A stretch of DNA of 64,000 nucleotides. Source: a virus. The number at the start of each line of letters is the position of its first letter. Position 1 is the stretch's first letter. This document shows positions 1 to 64,000 of the stretch, one piece after another. The notes beneath the pieces are model-generated. The model was given only the letters and a program-made list of their open reading frames with translations. It searched no databases and had not been told where the DNA came from. Location: the IMG/VR virus record IMGVR_UViG_3300045988_117355; one strand, written 5' to 3'. A program made the translations under genes and the position numbers.

Positions 1-703
1 CCTTAGCCTTAGAATCAGATTTAAGAACAGCAGGAGAATCCATTCTATAGAAATTTAAATAGAAGTAATTATCTCCTGTTAAAGTATATCCATTATATGT
101 ATAACCATATATACATCTTCTTTGTTGCTCTAACCAATATTTAACATAAGAAGGACCATTTATCTCAAATGAACTATACTTGCCAGTAGCTTCTTTAGTC
201 ATAGCAGGCTCTCTAAACCAATCTGGATCAAAATCTAATCCCTGTGTTTCAGTGATTGGTCTATATCCAGTTAATTCATAAGATAAATCTGGGTCAAAAT
301 ATTCTATTGGATCATCTATTCTCACATCCCAATTTGTGAACTTAACATCTTCTCCATTTACATGATATAACTTTCTAAATTCTTCATTATCAAAGTTTTC
401 TCTAGTCTGATCTGCAATTTCTAAAGATTGTCTTATGTAATCATTATCGTACAAAACTAAATCTTCTTCTTTTGGATCATCTAATAAATGCTCTGGAATG
501 TGATAAATAGTTGCTATTTCTTCATCTACTAAATCTTGAGAGTTTATTTTATCTAATAATTCCTGTGTTGTTTCTCTTTTACGATAAGCTCTTTTAGGCT
601 TAGATTCCTTTTCGAGTTTAGCTTTTTCCCTGGCTTTCTTCTCTTCCTCTTTCTTTCTAAGCTTTTCAGCATTACCTTTAGCCCCAAAAGTCTTCTTAGC
701 CAT
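1..703 (-). CDS. hypothetical protein, N-terminal ~234 aa only (C-terminus lies beyond window start)
   Basis: minus-strand ATG at 701-703, frame open to position 1; starts MAKKTFGAKGNAEKLRKKEEEKK; missing from the track because truncated. Confidence 0.45.
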   Translation of the reverse strand, partial: MAKKTFGAKGNAEKLRKKEEEKKAREKAKLEKESKPKRAYRKRETTQELLDKINSQDLVDEEIATIYHIPEHLLDDPKEEDLVLYDNDYIRQSLEIADQTRENFDNEEFRKLYHVNGEDVKFTNWDVRIDDPIEYFDPDLSYELTGYRPITETQGLDFDPDWFREPAMTKEATGKYSSFEINGPSYVKYWLEQQRRCIYGYTYNGYTLTGDNYFYLNFYRMDSPAVLKSDSKAK

Positions 704-705
704 AA

Positions 706-1284
706 TTAATCAAATAAACCAGGAGTCTGATCTCCTTTGATTTTACTTTGCTTTTCTAATGCCTTCTTATATCTAATCTCAGCATCTTTAATTTCATCTA
801 ATAATGGCCCAACACTTTTAGCTTCAGCTATTACATCTTTAGCCTTAAACACAGGACTTCCATCTTCTTTTCTCTCATTTAGATCTACCAAATAATCAAA
901 ATATATAGTTAATTTGTCTACTATATTATATACTGATTTAAGAAGTTTCCAAGTCCTATCATTCTCCTTCATCTCTTTAAAAGCTCTACAAGCTTTTCTA
1001 AATGTTTCATCATCAAACTCAGCTTGAGTCAGTTTAGAGTCTTTTAAAGCCATCTTATGTCTATCCTGCTCAGGATAATCAGCATAAGGAGATTTCCAAT
1101 TAAGCATTAGGTAAATATATTTAAATTCCCTAAATGCTCTTAATTTATATCTCCCTTCTACATCCTCAACACATTTATTTCTTTCTGGTTCTATTAATGC
1201 CTCAAACTCTTCCGTTAGTAAAATCGCAGGTTCTACTAACTCTAATTGTCCAGTAGCATTATTATACTGAAAAAAGTCTAACAT
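706..1284 (-). CDS. hypothetical protein
   Basis: 192 aa track ORF, tightly packed with flanking minus-strand genes. Confidence 0.45.
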   Translation of the reverse strand: MLDFFQYNNATGQLELVEPAILLTEEFEALIEPERNKCVEDVEGRYKLRAFREFKYIYLMLNWKSPYADYPEQDRHKMALKDSKLTQAEFDDETFRKACRAFKEMKENDRTWKLLKSVYNIVDKLTIYFDYLVDLNERKEDGSPVFKAKDVIAEAKSVGPLLDEIKDAEIRYKKALEKQSKIKGDQTPGLFD

Positions 1285-1350
1285 ATATCATTATTTAAAT
1301 TAAAAAAGAGTAACATAATTTTTATCTAAAAATTACATTACTCCTTAAAG

Positions 1351-1602
1351 TTATTCACTGGCTTTAACCAGTTCTAAATCTTTAGTTGAAATCACCATTT
1401 CATGAGGAACTTCTTCCTTATCAAACCACAAGCACTTCATTCCTAGAAGCACTTTATTGCAATCAGTTACTTTTTGTGTAATAAGCATATTTATTGGAGT
1501 ATTCTGTAATTCAGAATGTTTAATTCTTACTATATCTCCTGGTTTGAACATTACGTCTTTTTTATTCTCATAGTACATATTACTCTTCTTTTTTAAATCC
1601 AT
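1351..1602 (-). CDS. hypothetical small protein
   Basis: 83 aa track ORF. Confidence 0.35.
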   Translation of the reverse strand: MDLKKKSNMYYENKKDVMFKPGDIVRIKHSELQNTPINMLITQKVTDCNKVLLGMKCLWFDKEEVPHEMVISTKDLELVKASE

Positions 1603-2164
1603 AAACTACTACATTACCTCCTTGAATAATATACCATGTATCATCTCCTTCATCAGTAGTTACTGGAAGAGATCTTTCTCCTCCTTTTATATACATGATT
1701 TCCATTCCAGGTTTTATATTTTTAACATCAGGTCCAACTTCTAAAACTAAACCAGTTCCAATAAATCTCATATCCTCCATATCTTCAGTAGTTCCAGATT
1801 TAGAATTATATACTTTATCTCTTACTAAAATTATACCACTATTTCCAACTTCTGGAGCTAAATATGGACTTCTTTCATAGGGTTTAAACATAATAAAATT
1901 TCCTGTTACTTGAAGACACCAGTTTTTGCTCAATCTTTCCTCATATAGAGCTTTTTGTTTTCCATATTCTGTTTGTTGAACCTCTTCAATGTTTCTTCTT
2001 TTTCTTTCTGCCTCTAAAGAATTCCTTTTATTATCCTCTCTTAGTTGTTCTAAGGTCATTGGGATATTATTAAGTTCACAATCTTTAAGAGTTTTTCTTT
2101 CTAAATCAGTCATAATTTCATTAAATTCTTTACTCATATTCATTAATTTTAAATCATTAAACAT
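1580..2164 (-). CDS. hypothetical protein; N-terminal coiled coil, C-terminal beta-rich region weakly GroES/gp31-like
   Basis: 194 aa; E/K-rich heptad N-terminus; C-terminal SGIILV...GLVLEVGPDVKNIKPGMEIMY pattern; resemblance not verified. Confidence 0.4.
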   Translation of the reverse strand: MFNDLKLMNMSKEFNEIMTDLERKTLKDCELNNIPMTLEQLREDNKRNSLEAERKRRNIEEVQQTEYGKQKALYEERLSKNWCLQVTGNFIMFKPYERSPYLAPEVGNSGIILVRDKVYNSKSGTTEDMEDMRFIGTGLVLEVGPDVKNIKPGMEIMYIKGGERSLPVTTDEGDDTWYIIQGGNVVVYGFKKEE

Positions 2165-2434
2165 TTACCATTTATTTATAATACAATGATTATCTTTATT
2201 TCTAGCTTTAGCTCTTAATCTGCATCCACATCCTCTAAACCAACCATATAATGGAATATCAGATGTTTCATTAGTATCTGGATTTATCCATAAGGAACTA
2301 TCACACATACCACCTAATTTATCTAAGTACAGAGGACATTGTTTGCATATTTTAATTCTCTCTAAATATAAGTCCTCATTTAATTCTAAGAACTCTTTAA
2401 CATGTCCTCCAACTATATCAGAAATTTTCCCCAT
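2165..2434 (-). CDS. small Cys-rich (zinc-binding?) protein
   Basis: 89 aa with CKQCP, GGMCD, CGC clusters. Confidence 0.4.
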   Translation of the reverse strand: MGKISDIVGGHVKEFLELNEDLYLERIKICKQCPLYLDKLGGMCDSSLWINPDTNETSDIPLYGWFRGCGCRLRAKARNKDNHCIINKW

Positions 2435-2435
2435 A

Positions 2436-3404
2436 TCAAAATATAACAGGTTTATTTCTCTCTTCTAAGTCTTGTAAAACAAGTTGTTTTTTATAATATT
2501 TAAGCATCCTAATTATATCTTCTTTTCTGTAATCAAGAACATATTCATTAACTTGACCATCATGGGTAAAGTGAACTATTCTTAATTCATCTATAATAAA
2601 ATTAGGATTCATTTTTTGAACCATCCAAGCATATAAGGATAATTGTAATGTATAATGCATGTAATTACAATCTTGGATATTATTTAAAGGATATTTCATC
2701 ATTTCATGAGATCCTTTTTTCTTATCATAATAAGACTCCATTTTTAGTTCCTTATTAGTCTTCCAGTCCCAAATTTTAATATGATTACCATCTTTAATAA
2801 GTAAATCAGATTGACCAGCTATTCTTAATAATCCATCTTTAGATACTGATGATAAAAGTATTTCAGGATAAATAGCTCTTTCTAAATCTAATTTATGGTA
2901 ATTTTTATTTACTTTGAATTTATTCCCAACATTAAATTTATCAATCATTTTCTGTGGGTTCATGTAAAAAGTATTTTCTTGTTTGGCATGAACTCTAGTC
3001 CCATGCTCACAGGCTTCTTTATTAGTGTCTTTCCACCCAGATTTAACCTCTTCACATTTAGATTCAAAGTCTTCTGGAGAGATTCCAAAATTTAAATAAT
3101 AAGAATCATCCCATATTTTTTTATCTAATAACTTCTTTTTTACTGAAGAAAATTGATCAGCTCCAACTAAAGCTTCTAAGGCTTTATATTTACTCCAAAA
3201 ATCACCATCGAATTTATTCTCAAATAATCCTATTAGAGTAGTCACTGATATAAACTTTTTATCTTGTACTAATCCAGACTTACCTACGTATATATGCTTT
3301 TCATCATTATATACAACATCATCTGTTTCCTTATCTATCACTAATTCTTCACCACCAAATCGGAAATGTTTACTTACATCTCCATCATTCATACTCATTG
3401 TCAT
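2436..3404 (-). CDS. PD-(D/E)XK family nuclease (RecB/Cas4-like exonuclease fold)
   Basis: 322 aa; motifs GQSDLLIKDG...IWDWK (D..D/ExK) and YTLQLSLYAWM (QxxxY). Confidence 0.5.
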   Translation of the reverse strand: MTMSMNDGDVSKHFRFGGEELVIDKETDDVVYNDEKHIYVGKSGLVQDKKFISVTTLIGLFENKFDGDFWSKYKALEALVGADQFSSVKKKLLDKKIWDDSYYLNFGISPEDFESKCEEVKSGWKDTNKEACEHGTRVHAKQENTFYMNPQKMIDKFNVGNKFKVNKNYHKLDLERAIYPEILLSSVSKDGLLRIAGQSDLLIKDGNHIKIWDWKTNKELKMESYYDKKKGSHEMMKYPLNNIQDCNYMHYTLQLSLYAWMVQKMNPNFIIDELRIVHFTHDGQVNEYVLDYRKEDIIRMLKYYKKQLVLQDLEERNKPVIF

Positions 3405-3411
3405 AATATCA

Positions 3412-4095
3412 TCATTTTTTCTTTAATTTTCCCTCATAGTCAAATAGATCACTTAAATCCCTTAATGCAACTGATTCCTCATAGAAAATTTTATTAGTAT
3501 CTCTATAAGTAGAATCAGCATAACTTACTCCAACAAACCCAATCGGTGTGCCATGTAATTCAAAATACATCAAGTACATTTGTTTAGTAGAATTCTTTTT
3601 AACCATAGTATAAGTAATAGGATCATAATATTTAATTTCCTCTATATCCCTTATTGCTACAGTATTCTCAGTAAACACTCTTGACATAGTTTTAAAATTG
3701 GAATTGTTTTGCTTTTGGTAATTACTGGCAATTGAAGTAATTCCGGGTTTAACATCTTCATTATTAATGGTAAAGTATAAGAAGTGAAGTCCAGTTAATC
3801 CAGTAACAGTGTTACTATACTCACCAAGAAAAGTTCTGTCAGCACCTAATCTAAGTCTTAGATTTTTTAAGATTTTATCAATCTCTCCAGAAATCTCTCC
3901 TCGATATTTAATAATCCTATCTTGCATATCTCGTCTTTCCACAAAAACAGAATGAACTCCATTTTCAATAGCATTCTTTACATAACTAGGAACGCCAAGC
4001 ATAGCAAGTATAAGAACTGTTATTAAAAAACACTTAGGATGTTTAATGACTTTGTGCTTTATCAAAGTATTAAACAATTCAATTAATTTTATCAT
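3412..4095 (-). CDS. membrane-anchored hypothetical protein
   Basis: 227 aa with N-terminal hydrophobic helix CFLITVLILAMLGV. Confidence 0.45.
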   Translation of the reverse strand: MIKLIELFNTLIKHKVIKHPKCFLITVLILAMLGVPSYVKNAIENGVHSVFVERRDMQDRIIKYRGEISGEIDKILKNLRLRLGADRTFLGEYSNTVTGLTGLHFLYFTINNEDVKPGITSIASNYQKQNNSNFKTMSRVFTENTVAIRDIEEIKYYDPITYTMVKKNSTKQMYLMYFELHGTPIGFVGVSYADSTYRDTNKIFYEESVALRDLSDLFDYEGKLKKK

Positions 4096-4206
4096 TCCTA
4101 TACCCTAATTAATTTATGATTAGATTTACTTTTTATTCTGCAAATATAATTATATCTTGCAACATAAAAAAGATATAATATGAGTTTTTAAAATTTTTAT
4201 CATGAA

Positions 4207-4524
4207 GTGATTATTAGACAATTAAATTATATTGATATGAGTTTAAGTATAAAAGATTTTCAAAATTTAAACATAGACTTATCTGGCATAGACTTGTCAG
4301 AATATATAGATGAAACAGAAAATTCATTGGATGAACAAATGGAATTATTTCTAAAGAAAGGTGGTAAGATACATATAAAGAAAGCTAATAGAGGTAAGTT
4401 TACTAAATATTGTGGAGGAAAAGTTACTTCCAAATGTATTGCTAAGGGAAAGAATAGTTCTGATCCCGCAGTTAGGAAGAGGGCTACCTTTGCTCAAAAT
4501 GCCAGGCGCTGGCATAAGAAATAA
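4207..4524 (+). CDS. hypothetical protein with basic C-terminus
   Basis: 105 aa track ORF. Confidence 0.4.
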   Translation: MIIRQLNYIDMSLSIKDFQNLNIDLSGIDLSEYIDETENSLDEQMELFLKKGGKIHIKKANRGKFTKYCGGKVTSKCIAKGKNSSDPAVRKRATFAQNARRWHKK

Positions 4525-4532
4525 TTCTAAAA

Positions 4533-5192
4533 ATGGGAATTAAGAAATTTAAAAAGTGTTCTTGTTGTGAAAAAGAGCTCCCAGCTAATAAAAACTATTT
4601 TAAAAGAATAAAAAATAAAGAGACTTCTAAGGAAGAACTAAGTAATGTTTGTAGAGGGTGTGAAAACAAATTACTGTTAGAAGAGAATTGGAAGGACGGT
4701 AAATTAAAATGTTTTATATGTGGAGAATATTTAGATGAAGATAACTTTTCACATAGTGAGCATTACGAGTATAGAAATCATAGAGATAAAAGATGTACAA
4801 AATGTAAAACTTTACAAAGTAAATTAGCAAGATCAAAATATTCAGATGATCAGAAGCTGGAGAAGACTCTTAGAAATAGACTAGATGGAGCTAAAAGAAG
4901 AGCCATAAAGAAAAATATTCCTTTTGATTTAGATTTGGAATTTATAAGAAAACTGTGGGATGAACAACGTGGACTGTGTAAAGTATCTAAGCTGCCTATG
5001 ACATATACTTTAGATAGTGGAAGAACTTTTTCTAATGTAAGCATTGATCAAATAAATCCTTCTTTAGGATATACTAGAGATAATATACAACTTGTATGTA
5101 TGTCTATAAATCAATTAAAATCAGATTTTGATATGAATACAGTTTTACTAATTTGCTCTAATGTAGTTAAAAATTACGAAAATGTCAAGTGA
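4533..5192 (+). CDS. zinc-ribbon protein with HNH-like C-terminal domain (catalytic His position is Gln)
   Basis: four CxxC pairs; C-terminal SIDQINPSLGYTRDNIQLVCMSINQLK fits the HNH pattern DHIxP..G...N.qLlC..CN..K with H replaced by Q; paralog at 13254-14237. Confidence 0.45.
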   Translation: MGIKKFKKCSCCEKELPANKNYFKRIKNKETSKEELSNVCRGCENKLLLEENWKDGKLKCFICGEYLDEDNFSHSEHYEYRNHRDKRCTKCKTLQSKLARSKYSDDQKLEKTLRNRLDGAKRRAIKKNIPFDLDLEFIRKLWDEQRGLCKVSKLPMTYTLDSGRTFSNVSIDQINPSLGYTRDNIQLVCMSINQLKSDFDMNTVLLICSNVVKNYENVK

Positions 5193-5907
5193 AAAATATG
5201 TAAAAGATATTAGTAAATTTCAAATGGGAGGAACTATGAATGGTTTATCTCCTTTACCCATTTGGAGTTTATTTAAATCTAGTAAAGAAGTTAGGGAAGA
5301 ACCTAAAAAAGTATCTAAACAACCTCAATTTGAATCTAATAAATCAATCTATGAGGATAAAATTAAATCTAATCCTAAATTTGATAAGAGAATAAATTGG
5401 GATAATATAGATTGGCTACAGCAATTTTTTCATAAAAATCTAGGATATAAAACATCCTTAGGAATATTACCCTCTGTTATTAAAGAAAGTTTTGGGAATC
5501 CTAAAATTAAACAGATAGGTGGAGGGCCTGGATATGGATTATTACAGTGGGAGAAAGGATCTGATAGATATAATAGAATGATGAAGTATCGCACTGATAG
5601 TATTATTCCAGGAGTAGATCCAGAGCTTCAAAGGCAAGCAGAATTTATTATTAACACTACACTTGACTCTCAGCATCCAGATGATTGGCATCATGGAGGT
5701 AAAGGAAGTGGGTTTAATACTGCTGAAGATGCAAGAAAGGCTTTTATTAGTAGAAAAAGTTCTGCTGAAGAAAAAGCTTATGCATTGTCTGCTGGATATG
5801 TAAGACCTAAAGAAGGATTAAATGAAGCTAAGAGAAGAAGTAAAATGACACACTCATTAGATTCTTTATATAATAGTAAGTATTTTAAAATGTTATCAAA
5901 TAAGTAA
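5182..5907 (+). CDS. hypothetical protein, possible virion-associated peptidoglycan hydrolase
   Basis: 241 aa; GPGYGLLQWEKGSDRY motif reminiscent of phage tail lysozyme GLxQW signature; weak. Confidence 0.35.
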   Translation: MSSEKYVKDISKFQMGGTMNGLSPLPIWSLFKSSKEVREEPKKVSKQPQFESNKSIYEDKIKSNPKFDKRINWDNIDWLQQFFHKNLGYKTSLGILPSVIKESFGNPKIKQIGGGPGYGLLQWEKGSDRYNRMMKYRTDSIIPGVDPELQRQAEFIINTTLDSQHPDDWHHGGKGSGFNTAEDARKAFISRKSSAEEKAYALSAGYVRPKEGLNEAKRRSKMTHSLDSLYNSKYFKMLSNK

Positions 5908-5909
5908 TT

Positions 5910-6104
5910 ATGTTAGGAGGAATAATATTTGTATTCATAGTTTGGTTCGTCCCTATGATTTTATGGTTGATATTCCAAAATCCATTTAAAAAGAATTCTT
6001 CTTGTGAAAGTGGTAAAACTGAGAATAAGTTAGATAAGAAAATATTTTGGGCTGCTTTATCTATTGGTATAGCAATTTTATTAGGAATAATTATATTAGC
6101 ATAA
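5910..6104 (+). CDS. small two-TM membrane protein (holin-like size)
   Basis: 64 aa with two hydrophobic segments; sits in lysis/structural neighbourhood. Confidence 0.35.
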   Translation: MLGGIIFVFIVWFVPMILWLIFQNPFKKNSSCESGKTENKLDKKIFWAALSIGIAILLGIIILA

Positions 6105-6105
6105 A

Positions 6106-6783
6106 ATGTCAGAGTTAGGTAAGAATTATATAGATGTAGAAGTAGGAGACAATGATTATGTCTGTAGAGTAGCCTACGATACTTGGGAAAAAGGTAGAGG
6201 ATTAATGAATGAGGAGAATCTGGGAGATAATGAGGGGATGTTATTTATATATGATGAACCTCAAGAAGAGATCTCCTTTTGGATGAAGGATACTCCTTTA
6301 GATTTAGATATTGTATTTATATGTCCATGTAAAAAAGTTATTTCAGTTGGACAAGGAATAGCTAATACCACTGATCTAATAACAGAGAATAATGTTCAAT
6401 TTGTACTAGAGGTAAAAGCTGGATCAGGAATAAAAGAAGGAGATGAAGTAGAATTCGATGGGTTAGAAGATTTTATTGAAGATAGAATTGAATCATTACC
6501 ACAAGAAAATGTTGAAAAAGTTCTTGATTCTGAAAGAGAAAAACTCTCTGCTCTTCTTAAAGTATTAGATCCTGAGGGAGAAGTTCAATTGGTTATAAAA
6601 GGAGATGTTAGAATATTCTCTAGAAAGAATACTAAAGTCCTAATTAGACAAGCCAAGAAAGCTGATAAATTAAAAACTGATTCAGCCTATAAAAGATTAG
6701 GAAAATCAATATTTAAATACATGAAAATACAAGATGAGAATGGGGAAGAATATGTAAAACCTAATAAGAAGAATAATGAGTAA
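6106..6783 (+). CDS. hypothetical acidic protein
   Basis: 225 aa track ORF. Confidence 0.4.
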   Translation: MSELGKNYIDVEVGDNDYVCRVAYDTWEKGRGLMNEENLGDNEGMLFIYDEPQEEISFWMKDTPLDLDIVFICPCKKVISVGQGIANTTDLITENNVQFVLEVKAGSGIKEGDEVEFDGLEDFIEDRIESLPQENVEKVLDSEREKLSALLKVLDPEGEVQLVIKGDVRIFSRKNTKVLIRQAKKADKLKTDSAYKRLGKSIFKYMKIQDENGEEYVKPNKKNNE

Positions 6784-7348
6784 AAAGATAAATCTAATCA
6801 ATTTAATTCTTGAAGGAGAAGGAGGATATGTAAATGATCCAGATGATTCTGGAGGAAGAACTTATAAAGGAATCTCTGAAAAGAATTTCCCTAATTGGGA
6901 AGGTTGGAATATAATTAATAAGTATGAACCACTGAAAAGAGGACAAGTGATTAGGGATGAGGATTTAGAGGAAGAAATATATGAATTTTATTTAGTTCAC
7001 TTCTATTCCAAACTAAAAATAGATCAGATTAATAATTTATATATCTCAGCTCATCTATTGGATCATGGAGTTAATGCTGGAATCTCTAATGGTGTTAAAT
7101 GTTTACAAAGAGCAGTTAATAAGACTTGTCCAGCTAATTTATCTGTAGATGGTAAAATTGGCCCTAGGACAATTAATGAGGCAAATACCTGTAGTCCCAG
7201 AATACTTTTAGATAATTTTATTAAAGAAAGACAAGAATACTATAAATCTATTGTGACCAAGAATCCTAAACAAGAGAAATTTTTGAAGGGATGGTTAAAT
7301 AGAATAGATAATGTAAATAAATATATTAACAATTTAAAAGAGAAATAA
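6776..7348 (+). CDS. GH108-family lysozyme with C-terminal peptidoglycan-binding (PG_binding_3-like) domain
   Basis: N-terminal EGEGGYVNDPDDSGGRTYKGIS matches GH108 EGGYvndpdDpGGaTnyGI; C-terminal SVDGKIGPRTINE matches PG-binding motif. Confidence 0.7.
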   Translation: MSKKINLINLILEGEGGYVNDPDDSGGRTYKGISEKNFPNWEGWNIINKYEPLKRGQVIRDEDLEEEIYEFYLVHFYSKLKIDQINNLYISAHLLDHGVNAGISNGVKCLQRAVNKTCPANLSVDGKIGPRTINEANTCSPRILLDNFIKERQEYYKSIVTKNPKQEKFLKGWLNRIDNVNKYINNLKEK

Positions 7349-7439
7349 TTATGGCTTGTAAAGGTAGTAAAAAATCTGGATCTTCTAAAGGAAAATCCGG
7401 AAAAGGAAGTAAATAATTAATTAATAATTTAAATTAGGT

Positions 7440-7930
7440 ATGGCAATATATGTAGGAAACACATTAGTTGCTGATGTAGGAGGGGGGGGGTAAACCTCTC
7501 TACCTCTACTGCAACTAGATATTTAGTTGGATCGGCTTCTACTACAGGAGATACTGAAAATTTGTATACTAATTCTAATTGTTATATGAGTAATAATAAT
7601 TTATATAGTAATGGTAATAAAGTAGTGACAGAAACTGACTATCTTAAATTAGTAGGGGATCATAGGGCAACTGTTAATGGATATATAACATTGGGGAGAA
7701 TAAAAATTAATTGGGGAACATTATCTATAGGCCCAAATACTAGAGGAAGCACAAATTTTGCTAGTTCTTTTGGTGGAAATCCTTATACGGCAGTTTGTAC
7801 ATGGGATTATGATGCTGTAGGAGGACAAGAAAATTATGCAATTTATCAGTTATCTTCCTCAACAATTTATATTGTTAATGGTGAAGGAACCACCAGATTA
7901 TTTAGATATATAGCTATAGGTCCAGCATAA
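7440..7930 (+). CDS. Asn/Ser/Gly-rich structural-like protein interrupted by a frameshift at a G9 tract
   Basis: ATG 7440 reads MAIYVGNTLVADVGGGG then TAA at 7491; frame +2 stays open from 7475 through track ORF 7562-7930; N-terminus MAIYVG matches MAVYVG of gene 8578; one extra G would fuse the frames. Confidence 0.4.
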
Positions 7931-7931
7931 T

Positions 7932-8339
7932 ATGAAAATTAAATACTCTTCATTGATTCCATTTAAAGGATTTTATGCAATAAATCTTTATGGAACTATG
8001 TATATTAGGAAAGAATTTAAAGATAGTCCTTTGAGATTAGATGAGTATGATATAAATCATGAAGAAATTCATTCAGCTCAAGCAAGGGACTTCTGTAAGA
8101 TAAACTGGATAGGATATACTATATTCTATATATTTTATTTCTTATTCTGGTTAGTAGAATTAGTAAGACCTCCATATGATGAGGCATATCATGATATATG
8201 TTTTGAAAAGGAAGCATATATTCATGAAAATAATTTAGATTATTTAAAACAAAGAACTAGGTGGTGTTGGTTAAAAGAAAAGTATTGGAGAAATTATGAA
8301 GAACCTAGGAAAAATAAGACTAAAAAGTATAATCAATAA
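7932..8339 (+). CDS. hypothetical protein with central hydrophobic segment
   Basis: 135 aa track ORF. Confidence 0.4.
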   Translation: MKIKYSSLIPFKGFYAINLYGTMYIRKEFKDSPLRLDEYDINHEEIHSAQARDFCKINWIGYTIFYIFYFLFWLVELVRPPYDEAYHDICFEKEAYIHENNLDYLKQRTRWCWLKEKYWRNYEEPRKNKTKKYNQ

Positions 8340-8350
8340 ATTTAAATGAT

Positions 8351-8569
8351 ATGAATAAAATTAGAGAAATAATTAATAAAATTTTATCTACTAAAGTAGG
8401 AAAGTTCTTATTTGAATTTACTAACATGGTTGCATTGATATTCTTAACTATTTATATGTTTGCACATGTTGAAATTGTTTTTGGAATAATTGCATTATTC
8501 TGTGCATTTTCTAATGCTTTAGTATTAGTTGATAAATATTTTATTAAGAATAAAAGTAAAGTAAAGTAA
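8351..8569 (+). CDS. small membrane protein
   Basis: 72 aa, two hydrophobic helices. Confidence 0.35.
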   Translation: MNKIREIINKILSTKVGKFLFEFTNMVALIFLTIYMFAHVEIVFGIIALFCAFSNALVLVDKYFIKNKSKVK

Positions 8570-8577
8570 AGTAAAAT

Positions 8578-9447
8578 ATGGCTGTATATGTAGGAGCCGA
8601 TGAGTTATCTAAAATATATGTTGGAAATTCTAATGGAAATAGTATTTATTTAGGAGATAAAAAGGTTTGGCCTAATTATCCTGATTTAGATCCTATAGTA
8701 GCACAGATAACAAAAGATTTAAAAATAGTGCCTATCCATTATTGCAAATTTGATGGAAATATAACACAAACTCCTTTACTTATTGATGGAGTTCAAATGA
8801 GTCCTATTAACTTTATCAGTACTCCAAACAGTCCTACATATGAAAAAGGTGTTGGAGGGAGGAAAGCACTGAAATGTAGTTATGTTGATATTTCTTTAGC
8901 TCAATTAGCTAAAGCACAACATAGTGTATTCATATCAATGCTAATAAAACAAACTACTTCAAATAGTACTTATTCAGGAGTTTTAGGAGGAACTATATTT
9001 GGATTAAATACTAAAGGATATGGATATGCTTTAGGATGGGGTCCTAGTATACAAAATAATAAAATCTGTGCTGAAAGTTATGCTGGTGGTGCAGCAGCAA
9101 CTTCTTATAATACTGTTATGACTGCCAATAAATGGCATCATGTTATGATGGAATTTAGAAGTCCAATAACTGCAACAGGAGATGGAACACCAACATCTTT
9201 TCTTTCTATAAATGGTTCTGAATTTACTAAAGGTGTTGGAGCAGGTAGTATAGGTAGTCCATTAGATTATAGTGATTTATCTAGTGAGCAAGGTGATAGT
9301 TACATTCATTTGGGTTGTGTATGGCAGAGTGGAAAAAAATACTTTAAAGGACTTATTCAAGATTTTGTATTATGGATAGATAACAAACTTACAGATGCTC
9401 ATGTAGAATTATTAAAAAATTATTATAGAGAACTTGGAGTATATTAA
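8578..9447 (+). CDS. hypothetical structural-like protein (Gly/Ser/Thr/Asn-rich)
   Basis: 289 aa; shares MAVYVG start with 7440 gene; followed by bidirectional terminator. Confidence 0.45.
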   Translation: MAVYVGADELSKIYVGNSNGNSIYLGDKKVWPNYPDLDPIVAQITKDLKIVPIHYCKFDGNITQTPLLIDGVQMSPINFISTPNSPTYEKGVGGRKALKCSYVDISLAQLAKAQHSVFISMLIKQTTSNSTYSGVLGGTIFGLNTKGYGYALGWGPSIQNNKICAESYAGGAAATSYNTVMTANKWHHVMMEFRSPITATGDGTPTSFLSINGSEFTKGVGAGSIGSPLDYSDLSSEQGDSYIHLGCVWQSGKKYFKGLIQDFVLWIDNKLTDAHVELLKNYYRELGVY

Positions 9448-9450
9448 AAT

Positions 9451-9487
9451 AAAAAAGGACTAATCAATTAAGATTAGTCCTTTTTTG
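9451..9487. terminator. bidirectional rho-independent terminator between convergent genes
   Basis: A-run, perfect hairpin GGACTAATC-aattaa-GATTAGTCC, then T6. Confidence 0.7.
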
Positions 9488-9703
9488 TTATACTTTTATT
9501 TCATTTATTAGATTAGTAGAACAATAAACTTTTCCATTTTTCCACCAATCATTCCAATTGCCCGAGCCAGTATTCCAAGGAGTGCTAGTTATAGTGTAGG
9601 GTCGACTATTTTTTATATTTATTTGAATATCTATATCTAAATCTTTTATATTACTTAGCTTTTCTAAAGCTTCAGCAATTTCTTTCAATTCACTTATTCC
9701 CAT
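9488..9703 (-). CDS. hypothetical small protein
   Basis: 71 aa track ORF. Confidence 0.35.
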   Translation of the reverse strand: MGISELKEIAEALEKLSNIKDLDIDIQINIKNSRPYTITSTPWNTGSGNWNDWWKNGKVYCSTNLINEIKV

Positions 9704-9705
9704 AT

Positions 9706-10680
9706 TTAATCATTTAATAATTCAAAAGCATTTACAGTATCAACAGTTTTAATTCCCATAGATTCTAATAATTCTAAAAATCCAGTGATAACTGGGTTGT
9801 CATTATATAAATCTTTAGCCTCTTCTATTGTTAATTTATTTCTTGATAATTCCTTTTCAGATTTACCAATCTTAGCATATTCTGGAATCTTATCTAATTT
9901 CTCCTCAGGATCATTAGTCGATGTAGAAGTATAAGTATCTTCTACTTTATTTCCTTCTTTCTTTCCAACATATGCCTCAAGTTCCCATCTAGCATAATCT
10001 TCACAGAATTTTCTATAGTTTTCATCAAGTCTATCAAGCTCAATTCTTTCATATTGCTCAGCTAACTTTTTCCATTGATTATAATTATGTATTGCTAGAG
10101 CCTTAGCTTGATTTAATTGATCCTTTAATCTAACTATCTCTTCCTCTGCATTTTTCTTATATGTGTCATTTTCAATATAATCACTTTGCCATTTTACAGT
10201 TTCTTCAAGTTGAGATATTTGCTCTTTTGATTCACATAATTTTTCTCCTAAATTGGCAACTCTTTCCCTCTCTATACCAATAGCTTCTTTCAAATCATCT
10301 ATAGTATCATCATAGGCCACTTCATTATTTTTATATTCCTCAATCTCACGATGTAATTTTATATTTTCATCATGTAATTCTTCAATAGTTTGATATAATC
10401 CTTCTTCTTTATTTCTTAATACATAGTTCTCAGAATTAACAGCTTCTAGAAGTTCCTTATTTTCTGATAATTCTTCCTTTAAAGAAGTTCTTTCAGCTAT
10501 ATAACCACTTACCATCTTTTTTAACTTAGAAATTTCTTGATTCTTAGCCTCAATCAAATCATCCATATTCTTGATAATCTTTAATAAAGATCCTTCCAAT
10601 TCACAAAGTTTTCCAACTTCATCATTCATAAAAGAGTCAATCTTTTCGTAAAATTCTTCACTAATTTTTCCCATAATCAT
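9706..10680 (-). CDS. coiled-coil protein
   Basis: 324 aa, long E/K/L heptad-rich stretches. Confidence 0.5.
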   Translation of the reverse strand: MIMGKISEEFYEKIDSFMNDEVGKLCELEGSLLKIIKNMDDLIEAKNQEISKLKKMVSGYIAERTSLKEELSENKELLEAVNSENYVLRNKEEGLYQTIEELHDENIKLHREIEEYKNNEVAYDDTIDDLKEAIGIERERVANLGEKLCESKEQISQLEETVKWQSDYIENDTYKKNAEEEIVRLKDQLNQAKALAIHNYNQWKKLAEQYERIELDRLDENYRKFCEDYARWELEAYVGKKEGNKVEDTYTSTSTNDPEEKLDKIPEYAKIGKSEKELSRNKLTIEEAKDLYNDNPVITGFLELLESMGIKTVDTVNAFELLND

Positions 10681-10710
10681 ATTTAATATTAAATTAATTT
10701 ATAAAAACAA

Positions 10711-10762
10711 AGATACTATTTAGAATCTACTTTTCCAAGTAATCCGATTCTAAATAGTATCT
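10711..10762 (-). terminator. 17-bp perfect inverted repeat hairpin, likely terminator of minus-strand gene 10811-11086
   Basis: AGATACTATTTAGAATC ... GATTCTAAATAGTATCT with 18-nt spacer; A-rich on plus strand upstream (T-run on minus). Confidence 0.45.
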
Positions 10763-10810
10763 AAATAAGGTTATCATACTCAACATTTAAATCTTTATGG
10801 ATTCATCTAA

Positions 10811-11086
10811 TTATCTTAGTTTCTCTCTAAATTCTGGAAGTAGTTCTTTAAGCTCTTCCTTAACTATTCTTTGTCTATCTAAATAACTTTTATTTGGATA
10901 CTTGATTGCACCTAATTCATTAACTATTTGTGTAGCTTCTGGAGATGTTAAATCTGGATCTTCAGACAATATCTTTTGCATTGATTGCATATTATTTTGT
11001 ATATAATTTAACATCTTTAAAGCATTTTGTATTACTCTAGGATCAAATTGAGAAAAATCAAAATTCCCAAAATTAAAATTAGCCAT
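10811..11086 (-). CDS. hypothetical protein
   Basis: 91 aa track ORF. Confidence 0.4.
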   Translation of the reverse strand: MANFNFGNFDFSQFDPRVIQNALKMLNYIQNNMQSMQKILSEDPDLTSPEATQIVNELGAIKYPNKSYLDRQRIVKEELKELLPEFREKLR

Positions 11087-11217
11087 ACCTGATTCAATTT
11101 AATATTAATATCATTTGTTATTTATTAATACAAAGATAGTAAATATTTAATAAAGTATAGCTTAGATTATGAATTTATATTATCATGTGCTATTTAAAAT
11201 TATACCTTTATTATATA

Positions 11218-11229
11218 ACGTGCGCACGT
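11218..11229. promoter_or_regulatory. GC-rich perfect 12-bp palindrome ACGTGCGCACGT in AT-rich intergenic region (operator candidate)
   Basis: self-complementary; flanked by near-palindromic TATAA/TTATA; about 130 nt upstream of minus gene start at 11086. Confidence 0.3.
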
Positions 11230-11361
11230 ATAATTTAAAATCATATTTCCAAATTAATTTTGGGAATTTTTATTTATCTAATAGGAGAATTTATTAGAGT
11301 AATATTATTGCTGATAATAGTGCAACTATTGCTATAAATAACTTTAATGCTTTACTAGTCT

Positions 11362-11589
11362 TCATATTGAGGTTAATTTATATTTAAGTTCTCTTAGATT
11401 ATTTTCTAATTGAACAACCTTATTTATTTCAAATGATTTTATTGCTATGATCTTAGCTTCTAAATCTCCTACACTTAATTTAAGATCTATTATAGCTTTT
11501 ATTAATAACTCCCACTTATCCTCAGGATTCATTAATTTATTCTTACAATCCTCTAATTGATTTATTGTCACTGAATTTATCATACTCAT
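11362..11589 (-). CDS. hypothetical small protein
   Basis: 75 aa track ORF. Confidence 0.3.
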   Translation of the reverse strand: MSMINSVTINQLEDCKNKLMNPEDKWELLIKAIIDLKLSVGDLEAKIIAIKSFEINKVVQLENNLRELKYKLTSI

Positions 11590-11860
11590 TAATCATATTT
11601 AATGCCATATTGGCAGCATTATGTAATAAATTATTATTTACTTCAACATTTATTATATTAGAATAACTTTCTAATATACTTATTATCTTATTCATACATT
11701 CCTGTTTAGCAAATGTTTTATAAAATACGGATTCAAGTATTGCTTTTTGCATTTCTGAATCTGGAGCATCATCAGAATCTAAAGGAAATCTTACTTCTGA
11801 ATCTCCAAATTCTGAATCAGTAAATATTGTATAACCATTTTCTACGTCAACTCTTAGCAT
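11543..11860 (-). CDS. hypothetical acidic protein
   Basis: 105 aa track ORF. Confidence 0.35.
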   Translation of the reverse strand: MLRVDVENGYTIFTDSEFGDSEVRFPLDSDDAPDSEMQKAILESVFYKTFAKQECMNKIISILESYSNIINVEVNNNLLHNAANMALNMINEYDKFSDNKSIRGL

Positions 11861-12016
11861 CTTCCCAGCTTTTGTCTAATAATTTCCAAAAATCATAATC
11901 ATTAACTCCCATTTCCTCTAAGTCTTTATAAAAGCTTTTAGAGTTATCTAATAATTTTTCTTCAAATTCTCTAAGAGCTTTTATTAGTTCTTCTTTTACA
12001 AATACTTCATTTTCCA

Positions 12017-12763
12017 TTACTCTGTTTCACATTTAATTACATCCTCATAATTTACATGAATATAAGATTCCTTATCACGATCTCTATTTATAATATTTAT
12101 TTGATCTATTAAACTCTTAATTATCCTATCCTTCTCTTGGTCTTTTCTTTTCAATTCCATAATATCTTCTGTATTTTCTTGCACCTGTGCAGCCAAAAAT
12201 AAAACTGCTTGTCCTACCTTATTTAAATCAAATACAAAAGATTTATCCATTTTGGATATAATACTTTTCTCCTCTAAACCTGTAATAATTTTTTTAGTTA
12301 CATGAGGAGAACATCCCATTATCTTTGAAATCTTATTAGTAGTTAAATTCACATTTCCCATTCCGGTATTAGGATCTTTCTCCATTTTATTCTGAATACA
12401 TAAAAATAATGCCTTCTCAGACCCAGTATACTCTTTACTCCTAATAAACTCCATAGTAAACTCTTCTTTATCTCTTAAACTCTTTGGAGGCCTTTTTAAA
12501 GTATATAAATTAGATTTCCCCTTCTTTCCGATTTCTAAATTCCCATTTTCTTGTAACTTCTTTAATCTATTAGAAATAGTATTCTTTGCCATATTGGCCT
12601 CCTTAGATAAAGTATCTAAAGAAACAAAAGTTTGGAATGTTTCTTTATCTGCATAACTTAATAATATCCCATATAACAATACATCTTTATAATCTAAATT
12701 CTCATCATTTGGAATATCATTATCCAATTGAATTCTTTGCGGCTTTTTCTTTCCATTAATCAT
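12017..12763 (-). CDS. putative DNA-binding (HTH) regulator
   Basis: 248 aa; helix-turn-helix-like segment KISKIMGCSPHVTKKIITGLEE; direct-repeat operator candidates just upstream at 12976-13015. Confidence 0.45.
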   Translation of the reverse strand: MINGKKKPQRIQLDNDIPNDENLDYKDVLLYGILLSYADKETFQTFVSLDTLSKEANMAKNTISNRLKKLQENGNLEIGKKGKSNLYTLKRPPKSLRDKEEFTMEFIRSKEYTGSEKALFLCIQNKMEKDPNTGMGNVNLTTNKISKIMGCSPHVTKKIITGLEEKSIISKMDKSFVFDLNKVGQAVLFLAAQVQENTEDIMELKRKDQEKDRIIKSLIDQINIINRDRDKESYIHVNYEDVIKCETE

Positions 12764-12975
12764 TCTGTTTCATGAAATATTTTTATTTTATTTAATCATT
12801 TATCAACATTACAAAGATAATAATTATATTTTTGAAAACCGATTGAATATAGAAAATTATAAAATTTTGAACTAATGAGCTCTTCTTAAATACTATATTT
12901 AAAAATGATTATATCTCAATATAATATACTTATTAAAATAATCATTTTATTTAAATATCCAATATAAAACCGATT

Positions 12976-12993
12976 GTTTGCACTGGTTGAGAT
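12976..12993. promoter_or_regulatory. direct repeat copy 1 (GTTTGCACTGGTTGAGAT)
   Basis: 18-bp unit repeated exactly 22 bp downstream. Confidence 0.4.
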
Positions 12994-12997
12994 TGAA

Positions 12998-13015
12998 GTT
13001 TGCACTGGTTGAGAT
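12998..13015. promoter_or_regulatory. direct repeat copy 2 (GTTTGCACTGGTTGAGAT)
   Basis: identical to 12976-12993; also AAAACCGATTG recurs at 12836 and 12967. Confidence 0.4.
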
Positions 13016-13253
13016 ATAGAAAATTATTCTTCCAGTTTAATTTAACATTTTTTAACTATTAAAAGTATATATTTAATAAGCTTATAATATCATTAACTTA
13101 AAATTTTGGATCACAAAAGTTTGCATATATTGACACCTATCTATACTAGCAACTTGGAATCCAGCTACCGACCCTACCCTAGCCAGGGTTTACAACTCTT
13201 CTTCGAAGAGTTTGAAGATTTAAGTTTATTTTAAGCCCCTCCCGTTCTATTGT

Positions 13254-14237
13254 TTAAAAGTTATTTATATTATTATAAAGATTAGTAATCATTTCTTTAA
13301 ATTGATCTATAGTTAAATCAGATTTAGCTTTATTCACCACACTAGAACATATACATACATTTCCTTTTATATACCCTTTATTAGAATCAATTCTATCTAA
13401 AGAAGGATTGGAATGAAGACTTTCTGAATCTAATTTAATTCCAGAATAATAACATCTCCCCTCCTGTTTATTTAGTAAATCTAAAAGATATTCCTCATCT
13501 AAATTAAACTCTAATTTAGATTTTAATATACCTTCTCTTTTTCTCCTAGTTCTCAAAGATTTTTTACAATTGGTTAAAAGATTTTTTACTATATTTAATT
13601 TTGATCTTTTATTTATACAAGATGTACATATAGATTTACTTTTGCAATTACCAAATTTATTAGGATCTGTTTCTCCACATATTTTGCACTGAAACTCAGA
13701 AGTTTTAATATTAACATCACCAGAATTTAGAGTGTTATCTATTTGAATTTGACCTTCATGATTTATTACTATTCCAAAGTTATTATCTTTTAAATTTCTT
13801 CTTACAACAGAAGACTTATTTTTAAGTACCTCAAAAACATCCCCCTCTCCGAAGTCTTTTATCTTGTTGTTAATTCTGTATATAACATTTATGTCTAGAG
13901 ATGGATCTATTTCAACTATCTTCCTAGGAGGAATTTTCTCAAATGAAGGCAGTATTTTTATTAGCCTACATAGTATTTCTTTCATTTGATAAGTCAATTT
14001 ATCATCTAGTATAAACTCATAACAGTCCAAAGTCTCATTTAGTTTATACATAGGGTAAAATCCATTTTTATTAATCTTTTCTATTTTTCCCAATTCCAAT
14101 AGATTATCTAAAGCCTTTTTAAGATATGTCTGCTTGAATCCATACTGAGATAAAATTTTGTACGATATAGTTGAAATTCCAGATTCTGAAAAACAATTTA
14201 ATACTCTCAAAACTACTTCTAAATTTAAATTTTCCAT
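13254..14237 (-). CDS. DNA-binding/zinc-ribbon protein with HNH-like C-terminal domain (paralog of 4533-5192 C-terminus)
   Basis: 327 aa; Cys clusters CKICGE, CKSKSICTSC; C-terminal SLDRIDSNKGYIKGNVCICSSVVNKAKSD shares the pattern of the 4533 protein. Confidence 0.45.
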   Translation of the reverse strand: MENLNLEVVLRVLNCFSESGISTISYKILSQYGFKQTYLKKALDNLLELGKIEKINKNGFYPMYKLNETLDCYEFILDDKLTYQMKEILCRLIKILPSFEKIPPRKIVEIDPSLDINVIYRINNKIKDFGEGDVFEVLKNKSSVVRRNLKDNNFGIVINHEGQIQIDNTLNSGDVNIKTSEFQCKICGETDPNKFGNCKSKSICTSCINKRSKLNIVKNLLTNCKKSLRTRRKREGILKSKLEFNLDEEYLLDLLNKQEGRCYYSGIKLDSESLHSNPSLDRIDSNKGYIKGNVCICSSVVNKAKSDLTIDQFKEMITNLYNNINNF

Positions 14238-14494
14238 TTTTGCTAATTTTAATTAAACATTATTTTTCTTATACAAAGGTAGGTGTTTTAGAAAATAAAA
14301 ACAATAAAAATAGGAAAAATTATTTTATTGAGTAGGATATTATTTTATCTTTAAATTTTTAAGTTGAATGAAGAAAAATTTAGAATTAATCGAGCGACAG
14401 ATGTATTCCCCCAAAACACCCCCTAACCACCTTGAGGAAAAAGTGAAATTCCTCGCCAAAATAAAAAATAATAAACCACTTAAATTTTACGATT

Positions 14495-14890
14495 ATGGCA
14501 GTAAATAGAAGCCTATCAAAAGAAGATTTGGAAAAAATCGCATTTGTAGCATCAGAATTTGGTTCTAGTGCTCAAGTAAATGACACCATTAAAGTTCCTG
14601 CAGATCCACACTTTGATGAGGTAAAACAAGAAATTGGTGGACAAGACAGAACTTGGTACGTTGTTAAAGACATTCTTTACAATGGAAAGAGTAAAGAGTC
14701 TCAATCAGTCAATTTCGCAAAAAGAGGTAAAAAGTCAGAAAGATCTCAGGCTACCAATGACAAGTTGGCCAACACTCATACTTTACTTGATCTATACAAG
14801 CTGATTGCCGGAACCACTTGGAAATGTGTCTATGTTGAAACAAATCCATTTGGAACTACCAATGCAACTTGGGATTTGGTAACTGAGTAA
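14495..14890 (+). CDS. hypothetical protein (compositionally distinct, C-rich leader)
   Basis: 131 aa; unusual C-rich 5' region 14400-14460. Confidence 0.5.
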   Translation: MAVNRSLSKEDLEKIAFVASEFGSSAQVNDTIKVPADPHFDEVKQEIGGQDRTWYVVKDILYNGKSKESQSVNFAKRGKKSERSQATNDKLANTHTLLDLYKLIAGTTWKCVYVETNPFGTTNATWDLVTE

Positions 14891-15003
14891 TAACAATAAA
14901 AATTTACAATCATGAATAACATTATCGAAGATTACTGGTCTGATGACTACGGTTACGTAGAAGTTCTTTACCTAAATGGTGAAATATATCAGATACAAAG
15001 ATA

Positions 15004-15030
15004 AAGGGTTAAAACCCTTTATCTTTTTTA
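15004..15030 (+). terminator. rho-independent terminator
   Basis: AAGGGTT-aaa-ACCCTT hairpin followed by T-run. Confidence 0.6.
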
Positions 15031-15130
15031 AGTATTTTTTTAATCTTCATCATGTTATTCAATTGTGAATTTTAATGCAGCCAAAGACTGTCTCAAGCCA
15101 GTAGAATGCAGAGAGTTATTCATGATTGGG

Positions 15131-15160
15131 CACTCCTGAACATGAGTATAAACTGTTCAT
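15131..15160 (+). promoter_or_regulatory. promoter-like repeat copy 1 (ACTCCTGAAcATGAGTATAAACT)
   Basis: near-identical 23-29 nt element recurs at 15325-15353; contains TATAAA. Confidence 0.35.
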
Positions 15161-15324
15161 ATAATATTAAAAATTTATTTTACTATATTAAAACCTCTTA
15201 GTGTATAGGATAACTAAGATACTATGGTTAAAACAGCTTAGCCCAGCGAAAAAGTGAGTACTCAATCTCACCCATGCCTAATAAAGGATGTGCAAAGGGC
15301 AATTAGGCTTTATAAGCCAAGTAA

Positions 15325-15353
15325 TACTCCTGAGTATGAGTATAAACTACTCT
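15325..15353 (+). promoter_or_regulatory. promoter-like repeat copy 2, 25 nt upstream of ORF 15377
   Basis: tACTCCTGAgtATGAGTATAAACT. Confidence 0.35.
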
Positions 15354-15376
15354 ATTAATTTTAAATATAACACACT

Positions 15377-15592
15377 ATGGAAACAGTTGAAAAGAGAAAG
15401 AAATTATTTGAAAAAGCATGTGAAGGATTTCTAAATGCTTTATATGCTGAAAAAGGAAAGAGTGATAATATTACATCAGATGATATTGATGTAGTTTGGG
15501 AAGCATTATTGTTATCTTTACATAAATTTGAGCCAAATTTAAGAGAGATTGCGGAAGAGGTTTGTGATAAAATTGTTGAAAATAAAATATAA
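15377..15592 (+). CDS. hypothetical small protein
   Basis: 71 aa; preferred over overlapping antisense ORF 15361-15603. Confidence 0.3.
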   Translation: METVEKRKKLFEKACEGFLNALYAEKGKSDNITSDDIDVVWEALLLSLHKFEPNLREIAEEVCDKIVENKI

Positions 15593-16462
15593 CTCGAATT
15601 CATGCTGACGATTACTGGAAATTAATGTCCAGATTTACCATGATTAGTATATCTAATGTAGGTAGGCTTAAACGAGTATAAATAAAAGCCGAAAAACACT
15701 TGATTGTGAAAATCCTAGTGAAGTAGAGTAACTAGGATTTTTTATTTTGATTATATTGGTGTATTTATATATTTTGGGTTTTAGGATGTTTAGGATAATT
15801 ATTATAATTATCTAATTGATGTGAGATGTGTGGTGAGGTTGTGAGGCAAGTGTAACTCCAACTCCACCATCTCCATCTTTTTCATCCAAATCATCACCAA
15901 AATTATCTCTACAACTAGGTAAATTTTTAAGATTTCTTTCATCGGGAATAAATATTTTGTAACGTAGTTCATGATTTTTAATTAGTTTTAACTTGTTATG
16001 CATTTTATTTGCTTCAACTTTTTGTTTTAAGTTTTTTTTGAAAAAAATTAAACATTAGATTAATATAAAGTCGTGAGATTCATATTAATCGAATAATCTA
16101 AATCATGTTATATCTAGTTGATATATTATTATACAACATAAGTTTATAATAGTGATTTAGATTATGAATAATATCTAATTCTGGAAGGTACCAATAAGTT
16201 CGGGTTAGATATTATTAGTTACTAATAGGAAGGAGAAATCCTTCCTATTTTTATTTAGGATATTATGAAGAAAAGATATATAAAACATTTAAAAATAGTG
16301 CTTATTATATTAAACATAATAAGTGCTGCATTAGTACTTGCAACTGAGGACGATTGGACCTGGGTTGCGTTTATTATTTGTATAATTGTTTCATTTGTAG
16401 TATTCCTTGTGGAAGAGGATATTACTTATTAATTTTTAAATAACACTAAAACACTAAATATT

Positions 16463-16981
16463 ATGGAATTATACAATAAAAAGGAATTATTAGAATATGC
16501 TAAAGCTTGTAATTTATCAGATGTAGCTGATAGAGCTTTGATGTCAATTCTTAAATTAAGTGATACAGAGAAAGAAATGGGACTTAACCCAAGTTTGGAT
16601 TTTTCTAAGATTCAGATAAAGATTCAGGATAGTAGAACTAAGTGTAGAAAGTTATTAAATGTATTAGAAGAGAAGTTCTATGATACTTTTAGAGGATTTA
16701 AGGAAGATTTAGATAAATCTGAGATGATTGTAGAGAAATTTGAATTATATGCAAATAGAAGTATTTCCAAAGGTGAATATGTATACGATAACTATTTAAA
16801 TATTAAGATAAGGGATAAAGATGGTCATTTAAATATTATTAATACACTTATTCAATCTTCTGGAGATAAACTTGCATGTTGTATAGGAAAGCATAGTAAT
16901 GCGGAATTAGATAGTATTTGCGAAAAATATTTTCAAGTAGTACCTGCAATATTGTTTAAACCAGAACTTATTTATTTATAA
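16463..16981 (+). CDS. hypothetical protein
   Basis: 172 aa; start preceded by AACACTAAAACACTAAATATT. Confidence 0.45.
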   Translation: MELYNKKELLEYAKACNLSDVADRALMSILKLSDTEKEMGLNPSLDFSKIQIKIQDSRTKCRKLLNVLEEKFYDTFRGFKEDLDKSEMIVEKFELYANRSISKGEYVYDNYLNIKIRDKDGHLNIINTLIQSSGDKLACCIGKHSNAELDSICEKYFQVVPAILFKPELIYL

Positions 16982-16989
16982 AAAAATTA

Positions 16990-17082
16990 TCCACCTTGTG
17001 TTCCCTTCTTGCCTATTTTAGTACGTCAGACTTGCAACACAATACACACATAAGCTTATATTTAAGTTCAACACAAGGTGGA
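16990..17082. repeat. 13-bp perfect inverted repeat TCCACCTTGTGTT / AACACAAGGTGGA flanking a 67-nt loop
   Basis: intergenic between 16463-16981 and 17137-17664. Confidence 0.5.
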
Positions 17083-17136
17083 TTTTATAAGATATTTATA
17101 TTAAATTATTAGATAACATATTAAAACACTAAAACT

Positions 17137-17664
17137 ATGGAAAATTATCAAAACACTAAAGAGAGAAGAGATCAAGAAGTTGAAAGATGTTCAACTTTAG
17201 TTACTAAAGTTTTAAATACTCTAAGATTAGACTCCAAAGATGGAGTGTTTTATAAGGAGAGTTTAAAGCAATTGTTGGGAGAGATTTCTGGAACAAAGAG
17301 ATCTATAATTATTCAGAGGTTAATTGGGAGGAAAATTATTAGTAAGATAGGGAAGGATAACATTGGGTCATTATATGTTATTAATAACTTTTCCAAACCT
17401 GTTTATATTGGGAATGTGAGAGAGGCTGTAAGAGCAGCTTGTGATTATTATAATAAGAACTATCTTGATTATAAGAGAAATGAGCGAAGAGTTGAAGTTG
17501 GCCCAATTGAGAGAGTTTCTGATAGTAAAAAGTTCTTTTTAGATAGAGATAAATTATCTCAAGAAGAAAAGGAAAGAATGTGTGTTGAATTCTTACTGAG
17601 AGTTGAAGGGAATAGAAGATATAGAATTATTAAAGAAACTTCTGAGGAATTGAAACTTCAATAA
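17137..17664 (+). CDS. hypothetical protein
   Basis: 175 aa; start preceded by TTAAAACACTAAAACT (same element as 16463). Confidence 0.45.
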   Translation: MENYQNTKERRDQEVERCSTLVTKVLNTLRLDSKDGVFYKESLKQLLGEISGTKRSIIIQRLIGRKIISKIGKDNIGSLYVINNFSKPVYIGNVREAVRAACDYYNKNYLDYKRNERRVEVGPIERVSDSKKFFLDRDKLSQEEKERMCVEFLLRVEGNRRYRIIKETSEELKLQ

Positions 17665-17745
17665 CTATTGAGGTAATAATGTATATAGAGTTAAATAAAT
17701 TAAATTACTCGAATTAGTTTCTTTCATTCATAGCAAATATACATT

Positions 17746-17931
17746 ATGAAAACAATAGGTATGATAGTTATATTTGTGATTTTGATTTTATTTTGGTTTA
17801 TGATTGGAAGAATAGGTGCTATTATATTATTTATAATAATGATAGCTCTGTTCCTTATTGTCCAAATCATCCAAACTTATTTAGAAGATCGAAAGAACAA
17901 ACTAAACAACAAAAACAAAAACAAAAAATGA
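17746..17931 (+). CDS. small membrane protein
   Basis: 61 aa, hydrophobic, Lys-rich tail. Confidence 0.35.
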   Translation: MKTIGMIVIFVILILFWFMIGRIGAIILFIIMIALFLIVQIIQTYLEDRKNKLNNKNKNKK

Positions 17932-17940
17932 TTGACTTTA

Positions 17941-17969
17941 GGCTGTGGTAGAAATATCACAGCCTTTTT
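17941..17969 (+). terminator. rho-independent terminator
   Basis: GGCTGTG-gtagaaata-CACAGCC then TTTTT. Confidence 0.65.
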
Positions 17970-17981
17970 CTATTTAATCCA

Positions 17982-18215
17982 ATGGCAAAGAAAAAAGAAG
18001 TTGATTATAGGAGAGCTTGGAATAGTGTAACATATTTAAATAATATGTACAGCAGAACCAAGAAGAGTATCTACTTTGATTTAGCTATATTATATAAAAT
18101 GGCTATTGATTGGTATGATATGGACAATGCAAATACAGAGGGAGGAAAGAAATTTGATGAACAATGTTATTTAAATAATGTTGAAGCAGAGTTCTATACT
18201 CCTTGGAGAATATAA
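17982..18215 (+). CDS. hypothetical small protein
   Basis: 77 aa track ORF. Confidence 0.35.
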   Translation: MAKKKEVDYRRAWNSVTYLNNMYSRTKKSIYFDLAILYKMAIDWYDMDNANTEGGKKFDEQCYLNNVEAEFYTPWRI

Positions 18216-18658
18216 ATTTATCCATTTTTATCTGAGATTTCTATTAAGACTTCATCAGGCTTGGAAATATATCTGAAGAAGACTTAAACCAAGTAAAATA
18301 AAAGTTGAAACCTCTTATATCATGGAAGAGCTGTTAGGCTAGAACTAACAGAGTAATTCTGGGGGGGAATATAATTCCGATATGAGTTAGATAAGGAGAA
18401 AATCCTTATCTATTAAAAGGTTATATATTAAAATCCGAAAGGGTTTAAGATATGTATAGGGTTAATATTGTATAAAGGGTCATCTAGCTAGTGACCCTTT
18501 AAAGAAGGGAATAGTTAATTTAAATATTATGAAGAAGATTAGAGATATTTTAGAGAAGCTATTCTTATGGTTTATATTAATCTTAGTAATAGCTGTTGGG
18601 ATCTCATACTTATTAGTATGGATAGGGATATTATTTGTCTTGATTAAATATTAAGAGT

Positions 18659-18877
18659 ATGATTACATATTTAATTCTTCACAGGGTATTTTTGTTTCTG
18701 TGTATAATAGACTTTACATTTTCATTAATATTTGGAATTTCTTACGCAGAATTTGAAGGAAGACTTACAAGAATAATAGCTATAATCTCAGTTGTAACCT
18801 TTATTATAAGTGGGATTTTAACTATAATTTTTGGAACACTTTATGATCCAAATCCTTGTTTTCATATAACTAACTAA
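18659..18877 (+). CDS. small membrane protein
   Basis: 72 aa hydrophobic. Confidence 0.3.
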   Translation: MITYLILHRVFLFLCIIDFTFSLIFGISYAEFEGRLTRIIAIISVVTFIISGILTIIFGTLYDPNPCFHITN

Positions 18878-18982
18878 GTATCAATGATGTGCAATTTATT
18901 TTAAACTTTCTTATTAAATAATTTGGAAGTGTTAAATGAATTGCATATCTTTGTACTCACATTTTGATAATAAAGACGTAAT

Positions 18983-19069
18983 GCCGAAGTGGTGAAACTG
19001 GATATACACGTTAGACTTAAGATCTAATGGTCAGTAATGGCCGTGTGGGTTCGAGTCCCACCTTCGGTA
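18983..19069 (+). tRNA. tRNA-Leu (anticodon TAA), type II
   Basis: acceptor GCCGAAG/CTTCGGT, anticodon loop CTTAAGA, long variable arm, T-arm GTGGGTTCGAGTCCCAC. Confidence 0.75.
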
Positions 19070-19386
19070 CACTTTTCTCTTTTATGATATTTTTTCATAA
19101 AGGTTAGTATTTAGTGTGTTAGGTAAGGAGTAGAAATACTCCTTACTATTTATTAGATTTTAAAATTAAATATATGACTTTAGAAATAATTTTATGGATA
19201 ATTAGCTCTGCATCATTTTTAACTTCAATGCTCATTATAACACTAATACTTGCTGATGATAGGGTTCTTTCTTCACTACAACGTGCAATAAGTTGCATTA
19301 TGTTACTCTTTTATTCATAATGAGCTTTATTCAAGCAATAAGTTCAATGATTGAATTAACAATTCAACAATTAAAATAAATTACAT

Positions 19387-19459
19387 AGCCTCAAGGTCAA
19401 ATGGTTAAGATGTCCGACTGTCTATCGGTACGGAGCGGGTTCGATTCCCGTTGGGGCTG
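19387..19459 (+). tRNA. tRNA-Asp (GTC)
   Basis: acceptor AGCCTCA/TGGGGCT, anticodon loop CTGTCTA, T-arm GCGGGTTCGATTCCCGT. Confidence 0.7.
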
Positions 19460-19464
19460 CATAT

Positions 19465-19539
19465 GTGAAGTTACCAGAGTGGCTTAATGGCTCAGACTGC
19501 AAATCTGTTGATTCGGGAGTTCGAATCTCCCACTTCACT
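19465..19539 (+). tRNA. tRNA-Cys (GCA)
   Basis: acceptor GTGAAGT/ACTTCAC, anticodon loop CTGCAAA, T-arm GGGAGTTCGAATCTCCC. Confidence 0.7.
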
Positions 19540-19568
19540 CAGTATTAATTAAATTTAAATTTAAGATT

Positions 19569-19949
19569 ATGTGGTTAATAATTATTTTAGCAGTAGTATT
19601 TATTATTTGTGTTATAGGAGCATTTAAGTTAAATGATGATTACTTTGAGCCACAAATATTTTGTGGATTTGCATCTTTTGCAACTGGAATTACAATATTA
19701 GTGATGTTGTGTAGTATTCCTGATAATGATTATGAGAAGAAGATCCTTCAAAAATCTGAGCTTATCACACTACAATTAAGTGATACTACTTTGTCTAATA
19801 TAGAAAGATCTATTATTATAAAAGAGGCTATAGAATTAAATAATACTTTATTAGATAATAAGGTATATCATAATAATAAATTCTATGGAGTTATTTATTC
19901 TGATAAAATTGCAGAAATTCCTTATGTTAAATTGAGAAAAGATAAATAA
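19569..19949 (+). CDS. hypothetical protein with N-terminal TM helices
   Basis: 126 aa track ORF. Confidence 0.4.
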   Translation: MWLIIILAVVFIICVIGAFKLNDDYFEPQIFCGFASFATGITILVMLCSIPDNDYEKKILQKSELITLQLSDTTLSNIERSIIIKEAIELNNTLLDNKVYHNNKFYGVIYSDKIAEIPYVKLRKDK

Positions 19950-20003
19950 ATTATTAATCCATTTTAACACAGAGTTTGCAAGTTCTCTAAAAACTTGCAT
20001 TAT

Positions 20004-20086
20004 TCCTCCTTCGCATAGTGGTTGATTGCACTGGCTTTGTAACCCAGTCCTGAAAAGGCACGTCAGTTCGAATCTGACAGGAGGAT
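20004..20086 (+). tRNA. anomalous type-II tRNA (long variable arm); anticodon TGT in standard numbering with C-C mismatch closing the stem, or a 9-nt anticodon loop CTTTGTAAC
   Basis: perfect 7-bp acceptor TCCTCCT/AGGAGGA, T-arm GTCAGTTCGAATCTGAC, variable region TCCTGAAAAGGCAC, discriminator T. Confidence 0.5.
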
Positions 20087-20129
20087 CAATTAAATAACAC
20101 ATTAAATAACACATTAAATAGATAACAAT

Positions 20130-20654
20130 ATGACATTAGATGAGTATTATGAGAAAGTAAAAGAAGAAATTTCTCAAATCAAAAAAGATTATCCTTGTAT
20201 TTTACCTAAAAATCAAAAAATTCAGTGTGTAAAAGAAATGATTAGAGATATAGATCAAGGATATAGAGTATATGTTTGTACGAGAGTTATGCATAAATAT
20301 CAGACGATTTTAGAAATTGTATTTCCTTACAATAAGGCAATTCTAGTTCCTAAAAGATCTTTTACACCACCTATTCTTGATGATCCTACTATGTATGAGT
20401 ATTATCTCTCAGCTATTGTAAAAATGGAAGAATATGAAAAGCTTATGAAAGAAGAAATAGAGGAAAATAATCCCACAAAAGCACTTGCACTCATTAATGA
20501 TGCAGATTCTTTTGTGACTCTTGCACTAGGATTACCTGAATTTCTTGACTACTTTCCTAAAATGCTTTGGTATGATGGTGGATGGTTTAGCTCTATGGAA
20601 GACAGAAGAAAAGCTTTAGTAGAAACTTTAATGAAATTGGAAAATCATGACTAA
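20130..20654 (+). CDS. hypothetical protein (paralog pair with 20647-21244)
   Basis: 174 aa; shares YPCIL..K.KI and C-terminal LP(E)(F/L)(L/I)DY(F/M)P motifs with next gene. Confidence 0.5.
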   Translation: MTLDEYYEKVKEEISQIKKDYPCILPKNQKIQCVKEMIRDIDQGYRVYVCTRVMHKYQTILEIVFPYNKAILVPKRSFTPPILDDPTMYEYYLSAIVKMEEYEKLMKEEIEENNPTKALALINDADSFVTLALGLPEFLDYFPKMLWYDGGWFSSMEDRRKALVETLMKLENHD

Positions 20655-21244
20655 AGAAGAATATATAGAATATCTTGAAAGGAGAAAAGAAGATTTCAAA
20701 AGAATGTATCCTTGTATATTATCAATTAAAGAAAAAATTGATATTATAGAAAACATTTTAGACGCTATTAAAATCACCAAAAGAGGAATAGGAAGAGTTT
20801 ATATTTGTCATGAGTTACAAAACATGAGCACAAAATATAATTTATCCTCTGTAAATATAGGACTTGATGATAATGTTTTATTTACAATTCTTGCTAAAAA
20901 AGAAGATTTTTGGTATCTACTTGACGAAGGAGATAATGATACTCCTCTTTCTGAAGAAGATGTATTAAAGAGAATTTTAGAAAAAAATTCCTTCTGCAGA
21001 ATACTTAGAAGATGCTTCTTATTATCAACCTTCTTTTCACTCATCTTATGATATATTAGAAGATGATTTTTATGAATTATATGAAGACTCCTCTTCCCTA
21101 TCAATTATAGCATTAATGCTTCCAGAATTAATTGATTATATGCCTTTAACTCTATATGAAGATGTAAGTTATTTTGATTCTACAGAGGAAAGAATTCAAG
21201 CATTAGAAAATATATTACAAGACTTAAAAACACAAATCCAATAG
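20647..21244 (+). CDS. paralog of 20130-20654 interrupted by +1 frame change at A7 tract (20981-20987)
   Basis: frame-1 ORF ends TGA 21049; frame-2 continuation 20981-21244 encodes ...ALMLPELIDYMPLTLYEDVSYFDSTEERIQALENILQDLKTQIQ, homologous to the C-terminus of the upstream paralog. Confidence 0.4.
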
Positions 21245-21543
21245 GGCAGTGAAACTTCATCACTGGTAGAATTCTAGTTAAGGGTGGATATTATAATTTG
21301 TTCGAAAATACTAGATATTAGGTTACTTTGGGACTATGTTCAATCTCCTGATTTAACAAGAACTACTAACAAAGAATTGAGCCTCTTAGATAGTGATTTA
21401 TTTAACATTGACACAGAGGTAGTTTATCTATCATAAAGTCCAAATGGTTAGACCATCAGGGATATTAATAGAGTTAGGCTTTACTTATAGTTATCCTTAT
21501 GTTAAATAATCTCACTATCTAAGATTATATTAAATAGTTAGAT

Positions 21544-21816
21544 ATGAAAATAGATTATAGAAAAGCATTTATATCAATGGAGAATATATCAGAATGTGCT
21601 TGTAGATTTAAGGCATTCAAGATATATGATGATCTTCAAATTGCATTAGATTTGTTAAGAGAATATTCAGAATTGATTAGATTCTGTTCTGGATCTTCTA
21701 ATATAAAGGAGTATGAAAGGCTTAAATCAGCCTTTAAACTTCATGTAGACAAAATCAAATCTGATTTTAGTAGAATAGATCTAATCAATAACCTTTATTT
21801 TCCTGATGAGTTATGA
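21544..21816 (+). CDS. hypothetical protein
   Basis: 90 aa. Confidence 0.4.
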   Translation: MKIDYRKAFISMENISECACRFKAFKIYDDLQIALDLLREYSELIRFCSGSSNIKEYERLKSAFKLHVDKIKSDFSRIDLINNLYFPDEL

Positions 21817-22064
21817 TTATTAATTTAGATTACACAGGGAAATCTCTGGAGGAAATATATCGTCCTGATGAGAATGATATAATTATTGATAATAACAATA
21901 ACATTATTCATGAGAAGGAGATAGAAAGAAGTCCAAAAGTTGTTCTTAATGGTGTTACATTTTACTATTATAGAACATCTAAATTAGCTGAAAAGTTAGC
22001 TGGACACAAAGTAACTCTTGAGATTGATATAACTACTAGAAAGTTAGAGTTTATATTTAAATAA
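21813..22064 (+). CDS. hypothetical protein
   Basis: 83 aa, overlaps previous by 4 nt (operon). Confidence 0.4.
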   Translation: MIINLDYTGKSLEEIYRPDENDIIIDNNNNIIHEKEIERSPKVVLNGVTFYYYRTSKLAEKLAGHKVTLEIDITTRKLEFIFK

Positions 22065-22176
22065 TATTAAAATCCTTGTCCAGTACTAATAATTCACTGC
22101 AGGATCTGTTATTAATGTCATGGACTAAAGTAATGATGAGTAAGGGATCTCATCTTATCTTTTTACAAAACTTTAA

Positions 22177-22572
22177 ATGTTTAGCAATTGTGTTAATTTC
22201 AAGAAACAGGGTGATGTGGGAATGTGTTATGCTATAGCATATTATTCGAAACTGGGATGGACAATCTCAATTCCAGTTACTGATTCTCAAGATTATGATT
22301 TAATAGTAGATACAGGAACTAAGTTGTTAAAGGTGCAAGTAAAGACTACTACTCAAAAAAGTAATTATGGTGTTTATATTGCAAATTTAAAAACTTGTGG
22401 AGGTAATAGGAGCGGAGACACTATTAAGACCTTTGAAAGTAATCAGTCAGATTTAATATTTATACTAACAGATAGTGGTGATTGTTATTCAATTCCTAGA
22501 GATGCTGTTTCTTCTAAGACTACAATTAATTTAGGCGAAAAAGTTTTAATGTACAAGGTGTCATTATTTTAA
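22177..22572 (+). CDS. hypothetical protein
   Basis: 131 aa. Confidence 0.4.
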   Translation: MFSNCVNFKKQGDVGMCYAIAYYSKLGWTISIPVTDSQDYDLIVDTGTKLLKVQVKTTTQKSNYGVYIANLKTCGGNRSGDTIKTFESNQSDLIFILTDSGDCYSIPRDAVSSKTTINLGEKVLMYKVSLF

Positions 22573-22576
22573 TAAT

Positions 22577-22665
22577 GGGTATGCAGCGACGATGGTGGTG
22601 TCGTGCGAGACTGTAAATCTCGTCCCTTAGGGTAAACATTGGTAGTTCGAATCTACCCATGCCCA
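22577..22665 (+). tRNA. tRNA-Tyr (GTA), bacterial type II with long variable arm
   Basis: acceptor GGGTATG/CATGCCC, anticodon arm CGAGA-CTGTAAA-TCTCG, variable TCCCTTAGGGTAAACATT, T-arm GGTAGTTCGAATCTACC. Confidence 0.75.
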
Positions 22666-22667
22666 CA

Positions 22668-22746
22668 TGCGGGTGGGTGAAATGGATATACAAATCATTC
22701 CAGCCTCATAAGCTGGAGATACTAGGTTCGATTCCTAGACCCGCTA
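22668..22746 (+). tRNA. tRNA-Met/fMet/Ile2-type (CAT), 1:72 mismatch, long D-loop
   Basis: acceptor (T)GCGGGT/ACCCGC(T), anticodon arm CCAGC-CTCATAA-GCTGG, T-arm CTAGGTTCGATTCCTAG. Confidence 0.55.
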
Positions 22747-22754
22747 CAAAAGTC

Positions 22755-22766
22755 ACTTACAATACT
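22755..22766 (+). promoter_or_regulatory. conserved ACTTACAATACT motif 22 nt upstream of tRNA-Pro
   Basis: one of eight ACTTACAAWAT copies, all upstream of tRNA or tRNA-like units. Confidence 0.45.
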
Positions 22767-22776
22767 GCATATTTAA

Positions 22777-22848
22777 GAACGAATAGCTTAGCGGATAAAG
22801 CAATTATCTTGGATATAATAGTTCTGGGTTCGATTCCCAGTTTGTTTA
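22777..22848 (+). tRNA. tRNA-Pro (TGG)
   Basis: acceptor GAACGAA/TTTGTTT (two G-U), D-arm GCTT..AAGC, anticodon arm ATTAT-CTTGGAT-ATAAT, T-arm CTGGGTTCGATTCCCAG. Confidence 0.65.
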
Positions 22849-23089
22849 GTAAAATTAGTGACTATTTTTAAATTAAAATCAAAATCAAAGATTATGGAAA
22901 CTTATATTAAAATGTATAAACAAAGATATTATGGTTATTACTGTAATATGTGTAAGGATTTAGGAATTAAACCTGTTCCATACTGTGACTTTGATAAGAA
23001 TTTATACAAAGAAACAAAACTTTTATTAAAAGATTCAATATTTTGGGCTAGTTCTGGATTTGACAGGTGATTAGAACAGTATTAAGACA

Positions 23090-23610
23090 TGTAGGAAGGC
23101 AGTTTCCTTATAAAGGCAAAACTAATAAATGCTAAAGGTAGAGTAATCTCCTTCTCTAGACCTGCAGCTATTGCAGCGTAAGAGTTGGGTTGTCAACTGA
23201 CCTAGAAACAGAATAGTTGTAAATATTAAAAAAGGATTGTATTAATATAAGCAAACCAGAATCCTTGAACCTGTGAATCTCTAGGTTGTAAATATATTTT
23301 TTATATTTCCCTTTTAGAAGGTGACAGACCATTGGGTAATTCCATAGGAGCGCTGTTAGGCTTATGAAGTTTCCTTATTCTTTAAAAATAAGGTGGTGGA
23401 GTAGTAATCCATGATTACCCCAAAGTTTGGTAGTTTGTGTATAGCTGAAAAATGGACAGTTGTGTGATATTGTATAAGCACACAAGTCAGTAAAACTATC
23501 TATAATTGATCTATGTGATTTATAGATCATAAACATGTATATCTTAATACTAAGTAAATTGTCTGGACCGGAGTTCGACTCTCCGCTAGTCCACGGGAAC
23601 AAGTTAGGTG
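23090..23610 (+). ncRNA. candidate structured non-coding RNA region (tmRNA-like features; unresolved)
   Basis: 700 nt without credible ORF, locally GC-richer; mini-ORF ending ...PAAIAA-TAA at 23165-23200; tRNA-like minihelix GGAC-CGGAGTTCGACTCTCCG-CTA-GTCC-A at 23568-23602; many hairpins. Confidence 0.25.
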
Positions 23611-23805
23611 TGCTCAGGGTAAAGCTCTGAGGGTTAGATATGGATGGAATCAGAAGTACTAGTCTCCTTCTGGATTGAACTAAGAAAAGAGTATATAAGC
23701 ATAGTGGACGCACTAAATTTGTGAAATTACTCCACCAAAAGAGATTTTGGTCTAGTAGCATCTAACTTTTTTAAAAATATTAACATTTTAAATAACAAAA
23801 ACAGT

Positions 23806-24252
23806 ATGGAAAGAATTAACTTCACAGAAGAGAACTTAGCTCAGCTAAAAGATCTTGCAGTAGAGTTCTTATTTAATAGAACTACATTTAATGGTCCTAT
23901 GAGTACTCAATATGATGTAACTCAAGTGATACATGACACTACTATGAGTTCTTTAAAGTCTATGTTCAATAGCATTAAATCTGCAATAGATAAGAAATCT
24001 AATGTAAGTAGATGGACTACTTCAGCTGCAGAACAAAAAGAATTGAAGATTCTTGAGGATAAGAAAGAGTTCTTAGACCTACTAATGGGATATAAACTCT
24101 ATCAAGCTCAGGAAGCTGAAGTTGCCAGAGAAGCAGAAGCTCTTAGAGCTGAGATTAAATCTCTTGAGGAAGATACAAAAACTCCTGAAGAGAAGCTTAA
24201 AGAGAAGAAAGAAGCTTTATCTAAGTTAGAAAATTTCTTCAAAATGGTTTAG
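23806..24252 (+). CDS. coiled-coil protein
   Basis: 148 aa, EAE/KLE-rich. Confidence 0.45.
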   Translation: MERINFTEENLAQLKDLAVEFLFNRTTFNGPMSTQYDVTQVIHDTTMSSLKSMFNSIKSAIDKKSNVSRWTTSAAEQKELKILEDKKEFLDLLMGYKLYQAQEAEVAREAEALRAEIKSLEEDTKTPEEKLKEKKEALSKLENFFKMV

Positions 24253-24398
24253 GTTTATAAAACAGTAGCAAGGTTATAGTTTATATTTCTTGCTACTGCA
24301 TGTTACTTACAATCTAACAAACTTGTCTGATCTGCAAGTAAAAAAGGATCTCCATAGCTATCATCTTTATTAATAATTAAGTTTAATCAAGTAACATT

Positions 24399-25925
24399 AT
24401 GAAAGTAGAATTAAATAACAAAGAAACAAATCCTTTTTCTGGGTTAAGAAACTGTTTGAAGATTTTTAACAACGGTGGTCAAGGCATTACATTAAGTCAA
24501 GATGATTTAAATAAAGCCTGGGAAGAGGTAAAAGATAGTAAAGAGAAGAAAGAGATGTTTTTCTCTCTATTATTCTCATTAGGAGATATTACTGCCAGAC
24601 AACACAACATCTTTAGAGGTCAAAAAGTTGATTCTGGAGGTAATTCTCAAAGGGAAATTTTTTTCAACTGTATGGAGTGGATGAAAAAGAATATCCCAGA
24701 TCAATTCTTTAAATTCATGAAATCTCATTTATTTAATGAGTACACTTGTTTTGATAATCTATTTAGGAATAGAGTCCAAACTCAGGGTAAGAAGATCATA
24801 TCTATTAAATCTGTGTTGAACACATCTGATAATAGATATTTCAATGAGTTATTAGATTACACTGAATCTATTATCAAAGGTAAGAATCCTTATGATAAGA
24901 TGCTTGTAGCTAAATTCTTAACTCTTCCTAGATTATCACCAAGAAAAGAGCATAAACAAATGCTTCCTCAAACTAAAGAATTGATGAAAGCAAAGGCTAA
25001 ATTCTTAGAAGAATTATCTAAGAGAATGAATTGGCCTTATAAAATTGAAGGAAATATACTAAACTTCAAAGGATATAGAGAGTGGAGGAAGGAATACAAC
25101 TCTACATTAGAATCTGTTCTTTTCAGTACTGGAAAGATTAAAGATTTTGATGAAATTCAGTTTTTGGAATGGTTGGATAGAATCCCTGCACAAGCTAGAT
25201 TCAGAGTGAGAAACAGAATCATGTTTGAGAAAGAGGGAACATTTAAATATCCTAAACTGAAAGAGTGGTATGAAAAGTGGGAGAAATACAAAGAAGAGAA
25301 ACAGGCAGAGCAAAGAGTTCTTGAAGAGAAAGTTCGCCAAGGACAGGCTAGTGTAGAGGATAAAGTTAAATTGGAAAAGGTTAAAAAAGAAGCCAAGGTA
25401 ACAGTTGGATCTACTAACTTCCAAGAACTTTATAAAGAGATCCTTAGTGGAAGGATTGATAAACTTAAATTGGAGTCTTTTGTGAATAACAAAGTAAGTC
25501 TTCAATATAATAGTTTAGTGATTATTGATGACTCCGGATCTATGGGTGGTGCGCCTTTTAACTTTGCTAAATTTATTGCATCTGTTTGTCTTGTTAAAAA
25601 TCCAGATGATGATGGAAGAAACCTTTTAGGATTCTTCAATTATGATTCTAGACTATACGGAAGTATGGATAGAGCTGGAAGTAAGACTCCTAATAGCTTA
25701 ATGAGATCAAGTGTGAAGAATATTGTTAAGAAGCCTTTTGTAGATCCTCATAAGAGTTTCTATGAAAACTATCAAAACATTTCTTCATTCTGCCAAGGTG
25801 TATTCCAAGGTGGAGGTACTAGAATAAATAGTATCCCAAAAGGATTTGCTGAACAAGCTAATAATAATCCTGTATTATTAGATGAACTTATGCAATACCC
25901 AGTTTGGACAATTGTTAGTGATTAA
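24399..25925 (+). CDS. von Willebrand factor A (vWA) domain protein
   Basis: 508 aa; MIDAS motif VIIDDSGSMGG. Confidence 0.55.
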   Translation: MKVELNNKETNPFSGLRNCLKIFNNGGQGITLSQDDLNKAWEEVKDSKEKKEMFFSLLFSLGDITARQHNIFRGQKVDSGGNSQREIFFNCMEWMKKNIPDQFFKFMKSHLFNEYTCFDNLFRNRVQTQGKKIISIKSVLNTSDNRYFNELLDYTESIIKGKNPYDKMLVAKFLTLPRLSPRKEHKQMLPQTKELMKAKAKFLEELSKRMNWPYKIEGNILNFKGYREWRKEYNSTLESVLFSTGKIKDFDEIQFLEWLDRIPAQARFRVRNRIMFEKEGTFKYPKLKEWYEKWEKYKEEKQAEQRVLEEKVRQGQASVEDKVKLEKVKKEAKVTVGSTNFQELYKEILSGRIDKLKLESFVNNKVSLQYNSLVIIDDSGSMGGAPFNFAKFIASVCLVKNPDDDGRNLLGFFNYDSRLYGSMDRAGSKTPNSLMRSSVKNIVKKPFVDPHKSFYENYQNISSFCQGVFQGGGTRINSIPKGFAEQANNNPVLLDELMQYPVWTIVSD

Positions 25926-26132
25926 ATTCTATTCATAGTCACTCCCAATAGTAATATTGGTGTAAAAATGCTTTAAATTGCGGGAAACTCCTTAGAGACT
26001 AATTAACTAAGTATAAACAGTGATGTTTATATGGCCTTATTAATGATTAAGGGTATAGTAAAATCAATTAGTATTGGAAAATCCGCAGCCAAATCTCTTT
26101 TATAAAATAATTTAATAAATTCTACAATCATT

Positions 26133-27092
26133 TTGATTTCTGAATTTAATTGTTTATATTTGTATTATGTTAAACTAATACAAATAAACATGAGAAAATT
26201 AGAACAAAATGAAATTAATAAAATTCTTCAGCTTTACACTGAAGAAAAATATTCAATATCTAAAATAAGAGCACTTTTCAAACTTCAATTTGATGATGTA
26301 AAACATATTCTAGAAGAAAACGGAATAAAGACAAAATCTCAAAGAGAAAGTAGAAAGACTTATGATTATAATGAAAACTATTTTTCTGAAATAAACACAA
26401 AAGATAAAGCCTATTGGTTAGGATTTATTTACGCTGATGGATTTATTACTAAAAAGGCTAAAGGAAGTCCAGTTTTTGGAATGACTTTAGGAGAAATAGA
26501 GCCATTAGAAAAGTTAAATAAATATATGGATTCTAACAAACCTATAGGAATATATAAGAAGAAAAATAGTTATTCTGAAAAATCTATTGAATATAAATTA
26601 GCTTTCTGTTCTCCTAAATTAGTTTCAGATTTAGAGAAATGGGGAGTTGTAGAAAACAAAACATTCAAATTAAAATTTCCTAACTTTCTATCTCCAAACC
26701 TCATTCCTCATTTTATTAGAGGGTATTTTGATGGAGATGGGAGTGTATATCTTCACATTCAAAAAACTAAGGATAAGGAATATATATTCTTGGGTTCCCA
26801 GTTTTGCGGAACCAAAAGTTTTCTTTCAGACTTATCTAAATATATAAACTTAGAAACTTGCTTATATAAAGATAGTAGAAAACAAACTGATTGTTGGAGG
26901 ATACAATTAAATTCAAACATAAGAAGCTTAACCTTATATCATTATTTATATAATAATTGTGAAGATTTATTCTTATCAAGAAAAAGGGAAAAATTTGAAA
27001 ATTTTATAAAAGAGAGAGGTTCAACGACTACAATAAGCAATCCTATCTATGGTGATCCAGAATATTTAACTCTGTGTTATCTAGAGGATTAA
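26133..27092 (+). CDS. LAGLIDADG-family homing endonuclease (free-standing)
   Basis: two LAGLIDADG motifs: YWLGFIYADGFI and IRGYFDGDGSVY; 319 aa; immediately upstream of tRNA island. Confidence 0.65.
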   Translation: MISEFNCLYLYYVKLIQINMRKLEQNEINKILQLYTEEKYSISKIRALFKLQFDDVKHILEENGIKTKSQRESRKTYDYNENYFSEINTKDKAYWLGFIYADGFITKKAKGSPVFGMTLGEIEPLEKLNKYMDSNKPIGIYKKKNSYSEKSIEYKLAFCSPKLVSDLEKWGVVENKTFKLKFPNFLSPNLIPHFIRGYFDGDGSVYLHIQKTKDKEYIFLGSQFCGTKSFLSDLSKYINLETCLYKDSRKQTDCWRIQLNSNIRSLTLYHYLYNNCEDLFLSRKREKFENFIKERGSTTTISNPIYGDPEYLTLCYLED

Positions 27093-27128
27093 GGTATAGT
27101 CTAATCTTATATGAAAGTATAAGTAGTT

Positions 27129-27440
27129 ATGGGTGAATGGAATAATATGTATTCTCCAGAAGCTTCGATGAATGAATTCTTCAGAGATTGTGAGAATCTT
27201 TTAGGATTTAGACCATTTATCATTGCGATAGATATTCAAAATCCTAATTGGGCATATCAGACATTTAAAGCTGATAGATTCACTGGTATAGATAATATGA
27301 TCTATATTCCAAGTAACCCAGCTCAAATTGAGCAAATTCTTACAAATTTCAAGGACATTGAAATCTTTGATGTCTATACTCCGTTACTCTCTTTATACAG
27401 AAGTAATAGATATGATCTAGTAAGGACTAATGTAATTTAG
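27129..27440 (+). CDS. hypothetical protein
   Basis: 103 aa. Confidence 0.4.
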   Translation: MGEWNNMYSPEASMNEFFRDCENLLGFRPFIIAIDIQNPNWAYQTFKADRFTGIDNMIYIPSNPAQIEQILTNFKDIEIFDVYTPLLSLYRSNRYDLVRTNVI

Positions 27441-27486
27441 TCCTTACTATTAAAATGACTCAATTATTATAAAGAACAATACAGAT

Positions 27487-27498
27487 ACTTACAATATT
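27487..27498 (+). promoter_or_regulatory. ACTTACAATATT motif
   Basis: copy of the tRNA-island motif. Confidence 0.45.
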
Positions 27499-27514
27499 AC
27501 AAGAATCAATTTAT

Positions 27515-27599
27515 GCAGGTTCAACTCCTGTCTTTTGCATTAGCAGAAGTGGCGAAATTGGTATACGCACTGGTCTGAGAAACTAGGAATATAATATTC
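27515..27599 (+). other. rearranged tRNA-like element: T-arm plus 3' acceptor strand immediately followed by a complementary 5' acceptor strand, D-arm and anticodon arm (GAG, Leu-like, type II)
   Basis: GCAGG-TTCAACT-CCTGT-CTTTTGC-A / TTA / GCAGAAG-TG-GCG..CGC-A-CTGGT-CTGAGAA-ACTAG + GAATA-TAA-TATTC hairpin; the two acceptor strands pair 7/7 (one G-U) but sit in permuted order; no canonical 5' strand upstream. Confidence 0.35.
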
Positions 27600-27646
27600 A
27601 ATAGTATCTATTTATGACTTTTCTTTTCCTTGCATGATATACTGAT

Positions 27647-27658
27647 ACTTACAAAATC
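27647..27658 (+). promoter_or_regulatory. ACTTACAAAATC motif (extended variant GATACTTACAAAATCAAAA)
   Basis: extended variant shared by the three atypical units at 27647, 27962, 28213. Confidence 0.45.
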
Positions 27659-27675
27659 AAAACCATCTGTGGGTC

Positions 27676-27745
27676 GAGGGTTCGAATCCTTCAAATCGCG
27701 CGTTTTGCGAATTTAGCTCAGTAGGTTTAGAGCAATAGACAAAAA
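27676..27745 (+). other. second rearranged tRNA-like element (T-arm plus 3' acceptor followed by 5' acceptor plus canonical D-arm)
   Basis: GAGGG-TTCGAAT-CCTTC-AAATCGC-G / CGTTTT / GCGAATT-TA-GCTC-AGTAGGTTTA-GAGC; strands pair 6/7; no recognisable anticodon arm follows. Confidence 0.3.
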
Positions 27746-27794
27746 AGTATCATTCAGATAAGGAAATAATATTTTAGAATAAAAATTATAAAGT

Positions 27795-27806
27795 CACTTA
27801 CAATAT
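27795..27806 (+). promoter_or_regulatory. ACTTACAATATT motif 21 nt upstream of tRNA-Ile(TAT)
   Basis: motif copy. Confidence 0.45.
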
Positions 27807-27816
27807 TATCATAATT

Positions 27817-27890
27817 CGTAGAAATAACTCAATAGGATAGAGTACAAAACTTATAATTTTGGTGTTCAGGGTTCGATCCCCTGTTTTTAC
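27817..27890 (+). tRNA. tRNA-Ile (TAT), canonical cloverleaf
   Basis: acceptor GTAGAAA/TTTTTAC, D-arm ACTC..GAGT, anticodon arm CAAAA-CTTATAA-TTTTG, T-arm CAGGGTTCGATCCCCTG. Confidence 0.7.
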
Positions 27891-27926
27891 AGTGTAATTA
27901 TTATAGTGACTAATTTTATATTTTAA

Positions 27927-28038
27927 GGGGATGGTTTATAACTATTAGTAAATTTATATTTACTTACAAAATCATAAACTGTACGGAAAAATTTACACCA
28001 CAAATGTAAACAAGCAGGTTCGAATCCTGCCATCCCCG
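27927..28038 (+). other. atypical tRNA-like unit: 5' acceptor strand GGGGATG separated by ~75 nt (including the ACTTACAAAATC motif) from anticodon-like hairpin, T-arm and complementary 3' acceptor CATCCCC
   Basis: TTTACA-CCACAAA-TGTAAA hairpin then GCAGG-TTCGAAT-CCTGC-CATCCCC-G; 7/7 acceptor complementarity across the insertion; no D-arm. Confidence 0.3.
27962..27973 (+). promoter_or_regulatory. ACTTACAAAATC motif (inside atypical unit)
   Basis: motif copy. Confidence 0.45.
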
Positions 28039-28046
28039 CAAAAGCT

Positions 28047-28058
28047 ACTTACAATAAG
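28047..28058 (+). promoter_or_regulatory. ACTTACAATAAG motif 20 nt upstream of tRNA-Thr
   Basis: motif copy. Confidence 0.45.
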
Positions 28059-28066
28059 ATTTAAAT

Positions 28067-28139
28067 ATAACAATAGCTCAGTTGGTTGAGCAAATTTTTG
28101 GTAAAAATTAGGTCGTAGGTTCAAGTCCTACTTGTTAAA
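28067..28139 (+). tRNA. tRNA-Thr (GGT)
   Basis: acceptor ATAACAA/TTGTTAA (1:72 A-A), D-arm GCTC-AGTTGGTT-GAGC, anticodon arm AATTT-TTGGTAA-AAATT, T-arm GTAGGTTCAAGTCCTAC. Confidence 0.65.
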
Positions 28140-28168
28140 TAAATTTAAAAGTAGCTATTTTATAACTT

Positions 28169-28285
28169 GGGGAGGTTGAAATGTTGGAGTAAGAGTATCA
28201 GTTCATTGTGATACTTACAAAATCAAATTAATTTCGAATAAATTTGGGTTTTATCTTAACGCAGGTTCGATTCCTGTCCTCCCCA
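28169..28285 (+). other. atypical tRNA-like unit, same architecture as 27927-28038: GGGGAGG ... motif ... anticodon-like hairpin (TGG), T-arm, 3' acceptor CCTCCCC
   Basis: ATAAA-TTTGGGT-TTTAT then GCAGG-TTCGATT-CCTGT-CCTCCCC-A; 5' strand GGGGAGG followed by TTGAAATG (SD-like plus 3-codon mini-ORF). Confidence 0.3.
28213..28224 (+). promoter_or_regulatory. ACTTACAAAATC motif (inside atypical unit)
   Basis: motif copy. Confidence 0.45.
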
Positions 28286-28314
28286 CTACGTTTCGTAAGA
28301 GCAAATAGTCAGAC

Positions 28315-28326
28315 ACTTACAATACT
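28315..28326 (+). promoter_or_regulatory. ACTTACAATACT motif
   Basis: motif copy. Confidence 0.45.
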
Positions 28327-28327
28327 A

Positions 28328-28400
28328 TAAATTGTAGCTCATTGGGTAGAGCATTTGATTTTTAATCAAAGGGTAGTGGGTTCAAGTCCCATCTTAGTGT
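28328..28400 (+). tRNA. tRNA-Lys(TTT)-like, probable pseudogene (acceptor strands do not pair)
   Basis: D-arm GCTC-ATTGGGTA-GAGC, anticodon arm TTTGA-TTTTTAA-TCAAA and T-arm GTGGGTTCAAGTCCCAT are canonical, but 5' TAAATTG cannot pair with 3' CTTAGTG; an intact tRNA-Lys(TTT) exists at 33155. Confidence 0.35.
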
Positions 28401-28412
28401 CTGTTTTTAAAT

Positions 28413-28484
28413 TGAGACATCGTATAATGGTTAATACATCAGATTTTGATTCTGAGAATCTAGGTTCGAATCCTAGTGCCTCAA
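28413..28484 (+). tRNA. tRNA-Gln (TTG)
   Basis: acceptor TGAGACA/TGCCTCA (one mismatch), D-arm GTAT..ATAC, anticodon arm TCAGA-TTTTGAT-TCTGA, T-arm CTAGGTTCGAATCCTAG. Confidence 0.65.
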
Positions 28485-28574
28485 CATTTATTCTTGTTTA
28501 TTGTTCCATATGTGTTATTGGATGAGTGTATAGGTAGAAATACTTATACACTCTTTTTATTTAAAATTAGTTAT

Positions 28575-30026
28575 ATGTTATTTAAGAAAGAATATAAGAT
28601 AGGAGATGTAGTTACATTTTTCCTTAGAGATGGTAAAGAAGAATTTATTGCCACTTTTAAAGTTGAGCTTGAGTCACTGCCTACAGTATCATTTTATTAT
28701 TTAAAAGGATTTACTGAAAAATATGGTGAAGAGTATGGTAGTCATTATTCCACTTGGAATAAAATTCTTTCCATGTATGAAAGTTGGGCGGTACAGGCAA
28801 GTGAGAGAACTTTAAAAAATCTTGTTAAAGATTGTCAAGATCAAAAGTCATTCAAATGTAATTGTCCTGAGGGAAGTATATCACCAGAATTTGCTAATCT
28901 GGGAGAGTTAAATGTTTTCATTAGGGCTTTTAGATTATTATTAATAGATAAGTACCTTAATCTTTGTTCTACTTCAGAATCTATACAAAAATTAATAAGC
29001 AAAGCTAATGAAAACTATGAAGAATTCTCTTCAACTATTTACAAAGATACCTTATCTTATAGTCAGGCAAAGGAGTATTTATACCGGTATGTTACTTATA
29101 AAAATTCCATTCAAGAACAACCTATTAATATAATAGGTAATGGAACAATTACAGCATCTACTATATCTCCTCAGGAATTTACAATTACTCAAGTTAAGAA
29201 AGAAGAAGAAAAACCTGTTATAAAAGAAAATTTAATTATGAAAGAAGATGTATTATTCTCAAAAGAAGGAAAAGAAGCAACTTTTGCAAATCCGTTAAAC
29301 AATATCTTTGGAAATATGTTCAAAGGTATGAATATGCAAGGAGCTAACATTGAATTTGGATTTATTCAAGATCAATCAATTGCTATCTCACCTAAAGGAA
29401 TCGCATTTTTTGATCCAGAAACTCAAGGATACAAAGCATGGGATGCCAATAATAAAGAGTTAGTAGATATGGGAACTTTTGCTATGCAAGGTATCTTTAT
29501 GAAAGTTCCTGTGAAGAGAGAAAGTCTTAAAGAAGGAGATATTCTTCTCATTCAAGATGAGTACAGAATCTTTGATGGTTTTGCTACTAAGACCATGAAA
29601 TTGATTAACCCTCTTACAGGAGTACAGACTAATAAACAAAAACAAACTAACATTTTGAATTTTAATGTATTCATTAAAGTTGTTTGTGCAATGAATCCCT
29701 TTGCTAAAGGAACTATGAATGAATTCATGAAAATTAGCATGATGAGTTCTATGTTTGGAGGTCAAGGAATGCAGGGAATGTTTGGAGGTAATTGTGGAGG
29801 AGATATGGTATCTCAGATGTTCCAACTACAAATGTTAAGTAGTCTTTTTGGAAATGGTAAAGGATTTGATCTAAATTTCGATATGGATTTTGGATCTGTT
29901 TTTGATTCAGTGTTAGGAACTGAAGCTACTGAAGAATCAGAGTTGAAAAAGAAGCTCAAGGCTCTTGAAAAAGAAAATGCTAAACTCAAAGCAGCAAAAG
30001 AAGAACTTAAAGATAAAGAAGATTAA
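28575..30026 (+). CDS. hypothetical protein with Met/Gly/Gln/Phe-rich low-complexity region and C-terminal coiled coil
   Basis: track ORF 28476-30026 overlaps tRNA-Gln; first downstream in-frame ATG (MLFKKEYKIGD) taken as start. Confidence 0.45.
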   Translation: MLFKKEYKIGDVVTFFLRDGKEEFIATFKVELESLPTVSFYYLKGFTEKYGEEYGSHYSTWNKILSMYESWAVQASERTLKNLVKDCQDQKSFKCNCPEGSISPEFANLGELNVFIRAFRLLLIDKYLNLCSTSESIQKLISKANENYEEFSSTIYKDTLSYSQAKEYLYRYVTYKNSIQEQPINIIGNGTITASTISPQEFTITQVKKEEEKPVIKENLIMKEDVLFSKEGKEATFANPLNNIFGNMFKGMNMQGANIEFGFIQDQSIAISPKGIAFFDPETQGYKAWDANNKELVDMGTFAMQGIFMKVPVKRESLKEGDILLIQDEYRIFDGFATKTMKLINPLTGVQTNKQKQTNILNFNVFIKVVCAMNPFAKGTMNEFMKISMMSSMFGGQGMQGMFGGNCGGDMVSQMFQLQMLSSLFGNGKGFDLNFDMDFGSVFDSVLGTEATEESELKKKLKALEKENAKLKAAKEELKDKED

Positions 30027-30212
30027 GATTTAGATAGGAATAATTTTTATGAAAATTTCTTATAAAATTATTTGGAATTTGAAAATTATTACCTTATCTT
30101 TGTATTCATCTTCGATAAGATAAACTGTTGAAAGGAATATAATAGTTCCAAGTAAATAAAGGATGAGAGTTTCATAAAATATTATCATATTTTACTTTAA
30201 ATCATCCTAAAT

Positions 30213-30287
30213 GGGTTCTTAGCCAAGTAGGTAAAGGCACCTGACTCATAATCAGGAGATACGCTGGTTCGATCCCAGCAGAGCCCA
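30213..30287 (+). tRNA. tRNA-Met-type (CAT)
   Basis: acceptor GGGTTCT/AGAGCCC, anticodon arm CCTGA-CTCATAA-TCAGG, T-arm GCTGGTTCGATCCCAGC. Confidence 0.65.
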
Positions 30288-30297
30288 CATATACTAT

Positions 30298-30370
30298 ATA
30301 GGTGTAGTTCAGTTGGTAGAACGCTGCATTTGGGATGCAGAGGCCGCTAGTTCAAGTCTAGTCACCTATA
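30298..30370 (+). tRNA. tRNA-Pro (TGG), second copy
   Basis: perfect acceptor ATAGGTG/CACCTAT, D-arm GTTC-AGTTGGTA-GAAC, anticodon arm CTGCA-TTTGGGA-TGCAG, T-arm GCTAGTTCAAGTCTAGT. Confidence 0.65.
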
Positions 30371-30490
30371 CCAAGATTGTAATCATTGATACTTTAAATC
30401 CAAGTTGGTGGTAAGGACTTTAACATCACTTTATACTTTGTTGTATAATAAACCCATGTGAGTAGTATTTAAAATGGAGGCTCACAAATT

Positions 30491-30578
30491 GGAAGATTGC
30501 TAGAACGGTAATAGAACAGTCTTGAAAACTGATGTAACGTAATCATTCGTTGAGCAGGTTCGACTCCTGCATCTTCCT
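30491..30578 (+). tRNA. tRNA-Ser (TGA), type II
   Basis: acceptor GGAAGAT/ATCTTCC, 3-bp D-stem, anticodon loop CTTGAAA, ~21-nt variable arm, T-arm GCAGGTTCGACTCCTGC. Confidence 0.6.
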
Positions 30579-30590
30579 CATCAATATAAT

Positions 30591-30662
30591 GCTCCAATAG
30601 TTTAACGGATAAAACAATTCTCTTCTAAAGAATAAATTCTAGTTCGATTCTAGGTTGGAGTA
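30591..30662 (+). tRNA. tRNA-Arg (TCT)
   Basis: acceptor GCTCCAA/TTGGAGT, D-arm GTTT..AAAC, anticodon arm ATTCT-CTTCTAA-AGAAT, T-arm TCTAGTTCGATTCTAGG. Confidence 0.65.
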
Positions 30663-30671
30663 CTAATTTAT

Positions 30672-30744
30672 ATACTCATAGCTCAATCGGTAGAGCACCA
30701 GTCTCCAAAACTGAAGGTTCTAGGTTCAAGTCCTTGTGAGTATG
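30672..30744 (+). tRNA. tRNA-Trp (CCA)
   Basis: perfect acceptor ATACTCA/TGAGTAT, D-arm GCTC-AATCGGTA-GAGC, anticodon loop CTCCAAA, T-arm CTAGGTTCAAGTCCTTG. Confidence 0.65.
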
Positions 30745-30758
30745 CTAATTCAAACAAC

Positions 30759-31151
30759 ATGAATGTAACAAATTTATCTAAAGAAGAAAGATTGAAGCTC
30801 TTTCAAGAGTGGATGGATGCTAATAAGAAAGCTAATGAAGAGGGATACAATCCAGATATAACATCTAAAGATGGATATTATCTTACATTTGGCCATGATT
30901 ATGATATATCTAAAGAAGAATTAGAAGATCCTAACTTCTATTTAATAGAATGGGGAGAAAGTTCTAAACTTCCTTACTGGATGAGACAAATGGCTGATAA
31001 AATAGGTAAAAGATGTACTATAGATTGTTCTGGAGAAACAGGGATATTTCTGGGATTTACAGCTTCTTATGAGGATTTTTATTATAGAATAAAGCTTGAT
31101 ACAGGTGAGAATACATTAGAAACTTGTGTAAGTAATTTATTATTTGAATAG
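30759..31151 (+). CDS. hypothetical protein
   Basis: 130 aa. Confidence 0.45.
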   Translation: MNVTNLSKEERLKLFQEWMDANKKANEEGYNPDITSKDGYYLTFGHDYDISKEELEDPNFYLIEWGESSKLPYWMRQMADKIGKRCTIDCSGETGIFLGFTASYEDFYYRIKLDTGENTLETCVSNLLFE

Positions 31152-31221
31152 GATTATCTTCCAAAGGTTAGGAAACTTGACTGATACTCAAGCAATCATG
31201 GTTCGAATCCATGTAATCCTA
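31150..31221 (+). tRNA. tRNA-Ile (GAT)
   Basis: perfect acceptor AGGATTA/TAATCCT, D-arm TTCC..GGAA, anticodon arm CTTGA-CTGATAC-TCAAG, T-arm CATGGTTCGAATCCATG. Confidence 0.7.
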
Positions 31222-31515
31222 CCCATTAAGTAGTAATACTTGGTGCTGTTCAGAGTTAAGTTGAAAGTACGCCTCTGCAACCGGGAAATGTTGTAAAACT
31301 AATTAGAAAAAACTTATCGTACCATGAGAGGGAGACAGTTGACCTCTCACTTTTGAAACAAAATATGTAAAAATATTCACATAGTTGGTGACTATGTGCG
31401 TACAAGGTAGCACAAGGTTGTACAGAGGAGCTAACCACTCAAACCGTGCTAAAAATGTGATCATCTGTACTGATGAGAGTATGTACAGGACTTTTTAAGT
31501 CAAATCTCTCACTTT

Positions 31516-31587
31516 GGGGTCATAGTATAAAGGCTATTATACTAGATTTGCATTCTAGTGATCTGGGTTCGATTCCCAGTGATTCCA
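31516..31587 (+). tRNA. tRNA-Ala (TGC)
   Basis: acceptor GGGGTCA/TGATTCC (two G-U), anticodon arm CTAGA-TTTGCAT-TCTAG, T-arm CTGGGTTCGATTCCCAG. Confidence 0.65.
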
Positions 31588-31598
31588 CAATTATTTAA

Positions 31599-31684
31599 GT
31601 ACCTTTGGCCGAGTGGACGATGGCACATGACTGTTAATCATGCAGGAGAAATCCTCACCGTAAGTTCGAATCTTACAGGGTACG
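31599..31684 (+). tRNA. anomalous type-II (Ser-like architecture, G73) tRNA carrying anticodon GTT (Asn codons)
   Basis: acceptor GTACCTT/AGGGTAC, TG-GCC-GAGTGGACGAT-GGC D-arm, perfect anticodon arm CATGA-CTGTTAA-TCATG, 17-nt variable arm CAGGAGAAATCCTCACC, T-arm GTAAGTTCGAATCTTAC, discriminator G. Confidence 0.5.
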
Positions 31685-31815
31685 CTCATTCTTAACCTAC
31701 ATCTTAGGATGCTAATATAGTTGTACAAGAATGTCTTTGTAGTGTTAGGTGAATACAAAGACGCTGGCTGCAGCGTGATACTCAATGGTGGAATTAAGAG
31801 CAGCACCACCAATTT

Positions 31816-31886
31816 GCAGGTATAGCACAGTGGTAGTGCAGGAGCCTTCCAAGCTCACTACGTGGGTTCGATTCCCATTACCTGCT
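31816..31886 (+). tRNA. tRNA-Gly (TCC)
   Basis: perfect acceptor GCAGGTA/TACCTGC, D-arm GCAC-AGTGGTA-GTGC, anticodon loop CTTCCAA, T-arm GTGGGTTCGATTCCCAT. Confidence 0.7.
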
Positions 31887-31917
31887 CTATTAACATATTA
31901 AATAAGATAAGATAATT

Positions 31918-32274
31918 ATGATCAATTTAGAAGAAAAAATTAAAAATAATGAAGATTTAATTAGAAAGTATACATTAGATCAATGGATTGCATTATTAAA
32001 ACATATATGTATATCCTGCATAAGAATTCCTTCTAAAAAGGAAATAGAATCTATTATGAATGCAAATTCATTTAAAGTAGAATATGCAGAAGGAAGGATT
32101 ATAAAAATAGAACTTTACACAAATGATCTGTGTTGGGAAGACTTTAAAATGGAGTTAAATATATTAAATATAGTAATTTCTAGACAGAAAGGATATAACA
32201 CATTTGAACAAATTACATTTATTCCTCTTGAAGTGTTTAAAATATTAAATGATGGTATTTTTAAATGTAAATAA
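31918..32274 (+). CDS. hypothetical protein
   Basis: 118 aa. Confidence 0.45.
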   Translation: MINLEEKIKNNEDLIRKYTLDQWIALLKHICISCIRIPSKKEIESIMNANSFKVEYAEGRIIKIELYTNDLCWEDFKMELNILNIVISRQKGYNTFEQITFIPLEVFKILNDGIFKCK

Positions 32275-32280
32275 TTATAT

Positions 32281-32354
32281 TGCGGGATAGACTGGAGAGG
32301 TTCCAGCTCAGTCTCATAAGCTGAATTACGTGAGTTCGATTCTCACTCCCGCAA
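32281..32354 (+). tRNA. tRNA-Met-type (CAT), third copy
   Basis: acceptor TGCGGGA/TCCCGCA (extendable to 8 bp), anticodon arm TCAGT-CTCATAA-GCTGA, T-arm GTGAGTTCGATTCTCAC; two extra nt before the D-stem. Confidence 0.55.
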
Positions 32355-32381
32355 CTATTTATTACTTAAATTAGATAAATT

Positions 32382-32789
32382 ATGATTAATCTACAAGTTA
32401 TTCCTTTTGAAGAATTACTTCAATGGAAAGAGAAAATTCAAGAAGAACTAGATAGAAGAGATCTCTATGCATTCGACATTACTGTAAAAGCATTATTTGA
32501 ACTTCATCCAGAAAAGAAAGTATTAGTGTTAGGAATGTCTTATAAAGCATATGATACCCCTTATGAAACAGGTACTAGTTCTGCAATTTGGGTTGATGAA
32601 GCATTTGGCAAATATGGAGAAGATGATCTAATCAACCTCTGCGAGGATGAGGAGACAGAGAATCTTATTCAAAAGTTAGCAAGATACTTTAACCTTGAAG
32701 AAGACAATGAATTATATCCTGGACAAAGATGTATTTATTATATAGATAGATCTGATCCAGAGAATATTCAGACATATATAGAGGGTTAA
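32382..32789 (+). CDS. hypothetical acidic protein
   Basis: 135 aa. Confidence 0.45.
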   Translation: MINLQVIPFEELLQWKEKIQEELDRRDLYAFDITVKALFELHPEKKVLVLGMSYKAYDTPYETGTSSAIWVDEAFGKYGEDDLINLCEDEETENLIQKLARYFNLEEDNELYPGQRCIYYIDRSDPENIQTYIEG

Positions 32790-32855
32790 TAATCCTCTAA
32801 TGGAACTATAGCTCAGTAGGTAGAGCACTAGATTGAAGATCTAGGTTTGCACTGG
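32782..32855 (+). tRNA. tRNA-Phe (GAA)
   Basis: perfect acceptor GGAACTA/TAGTTCC, D-arm GCTC-AGTAGGTA-GAGC, anticodon arm CTAGA-TTGAAGA-TCTAG, T-arm ACTGGTTCGATCCCAGT. Confidence 0.7.
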
Positions 32856-33154
32856 TTCGATCCCAGTTAGTTCCACGTTTAATATTCTATAAGAGAGACT
32901 ATTATGTAGTATAGTTTTATTATGTTGAATATATGTTTTGAGCAGTTGTATCATTGAAAACTCCTCCCTCTTAGTGCTTTGGTTGGTAAAATAAAGCAGG
33001 CGAAAGTTTTAGCTCCTTCTAGAGAGTTTTTCAGACAGCCATAAGGAATTTGAAAAAGACCGTGTTCTAGACCTTTCATACTAGAAGGTTAAAAGTATGA
33101 TATTTATTGTGCACAATTTTAGGGGAGAGGTACATGTACTATCTCCCTAAATAT

Positions 33155-33226
33155 TACCCTGTAACTCAATGGCAGAGTACTACACTTTTAATGTAGGAGT
33201 TGTGGGTTCAAGTCCCATCAGGGTAA
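33155..33226 (+). tRNA. tRNA-Lys (TTT)
   Basis: perfect acceptor TACCCTG/CAGGGTA, D-arm ACTC-AATGGCA-GAGT, anticodon arm CTACA-CTTTTAA-TGTAG, T-arm GTGGGTTCAAGTCCCAT. Confidence 0.7.
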
Positions 33227-33236
33227 CTAATTTTAT

Positions 33237-33310
33237 AGAGGATTAACTCAGCGGTTGAGAGTGTCACTTTTACACAGTGAAAGTCATAGGTTCGAATCCT
33301 ATATCCTCTA
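33237..33310 (+). tRNA. tRNA-Val (TAC)
   Basis: perfect acceptor AGAGGAT/ATCCTCT, anticodon arm TCACT-TTTACAC-AGTGA, T-arm ATAGGTTCGAATCCTAT. Confidence 0.7.
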
Positions 33311-33312
33311 CT

Positions 33313-33386
33313 GTGTTATTAGCTTAGTTGGTTAAAGCGCTGGGTTGTGGTTCCAGAGATCATGGGTTCAAGTCCCATATAACACC
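33313..33386 (+). tRNA. tRNA-His (GTG)
   Basis: perfect acceptor GTGTTAT/ATAACAC, discriminator C, anticodon loop TTGTGGT, T-arm ATGGGTTCAAGTCCCAT; no encoded G-1. Confidence 0.7.
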
Positions 33387-33403
33387 TAATGTTTAATTTT
33401 ATG

Positions 33404-33491
33404 GAAGGTTACTCAAATTGGTTAAGAGGACACATTGCTAACGTGTTAGAGCAGTAAAATGCTGTGAGAGTTCGAACCTCTCACCTTCCTC
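33404..33491 (+). tRNA. tRNA-Ser (GCT), type II
   Basis: perfect acceptor GGAAGGT/ACCTTCC, 3-bp D-stem CTC/GAG, anticodon loop TTGCTAA, 19-nt variable arm, T-arm GAGAGTTCGAACCTCTC. Confidence 0.65.
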
Positions 33492-33654
33492 AAATAATAA
33501 ATAATGCAATGGAAAAGAGATTTAAAGTAATAACTAAAATGAATCAGATTCATTTAGTTACAATAGAAACAGAAGAGAAGTATAAATTAGGGTTATACTT
33601 ATCCTATTTAACAGAATTATTTGGTGAATCAGAAATAATTTCTCTATAATAAAT

Positions 33655-33960
33655 ATGGAAAGTAATATTGAGATAAATGACGGAGATATTATCCAATTTA
33701 AGAATGAAAATAATTCAAGATATTGGGTTGCAATACATCATTCTAAATGTAATATGGATAATAGAGAGAAATTTAGAAGAAATATCGCTGATCATACTGG
33801 ATATTATTTATTTAGTGGAATTTGGTATGAGGGAGATATTTTAACTGATAAACCTTATGGAAAATGTATAGAACAGCTCAGAAGAGGTATGTTTCCTAAT
33901 ATAGAAATAGTAGGAAATATTATTAAAGATTTTGAGAGGTTTAAAGAAATGTTAGTGTAG
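33655..33960 (+). CDS. hypothetical protein
   Basis: 101 aa. Confidence 0.4.
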   Translation: MESNIEINDGDIIQFKNENNSRYWVAIHHSKCNMDNREKFRRNIADHTGYYLFSGIWYEGDILTDKPYGKCIEQLRRGMFPNIEIVGNIIKDFERFKEMLV

Positions 33961-33971
33961 TATTTATATAA

Positions 33972-34043
33972 GTCGGGTTCATCTAGGGGTCAGGATTACA
34001 GATTTTCGATCTGTTCACAGGGGTTCAAATCCCCTACCCGATA
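33972..34043 (+). tRNA. tRNA-Glu (TTC)
   Basis: acceptor GTCGGGT/ACCCGAT, Glu-type D-arm TC-ATC-TAGGGGTCAGG-AT, anticodon arm ACAGA-TTTTCGA-TCTGT, T-arm AGGGGTTCAAATCCCCT. Confidence 0.7.
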
Positions 34044-34153
34044 CAAAATTTAGTTAAACAATAATGGCAGCTTAATAGTATAGGTGATGCTTTTTTATCT
34101 AATTAGAAATAATTTAATTAAGAAGCACTCAACCTATATTATTAAGATTTTAA

Positions 34154-34227
34154 GCACCTGTAGCCCAATTGGCAGAGGCAATAGATTTAGGCTCTATCCA
34201 GTGTGAGTTCGAATCTCACTAGGTGTA
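34154..34227 (+). tRNA. anomalous type-I (short variable arm) tRNA with anticodon TAG (Leu codon CUA), discriminator A
   Basis: acceptor GCACCTG/TAGGTGT (two G-U), D-arm GCC-CAATTGGCAGA-GGC, perfect anticodon arm ATAGA-TTTAGGC-TCTAT, 5-nt variable, T-arm GTGAGTTCGAATCTCAC. Confidence 0.5.
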
Positions 34228-34271
34228 CGAAAATCAAGAAAGAACAGGTTTTCGATTTTTTGGTGCAGTTT

Positions 34272-34330
34272 GGGGTATTTGAAGATTGATTTCATCTTTA
34301 AATACCCCATTTTTATTTTTATACTTAACT
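34272..34330 (+). terminator. rho-independent terminator closing the tRNA island
   Basis: GGGGTATTT ... AAATACCCC hairpin followed by ATTTTTATTTTT. Confidence 0.6.
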
Positions 34331-34513
34331 TCAAAATATGAGCCTATTTTATACCCAAAATGATGTAATTTTTAGAATCTCATTCTGGAACTGTATATTG
34401 AAAATAATAAAAATTTCATAAGGTGTATATATAATGAAATTATGAGTAATTTAGTTAAATATTTTTAAATTTATTTGATGTTGAATTTTATAAATAATAG
34501 ATAGAATATAGTT

Positions 34514-34969
34514 ATGAATGATTACGCATGTAAAAATCCCTATTGCGAGGATGGCAGAATATCTACATTCCATAATTGTGCTGAATTTAAAGAAAAGTTC
34601 AGGGAATTTTTGAGAGTATTTAGTAGGTTTAGTTCTGATGTCCTTGGTTACAAAGAGGATAAAGAAGAGAGAATTTGGTCTGGAAACAGGTTTGACAGAA
34701 GAGAAGATTGTGAACGTTTTGAAGAAGAACTTCTTTTGTATTTAAGATTAAGAGCATATCTTAGTTTTAGGAATTGGTTGGTGACTAAGAAAGATTATGT
34801 ATCAAATATAAGAGTAGTATACTCTTACAATGAAAACAAATGGGTAGTAAGCAGTGAAAAGAATAAGGGAATCTTAGCTTTGTATATAGATACACTTGAA
34901 CATGCTGAGAAGGTTGCTAATATGCTTAACTATAGTAAAGTAGAGTTTGATAATTTATTTTCCGAATGA
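34514..34969 (+). CDS. hypothetical protein
   Basis: 151 aa. Confidence 0.45.
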   Translation: MNDYACKNPYCEDGRISTFHNCAEFKEKFREFLRVFSRFSSDVLGYKEDKEERIWSGNRFDRREDCERFEEELLLYLRLRAYLSFRNWLVTKKDYVSNIRVVYSYNENKWVVSSEKNKGILALYIDTLEHAEKVANMLNYSKVEFDNLFSE

Positions 34970-34972
34970 TTT

Positions 34973-35464
34973 ATGAAAAGATTTATTTTAATTATTAGTA
35001 TCATATTTATATCACTATCAGGTTTTTCTCAGGAAGTAGTATCTAAGGATTCTACAAATATATTATCAGAGAAAATATATAATGATGTAAAACAGGCTAT
35101 AGTAGGTGTCTCTCAAGCCCTTAAAGTAGGAGCTGAGAATGTTTATGAAATTGTTAAAGCTCAACAGGCTGTTAATAGTATTATCAATCTTTGTGTGATT
35201 GTATGTGGTGTTCTTCTAACTTTACTTATATTTCGTTATCTTAAATCTACTATAAAAGTAGTAACAAAGAAGGATGAGAAGGGAAAAGCCATTGATTGGT
35301 ATTATAATAAAGACTCAGAAACATGGGTATTTGCACATGTATTAGGAGGAGTGATGTTGGCAGTACTAGTAGTATTTACTATGGTCACTATTAAAAATAC
35401 TATAACAGGATTTTTAAATCCAGACTTTGGAGTTATTAATTATTTATTAGAATTTATAAAATGA
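34973..35464 (+). CDS. membrane protein (signal/TM at N-terminus, 2 internal TM)
   Basis: 163 aa; first gene of membrane trio ending in SPFH protein. Confidence 0.4.
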   Translation: MKRFILIISIIFISLSGFSQEVVSKDSTNILSEKIYNDVKQAIVGVSQALKVGAENVYEIVKAQQAVNSIINLCVIVCGVLLTLLIFRYLKSTIKVVTKKDEKGKAIDWYYNKDSETWVFAHVLGGVMLAVLVVFTMVTIKNTITGFLNPDFGVINYLLEFIK

Positions 35465-35991
35465 TAGATATTATATTGACATTAGCTATAGTAGTTTCTG
35501 CGATATTTGTAATCCAATTCTTAGTATCTATATTAGGTATGGGAGTAGACATGGATGTTGACTTAGATTCTAGCTTTGACACTGATATAGATAGTACAGG
35601 TTCTACAGTAGGAGACTTAATATCCTTTAAAGGAGTATTGCATTTCTTATTAGGATTCTGTTGGACTTTAGTATTATTGAAAGAGATTAAGGCTCTAACT
35701 GTAGCTGTTGCTATAGGAGTTGGAATATTATTTGTAATAGTACTATATCATGTATATAAAGGTATTAATAAATTAAAATCTGAACCAACTAGAGAAACTT
35801 TATCAGATCTAGTAGGAAGATCCTGCACTATATATTGTAAACTACCTAATGAGAATGGGTATATGGTGAGTATAGTTGTTAATGGTTTAGTAACAGAAAA
35901 GACTGTATTTTCTCAATCTAATATACCTTATGAGGTAGGAGATATAGTATTTATCACAGATTGTAATGATGAGTTTTTATTTATTGAATAG
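35461..35991 (+). CDS. NfeD-like membrane protein (TM helices plus C-terminal OB-fold beta domain)
   Basis: 176 aa; C-terminal GRSCTIYCKLPNENGYMVSIVVNGLVTEKTVFSQSNIPYEVGDIVFITD resembles NfeD/YuaF OB domain; directly upstream of SPFH gene. Confidence 0.4.
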   Translation: MIDIILTLAIVVSAIFVIQFLVSILGMGVDMDVDLDSSFDTDIDSTGSTVGDLISFKGVLHFLLGFCWTLVLLKEIKALTVAVAIGVGILFVIVLYHVYKGINKLKSEPTRETLSDLVGRSCTIYCKLPNENGYMVSIVVNGLVTEKTVFSQSNIPYEVGDIVFITDCNDEFLFIE

Positions 35992-36015
35992 TTATATAAT
36001 TTTAATTAGTTAAAA

Positions 36016-37842
36016 ATGGAAGGATTAGATTTAAGTTCGCTATTAATTGTAGCAGGAATTTTAGTTGTAGTAATTATTATTACTATCATTGCGGTTTTAT
36101 CAAGATATAGGAAGTGTCCTCCTGATAAAATCTTAATAATTTATGGTAAATCTTCTAAGGATAAAGAAGGTAACAAGAAACCTTCTAAGGTTATTCATGG
36201 AGGATCTACATTTGTTTGGCCTTACTTCCAAGGTTATACTACAATGTCCTTAATTCCAATTCAATTTAAATGTACTATTGCTGATGCATTATCAAGTCAG
36301 TATATTAGAGTAACTGTGCCTATTACAGCTACAGTTGCTGTAAATTCTGAGGAACCATTTGTTCAAAATGCAGTAAGTAGATTAGCTGGATTGACTGAGG
36401 ACACTATTATAGAAATGACTAGAGAAATTATCTATGGCCAATTTAGGGAAATTATTTCTAAATCTTCTATTGAACAGTTAAATGCTGACAGAGATGCTTT
36501 TAGAACTAACTGTGAGCAAAGTATTGCTAGTGAGTTAAATAAACTAGGATTGAAACTTATCAATATTAACATTGTGGATATTCAAGATGAAGCTGGATAT
36601 ATTGCAAATATTGGTAAGAAGGAAGCAGCTAAAGCAGTTAATCAAGCTAAAGTAGAAACTGCAGAGGAAGACAAACAAGGAGCAACTAAGAGTGCTGAGA
36701 TTGAAAAGGATAAAGCAACCCAAGTAGCAGAAACTGAAAAGAATAGAATTAGTATTTTAGCAGAAACCAAGAAAGAGGAGGCTATTAAGGTTGCAGAAAC
36801 TGAGAAGAATAGAGTGAGTGCTTTAGCAGAGATTGAGAAAGAGAAAGCTACTCAAGTAGCAGAGGCTGATAGAATCAGAGAGACTACTGTAGCTGAAACC
36901 AAAGCTCAAGAAAGTGCAAGTATTGTACAATCTAAGAATAATGCAGCTGTAGAAATTGCTAAATCAGATGCAGAAAGGGAATCTAAACAAGTAGAGTTTG
37001 ATAACTCTAAGGAAATTAAGATTGCTCAATCTAACTCTGAAATGGAAATTAGAAAAGCAGAAGCTGAGAAGAATGCAATGGTTGGGAAGAATGAAGCAAT
37101 GAAAGCTGTTGCAACCTCTGAAGGAGAATTGAAGGTAACTGAAGCAGAAGCAGAGAGAAAAGCTAGAGAGGCTCAAGTAATTGCAGATGCTAAGGTTAAA
37201 GAAAGACAAGAACTTCAACAAAAAGCTGTAGAGGAAGCTAGAGCGCAAAAAGTTGAAACTCAGTTAAAAGCTGAAAAGATTGTTCCTGCAGAAATTGAGA
37301 AGGAGAAAGCTCGTCTTAATGCGGAGGCTTATCAGAATGAAGTAACTGGTAAAGCTAAAGCCGAAGCTGAGGCTATTAAACTCAAAGCAGAAGCAGAAGC
37401 GGCTGCAATTAGATTAAAACAAGAAGCAGAAGCAGCAGGTATTCAGGCTAAACTTGAAGCTGAGGCTGAGGGTAAGAGAAAGTCTGCATTAGCTGAGGCT
37501 GAGGGATTTAAAGCAACCATGGAAGCAGCTAAAGGAAATGAAACCTTAGCAATTCATTACAAAATGGTTACTCAGTATAAGGAAATTGCTGGTGAGCAGG
37601 TTAAAGCATTTGAGAAGATGAACCTTGGAAATATCAATATCTTTGATACTGGTGATGGTAAAGGTGCTGGGAAGTTCATGAAGGATATTGTTAATACAGT
37701 TGCGCCTGCAACTAGTGTGTTATCCGAAATGCCAGTAATTGGAAAAGCTGTGAAAGCATTAGAGAGTGCTTTAGATAAGAAGAATGAGAGTGAGAATGGG
37801 GAGGGAGATGTTAAATCTTCTGCTTTCGAAGAGGTAAAGTAA
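36016..37842 (+). CDS. SPFH/band-7 (flotillin-like) membrane protein with long Ala/Glu/Lys coiled-coil
   Basis: 608 aa; N-terminal TM, SPFH-like core (residues ~40-200), then EA-repeat coiled coil typical of flotillins. Confidence 0.6.
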   Translation: MEGLDLSSLLIVAGILVVVIIITIIAVLSRYRKCPPDKILIIYGKSSKDKEGNKKPSKVIHGGSTFVWPYFQGYTTMSLIPIQFKCTIADALSSQYIRVTVPITATVAVNSEEPFVQNAVSRLAGLTEDTIIEMTREIIYGQFREIISKSSIEQLNADRDAFRTNCEQSIASELNKLGLKLININIVDIQDEAGYIANIGKKEAAKAVNQAKVETAEEDKQGATKSAEIEKDKATQVAETEKNRISILAETKKEEAIKVAETEKNRVSALAEIEKEKATQVAEADRIRETTVAETKAQESASIVQSKNNAAVEIAKSDAERESKQVEFDNSKEIKIAQSNSEMEIRKAEAEKNAMVGKNEAMKAVATSEGELKVTEAEAERKAREAQVIADAKVKERQELQQKAVEEARAQKVETQLKAEKIVPAEIEKEKARLNAEAYQNEVTGKAKAEAEAIKLKAEAEAAAIRLKQEAEAAGIQAKLEAEAEGKRKSALAEAEGFKATMEAAKGNETLAIHYKMVTQYKEIAGEQVKAFEKMNLGNINIFDTGDGKGAGKFMKDIVNTVAPATSVLSEMPVIGKAVKALESALDKKNESENGEGDVKSSAFEEVK

Positions 37843-37847
37843 ATCTT

Positions 37848-37882
37848 TAGAGGAGTTAGGAAACTAACTCCTCTTTTTATTT
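37848..37882 (+). terminator. rho-independent terminator
   Basis: AGAGGAGTTAG-gaaa-CTAACTCCTCT then TTTTTATTT. Confidence 0.7.
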
Positions 37883-37890
37883 AAATGTAA

Positions 37891-38211
37891 ATGAAACAAG
37901 TATTAGTTTTTGTAAAGGCTAAGAATTCTTTATTGTTTAGACAATATTCAACTTGTGTTCCTAAGGGAGAATTACTTCCAGATGAAACTCCAGTTAAAGC
38001 AGCAATGAGAATTCTTAAAGAAATATATGGATTAAGATTTAAAGAATTACAATTTATAGAGCTAGATAATAATGAAAAGCATGTAAATGTAGGTCTTTCT
38101 TTAGATTATTATCCAGAAAGTTATATGGATGAAGATCCAACATTTGTAGATACTAAAGAAGTTTCTTTAAATGGAGAATACCCTTTAACAGAAAAATTTC
38201 TTACTAAATAA
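37891..38211 (+). CDS. hypothetical protein
   Basis: 106 aa. Confidence 0.4.
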   Translation: MKQVLVFVKAKNSLLFRQYSTCVPKGELLPDETPVKAAMRILKEIYGLRFKELQFIELDNNEKHVNVGLSLDYYPESYMDEDPTFVDTKEVSLNGEYPLTEKFLTK

Positions 38212-38247
38212 TTGGTTAAAAGAGGTTCGAATCCTCATTTAGTACAA
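38203..38247 (+). other. tRNA-like minihelix / tRNA remnant (acceptor plus T-arm only)
   Basis: ACTAAAT-aattggttaaaag-AGG-TTCGAAT-CCT-C-ATTTAGT-A; overlaps stop codon of previous ORF. Confidence 0.3.
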
Positions 38248-38381
38248 ATTTAAATTAGATAATTATGAACAAAAGTAATACAACAGAGAAAGTGATTACA
38301 AGTATCTTCACTCTTATAATTGGAGTACTTTTATTAACTGGTATGTTATGGTAGTTATAATTGGTATAGTTGTGACATTAA

Positions 38382-38843
38382 TTGCTGCAGCAATTTTTGA
38401 AGATTAACATGAAACTCCCATATACAAAGAAATTAGTTAAGGATAAAGTACATTCTAAATTAATCACTATTTATGGGAGATTAAGAAAAGGAGATCAATA
38501 TGCTCAAGATTTATTTAATCCTAGTTATCGTTATAGAGTGCTATATCAACCTTCTGAGAAAGATATTCAAGGTTGGATGTATTTAGAAAGTTCTAAACAT
38601 GTTACATTGAGGAAACTGCAATCTATTTTACATGATATAGTTTATGTATATAAATTGTTAAATAATAAATATACTATATATATAATTAGAAAAAATCAAG
38701 AGCATGAGTATTATTATAACGTAGAGAAGAAGGACGTAATGAATAAGATAGGGTTAGGATATAATGGATATATTTATTACGATGGGGTAATTGATAAAGA
38801 TCACTCTATGTTAAATGAATTTAAGAAAGTATTAGATAACTAA
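38382..38843 (+). CDS. hypothetical protein
   Basis: 153 aa. Confidence 0.4.
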   Translation: MLQQFLKINMKLPYTKKLVKDKVHSKLITIYGRLRKGDQYAQDLFNPSYRYRVLYQPSEKDIQGWMYLESSKHVTLRKLQSILHDIVYVYKLLNNKYTIYIIRKNQEHEYYYNVEKKDVMNKIGLGYNGYIYYDGVIDKDHSMLNEFKKVLDN

Positions 38844-38888
38844 CCCTTGTTGATGGATTACCATTAGCTAGGGTTTTATTCTTTTTAT

Positions 38889-39191
38889 ATGGATAAGTAT
38901 TTAAGTTGCAAGGATTATAGAGAGTACAAGAGAGATGTATTAGATCCTCTTAAAGTTGATATAAATAATATCAGCAAAATGTTAAATAAGTCTAGGAGGA
39001 ATGTAAATGGATTATTTATAGAGGAATTACCTACTGTAGATGATTCTTATATCCTTCCTGATGATGAGGAGTATCAAACATTCTGTGATAAGGTTGTCTT
39101 AGAATTGGATAAAGAAGTAAGGGAATGTGAATTAAATAAATTTAGAATAGATGAAAGAAGAATCAATTTCTGGGATTTCTCAAAAAACTAA
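38889..39191 (+). CDS. hypothetical protein
   Basis: 100 aa. Confidence 0.4.
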   Translation: MDKYLSCKDYREYKRDVLDPLKVDINNISKMLNKSRRNVNGLFIEELPTVDDSYILPDDEEYQTFCDKVVLELDKEVRECELNKFRIDERRINFWDFSKN

Positions 39192-39615
39192 TAATCCTGA
39201 GAGGAGAGAGTATTTGGAAAATTTTAAAAGAAATCTTACAGAGAAGTTAAATAAATTACAAAAGGAAATAAAAGAAATTTCTGAAGAACTTAAAGAGGTT
39301 AATTCAAAGTTAGATGAACTTAAATATCCAGAATTTGTATCTAAATATTTAATATTAAGATACAAGAATGGAAATATAGTCTTCGCTAAAATTGGAAGCT
39401 CTTTTAAGGTACTAGAGTTAGGATATAATGACTATTCTAAAGATTTTTCTATGCATGAAAATTTCTTTGAAACTTCTATAATAAAATATGATATTGGAAG
39501 TAAGGATATAAACCAATATTGTGTAGATGAAGAAGAATTTTATGAGTCTCTCAGAAGATTTTTATTAGTAAATAATCATCAGGTAACTAAAAAGTTTGAA
39601 GGATGGGGAGAATAA
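39151..39615 (+). CDS. hypothetical protein (start uncertain)
   Basis: 154 aa track ORF overlapping previous gene. Confidence 0.4.
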   Translation: MKEESISGISQKTNNPERREYLENFKRNLTEKLNKLQKEIKEISEELKEVNSKLDELKYPEFVSKYLILRYKNGNIVFAKIGSSFKVLELGYNDYSKDFSMHENFFETSIIKYDIGSKDINQYCVDEEEFYESLRRFLLVNNHQVTKKFEGWGE

Positions 39616-40043
39616 ATTTTGATAAATATTGTTATACAGATGTTTGTGTAGAGAAGTTATTAAAAACTTATAAGGAAAGAGGATATTTAATCATAGCCTT
39701 TGACTTTGATGATACTTTAATATCTTCTGAACCTGATTATGAATGTCAACTTCCTTTAAGATTATTATCATTATGTAAAGAGTATATTAATTGTAAATTA
39801 ATTTTATATACTTGTAGATCTAGTAATAGAGGAGATGGGAGGAATCTTAGAAGAGCAATTGAGACATGTAAGAATTTAGGAATTGAGCCAGATTATGTTA
39901 ACGAACATGCTTATGAAGATTATAAAGGATTAGATGGTAAAGTATTTTATGATATATTCCTTGATGATAAAGCTGGATTAGGACAAGCATGTGAAATACT
40001 AGGACTGGCTATAAATAAAATATTGAATAATGAAAATATTTAA
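39603..40043 (+). CDS. HAD-superfamily phosphatase-like protein
   Basis: 146 aa; motif I IIAFDFDDTLI (DxDxT). Confidence 0.5.
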   Translation: MGRINFDKYCYTDVCVEKLLKTYKERGYLIIAFDFDDTLISSEPDYECQLPLRLLSLCKEYINCKLILYTCRSSNRGDGRNLRRAIETCKNLGIEPDYVNEHAYEDYKGLDGKVFYDIFLDDKAGLGQACEILGLAINKILNNENI

Positions 40044-40281
40044 AACTATAATTTATATTATACTAGCATTAATTGCAGTATGTATAATGGTAGATGTGGC
40101 AGGATATGAATCTTCAATTAATCCTAGAGACATGGATATAACTCTTATAATATCTTCAATAATATATAGCATCTCCCTTGGCCTTATGATGGGTCATGTT
40201 TTGAGTTTTATAGTTGCTATATTAGAAGGTAAAGATTACATATTTAAGAATAATAAATTTCAAATAATAGATAAAGAATGA
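40030..40281 (+). CDS. small membrane protein
   Basis: 83 aa, two TM. Confidence 0.35.
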   Translation: MKIFKTIIYIILALIAVCIMVDVAGYESSINPRDMDITLIISSIIYSISLGLMMGHVLSFIVAILEGKDYIFKNNKFQIIDKE

Positions 40282-41045
40282 AAGGTGAATTAGTTATTGG
40301 GGCAATTGCAGGTGATATTCTGGGATCTCCTTATGAGAGAAATGCAATATATAATCCAGATGTAGATCTTACTGATGAACAAGATTTTACAGATGATTCT
40401 ATATTAACTATCGCAACTATGGAATGTATGCTTGATGATTCTGAGGAATTTGAAAAATATTACATGAAATGGGGAAGAAAATTTATAGGCGAATCTATAT
40501 GGGGTAAAAATTTCTTCAAATGGCTACATGAGGGAGATTGTAAGGCAATTAATCATTCATGGGGAAATGGATGTTTAATGAGAATTAGTCCTATAGCATA
40601 TTTTCCTGGAACTGAGGAGGATTGTAAAAGATTAGCTATTTTATCTTGTCAATATACTCATAATTGCCCAGAAAGTTTTCTAGCCGCAATTGAGTATGTA
40701 GGATATTTATATAGATTACTTCACCATATTCCAGTACAAGGAATGACAAATAATTATGAATTTTATCTAAATAATCCTACTGGATTTGATTGTAGTATTA
40801 AATCTGTTAAACAAGCATATTCATCTTATATACATGGTGGAAGCATGGGAGGTGATGTAGTTCTTAACTGTATCAAAAGTGCTATTAGATTAGGTGGAGA
40901 TACTGATACTATTGGAGCTATGACTGGAGCTTTAGCTGAAACTGGGTTTAGCGTTCAAAATCTTACTTATCTTTTAGGTTATTTAACTGAAGAGATGGTT
41001 GGAATTGTAAAAGAGTTTAGTAAAAAATTTAATTCAATGGAATAA
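40278..41045 (+). CDS. ADP-ribosylglycohydrolase (ARH/DraG family)
   Basis: 255 aa; N-terminal IGAIAGDILGSPYE and C-terminal LGGDTDTIGAMTGAL match ARH signatures. Confidence 0.8.
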   Translation: MKGELVIGAIAGDILGSPYERNAIYNPDVDLTDEQDFTDDSILTIATMECMLDDSEEFEKYYMKWGRKFIGESIWGKNFFKWLHEGDCKAINHSWGNGCLMRISPIAYFPGTEEDCKRLAILSCQYTHNCPESFLAAIEYVGYLYRLLHHIPVQGMTNNYEFYLNNPTGFDCSIKSVKQAYSSYIHGGSMGGDVVLNCIKSAIRLGGDTDTIGAMTGALAETGFSVQNLTYLLGYLTEEMVGIVKEFSKKFNSME

Positions 41046-41467
41046 TGTGTTTGACATCTAATACTAATATTCCTAAAATAGCACAAGAAGATATAGTGTG
41101 CTATAAAGTATTAATAAAAGCTTCTATCTTGAAATCACTTTTTGGGAAGGCCTATATAACTCCTTGGTATAATAAAAAGGTTAAACCCAAAGGATTATTT
41201 AAAGCAGAGGGGATGAAAGAAATTATCAGAGATTATTATGCATCTATTCATCCAACAAAACTTTATTGTGTAGGAGGAGGCTTTATTCATACTTACACAG
41301 ATCTGAATACAATTGGGGTAACTGGGCCAGATTTTGTTCGACAGAGAGTGTTTGAATGCATAATTCCAAAGGGTACTGAATATTTTGTAAGTATTGATGA
41401 TCAAGAGTATGCTTCCGATTGTATCATATTCAAAAGGGAAATAAAATGTCCGAAAATAATAAGGTAA
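41045..41467 (+). CDS. MCL-family small protein, tandem paralog 1 of 7
   Basis: starts MCL; conserved DIVCYKVL, GFIHTYT, ECIIPKGTEYF. Confidence 0.5.
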   Translation: MCLTSNTNIPKIAQEDIVCYKVLIKASILKSLFGKAYITPWYNKKVKPKGLFKAEGMKEIIRDYYASIHPTKLYCVGGGFIHTYTDLNTIGVTGPDFVRQRVFECIIPKGTEYFVSIDDQEYASDCIIFKREIKCPKIIR

Positions 41468-41769
41468 TTCAAAAGATGTTTGTATGTGAATGTGGATCAT
41501 TAGATCATATGTTCAGTGTAATGTTCTATAAAGGAGATGATGAATTATTTCTAGCTCCTTATCTTAAAAGAACTTATGGATTCTTTCGCAGACTAAGTAT
41601 AGCATTTAAATATTTATTTAAAATGGAGAATAGATTTGGATCACAATTTGATGAAGTTATTCTTCATAAAGATAAAGCAATTGAATTAAGAGATTTATTA
41701 AATGAATTCATAGATGGACAAGAGAAGAAAAGCAGTGATATTGACCAAAATTCCTCTCAACCAAGCTGA
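41446..41769 (+). CDS. hypothetical protein with CxC...H motif (start uncertain)
   Basis: track ORF 41419-41769 trimmed to internal Met MSENNK to avoid overlap. Confidence 0.35.
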   Translation: MSENNKVIQKMFVCECGSLDHMFSVMFYKGDDELFLAPYLKRTYGFFRRLSIAFKYLFKMENRFGSQFDEVILHKDKAIELRDLLNEFIDGQEKKSSDIDQNSSQPS

Positions 41770-42001
41770 GTTTATTCAATATAGGTATAGAATAAGGAGA
41801 GCTTTATCATCAATGTTTAAATATGGAGATCTTAAGGTTGAGGATTTATCTAAAGATGACAATAGGTTGATATTAGGAATTTTAGTAGGATTGCCATATT
41901 TAAATGATGAAAACATTAAATATCTTAATGAGAAACTAGACATGACACTTCCGACTTGGGAAGAGACTAAGAAGTATAATGAATCATTAAAAATTTTATA
42001 G
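41714..42001 (+). CDS. hypothetical protein
   Basis: 95 aa. Confidence 0.35.
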   Translation: MDKRRKAVILTKIPLNQAEFIQYRYRIRRALSSMFKYGDLKVEDLSKDDNRLILGILVGLPYLNDENIKYLNEKLDMTLPTWEETKKYNESLKIL

Positions 42002-42409
42002 ATGTATTTAACTTCTAGACATAGTATTAAAGCCAATCATGATATTGTGTGTTATAATATCTTCTATGATAAGAAAACTATTTATCCAGAAGAGATCATA
42101 CAAGGAGATGGGATAGTTAATATTAAAGATGATGTAGAGCTCATTCCAGTAAGATTCCTAAAGGGAGTATTTAATATTAAAGGAATATTAGAATGTTTTC
42201 CTAAATATTCTGATGCTGAGAGTCATCTAATAGGAGCTCTTATGTATTCTGAATTGAAACCTTATCATTTGAAATTATTTGAATGCATTATTCCTAAAGG
42301 AAGTTATTATTATAAAGGAACTTATATGTACCCTGGAGACACTGTTTGTTTTGGAACCAAAAAAGTTAAGATTATAAAATGTGTTTGGAAATTAAAAAAG
42401 GAGATTTAA
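42002..42409 (+). CDS. MCL-family paralog 2 (starts MYL)
   Basis: DIVCYNIF, ECIIPKGSYYY. Confidence 0.5.
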   Translation: MYLTSRHSIKANHDIVCYNIFYDKKTIYPEEIIQGDGIVNIKDDVELIPVRFLKGVFNIKGILECFPKYSDAESHLIGALMYSELKPYHLKLFECIIPKGSYYYKGTYMYPGDTVCFGTKKVKIIKCVWKLKKEI

Positions 42410-42804
42410 GAAAAACAGCAGAGGAAGACATAATCTGTTATAAAATACTAGCAACAATCTCATCTGATTCTGGAGAAATAGTAAGATTTACACCTCTTCG
42501 AGAAGTTTTAGTAGATGTTACTAAGGATTTTGAAGCAGAAGGAAGTGAAGATTATTTAGAGCAATCATTAGGAGAAATTTCAATAGGATTCGTTCACACA
42601 TTTGAGGATTTGATGGATACCATGAGGGCTTTAAAAATCTTTAGAGCTATAATGGATATGAATGAGGTGAAATATTTAAAGCTAGAAATTTGGAAATGTG
42701 TTATTCCCGAAGGAATAAAATTCTATAAAGGAGTCTTTCCAGATTTGAGATCGTCTTCTTCTTACGCTTCAAAGAAAATTAAATTTATAGAAAAATGTGT
42801 TTAA
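42379..42804 (+). CDS. MCL-family paralog 3
   Basis: MCLEIKK..DIICYKIL..GFVHTF..KCVIPEG; ends KCV overlapping next ATGTGTTTAA. Confidence 0.5.
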   Translation: MCLEIKKGDLRKTAEEDIICYKILATISSDSGEIVRFTPLREVLVDVTKDFEAEGSEDYLEQSLGEISIGFVHTFEDLMDTMRALKIFRAIMDMNEVKYLKLEIWKCVIPEGIKFYKGVFPDLRSSSSYASKKIKFIEKCV

Positions 42805-43202
42805 TATTACCTAAGTATAAAAAGAATTCTACTCTATTTGAGTTAGCCAAGGAAGATATAACTTGTTATAAGTTATTATTAAGAATTCCTCCTAATAGTC
42901 TTTACACAGCCTATAGAGGATTTCCAGTAGAAGGAGAATACTTAAAAGCTAAAGGTCTTCCTAACATTAAACGTTCAAGAAAAGGTTATTATCTAGAAGA
43001 AGGAGTAATTCATTCTTTTGCTAATTTACCAACTGCACATTTAGCAGCTTTATTACATGATTGTAATTTTGCAAATAGTGTTATCTATGAATGTATAATT
43101 CCTAAAGGAACATTGTATTGTGAAGGATTGTTTGATGATTATAGAAGTTATGGTAGTAAACAAATAAAATTAATAAAAAATGTGTCTTGTAATAGAAGTT
43201 GA
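42795..43202 (+). CDS. MCL-family paralog 4
   Basis: MCLILP..DITCYKLL..GVIHSF..ECIIPKGTLY. Confidence 0.5.
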   Translation: MCLILPKYKKNSTLFELAKEDITCYKLLLRIPPNSLYTAYRGFPVEGEYLKAKGLPNIKRSRKGYYLEEGVIHSFANLPTAHLAALLHDCNFANSVIYECIIPKGTLYCEGLFDDYRSYGSKQIKLIKNVSCNRS

Positions 43203-43575
43203 CTCTGAAATGCAACAAGCACCAGAGGATATAATATGTTATAAAATTCTTGAAAGAATAGAGGACAGACTTTTTACTCCTTACAGAAGATTTCCAGTTG
43301 ATATAGAAAGTAAAATTTTAACAAGTAAAGGAGAAATTAAAAAAGAGTTTGGCTCAGATCTATCAAGGGAGTTTATAGGTCAAGGAGTTATTCATACTTT
43401 TGCTTACTTAGAGGATGTGGCTGTTGAATCATTATCTGCTTTACATTATGGGCACAAATATGAAGTCTATGAATGCATTATACCTAAGGAAACTTTTTAT
43501 TATACAGGGTTGGCCTTTGGAGTTCCTAGTTATGGAAGTATTTGTATTAAATTTATTAAGAGAGTAGATGTATGA
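43180..43575 (+). CDS. MCL-family paralog 5
   Basis: MCLVIE..DIICYKIL..GVIHTF..ECIIPKETFYY. Confidence 0.5.
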   Translation: MCLVIEVDSEMQQAPEDIICYKILERIEDRLFTPYRRFPVDIESKILTSKGEIKKEFGSDLSREFIGQGVIHTFAYLEDVAVESLSALHYGHKYEVYECIIPKETFYYTGLAFGVPSYGSICIKFIKRVDV

Positions 43576-44002
43576 CTATGTAATTTATACAGATGGATCT
43601 TATAAATCATCTAGAAAACAGGGAGGATATAGTGTAGTAATATGCAACAACAATGAGGAAGTAATAAAAACTATCTTTAAAGGAGTTAAAAATACCACTA
43701 ACAACAGAATGGAATTATCTGGATTTATTTCTGCATTGGAAAACATTCCAAAGGGATCTAAAGTAAAGATAATATCTGACTCAGAATATGTCTTAAATCC
43801 TCTAACTAAAGGATGGTTGGATAAATGGATAAAAGAAGATTTCAAGGATAAGAAAAATCCAGATTTGTGGAGGAAAGTTGCTGAATTATTACCTGATTAT
43901 AATATAGAATTGGAATGGGTTAAAGGCCATGAAGATTCTAAGTTAAATAATTTAGCAGATATGTTAGCACAACATGCTGGAGAAGTAGATTTAGATAATT
44001 AA
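43568..44002 (+). CDS. rnhA: ribonuclease HI
   Basis: 144 aa; YTDGS, TNNRMEL, SDSEYV, WVKGH motifs align with E. coli RNase HI catalytic residues. Confidence 0.85.
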   Translation: MYDYVIYTDGSYKSSRKQGGYSVVICNNNEEVIKTIFKGVKNTTNNRMELSGFISALENIPKGSKVKIISDSEYVLNPLTKGWLDKWIKEDFKDKKNPDLWRKVAELLPDYNIELEWVKGHEDSKLNNLADMLAQHAGEVDLDN

Positions 44003-44012
44003 AATTAAAAAC

Positions 44013-44459
44013 ATGTGTTTAATAGTACAATCAAGAGAACCCAAGATAGCAGAGAAAGATATAATCTGTTATAAACTGGTTAAATATTGGGAAGATGCAG
44101 ATGTTTATGTATCTCCTTTACAACACTTTCCTATAGCTTCTTCTAGGAAAATTATAGGATTTATACAAAAAGATGACTCTGATTATAGCAGAGTTTATCC
44201 TGGTATAATAACAAGAAAGACACTAGATTATAATGTCAGTAGAGGATTTTTGCACACTTTTATGTATTTAAAAAGTGCTAAGCATATTATATCTAAAGTA
44301 AGTAATAAGTCTGAATATAGGATATTTAAATGTATTATCCCGAAAGGAGTTAATTATTACGAAGGATATTCTAAATCTACACTTTGTGGAAATATTATCC
44401 ATGTTAAAGGTTTAGCATCAAAAGAATTAATTTATAAAGAAGAAATACCATGTGTTTAA
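44013..44459 (+). CDS. MCL-family paralog 6
   Basis: MCLIVQ..DIICYKLV..GFLHTF..KCIIPKGVNYY; ends PCV overlapping next ATG. Confidence 0.5.
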   Translation: MCLIVQSREPKIAEKDIICYKLVKYWEDADVYVSPLQHFPIASSRKIIGFIQKDDSDYSRVYPGIITRKTLDYNVSRGFLHTFMYLKSAKHIISKVSNKSEYRIFKCIIPKGVNYYEGYSKSTLCGNIIHVKGLASKELIYKEEIPCV

Positions 44460-54028: not shown

Positions 54029-54624
54029 AAATAGGATTATTATTTGGATCATTTGATCCATTTCATATTGGGCACTTATCAATGATTACCTCGGCATTAA
54101 ACTCTAAACAAGTTGAAGCCGTAAGGGTTGTAGTTGCATATCAAAATCCATGGAAGGAAAAATGTTTGGCAAGATTTACTGATAGATTTGATCTTACTTT
54201 AGAAGGCTGCAAGGGATTATTTAAACACGTAACAGTAACTTCTATTGAGGGAGTGCTTGCAAATATTTTACATAGACCTCCATATACTTTTGAAGTACTA
54301 GAACATATCAAGTCTTCTAATCCAGAAGATGAGTTTTGTATAATAACATCAGATGAGACATTTTCTGAAATAGAAAATTGGAAGGAAGGTAAAAAGATAT
54401 TAAAAGAAAATGATTTTCTTATAGTCCATAGAGAGGGATTCGCACAGAATTTCTATAAACCTATAGAATGTAAATCTTATACCTTTATTAAATCTGAATT
54501 TAATCTTGAAGTATCTTCAACTAAGATTAGGAATATGCTATTTAGAAAGATTAACCCAGTTCCTTTCATCTCAGCTGATCAGTATTATTATATTCAATGG
54601 AATTATTTATATGAAAAACTTTAG
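54025..54624 (+). CDS. nadD: nicotinate/nicotinamide mononucleotide adenylyltransferase (NadD-like)
   Basis: 199 aa; N-terminal LLFGSFDPFHIGHL matches NadD (H/T)xGH motif. Confidence 0.7.
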   Translation: MKIGLLFGSFDPFHIGHLSMITSALNSKQVEAVRVVVAYQNPWKEKCLARFTDRFDLTLEGCKGLFKHVTVTSIEGVLANILHRPPYTFEVLEHIKSSNPEDEFCIITSDETFSEIENWKEGKKILKENDFLIVHREGFAQNFYKPIECKSYTFIKSEFNLEVSSTKIRNMLFRKINPVPFISADQYYYIQWNYLYEKL

Positions 54625-55108
54625 TGTAGAAGTAGAAGGAAAGACCTATTGGATTTCTAGATCTATTGCAGTAGCTGGATTTATATTCTCCAAACTTGAA
54701 AATAATTGGTATATACTAGCTAATAAAAGAGGAGAGGGTGCTCCTGATTATGTAGGATGCTGGAATTGTCCTTGTGGATATTTAGACTATGACGAGACTT
54801 TATCAGAGGCTTGCTCAAGAGAAATCTTTGAAGAAACAGGAGTGTCTATAAGAGAAGATGAATTAAACTTTGAAGAGATTAATGACTCTTTGGAAAATAG
54901 ACAAAATGTTACAATTAGATTTACTAAATTTGATGATACAGGTAAACTGATTAATCAGGGACTAACATCTAGATATTCAGAAGATCAGGAAGTAGATGAT
55001 ATTAAATGGATCAGGGTTAAAAGTATTGATAACTATGATTGGGCATTTAATCATAAAGAGATTATTAAGGATTTAGCAAAATTTTATTTAAATTTTAAAT
55101 ATGAATAG
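54611..55108 (+). CDS. Nudix hydrolase (ADP-ribose pyrophosphatase-like)
   Basis: Nudix box GEGAPDYVGCWNCPCGYLDYDETLSEACSREIFEETGV; start moved to in-frame ATG 54611 (track ORF starts 54506 inside nadD). Confidence 0.65.
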   Translation: MKNFSVEVEGKTYWISRSIAVAGFIFSKLENNWYILANKRGEGAPDYVGCWNCPCGYLDYDETLSEACSREIFEETGVSIREDELNFEEINDSLENRQNVTIRFTKFDDTGKLINQGLTSRYSEDQEVDDIKWIRVKSIDNYDWAFNHKEIIKDLAKFYLNFKYE

Positions 55109-55679
55109 AAGAGAGCAGACTATAAGCAATGAAGTAGCACAGTTAATGATAGATCAAATTAGTAGAGAGTTATATAATCATAATGTTTATAGAACTTATG
55201 CTAATTTTTATTATCAAAGAGGATTGTGTAAATTATTTGATTATTATCAATTAAGAGCTTTTGAGGAATATAATCATCATAGTTGGTTGTTTGATAGATT
55301 AACCCAATGTGGTGTAGAATTTGAATATCCAAAAGTGGATGCAATTAAATCTGAACATGTTATTACTAAATTAGAAGAATCTTTTCCTAATACAGTAAGT
55401 TTAGAGATTGAGACTACTGGATGGATTAATGGTATTGTTAAGCAATGTATTAAAGAAGGAGATTACACTACTGAGCAGTGGTTGAAAGAAGTAATGTTGG
55501 GAGAACAACATGAAGAGGAGAATATCTCTAGACATATACAAGCCATTACTGAAGATGATACTGATTGGTTAACCAAACAAGACACTATTCTTAGTTATTA
55601 TAATAATAGAGAGTATGCCACTGATACTCAAAGAGATATTATAAATACTGAGAAGGTTGATGATGAAGATGATGATTAA
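55101..55679 (+). CDS. ferritin-like diiron-carboxylate protein
   Basis: 192 aa; ExxH-type motifs FEEYNHHSW and GEQHEEEN; tentative. Confidence 0.4.
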   Translation: MNRREQTISNEVAQLMIDQISRELYNHNVYRTYANFYYQRGLCKLFDYYQLRAFEEYNHHSWLFDRLTQCGVEFEYPKVDAIKSEHVITKLEESFPNTVSLEIETTGWINGIVKQCIKEGDYTTEQWLKEVMLGEQHEEENISRHIQAITEDDTDWLTKQDTILSYYNNREYATDTQRDIINTEKVDDEDDD

Positions 55680-55692
55680 TAAAATTTAATTT

Positions 55693-56049
55693 ATGAAGAA
55701 ATTTAAATTAAAAAAGAGAAAGTTTAAACCTAACAAAGTATATAGTCCAGAAAAACTTCTTAAATGTATTATAGATTCTGAGCTTAGACCGTATGGGAAG
55801 GTATTGGAGGACATCAATACAGAAGAAAATGGAATTATTAATGGTCTCAAATGGTTTGAATATTATACCTTTAAAACTCCTTCTCAGGAAAGAGTTTGGT
55901 ATGAGTATTGTAACAAACTAATTAGAAAGCATTGGTTGCCTTGGTATATATCTAAAAAAGAGGCAGATAAGCACCTATCTATGGTTAGATTAAACTATGG
56001 ACTTAAATCTGAATACATTATTTCAAAGTTAGAAAAGAATGAGAATTAG
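55693..56049 (+). CDS. hypothetical basic protein
   Basis: 118 aa. Confidence 0.4.
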   Translation: MKKFKLKKRKFKPNKVYSPEKLLKCIIDSELRPYGKVLEDINTEENGIINGLKWFEYYTFKTPSQERVWYEYCNKLIRKHWLPWYISKKEADKHLSMVRLNYGLKSEYIISKLEKNEN

Positions 56050-56869
56050 AATTATTCCAGATCTTCATGGATCCGATTGGTGGAAAGAAGAAATTAAGGA
56101 TATTGATGAATTGGATCATTGCATTTTCTTAGGTGATTATGTTGATGATTGGGATGCCGAGAATGAAGTAATATTCAAAAACTTAGAAGAAATAATAAGT
56201 TTCAAGAAAAAACATATGGACAAGGTTACTCTTCTATATGGTAATCATGAATTTAATTACATTTATCCATATACTGGATATTGTAGTGGTTTCAGACCTA
56301 CTATGAGAAATTCTCTAGGCATTCTTCTCTTTGAAAATAAAAACTTATTCCAAATTTGTAAGTTAATAAATATTTCATTACCTTTGTATCCTTTCCCTCA
56401 ACAGAAATTGTTATTTTCTCATGCTGGATTTTCTAAGAATTGGATAAAGGATAATTACTATTGGATAAATGAAGAACATTGGAAGACAATTAGTGAAGAG
56501 GATTGGAAGAAGTTTAAAGACTTTCAGTTAGATAATTTAGAAGAAGTAATTAATGATTCATTCGATTCTTATACTATGTTAGATAAAGTTATGTCTATTA
56601 GTAGATTAAGAGGGGGTTGTTCACCAGAAGGTGGCCCATTGTGGGCAGATCAAAGAGAAACTTTCAACAGGTATCTTTTAGGTTATAGACAATTTGTTGG
56701 GCATACTCCTTCAATGAAAGTTACTACTGGATCTTATCCTGATAGATCTCCTGAAAATTCTTCAATTACATTTTGTGATTGTGGAAGCAAAAGAGTAGAT
56801 ATAACTTTAGATGTAACTGATTCTAATATAGTTTTAATAGTTAATGATGAAAGTACAATATTATGTTAA
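56039..56869 (+). CDS. Ser/Thr protein phosphatase-like metallophosphoesterase
   Basis: 276 aa; GDYVDDWD ... GNHE motifs (calcineurin-like). Confidence 0.6.
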   Translation: MRIRIIPDLHGSDWWKEEIKDIDELDHCIFLGDYVDDWDAENEVIFKNLEEIISFKKKHMDKVTLLYGNHEFNYIYPYTGYCSGFRPTMRNSLGILLFENKNLFQICKLINISLPLYPFPQQKLLFSHAGFSKNWIKDNYYWINEEHWKTISEEDWKKFKDFQLDNLEEVINDSFDSYTMLDKVMSISRLRGGCSPEGGPLWADQRETFNRYLLGYRQFVGHTPSMKVTTGSYPDRSPENSSITFCDCGSKRVDITLDVTDSNIVLIVNDESTILC

Positions 56870-57525
56870 TAGGTATTAGCGGTAAGATCAAATCTGGCAA
56901 AGATACTATAGGCGATATAATTGTAAATGATTTTTGGGAAAATGGTTGTGGAGGAAAATTTCATGCTCTTTATAGACGTTCTTTTGCTGATAAATTAAAA
57001 GCAATAGTTGCGGCAATAGTTGGGTGTCATAAAGAAGATTTAGATTCTCAAGAATTTAAATCTAAAACAATTCCTGATTTTACTAAGATCTCTCAAAATG
57101 GGATAATTACTCATGTAGTTCCTAGTAACAAAATCTTTTATAATGATATTTTTAAAGAGTATAGTGTAGTTACCTATAGAGAAGCCTTACAATTCTTTGG
57201 AACCAAATTCAGAAATGAGTATGGAGAGGATTTTTGGGTAAACTTATTACTCAATTCCTTACCTTCTACATCAAAAGAAGAAATAATACTAATTACTGAT
57301 GTGAGGTATTTAAATGAAGCAGAAGCTATTAAATCCAGAGGAGGAATTTTAATAAGAGTTAATAGACCTCATAATGAATCTCCTAAGGATATTTCTAATC
57401 ATCCTTCTGAAACAGATCTTGATAATTATAACAATTTTGATTATATCATCGAGAATGATGGATCTCTAGAAGATTTAGAGGGAAAAGTTAAATTAATCTA
57501 TTCACATTTAAAAACTAAGCATTAA
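56863..57525 (+). CDS. deoxynucleoside monophosphate kinase (T4 gp1-like)
   Basis: N-terminus MLIGISGKIKSGKDTIGD matches T4 gp1 MKLIFLSGVKRSGKDTTAD P-loop. Confidence 0.55.
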   Translation: MLIGISGKIKSGKDTIGDIIVNDFWENGCGGKFHALYRRSFADKLKAIVAAIVGCHKEDLDSQEFKSKTIPDFTKISQNGIITHVVPSNKIFYNDIFKEYSVVTYREALQFFGTKFRNEYGEDFWVNLLLNSLPSTSKEEIILITDVRYLNEAEAIKSRGGILIRVNRPHNESPKDISNHPSETDLDNYNNFDYIIENDGSLEDLEGKVKLIYSHLKTKH

Positions 57526-57526
57526 A

Positions 57527-57724
57527 TTGTTAATTGGAGAACTTTTATTAGAAATCAATTACCTTAAAGAAAAAGAGGGTTTTACAGATAAAGATAAAAT
57601 AAAGATTACAAATTTTAAAGAAGATTTTGATATTCAGTGTGTTACTACTCAATCAGAAGAGGGCCTCAAAAATGGAGAACCTAACTGTATTTTCTTAACT
57701 TTTAATCAAGAAAATGGGGACTAG
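57527..57724 (+). CDS. hypothetical small protein
   Basis: 65 aa. Confidence 0.3.
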   Translation: MLIGELLLEINYLKEKEGFTDKDKIKITNFKEDFDIQCVTTQSEEGLKNGEPNCIFLTFNQENGD

Positions 57725-57908
57725 GGAATATTTAAAAGCTAGGAATTTATTAGATATTCTAATGAATCTTACTGATGAAGAAGGAGAAAGTGAAATAATT
57801 CTAATAGATAATAGATCTAAAAAATATTTTCTTATAAATGGAGTAGAACTATCAAGGGATTTAATAACTGATGATAAAACTCTTATAATAAACATTTCAG
57901 AAGAGTGA
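57714..57908 (+). CDS. hypothetical small protein
   Basis: 64 aa. Confidence 0.3.
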   Translation: MGTREYLKARNLLDILMNLTDEEGESEIILIDNRSKKYFLINGVELSRDLITDDKTLIINISEE

Positions 57909-58510
57909 TATTAAAATTTAAGAAAGAGGAAAATCGGAAGATTTATTTTACTTCAGATTTGCACTTTTGTCATAAGAATATATTATCCTATGATAATAGA
58001 CCTTATGATACTATTGAGGAGATGAACAGGGATATAGTAGAAACTTGGAATAATATAGTTTCCGAGAATGATATTATATTCCTGTTAGGGGATATTACCT
58101 TGTATGAAAAAAGTAACACAGTATTGAGTTTATTAAAAGAATTAAAAGGTGATATTTATTTTATACAAGGTAATCATGATACAGATAAAGCAGTGAACTT
58201 TTATGTGGAGAATAAGGTATTTAAAAAAGTTTGTTCTCCTCTGCAAGTCATTGAATATAGTTTAGATAATACTGATGAAGGAAAGTTTACCTTTCAACTT
58301 TGTCATTATCCTATGTTAGATTGGTGGAAGAAACAAAAAGGTGGATTTCAGATATTTGGCCATACTCATGGTAATTTAAAAGATCATGATGTTGCCCAAA
58401 TTGAAATCAGTTGGCCTGTTTGGTATCGTCCTATGGAGATTGATGAGATATTAGTTTATTTAACAAAGCAACAACAATCATTGAAAACACATTATCATTT
58501 TAATGATTGA
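57905..58510 (+). CDS. metallophosphoesterase (calcineurin-like)
   Basis: 201 aa; SDLHFCHKN, LGDI, GNHD, GHTH motifs. Confidence 0.55.
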   Translation: MILKFKKEENRKIYFTSDLHFCHKNILSYDNRPYDTIEEMNRDIVETWNNIVSENDIIFLLGDITLYEKSNTVLSLLKELKGDIYFIQGNHDTDKAVNFYVENKVFKKVCSPLQVIEYSLDNTDEGKFTFQLCHYPMLDWWKKQKGGFQIFGHTHGNLKDHDVAQIEISWPVWYRPMEIDEILVYLTKQQQSLKTHYHFND

Positions 58511-58871
58511 TGATGAAGTACTTAAGTCTACTCCTCTCCCTTGTACAAGTAGAGTACAATTATTAGAAAAAGAGGATGGATATTATACTACTTATGTTTT
58601 TGTTGATCTTGATACTGGGGAATATCTTATGGTAACTAAATACCCAAATTGGATACAGTCAGAAATTAATATAGGGGATACTGGGTATCTAACCTATTAT
58701 CTTATTTTAGCTGGAATAACTAAGTGGTATTGTAAAGTAGGAGAAAACGATGAAGAAAGATTTGTTCCATATAATTATACCCATATTGCTTTTGTTAAAT
58801 TTATAAAGGATAGTAGTGAAATCATTAAAAGGGAGACAGATAATGATTTTAAGATTAAAGTTATTGTTTAA
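58503..58871 (+). CDS. hypothetical protein
   Basis: 122 aa. Confidence 0.4.
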   Translation: MIDDEVLKSTPLPCTSRVQLLEKEDGYYTTYVFVDLDTGEYLMVTKYPNWIQSEINIGDTGYLTYYLILAGITKWYCKVGENDEERFVPYNYTHIAFVKFIKDSSEIIKRETDNDFKIKVIV

Positions 58872-58882
58872 ATTATTTAATT

Positions 58883-59755
58883 ATGGCAGCAGTTATAGGA
58901 GATAAACTAAAAGAAGCGTTGAGAGAAAAAGAAAATGATGTGAATACATTTGTATGGAGGTATCCTAAGGATAGAGATAATGGAAATGCTCAGGATGAGG
59001 TCAAATTAATGGATTGTTCTCAAGAACAATTACAGGAATTTTATGATCATTGTGAGAGTATGTTAAGGAATAATGATAAGTTAAGTCCTGGACGATATAA
59101 TGTCTTAGCATTGATTAAATCCCAAAAGGATAAAATTGGGGCAGAACTATTGTTAAGAGAAATGCAACAGGCTAATAAGAATTTTACTAGATATGCTCTT
59201 AATGAAGCCATAATTGAATTTATTGATAAGAATAAAGAGAATGGGGTAGAAATTAATCCAGAGGTGTCTACATTTGGACAATATTATGAATATGATATTT
59301 CTACTAAATATAATAAGATTAATCTTCAATTGATTTTAGACGCTTGTAATGACAGATTAGGAGTTTTTGATAATTCTCATTTAACTAAATCTTTCTTGTT
59401 AAAAAGAGGAGTTTGGTTTGATAGAGATGATGTTCAAAAGTTAAAAACATTTGCTTTAAAGAATGGAATTAACTCTAAAACTCCTAGATTGGAAGTTGCA
59501 AGACAATATTTAAAATTGAAGGATTATCAAGTTCTTAAACAAAATTCTAGAGGATTAACAGTAGAAGAGTTAAGATTAATGTTAATCCTACGGCCATCTA
59601 AAATCAAAGATTTAACTACTGAGCAATTAGAAATCTTGAGATATAAATTATTGCTTGATCTTGAAAGAAATGTCAGAGATCACATTGAAAGATGGGAAAC
59701 TTTAGAATCTCAGATTAAGAAAGTTGCTAAAGTAAAAAAGTTTACTATTCAGTAA
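58883..59755 (+). CDS. hypothetical protein
   Basis: 290 aa. Confidence 0.45.
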   Translation: MAAVIGDKLKEALREKENDVNTFVWRYPKDRDNGNAQDEVKLMDCSQEQLQEFYDHCESMLRNNDKLSPGRYNVLALIKSQKDKIGAELLLREMQQANKNFTRYALNEAIIEFIDKNKENGVEINPEVSTFGQYYEYDISTKYNKINLQLILDACNDRLGVFDNSHLTKSFLLKRGVWFDRDDVQKLKTFALKNGINSKTPRLEVARQYLKLKDYQVLKQNSRGLTVEELRLMLILRPSKIKDLTTEQLEILRYKLLLDLERNVRDHIERWETLESQIKKVAKVKKFTIQ

Positions 59756-59760
59756 TATAA

Positions 59761-61932
59761 ATGAGATATTTTGTAAGTAATCAGAATTCTTTATTTAATT
59801 CAGATAATTACAAAGTTATTTCAGTAGAAGAATCCTTAAAGATCCTAGAACCAATGAGAATAGTTGGTCTAGATACTGAGACTGAAGGATTCGATGTTTA
59901 TACAAAAAAACTTTTATCAGTTCAGATAGGTGATTATGAAAATCAAGTTATGATTGATTGTACTACAGTTGATATTAGGCTGTATAAAGATTATCTTGAA
60001 TCTGATAGAATTTTTATTTTATGGAATGCAAAATTTGACTTAAAGTTTTTCTATCATCAAAGAATATTGATTAATAATGTATTTGATGGTTATTTAGCTG
60101 AAAAGTTACTTTGGTTAGGTTATCCTCCTGGTATGCATGGCATGGGTCTTAAAGATGCCGCCATGAATTATTTAAATGTTGTAATGGATAAGACTGTCAG
60201 AGGTAAGATTATAAATGTAGGTCTTACTGATGAAGTAGTAGTTTATGGTTGTAATGATGTTAAATATCTCCCTGATATTAGAAAGTTACAATTAATTAAA
60301 CTAGAGAAAGCTGATCTATTAGAAGCAATTAGATTTGAAAATGAATTTGTTAAAGTTTTAGCTTACATTGAATATTGTGGGGTTAAATTAGACGTGGATA
60401 AGTGGAAAGCTAAAATGGCTAAAGACAAAGAGAGATTACTTAAAGCTGAAAAAGAGCTTAATGATTGGGTTGCAGAGTATTATGTAAAGAATAAGGGATC
60501 TAAAGAGTATTGGGTTAAGAAGTATTTAAAGATTCAAGATAGGATGAAGGAATACGAAGAAGTTTCCACAATTCCTAATGAAGCTTCAAATGTAGATAGA
60601 ATTGTGAATAACGGGGAAGTTTATTATATATATGAAGTTCCTTATAAATTTGTTTCTATCAATCTTCAAGGAGACCTCTTCTCAGGATTTGATACTACTC
60701 CTAAATGCAACATTAACTGGAATTCAGCTAAACAAGTAATTCCTCTATTCGAACTACTAGGATTTAATCTAAAAACCTTTGATAAAGAAACAGGTAAGTC
60801 TAAGAAATCTATTGATGCCAAAATCATAGAACCTCAAAAGTCAATTTCTCCTATAGCTCAAGTGTATCTAAACTATAGAGCTAATCAAAAAGTGGTTAGT
60901 ACTTATGGAGAAAACTTTTTGAAACAAATCAACCCAATAACTGGAAGAATCCATACTCAATTTAATCAATTAATGGATACTGCCAGATTATCATGTGGTG
61001 GTAAGAACAGACAAACTGGAGAAGAGTATTTAAATCTACAGAATCTTCCTAGTGATGAAGAAACCAGAGCATGTTTTATTGCAGAACCTGGAAATTTGTG
61101 GATTTCTGCAGATTATAAGTCTCAAGAGTCTGTAATTATTGCTAATGTTTCTCAAGATCCGGCAATGATTGATATATTTTTAAATGGTGATGGAGATATT
61201 CATTCTTTGGCTGCTAAAATGGCTTTTCCTAAAGAACTAGAAGGAATTGAAGTGAAAGATATAAAGGCTAAAGCTCATGATTTTAGAGCCAAAGGTAAAC
61301 GTGTTGAATTTGGTGTAAATTACGGAGGAGATGGAAATACTATAGCCCAAAATTTAGGTCTTACTAAGAAAGAGGGAGAAAGAATTTATGAGGATTACAT
61401 GAAGGGTTTTCCAGGCTTAAAATTATATCAAGATTTTTGTAGAAAGGATGTAATGGAGAAAGGTTATATATTATTGAATCCAGTTACTAGGCATAAAGCA
61501 TATATTTATGACTATGCTGAATTAATAAAAACTGCTTCTACATTCACACAAGAATTTTGGCAACAATATAGGGAATTGAAAGCAATGGGGGATACTGATA
61601 ATAGCACAGTATATAGTGTTAAGAAGTATTTTAAAAGAAAGGCAGCTTCTGAGAAGCAGTCTATTAATTATAGAATACAAGGTACTGGTGCTATGTGTTT
61701 TAAATTATTCTCTATTAAACTATTTAATTCTCTAAAGAAAGCAAATCTCCTATTTACTGTTAAATATTGTATTCCAGTTCATGATGAGGCAAATCTAGAG
61801 GCTCCAGCAGAAATTGCAGATAAGATAGCTAAATTATTAGTTACCTGTATGAAGAAAGCCGGAGATGTATTTTGTACTACTGTGAAGCTAGATGCGGATG
61901 TAGTAGTTTCCGATCATTGGATACATGAATAA
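59761..61932 (+). CDS. family A DNA polymerase with 3'-5' exonuclease domain
   Basis: 723 aa; exo motif GLDTETEG; pol motif A DYKSQESVI, motif B RAKGKRVEFGVNYGG, motif C PVHDE. Confidence 0.85.
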   Translation: MRYFVSNQNSLFNSDNYKVISVEESLKILEPMRIVGLDTETEGFDVYTKKLLSVQIGDYENQVMIDCTTVDIRLYKDYLESDRIFILWNAKFDLKFFYHQRILINNVFDGYLAEKLLWLGYPPGMHGMGLKDAAMNYLNVVMDKTVRGKIINVGLTDEVVVYGCNDVKYLPDIRKLQLIKLEKADLLEAIRFENEFVKVLAYIEYCGVKLDVDKWKAKMAKDKERLLKAEKELNDWVAEYYVKNKGSKEYWVKKYLKIQDRMKEYEEVSTIPNEASNVDRIVNNGEVYYIYEVPYKFVSINLQGDLFSGFDTTPKCNINWNSAKQVIPLFELLGFNLKTFDKETGKSKKSIDAKIIEPQKSISPIAQVYLNYRANQKVVSTYGENFLKQINPITGRIHTQFNQLMDTARLSCGGKNRQTGEEYLNLQNLPSDEETRACFIAEPGNLWISADYKSQESVIIANVSQDPAMIDIFLNGDGDIHSLAAKMAFPKELEGIEVKDIKAKAHDFRAKGKRVEFGVNYGGDGNTIAQNLGLTKKEGERIYEDYMKGFPGLKLYQDFCRKDVMEKGYILLNPVTRHKAYIYDYAELIKTASTFTQEFWQQYRELKAMGDTDNSTVYSVKKYFKRKAASEKQSINYRIQGTGAMCFKLFSIKLFNSLKKANLLFTVKYCIPVHDEANLEAPAEIADKIAKLLVTCMKKAGDVFCTTVKLDADVVVSDHWIHE

Positions 61933-61939
61933 ATAACTT

Positions 61940-62173
61940 ATGAAGGATTTAGATAAACAAATAGAAGCAAAAGATAAAGTCTATAAAGTAATATTATCCT
62001 GTGAAAACAGGAAACAGCTTGAAGAGGCTCAAAATTGGATTGATGGTTTATGTAAAATATATGAAAGATCCAAGAATGAGTCAATTAAAGAAAGTTCTTT
62101 AAATGTATTAAAAGGATGTTCAGACTTAGTTTACCATAGACTAAGAGAGTTTGATAAAAAAGAAGGTTCTTAA
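61940..62173 (+). CDS. hypothetical small protein
   Basis: 77 aa. Confidence 0.35.
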   Translation: MKDLDKQIEAKDKVYKVILSCENRKQLEEAQNWIDGLCKIYERSKNESIKESSLNVLKGCSDLVYHRLREFDKKEGS

Positions 62174-63392
62174 TATGGAAAAGTCTGAGAAAATACTAGA
62201 AGTAATTGATAAATGGAAAGCTAATAAAGGAAGAGGTTTAGTAGAGTGGCCTACACGTATGGGAAAAAGTCTATTAGCTTTAGAAGTTATTAGAAGATTC
62301 TTAAATGCTAATCCAAGTAAGAATGTTATAATAGCGGTTCCTACTCAAGCTTTACAATATCAATGGTTCAATCTATTATTAGATAAGGGGTTTTATGGTA
62401 AATGTAAAGCTTATACATATGATTATGTAATTAAAAATATAAAATCATGTGATTTATTGATAGTAGATGAGATTCATAAATCTGTATCTGAAGTAAATAT
62501 TAAATTATATTCAATACAATTTAAATTATTACTAGGATTAACTGCAACCTTAGAGAGATCAGATAATAGGCATCTAAAATTATCTGTTATTTGTCCTGTT
62601 ATAGATAAAGTATCTAAAGAAGAGGCAATTAAGAATGGATGGATTAATGAGTATAAAGAATATAAATTAATCATTGATGTTGAGGATATAGATAAATATA
62701 AGGAGCATGATGAGAAATTTCAAAAGTACTTTAATTTCTTTAATCAAGATTTCAATTTGGCTATGTCATGTGTTAAAAGTAAGGATGTAAGAAGAACTAT
62801 TACTGATTTCAAAAAATGTAATCCAAAGATAACAGATGCTTGTACATTTGGATTTAACAGAGAATTGAAAGCAAGAATAGAGTTCATACAGTCCCATCCA
62901 AAAAAGACCCAATTAGCTAAGAAAATTTTGGAGAAAAGGAAGACATCGAAAACTATAATATTCTCTCCCACAATTGAAATTTCACGTAAATTTCAGGGTT
63001 TTTATTATAACTCTAATATGAGTAATAAGGAAAAAATTAGAGAATTGTCAGATTTTCAAAATTGTGTTTCTGGAGTTTTATCAGCTGTGAATGGGATTAC
63101 CTTAGGAATGGAGTTGAATGGATGTAATCTAGCATTGATGTTATGTAATAATTCATCTTTTGATGTAAAAGAGCAGAAGATTGGAAGATTGTTATCTAAG
63201 AGAAAGGATGGAATTATTCCAGAAGCTTTTACTTTTGTATTGAAGAATACTGTTGAAGAAGAATGGTTTAGAAGAAGTACAAAAGAGAATGATTATATAA
63301 CTATTACAGAAAAGATGTTAGATAGATTGTTAGACGGTGAGGAAATTCTTGAAGAAAGAATTGAAGGACCTATAATGTTAAATAATTATTGA
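62151..63392 (+). CDS. superfamily-2 DNA/RNA helicase
   Basis: 413 aa; Walker A PTRMGKSL, motif II LIVDEIH, motif III-like TAT. Confidence 0.6.
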   Translation: MIKKKVLNMEKSEKILEVIDKWKANKGRGLVEWPTRMGKSLLALEVIRRFLNANPSKNVIIAVPTQALQYQWFNLLLDKGFYGKCKAYTYDYVIKNIKSCDLLIVDEIHKSVSEVNIKLYSIQFKLLLGLTATLERSDNRHLKLSVICPVIDKVSKEEAIKNGWINEYKEYKLIIDVEDIDKYKEHDEKFQKYFNFFNQDFNLAMSCVKSKDVRRTITDFKKCNPKITDACTFGFNRELKARIEFIQSHPKKTQLAKKILEKRKTSKTIIFSPTIEISRKFQGFYYNSNMSNKEKIRELSDFQNCVSGVLSAVNGITLGMELNGCNLALMLCNNSSFDVKEQKIGRLLSKRKDGIIPEAFTFVLKNTVEEEWFRRSTKENDYITITEKMLDRLLDGEEILEERIEGPIMLNNY

Positions 63393-63793
63393 TTATGGAT
63401 AATACTAAGGAATATATTCTATGTGCAGCTGTAAGAAGAAAATCCAAAAGATTCTCTACTAATGGAAGTCCTTATTGGGAAGGTACTAATGACATCTGTG
63501 ATATAGAAATTGGATATAGGCACCATGATATTTATCAAAGATTTAAAGAGGAAATATCTATGAAACCTAAAGACCAAGGATTTTATACATCTAAAGGAAG
63601 ATTTGTAGATAGATATGAAGGGATGAAAATAGCCTATGAAGCTGGTCAATATACTAAAAGAGTATTTAAAAAAGATGCTCCAGATATTGAGATTCACTGT
63701 ATAAATGTTTTACTAGATAATGATGGCTATTCAGATTCAGAAATTAAATTTAAAGACATCTATTTGCCATTATTTTCCGAAGATTTATATTAA
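63389..63793 (+). CDS. hypothetical protein
   Basis: 134 aa. Confidence 0.4.
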   Translation: MIMDNTKEYILCAAVRRKSKRFSTNGSPYWEGTNDICDIEIGYRHHDIYQRFKEEISMKPKDQGFYTSKGRFVDRYEGMKIAYEAGQYTKRVFKKDAPDIEIHCINVLLDNDGYSDSEIKFKDIYLPLFSEDLY

Positions 63794-63795
63794 GT

Positions 63796-63993
63796 ATGGA
63801 AGAACTTTCAAATAAACTAGACCTAATTATCAAGAACCAAGAGGAAATTAAAACTATGCAGGTTATAGGACTAAGAGCTCTTAACTATTTAGTTAATCAT
63901 GAGAAGAGTCCTGATGAGTTTATACAAAACCTAGTAGCTAATGTACTTGGTGATGAGATAGAATGGAATAGAAGAGGTAAATTTCAAAAATAA
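63796..63993 (+). CDS. hypothetical small protein
   Basis: 65 aa. Confidence 0.35.
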   Translation: MEELSNKLDLIIKNQEEIKTMQVIGLRALNYLVNHEKSPDEFIQNLVANVLGDEIEWNRRGKFQK

Positions 63994-64000
63994 AAAAAGA

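Follow-up and report, generated by a model that had tools for sequence, protein, structure and literature searches.

A conserved phage family of class II-shaped tRNAs with the anticodon GUU, probably acting as tRNA-Asn

We report that the gene at 31599-31684 of the window (the whole 64,000-nucleotide stretch of virus record IMGVR_UViG_3300045988_117355 that was analyzed) is a real tRNA with a canonical cloverleaf, in which a class II-shaped body carries the anticodon GUU. It belongs to a family of long tRNAs(GUU) that is widespread, conserved and almost restricted to phages. Because GUU and G73 are present and the acceptor and arm determinants of tRNA-Ser are absent, we think it likely that the long-armed tRNA is a working phage tRNA-Asn that decodes AAU and AAC and is charged by way of these two elements. 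An unusual phage tRNA-Asn was among the possibilities raised in an initial annotation of the sequence, and it is the one favored by the conservation of the family, by the Asn identity set and by the missing Ser determinants. The tRNA is best read as a class II-shaped tRNA-Asn remolded from a Ser- or Tyr-type scaffold. By textbook account, class II architecture in bacteria is confined to the Leu, Ser, Tyr and Sec tRNAs, and all natural tRNA-Asn described so far are, to our knowledge, class I. In the literature that we searched, of which our coverage is incomplete, we found no description of long-arm Asn, Lys or Thr phage tRNAs.

ARAGORN calls an Asn-GTT tRNA at 31599..31685 on the plus strand, Rfam RF00005 aligns over its full length to 31599..31684 (54 bits, E=2e-9), and the RNAfold prediction for 31599-31684 is a cloverleaf in agreement with both. 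Thus, the three programs and the sequence itself bear out the initial description of a well-formed class II tRNA with a long variable arm, G73 and GUU (Table 1). The acceptor GUACCUU/AGGGUAC forms 7 bp including one G-U, the acceptor/T-stem configuration is the standard 7/5, and positions 8, 9 and 26 are U8, G9 and A26. The 3-bp D stem GCC/GGC is accompanied by an additional G13-U22, and the D loop, GAGUGGACGAU, is enlarged and contains G18G19, as in class II tRNAs. Likewise, the variable region folds as a hairpin and at 17 nt is well beyond the minimum of 10 nt for that class. CCA is absent from the gene, and CTC lies directly 3' of 31684. Removal of the arm as an intron was considered and dismissed, since the arm is a 17-nt hairpin at position 44-48, for which we know of no bacterial splicing route.

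Table 1. Positions in the window of the long tRNA, its parts and a second class II-shaped tRNA.
Feature	Position	Strand	Remarks
Whole class II-shaped tRNA, anticodon GUU	31599..31684	+	86 nt; ARAGORN, Rfam, RNAfold, family covariation
Acceptor stem, 5' strand GUACCUU	31599..31605	+	G1-C72, U2-A71, A3-U70; not the GGA start of tRNA-Ser
D arm GCC-GAGUGGACGAU-GGC	31608..31624	+	3-bp stem, 11-nt loop; class II/Ser-like sequence
Anticodon arm CAUGA-CUGUUAA-UCAUG	31626..31642	+	Sequence; stem pairs covary in the family
Anticodon GUU, decodes AAC/AAU	31633..31635	+	Same in syntenic relatives L086, L107, L108
Variable region C-AGGA-GAAA-UCCU-CACC	31643..31659	+	17 nt: 1 nt, 4-bp stem, GNRA tetraloop, 4-nt 3' spacer ending in C48
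T arm GUAAG-UUCGAAU-CUUAC	31660..31676	+	Sequence, Rfam alignment, covariation
Acceptor stem, 3' strand AGGGUAC	31677..31683	+	Sequence, covariation
Discriminator G73	31684..31684	+	Common to bacterial tRNA-Asn and tRNA-Ser identity sets
Class II-shaped tRNA-Thr(UGU)	20004..20086	+	83 nt; ARAGORN, Rfam

The initial annotation had taken this architecture to be of the Ser type. That holds for the D arm, but a variable arm with a 4-bp stem and a 4-nt spacer is Tyr-like and not that of tRNA-Ser, which has 5-7 bp and 1 nt. A short stem, a tetraloop and a 3-4-nt spacer are also the geometry of the phage tRNA-Tyr in the same loci. The tRNA body is thus a mosaic, in which the D arm resembles that of tRNA-Ser and the extra arm that of tRNA-Tyr, with an anticodon and a discriminator of the Asn type.

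In bacteria, Asn identity consists of the GUU anticodon and G73, which suffice for a transplant into another tRNA in E. coli (PMC9976931), and Ser identity consists of the extra arm and tertiary shape, aided by G73 and by G1-C72/G2-C71, two pairs that are conserved in most bacterial tRNA-Ser (PMC9976931, PMC7609411). The window tRNA has both Asn elements, G34 U35 U36 and G73, and departs from the class I body with a 4-5-nt variable loop, a norm of tRNA-Asn that is descriptive only, through its 17-nt arm. With tRNA-Ser it shares C11-G24 and G73. The initial annotation had cited G73 as a SerRS identity element, which it is, but it is equally the discriminator of bacterial tRNA-Asn (PMC9976931). 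At the acceptor end, tRNA-Ser has G1-C72 and G2-C71 (with A/U3-U/A70), and the window tRNA keeps the first of these pairs, G1-C72, with U2-A71 at the second; in the variable arm, its 4 bp and 4 nt stand in place of a 5-7-bp stem and a single unpaired base. It also has neither the GUA nor the A73 of tRNA-Tyr, and charging by TyrRS or LeuRS was rejected as a possibility, G73 being an antideterminant for both enzymes (PMC9976931).

To compare tRNAs that share a D arm and differ in anticodon, we searched for the exact D arm regardless of the anticodon that followed. Viral contigs were scanned with two versions of the arm and metagenomes with one, so that these scans are limited to two exact D-arm sequences. 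The identical D arm was found on tRNAs with Ser, Tyr, Asn, Lys and Met anticodons. The acceptor begins with GGA in 27 of the 28 tRNAs with Ser anticodons and in none of the 19 with GTT (Fisher's test on the G1-G2 start, p=6e-10). Every one of the 28 Ser tRNAs has a 1-nt spacer 3' of the variable stem, compared with a 4-nt spacer in 17/19 of the GTT tRNAs, and the stem itself is 5-7 bp, mostly 6, with Ser anticodons and 3-4 bp with GTT. Position 73 is G in 28/28 Ser tRNAs; with GTT it is G in 16/19 and U in 3/19. In these comparisons, tRNAs with GTT consistently lack the features that set genuine Ser tRNAs apart.

These results bear on a second possibility from the initial annotation, that of a mischarging tRNA which inserts Ser at Asn codons. 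Some serylation is conceivable because what SerRS chiefly reads is the extra arm and the tertiary shape, not the anticodon, and because G73 is a Ser determinant. On these grounds the tRNA could be a Ser-accepting mistranslator or a dual Asn/Ser acceptor that places Ser at some or all AAU and AAC codons, and its class II shape, Ser-like D arm with C11-G24, G73 and G1-C72 would all suit that role. A minority of the family further shows a Ser-like arm geometry (L001:4717, L004, L005, L014, L024, L027, L029, L035, L042, L044) or, in a few members, a GG acceptor start (GAP31, L010, L036). Nevertheless, we consider Ser acceptance improbable. The window tRNA has U2-A71 and no G2-C71/A3-U70 combination, and position 2-71 is unconserved among the 43 family variants (UA 19, CG 11, GC 7), compared with the nearly uniform GGA start of Ser tRNAs with the same D arm; C2-G71, found in those 11 variants, is a SerRS antideterminant (PMC9976931, PMC7609411). 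The variable stem of 3-4 bp with a 4-nt spacer is likewise at odds with the Ser arm. U1-A72, a tRNA-Asn hallmark required by GatCAB (PMC9976931, PMC7609411), occurs in 6/43 variants, the window tRNA itself having G1-C72. Moreover, class II-shaped sister tRNAs for Lys, Thr and Met have discriminators other than G73, and the long tRNA is the only Asn tRNA of a complete 20-amino-acid set.

The use of the codons in question points the same way. AAY makes up 6.1% of codons in 68 ORFs of the window, with AAU alone accounting for 5.2%, and it stands at conserved Asn positions. In alignments with solved NAPRTases, the conserved Asn residues of the motifs GTSN, NIV and GIGTN are encoded by AAY in the window, and the same is true of the conserved Asn residues of Pol I (FNQ, N..QGT) in an alignment with Taq Pol I. 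Of the 8 Asn residues of 2im5, 7 are Asn in the window. Conversely, homologue Ser residues in the NAPRTase and Pol I alignments correspond to window Ser codons in 10/17 cases and to AAY in 2/17, and the conserved Ser positions of both proteins are Ser codons in the window. Reassignment of AAY to Ser is ruled out by these alignments with solved structures, which indicate that AAY keeps its normal Asn meaning and are silent on low-level mistranslation. We also give little credence to a broader version of the idea, in which the tRNA(GUU) family would be partly or wholly serylated, SerRS reading the arm and G73 and AsnRS reading GUU and G73, as a deliberate Asn/Ser ambiguity of AAU and AAC in the course of infection. 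If the family were serylated, its sister Lys, Thr and Met versions would amount to a phage toolkit for programmed mistranslation.

The window has a GC content of about 30%, and its Pol A is 49-52% identical to the Pol A of crAss-like Bacteroides phages. Its source is an AT-rich crAss-like phage whose hosts are probably Bacteroidota; no near-identical GenBank phage was found for window positions 30000-34500. A Pfam scan of 20 ORFs revealed Band_7, Pol A, NAPRTase, helicase, AAA, LAGLIDADG and PD-(D/E)XK domains, and no synthetase or tRNA enzyme was found near the tRNA among these ORFs. ARAGORN predicts 27 tRNAs between 18.9 and 34.2 kb, and there is one borderline Rfam match to tmRNA. The tRNA array also holds homing-endonuclease-like ORFs and at least one degenerate tRNA.

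For these 27 tRNAs to serve all 20 amino acids, 31599-31684 must be counted as Asn; it is the sole Asn tRNA of the window, and the other tRNAs cover the remaining 19 amino acids. In agreement with the initial annotation, the 27 ARAGORN tRNAs and an Rfam search include no class I tRNA-Asn. One partial Rfam match, at 28334..28393, was considered as a hidden class I tRNA-Asn and set aside, as it has a Lys UUU loop.

The tRNA-Ser(GCT) that had been reported nearby was found at 33403. It differs from the long tRNA in D arm, acceptor, variable arm and discriminator (U73), and both of the window's Ser tRNAs have U73 and are unlike 31599-31684 in every arm. The initial annotation had also proposed that a tRNA-Ser(GCU) gene had recently mutated from GCT to GTT, which would be an event in this one phage. 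GCU and GUU are one base apart, and the D arm is common to many phage Ser tRNAs. At the homologous position in related phages, we found GTT and not GCT in L086, L107 and L108. The L108 tRNA is identical to that of the window. Downstream, L086 and L107 have the tRNA order of the window, Asn-Gly-Met-Phe-Lys-(Val)-His-Ser-Glu-Leu; upstream, Ile-Ala directly precedes the long tRNA in L086, as in the window, and Ala comes before Ile in L107. The L086 tRNA differs from that of the window by compensatory changes in the anticodon, variable and T stems, and the L107 tRNA by compensatory changes in the acceptor and T stems and by one base of the 3' spacer. Both of these diverged relatives keep the GTT anticodon, and among the 20-23 tRNAs called for each, none is a class I Asn. 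With GTT further kept in at least 43 variants and across ecosystems, and with acceptor, variable arm and discriminator systematically unlike those of Ser tRNAs, including the U73 Ser(GCU) of the window, a recent mutation is scarcely credible. Descent in the distant past from a class II gene of the Ser or Tyr type is plausible.

The family was assembled from phage contigs, metagenomes and cultured phages and comprises at least 43 variants. A first scan with the D arm joined to CTGTTAA, a pattern by which the constancy of the anticodon is there partly imposed by construction (a bias that the any-anticodon scans correct for two exact D-arm sequences), matched 39 IMG/VR contigs of 8-435 kb, each of which yields an ARAGORN tRNA(gtt) of 82-91 nt. 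In a set of 185,579 species genomes, the D-arm + GTT pattern matched only 4 MAG contigs, of which three carry tRNA arrays and the fourth has no tRNA called. About half of the viral loci also have a normal 72-77-nt tRNA-Asn; the rest, like the window, have only the long one. When the viral and metagenome sequences are pooled, there are 43 unique variants, whose covarying acceptor stems come in 33 different forms. The anticodon stem of many members is GCAGA/UCUGC, known from tRNA-Tyr as well.

Compensatory double changes occur in 15/20 cloverleaf pairs of a 20-sequence alignment. Since a MAFFT/RNAalifold consensus failed on the length-variable extra arm, the arm was analyzed sequence by sequence. 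Among the 13 variants that have the arm geometry of the window tRNA, 3/4 pairs of the variable stem show double changes, the loop is GNRA in 11, and the 3' spacer is C-R-N-C. This covariation, together with the GNRA loops, indicates that the variable stem is under selection. The last variable base is C48, the partner of G15, in all 43 variants, and G73 is present in 40/43; along with the CUGUUAA anticodon loop, the T loop and G18G19, these are invariant or nearly so across the family. The same data make it very unlikely that the gene is a pseudogene, a decoy or a tRNA-like element that never receives an amino acid, such as a signal for recombination or processing. Such a reading could draw on the absence of an encoded CCA from the window gene and on its place in an array with homing-endonuclease-like ORFs and a degenerate tRNA. 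Against it are compensatory changes in every helix across the 43 variants, the near-invariance of the elements just named, an encoded CCA in several members and the filling of the Asn slot of otherwise complete tRNA sets by the long tRNA.

The same shape occurs on other isotypes. In the window, the tRNA-Thr(UGU) has the D arm GCA-UAGUGGUUGAU-UGC, the variable region U-CCU-GAAA-AGG-CAC and U73, and its extra-arm geometry is that of the Asn tRNA. Outside Ser, Leu and Tyr, tRNAs of at least 81 nt in the fetched loci include Thr(UGU) (6/25), Lys(UUU) (4/30), Lys(CUU) (1/18), Met (4/25), Ile (2/14) and His (2/14), with one each for Arg, Pro, Trp and Asp; as these loci were found via the Asn tRNA, the counts are not population estimates. 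Of the 23 non-Asn tRNAs of this shape, 17 decode ANN. The exact-D-arm scan of metagenomes added the anticodons CAT (4), CTT (1) and TTT (2). The class II-shaped Lys, Thr and Met tRNAs carry the features of their own isotypes and not those of Ser, namely A73 or U73, an initiator-type C1xA72 and, for Thr, G1-C72/C2-G71. Cultured phages carry such tRNAs as well. One Asn tRNA and two Lys tRNAs, each of 88 nt, occur in Mesorhizobium phage Cp1R7A-A1, an 89-nt Asn tRNA (JN882284.1 89773-89861; variable region C-GGGA-GCAA-TCCC-CGAC, G73, CCA) in Cronobacter phage GAP31, and an 87-nt Lys(CUU) in phages of the Caulobacter CcrBL9 group. The query that matched GAP31 also matched Enterobacter phage EC152, whose tRNA-Asn is known from its annotation. 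All of the long tRNAs of cultured phages are annotated simply as tRNA-Asn or tRNA-Lys.

This isotype distribution raises the possibility, which we put forward tentatively, that the extra arm is an anti-defense shape by which the tRNA escapes host tRNA nucleases or the phage's own depletion of host tRNAs. The tRNA would then keep its Asn identity, and shape would replace anticodon-loop mutations as the escape route, an idea that we hold to be possible and not the leading one. Among E. coli tRNAs, the AriB nuclease of PARIS acts on Lys(UUU), Thr(UGU) and Asn(GUU), with its cut at 40|41, and T5 variants of tRNA-Lys, Thr and Asn rescue infection against PARIS (PMC12409363). The AriB cut site lies just before the variable arm, and its Lys, Thr and Asn targets recur among the long tRNAs outside Ser, Leu and Tyr, which are mostly Asn, Lys, Thr, Met and Ile; the window itself holds a long Asn and a long Thr(UGU) together. 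Selection on the variable stem and the near confinement of the family to phages are also in keeping with evasion. However, closeness by mutation to ancestors of the Ser(GCU/ACU) or Tyr(GUA) type would account for the ANN bias just as well, and so would ancestry for the isotype overlap, these isotypes all having U36 anticodons near Ser-GCU, in a set of loci that was ascertained via the Asn tRNA. In addition, the window tRNA retains U36-A-A-U-C-A41, the preferred AriB site sequence, and its hosts are probably Bacteroidota, whereas the AriB data come from E. coli tRNAs.

Returning to the reading as a working tRNA-Asn, we propose that an alloacceptor shift remolded the anticodon and acceptor of an ancestral class II gene. 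The ancestor could have been of the Ser(GCU/ACU) or the Tyr(GUA) type, each of which is one anticodon base from GUU, and the class II scaffold, with its 3-bp D stem and hairpin arm, would probably have been inherited from it. In the course of the shift, the SerRS determinants (G2-C71/A3-U70 and a long variable stem with a 1-nt spacer) would have been erased, and G73 would block TyrRS and LeuRS. The host AsnRS would then charge the long-armed tRNA through the GUU anticodon and G73. AsnRS is a class IIb enzyme that approaches the tRNA from the variable-loop side, and we know of no demonstration that it tolerates an extra arm. In the phage, the long tRNA would fill the Asn slot of the 20-amino-acid tRNA set and serve the AAY codons, about 6% of the total, and the extra arm may persist through structural entrenchment in a core with a 3-bp D stem.

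The family presents class II architecture on an Asn anticodon, in a conserved and covarying set of phage tRNAs with sister families for Lys, Thr, Met and Ile. Should their charging follow the anticodon, class IIb and other synthetases must tolerate an extra arm, and tRNA genes must cross both isotype and class boundaries in phage arrays. The family is also a testable lead on tRNA shape change as a phage's escape from tRNA-cleaving immunity, and the cultured carriers GAP31, EC152, Cp1R7A-A1 and the Caulobacter CcrBL9-group phages make experiments feasible. Annotation pipelines will mark such genes as isotype/anticodon mismatches, for which a default reading as Ser mischargers is unwarranted.

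Among known tRNAs, the canonical bacterial tRNA-Asn(GUU) shares with the window tRNA the CUGUUAA loop with A37 and G73, and with some family members U1-A72; as a class I tRNA, it has 4 bp in the D stem and 5 nt in the variable loop, in contrast to the 3-bp stem and 17-nt hairpin arm found here. Bacterial and phage tRNA-Ser resemble it in the D arm GCC-GAG(U/C)GG...GGC, C11-G24, G73, G1-C72 and the presence of an extra arm, and differ in having G2-C71, a variable stem of 5-7 rather than 4 bp, a spacer of 1 rather than 4 nt and a Ser anticodon. The variable arm of tRNA-Tyr(GUA), with 1 nt, 3-4 bp, a 3-4-nt loop and a 3-4-nt spacer, is like that of the window tRNA, as are G34 and U35, whereas A73 and A36 stand in place of G73 and U36, so that GUA and GUU are one base apart. 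Nematode nev-tRNAs also combine a long-armed body with the anticodon of another amino acid, and they are leucylated and eukaryotic. Bacterial allo-tRNAs do the same, but they have 8/4 or 9/3 configurations and are serylated or alanylated whatever their anticodon (PMC5389517, PMC7609411), whereas the window tRNA is 7/5 and has no Ser acceptor determinants. The Lys, Thr and Asn variants of T5 (PMC12409363) are, like the tRNAs described here, ANN-decoding phage copies that are structurally unlike the host tRNAs, and so are phage-encoded tRNAs whose anticodon-loop mutations evade anticodon nucleases (PMC10264068). Those variants are class I and owe their escape to point substitutions close to where the nuclease cuts; here, the change is one of tRNA class as a whole. 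Finally, the type I tRNA-Leu of Streptomyces coelicolor is a precedent for one isotype occurring in both classes with cognate charging (PMC6614811). That change ran in the opposite direction, from a class II isotype to class I, in a cellular organism, and it was tested experimentally.

An extended variable arm was also observed in tRNAs with other anticodons, both in the window and in the L-numbered loci, which are viral, metagenomic and cultured-phage loci found mostly through the long Asn tRNA. Class II-shaped tRNA-Lys genes possess a D arm identical to that of the long Asn tRNA, a matching variable arm (a short stem with a 4-nt spacer) and U73 or A73. Together with the Asn tRNAs, they cover the entire AAN codon box, and their cultured carriers include Mesorhizobium phage Cp1R7A-A1 and the Caulobacter CcrBL9 group.

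Features in the window and in the fetched loci
Feature	Location	Strand	Remark
Class II-shaped tRNA-Lys(CUU/UUU)	L044 2999-3086, 3320-3407; L056; L058; L081; L110; L146 1492-1578
Class II-shaped tRNA, anticodon CAT	L077, L085, L123, L136; L001 5587-5674		First four are metagenome contigs
Class II-like tRNA-Thr(UGU)	window 20004-20086	+	83 nt
tRNA-Ser	window 33403-33490; 30491-30578	+
Class I-length tRNA-Leu/tRNA-Tyr	L017 322-394, 903-1451; L027 142-899; L044 146-302; L011 5389-5460		72-78 nt
Suppressor-type tRNA, anticodons CTA/TTA/TCA	L001 2343; L005 332; L020 2110; L021 11904; L025 9466; L026 8360; L032 6337; L109 765
Partial tRNA, Lys UUU anticodon loop	window 28334-28393	+	Rfam 50 bits, model positions 7-64
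tRNA-Met(cat)	window 22669-22745	+	ARAGORN, anticodon at position 39
Annotated tRNA-Lys, Cronobacter phage GAP31	L145 1238-1324		87 nt
tmRNA match, Rfam	window 23045-23596	+	49 bits, threshold 47
tmRNA, ARAGORN	L107 10742-11225		Beside Tyr
PD-(D/E)XK nuclease and LAGLIDADG homing-endonuclease-like ORFs	window 22177-22572, 26133-27092	+

The long tRNA-Thr(UGU) of the window has the D arm GCA-UAGUGGUUGAU-UGC, a 14-nt variable region (U-CCU-GAAA-AGG-CAC), the acceptor pair U1-A72 and discriminator U73; similar long genes are present in L008, L011 and L031. The class II-shaped CAT tRNAs carry A73 and the variable region C-UUC-GAAA-GAA-CAUC. In one initiator-like tRNA of 88 nt, the variable region is 18 nt long and positions 1 and 72 form a mismatch (C1xA72). 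The reverse switch was also observed, with tRNA-Leu and tRNA-Tyr genes of class I length in four phage arrays. The gene annotated as tRNA-Lys in GAP31, which ARAGORN did not call, owes its length to an insertion in the D-arm region and not to its variable arm.

Both tRNA-Ser genes of the window carry U73 rather than the usual bacterial G73, as is likewise seen in L020, L025, L026 and L032. U73 was also parsed in three long GTT tRNAs (L065, L082 and L096) and in L040. Suppressor-type tRNAs co-occur with the long Asn tRNA in several phages, and their presence suggests stop-codon recoding in some of these.

Within the window, the partial tRNA is a tRNA-Lys gene that is either degenerate or interrupted: its acceptor stem is not intact, and the 5' strand that matches seems to be shifted upstream by approximately 15 nt. 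The tRNA-Met(cat) was not reported by Rfam. The tmRNA match barely exceeds the Rfam threshold, and ARAGORN called no tmRNA at that site. Given that the tmRNA of the syntenic relative L107 occupies the corresponding position, it is plausible that the window phage encodes a tmRNA there. Both L005 and L032 have tmRNAs as well. Finally, the endonuclease-like ORFs lie within the tRNA array of the window, an arrangement reminiscent of the T4 tRNA region with its homing endonucleases.
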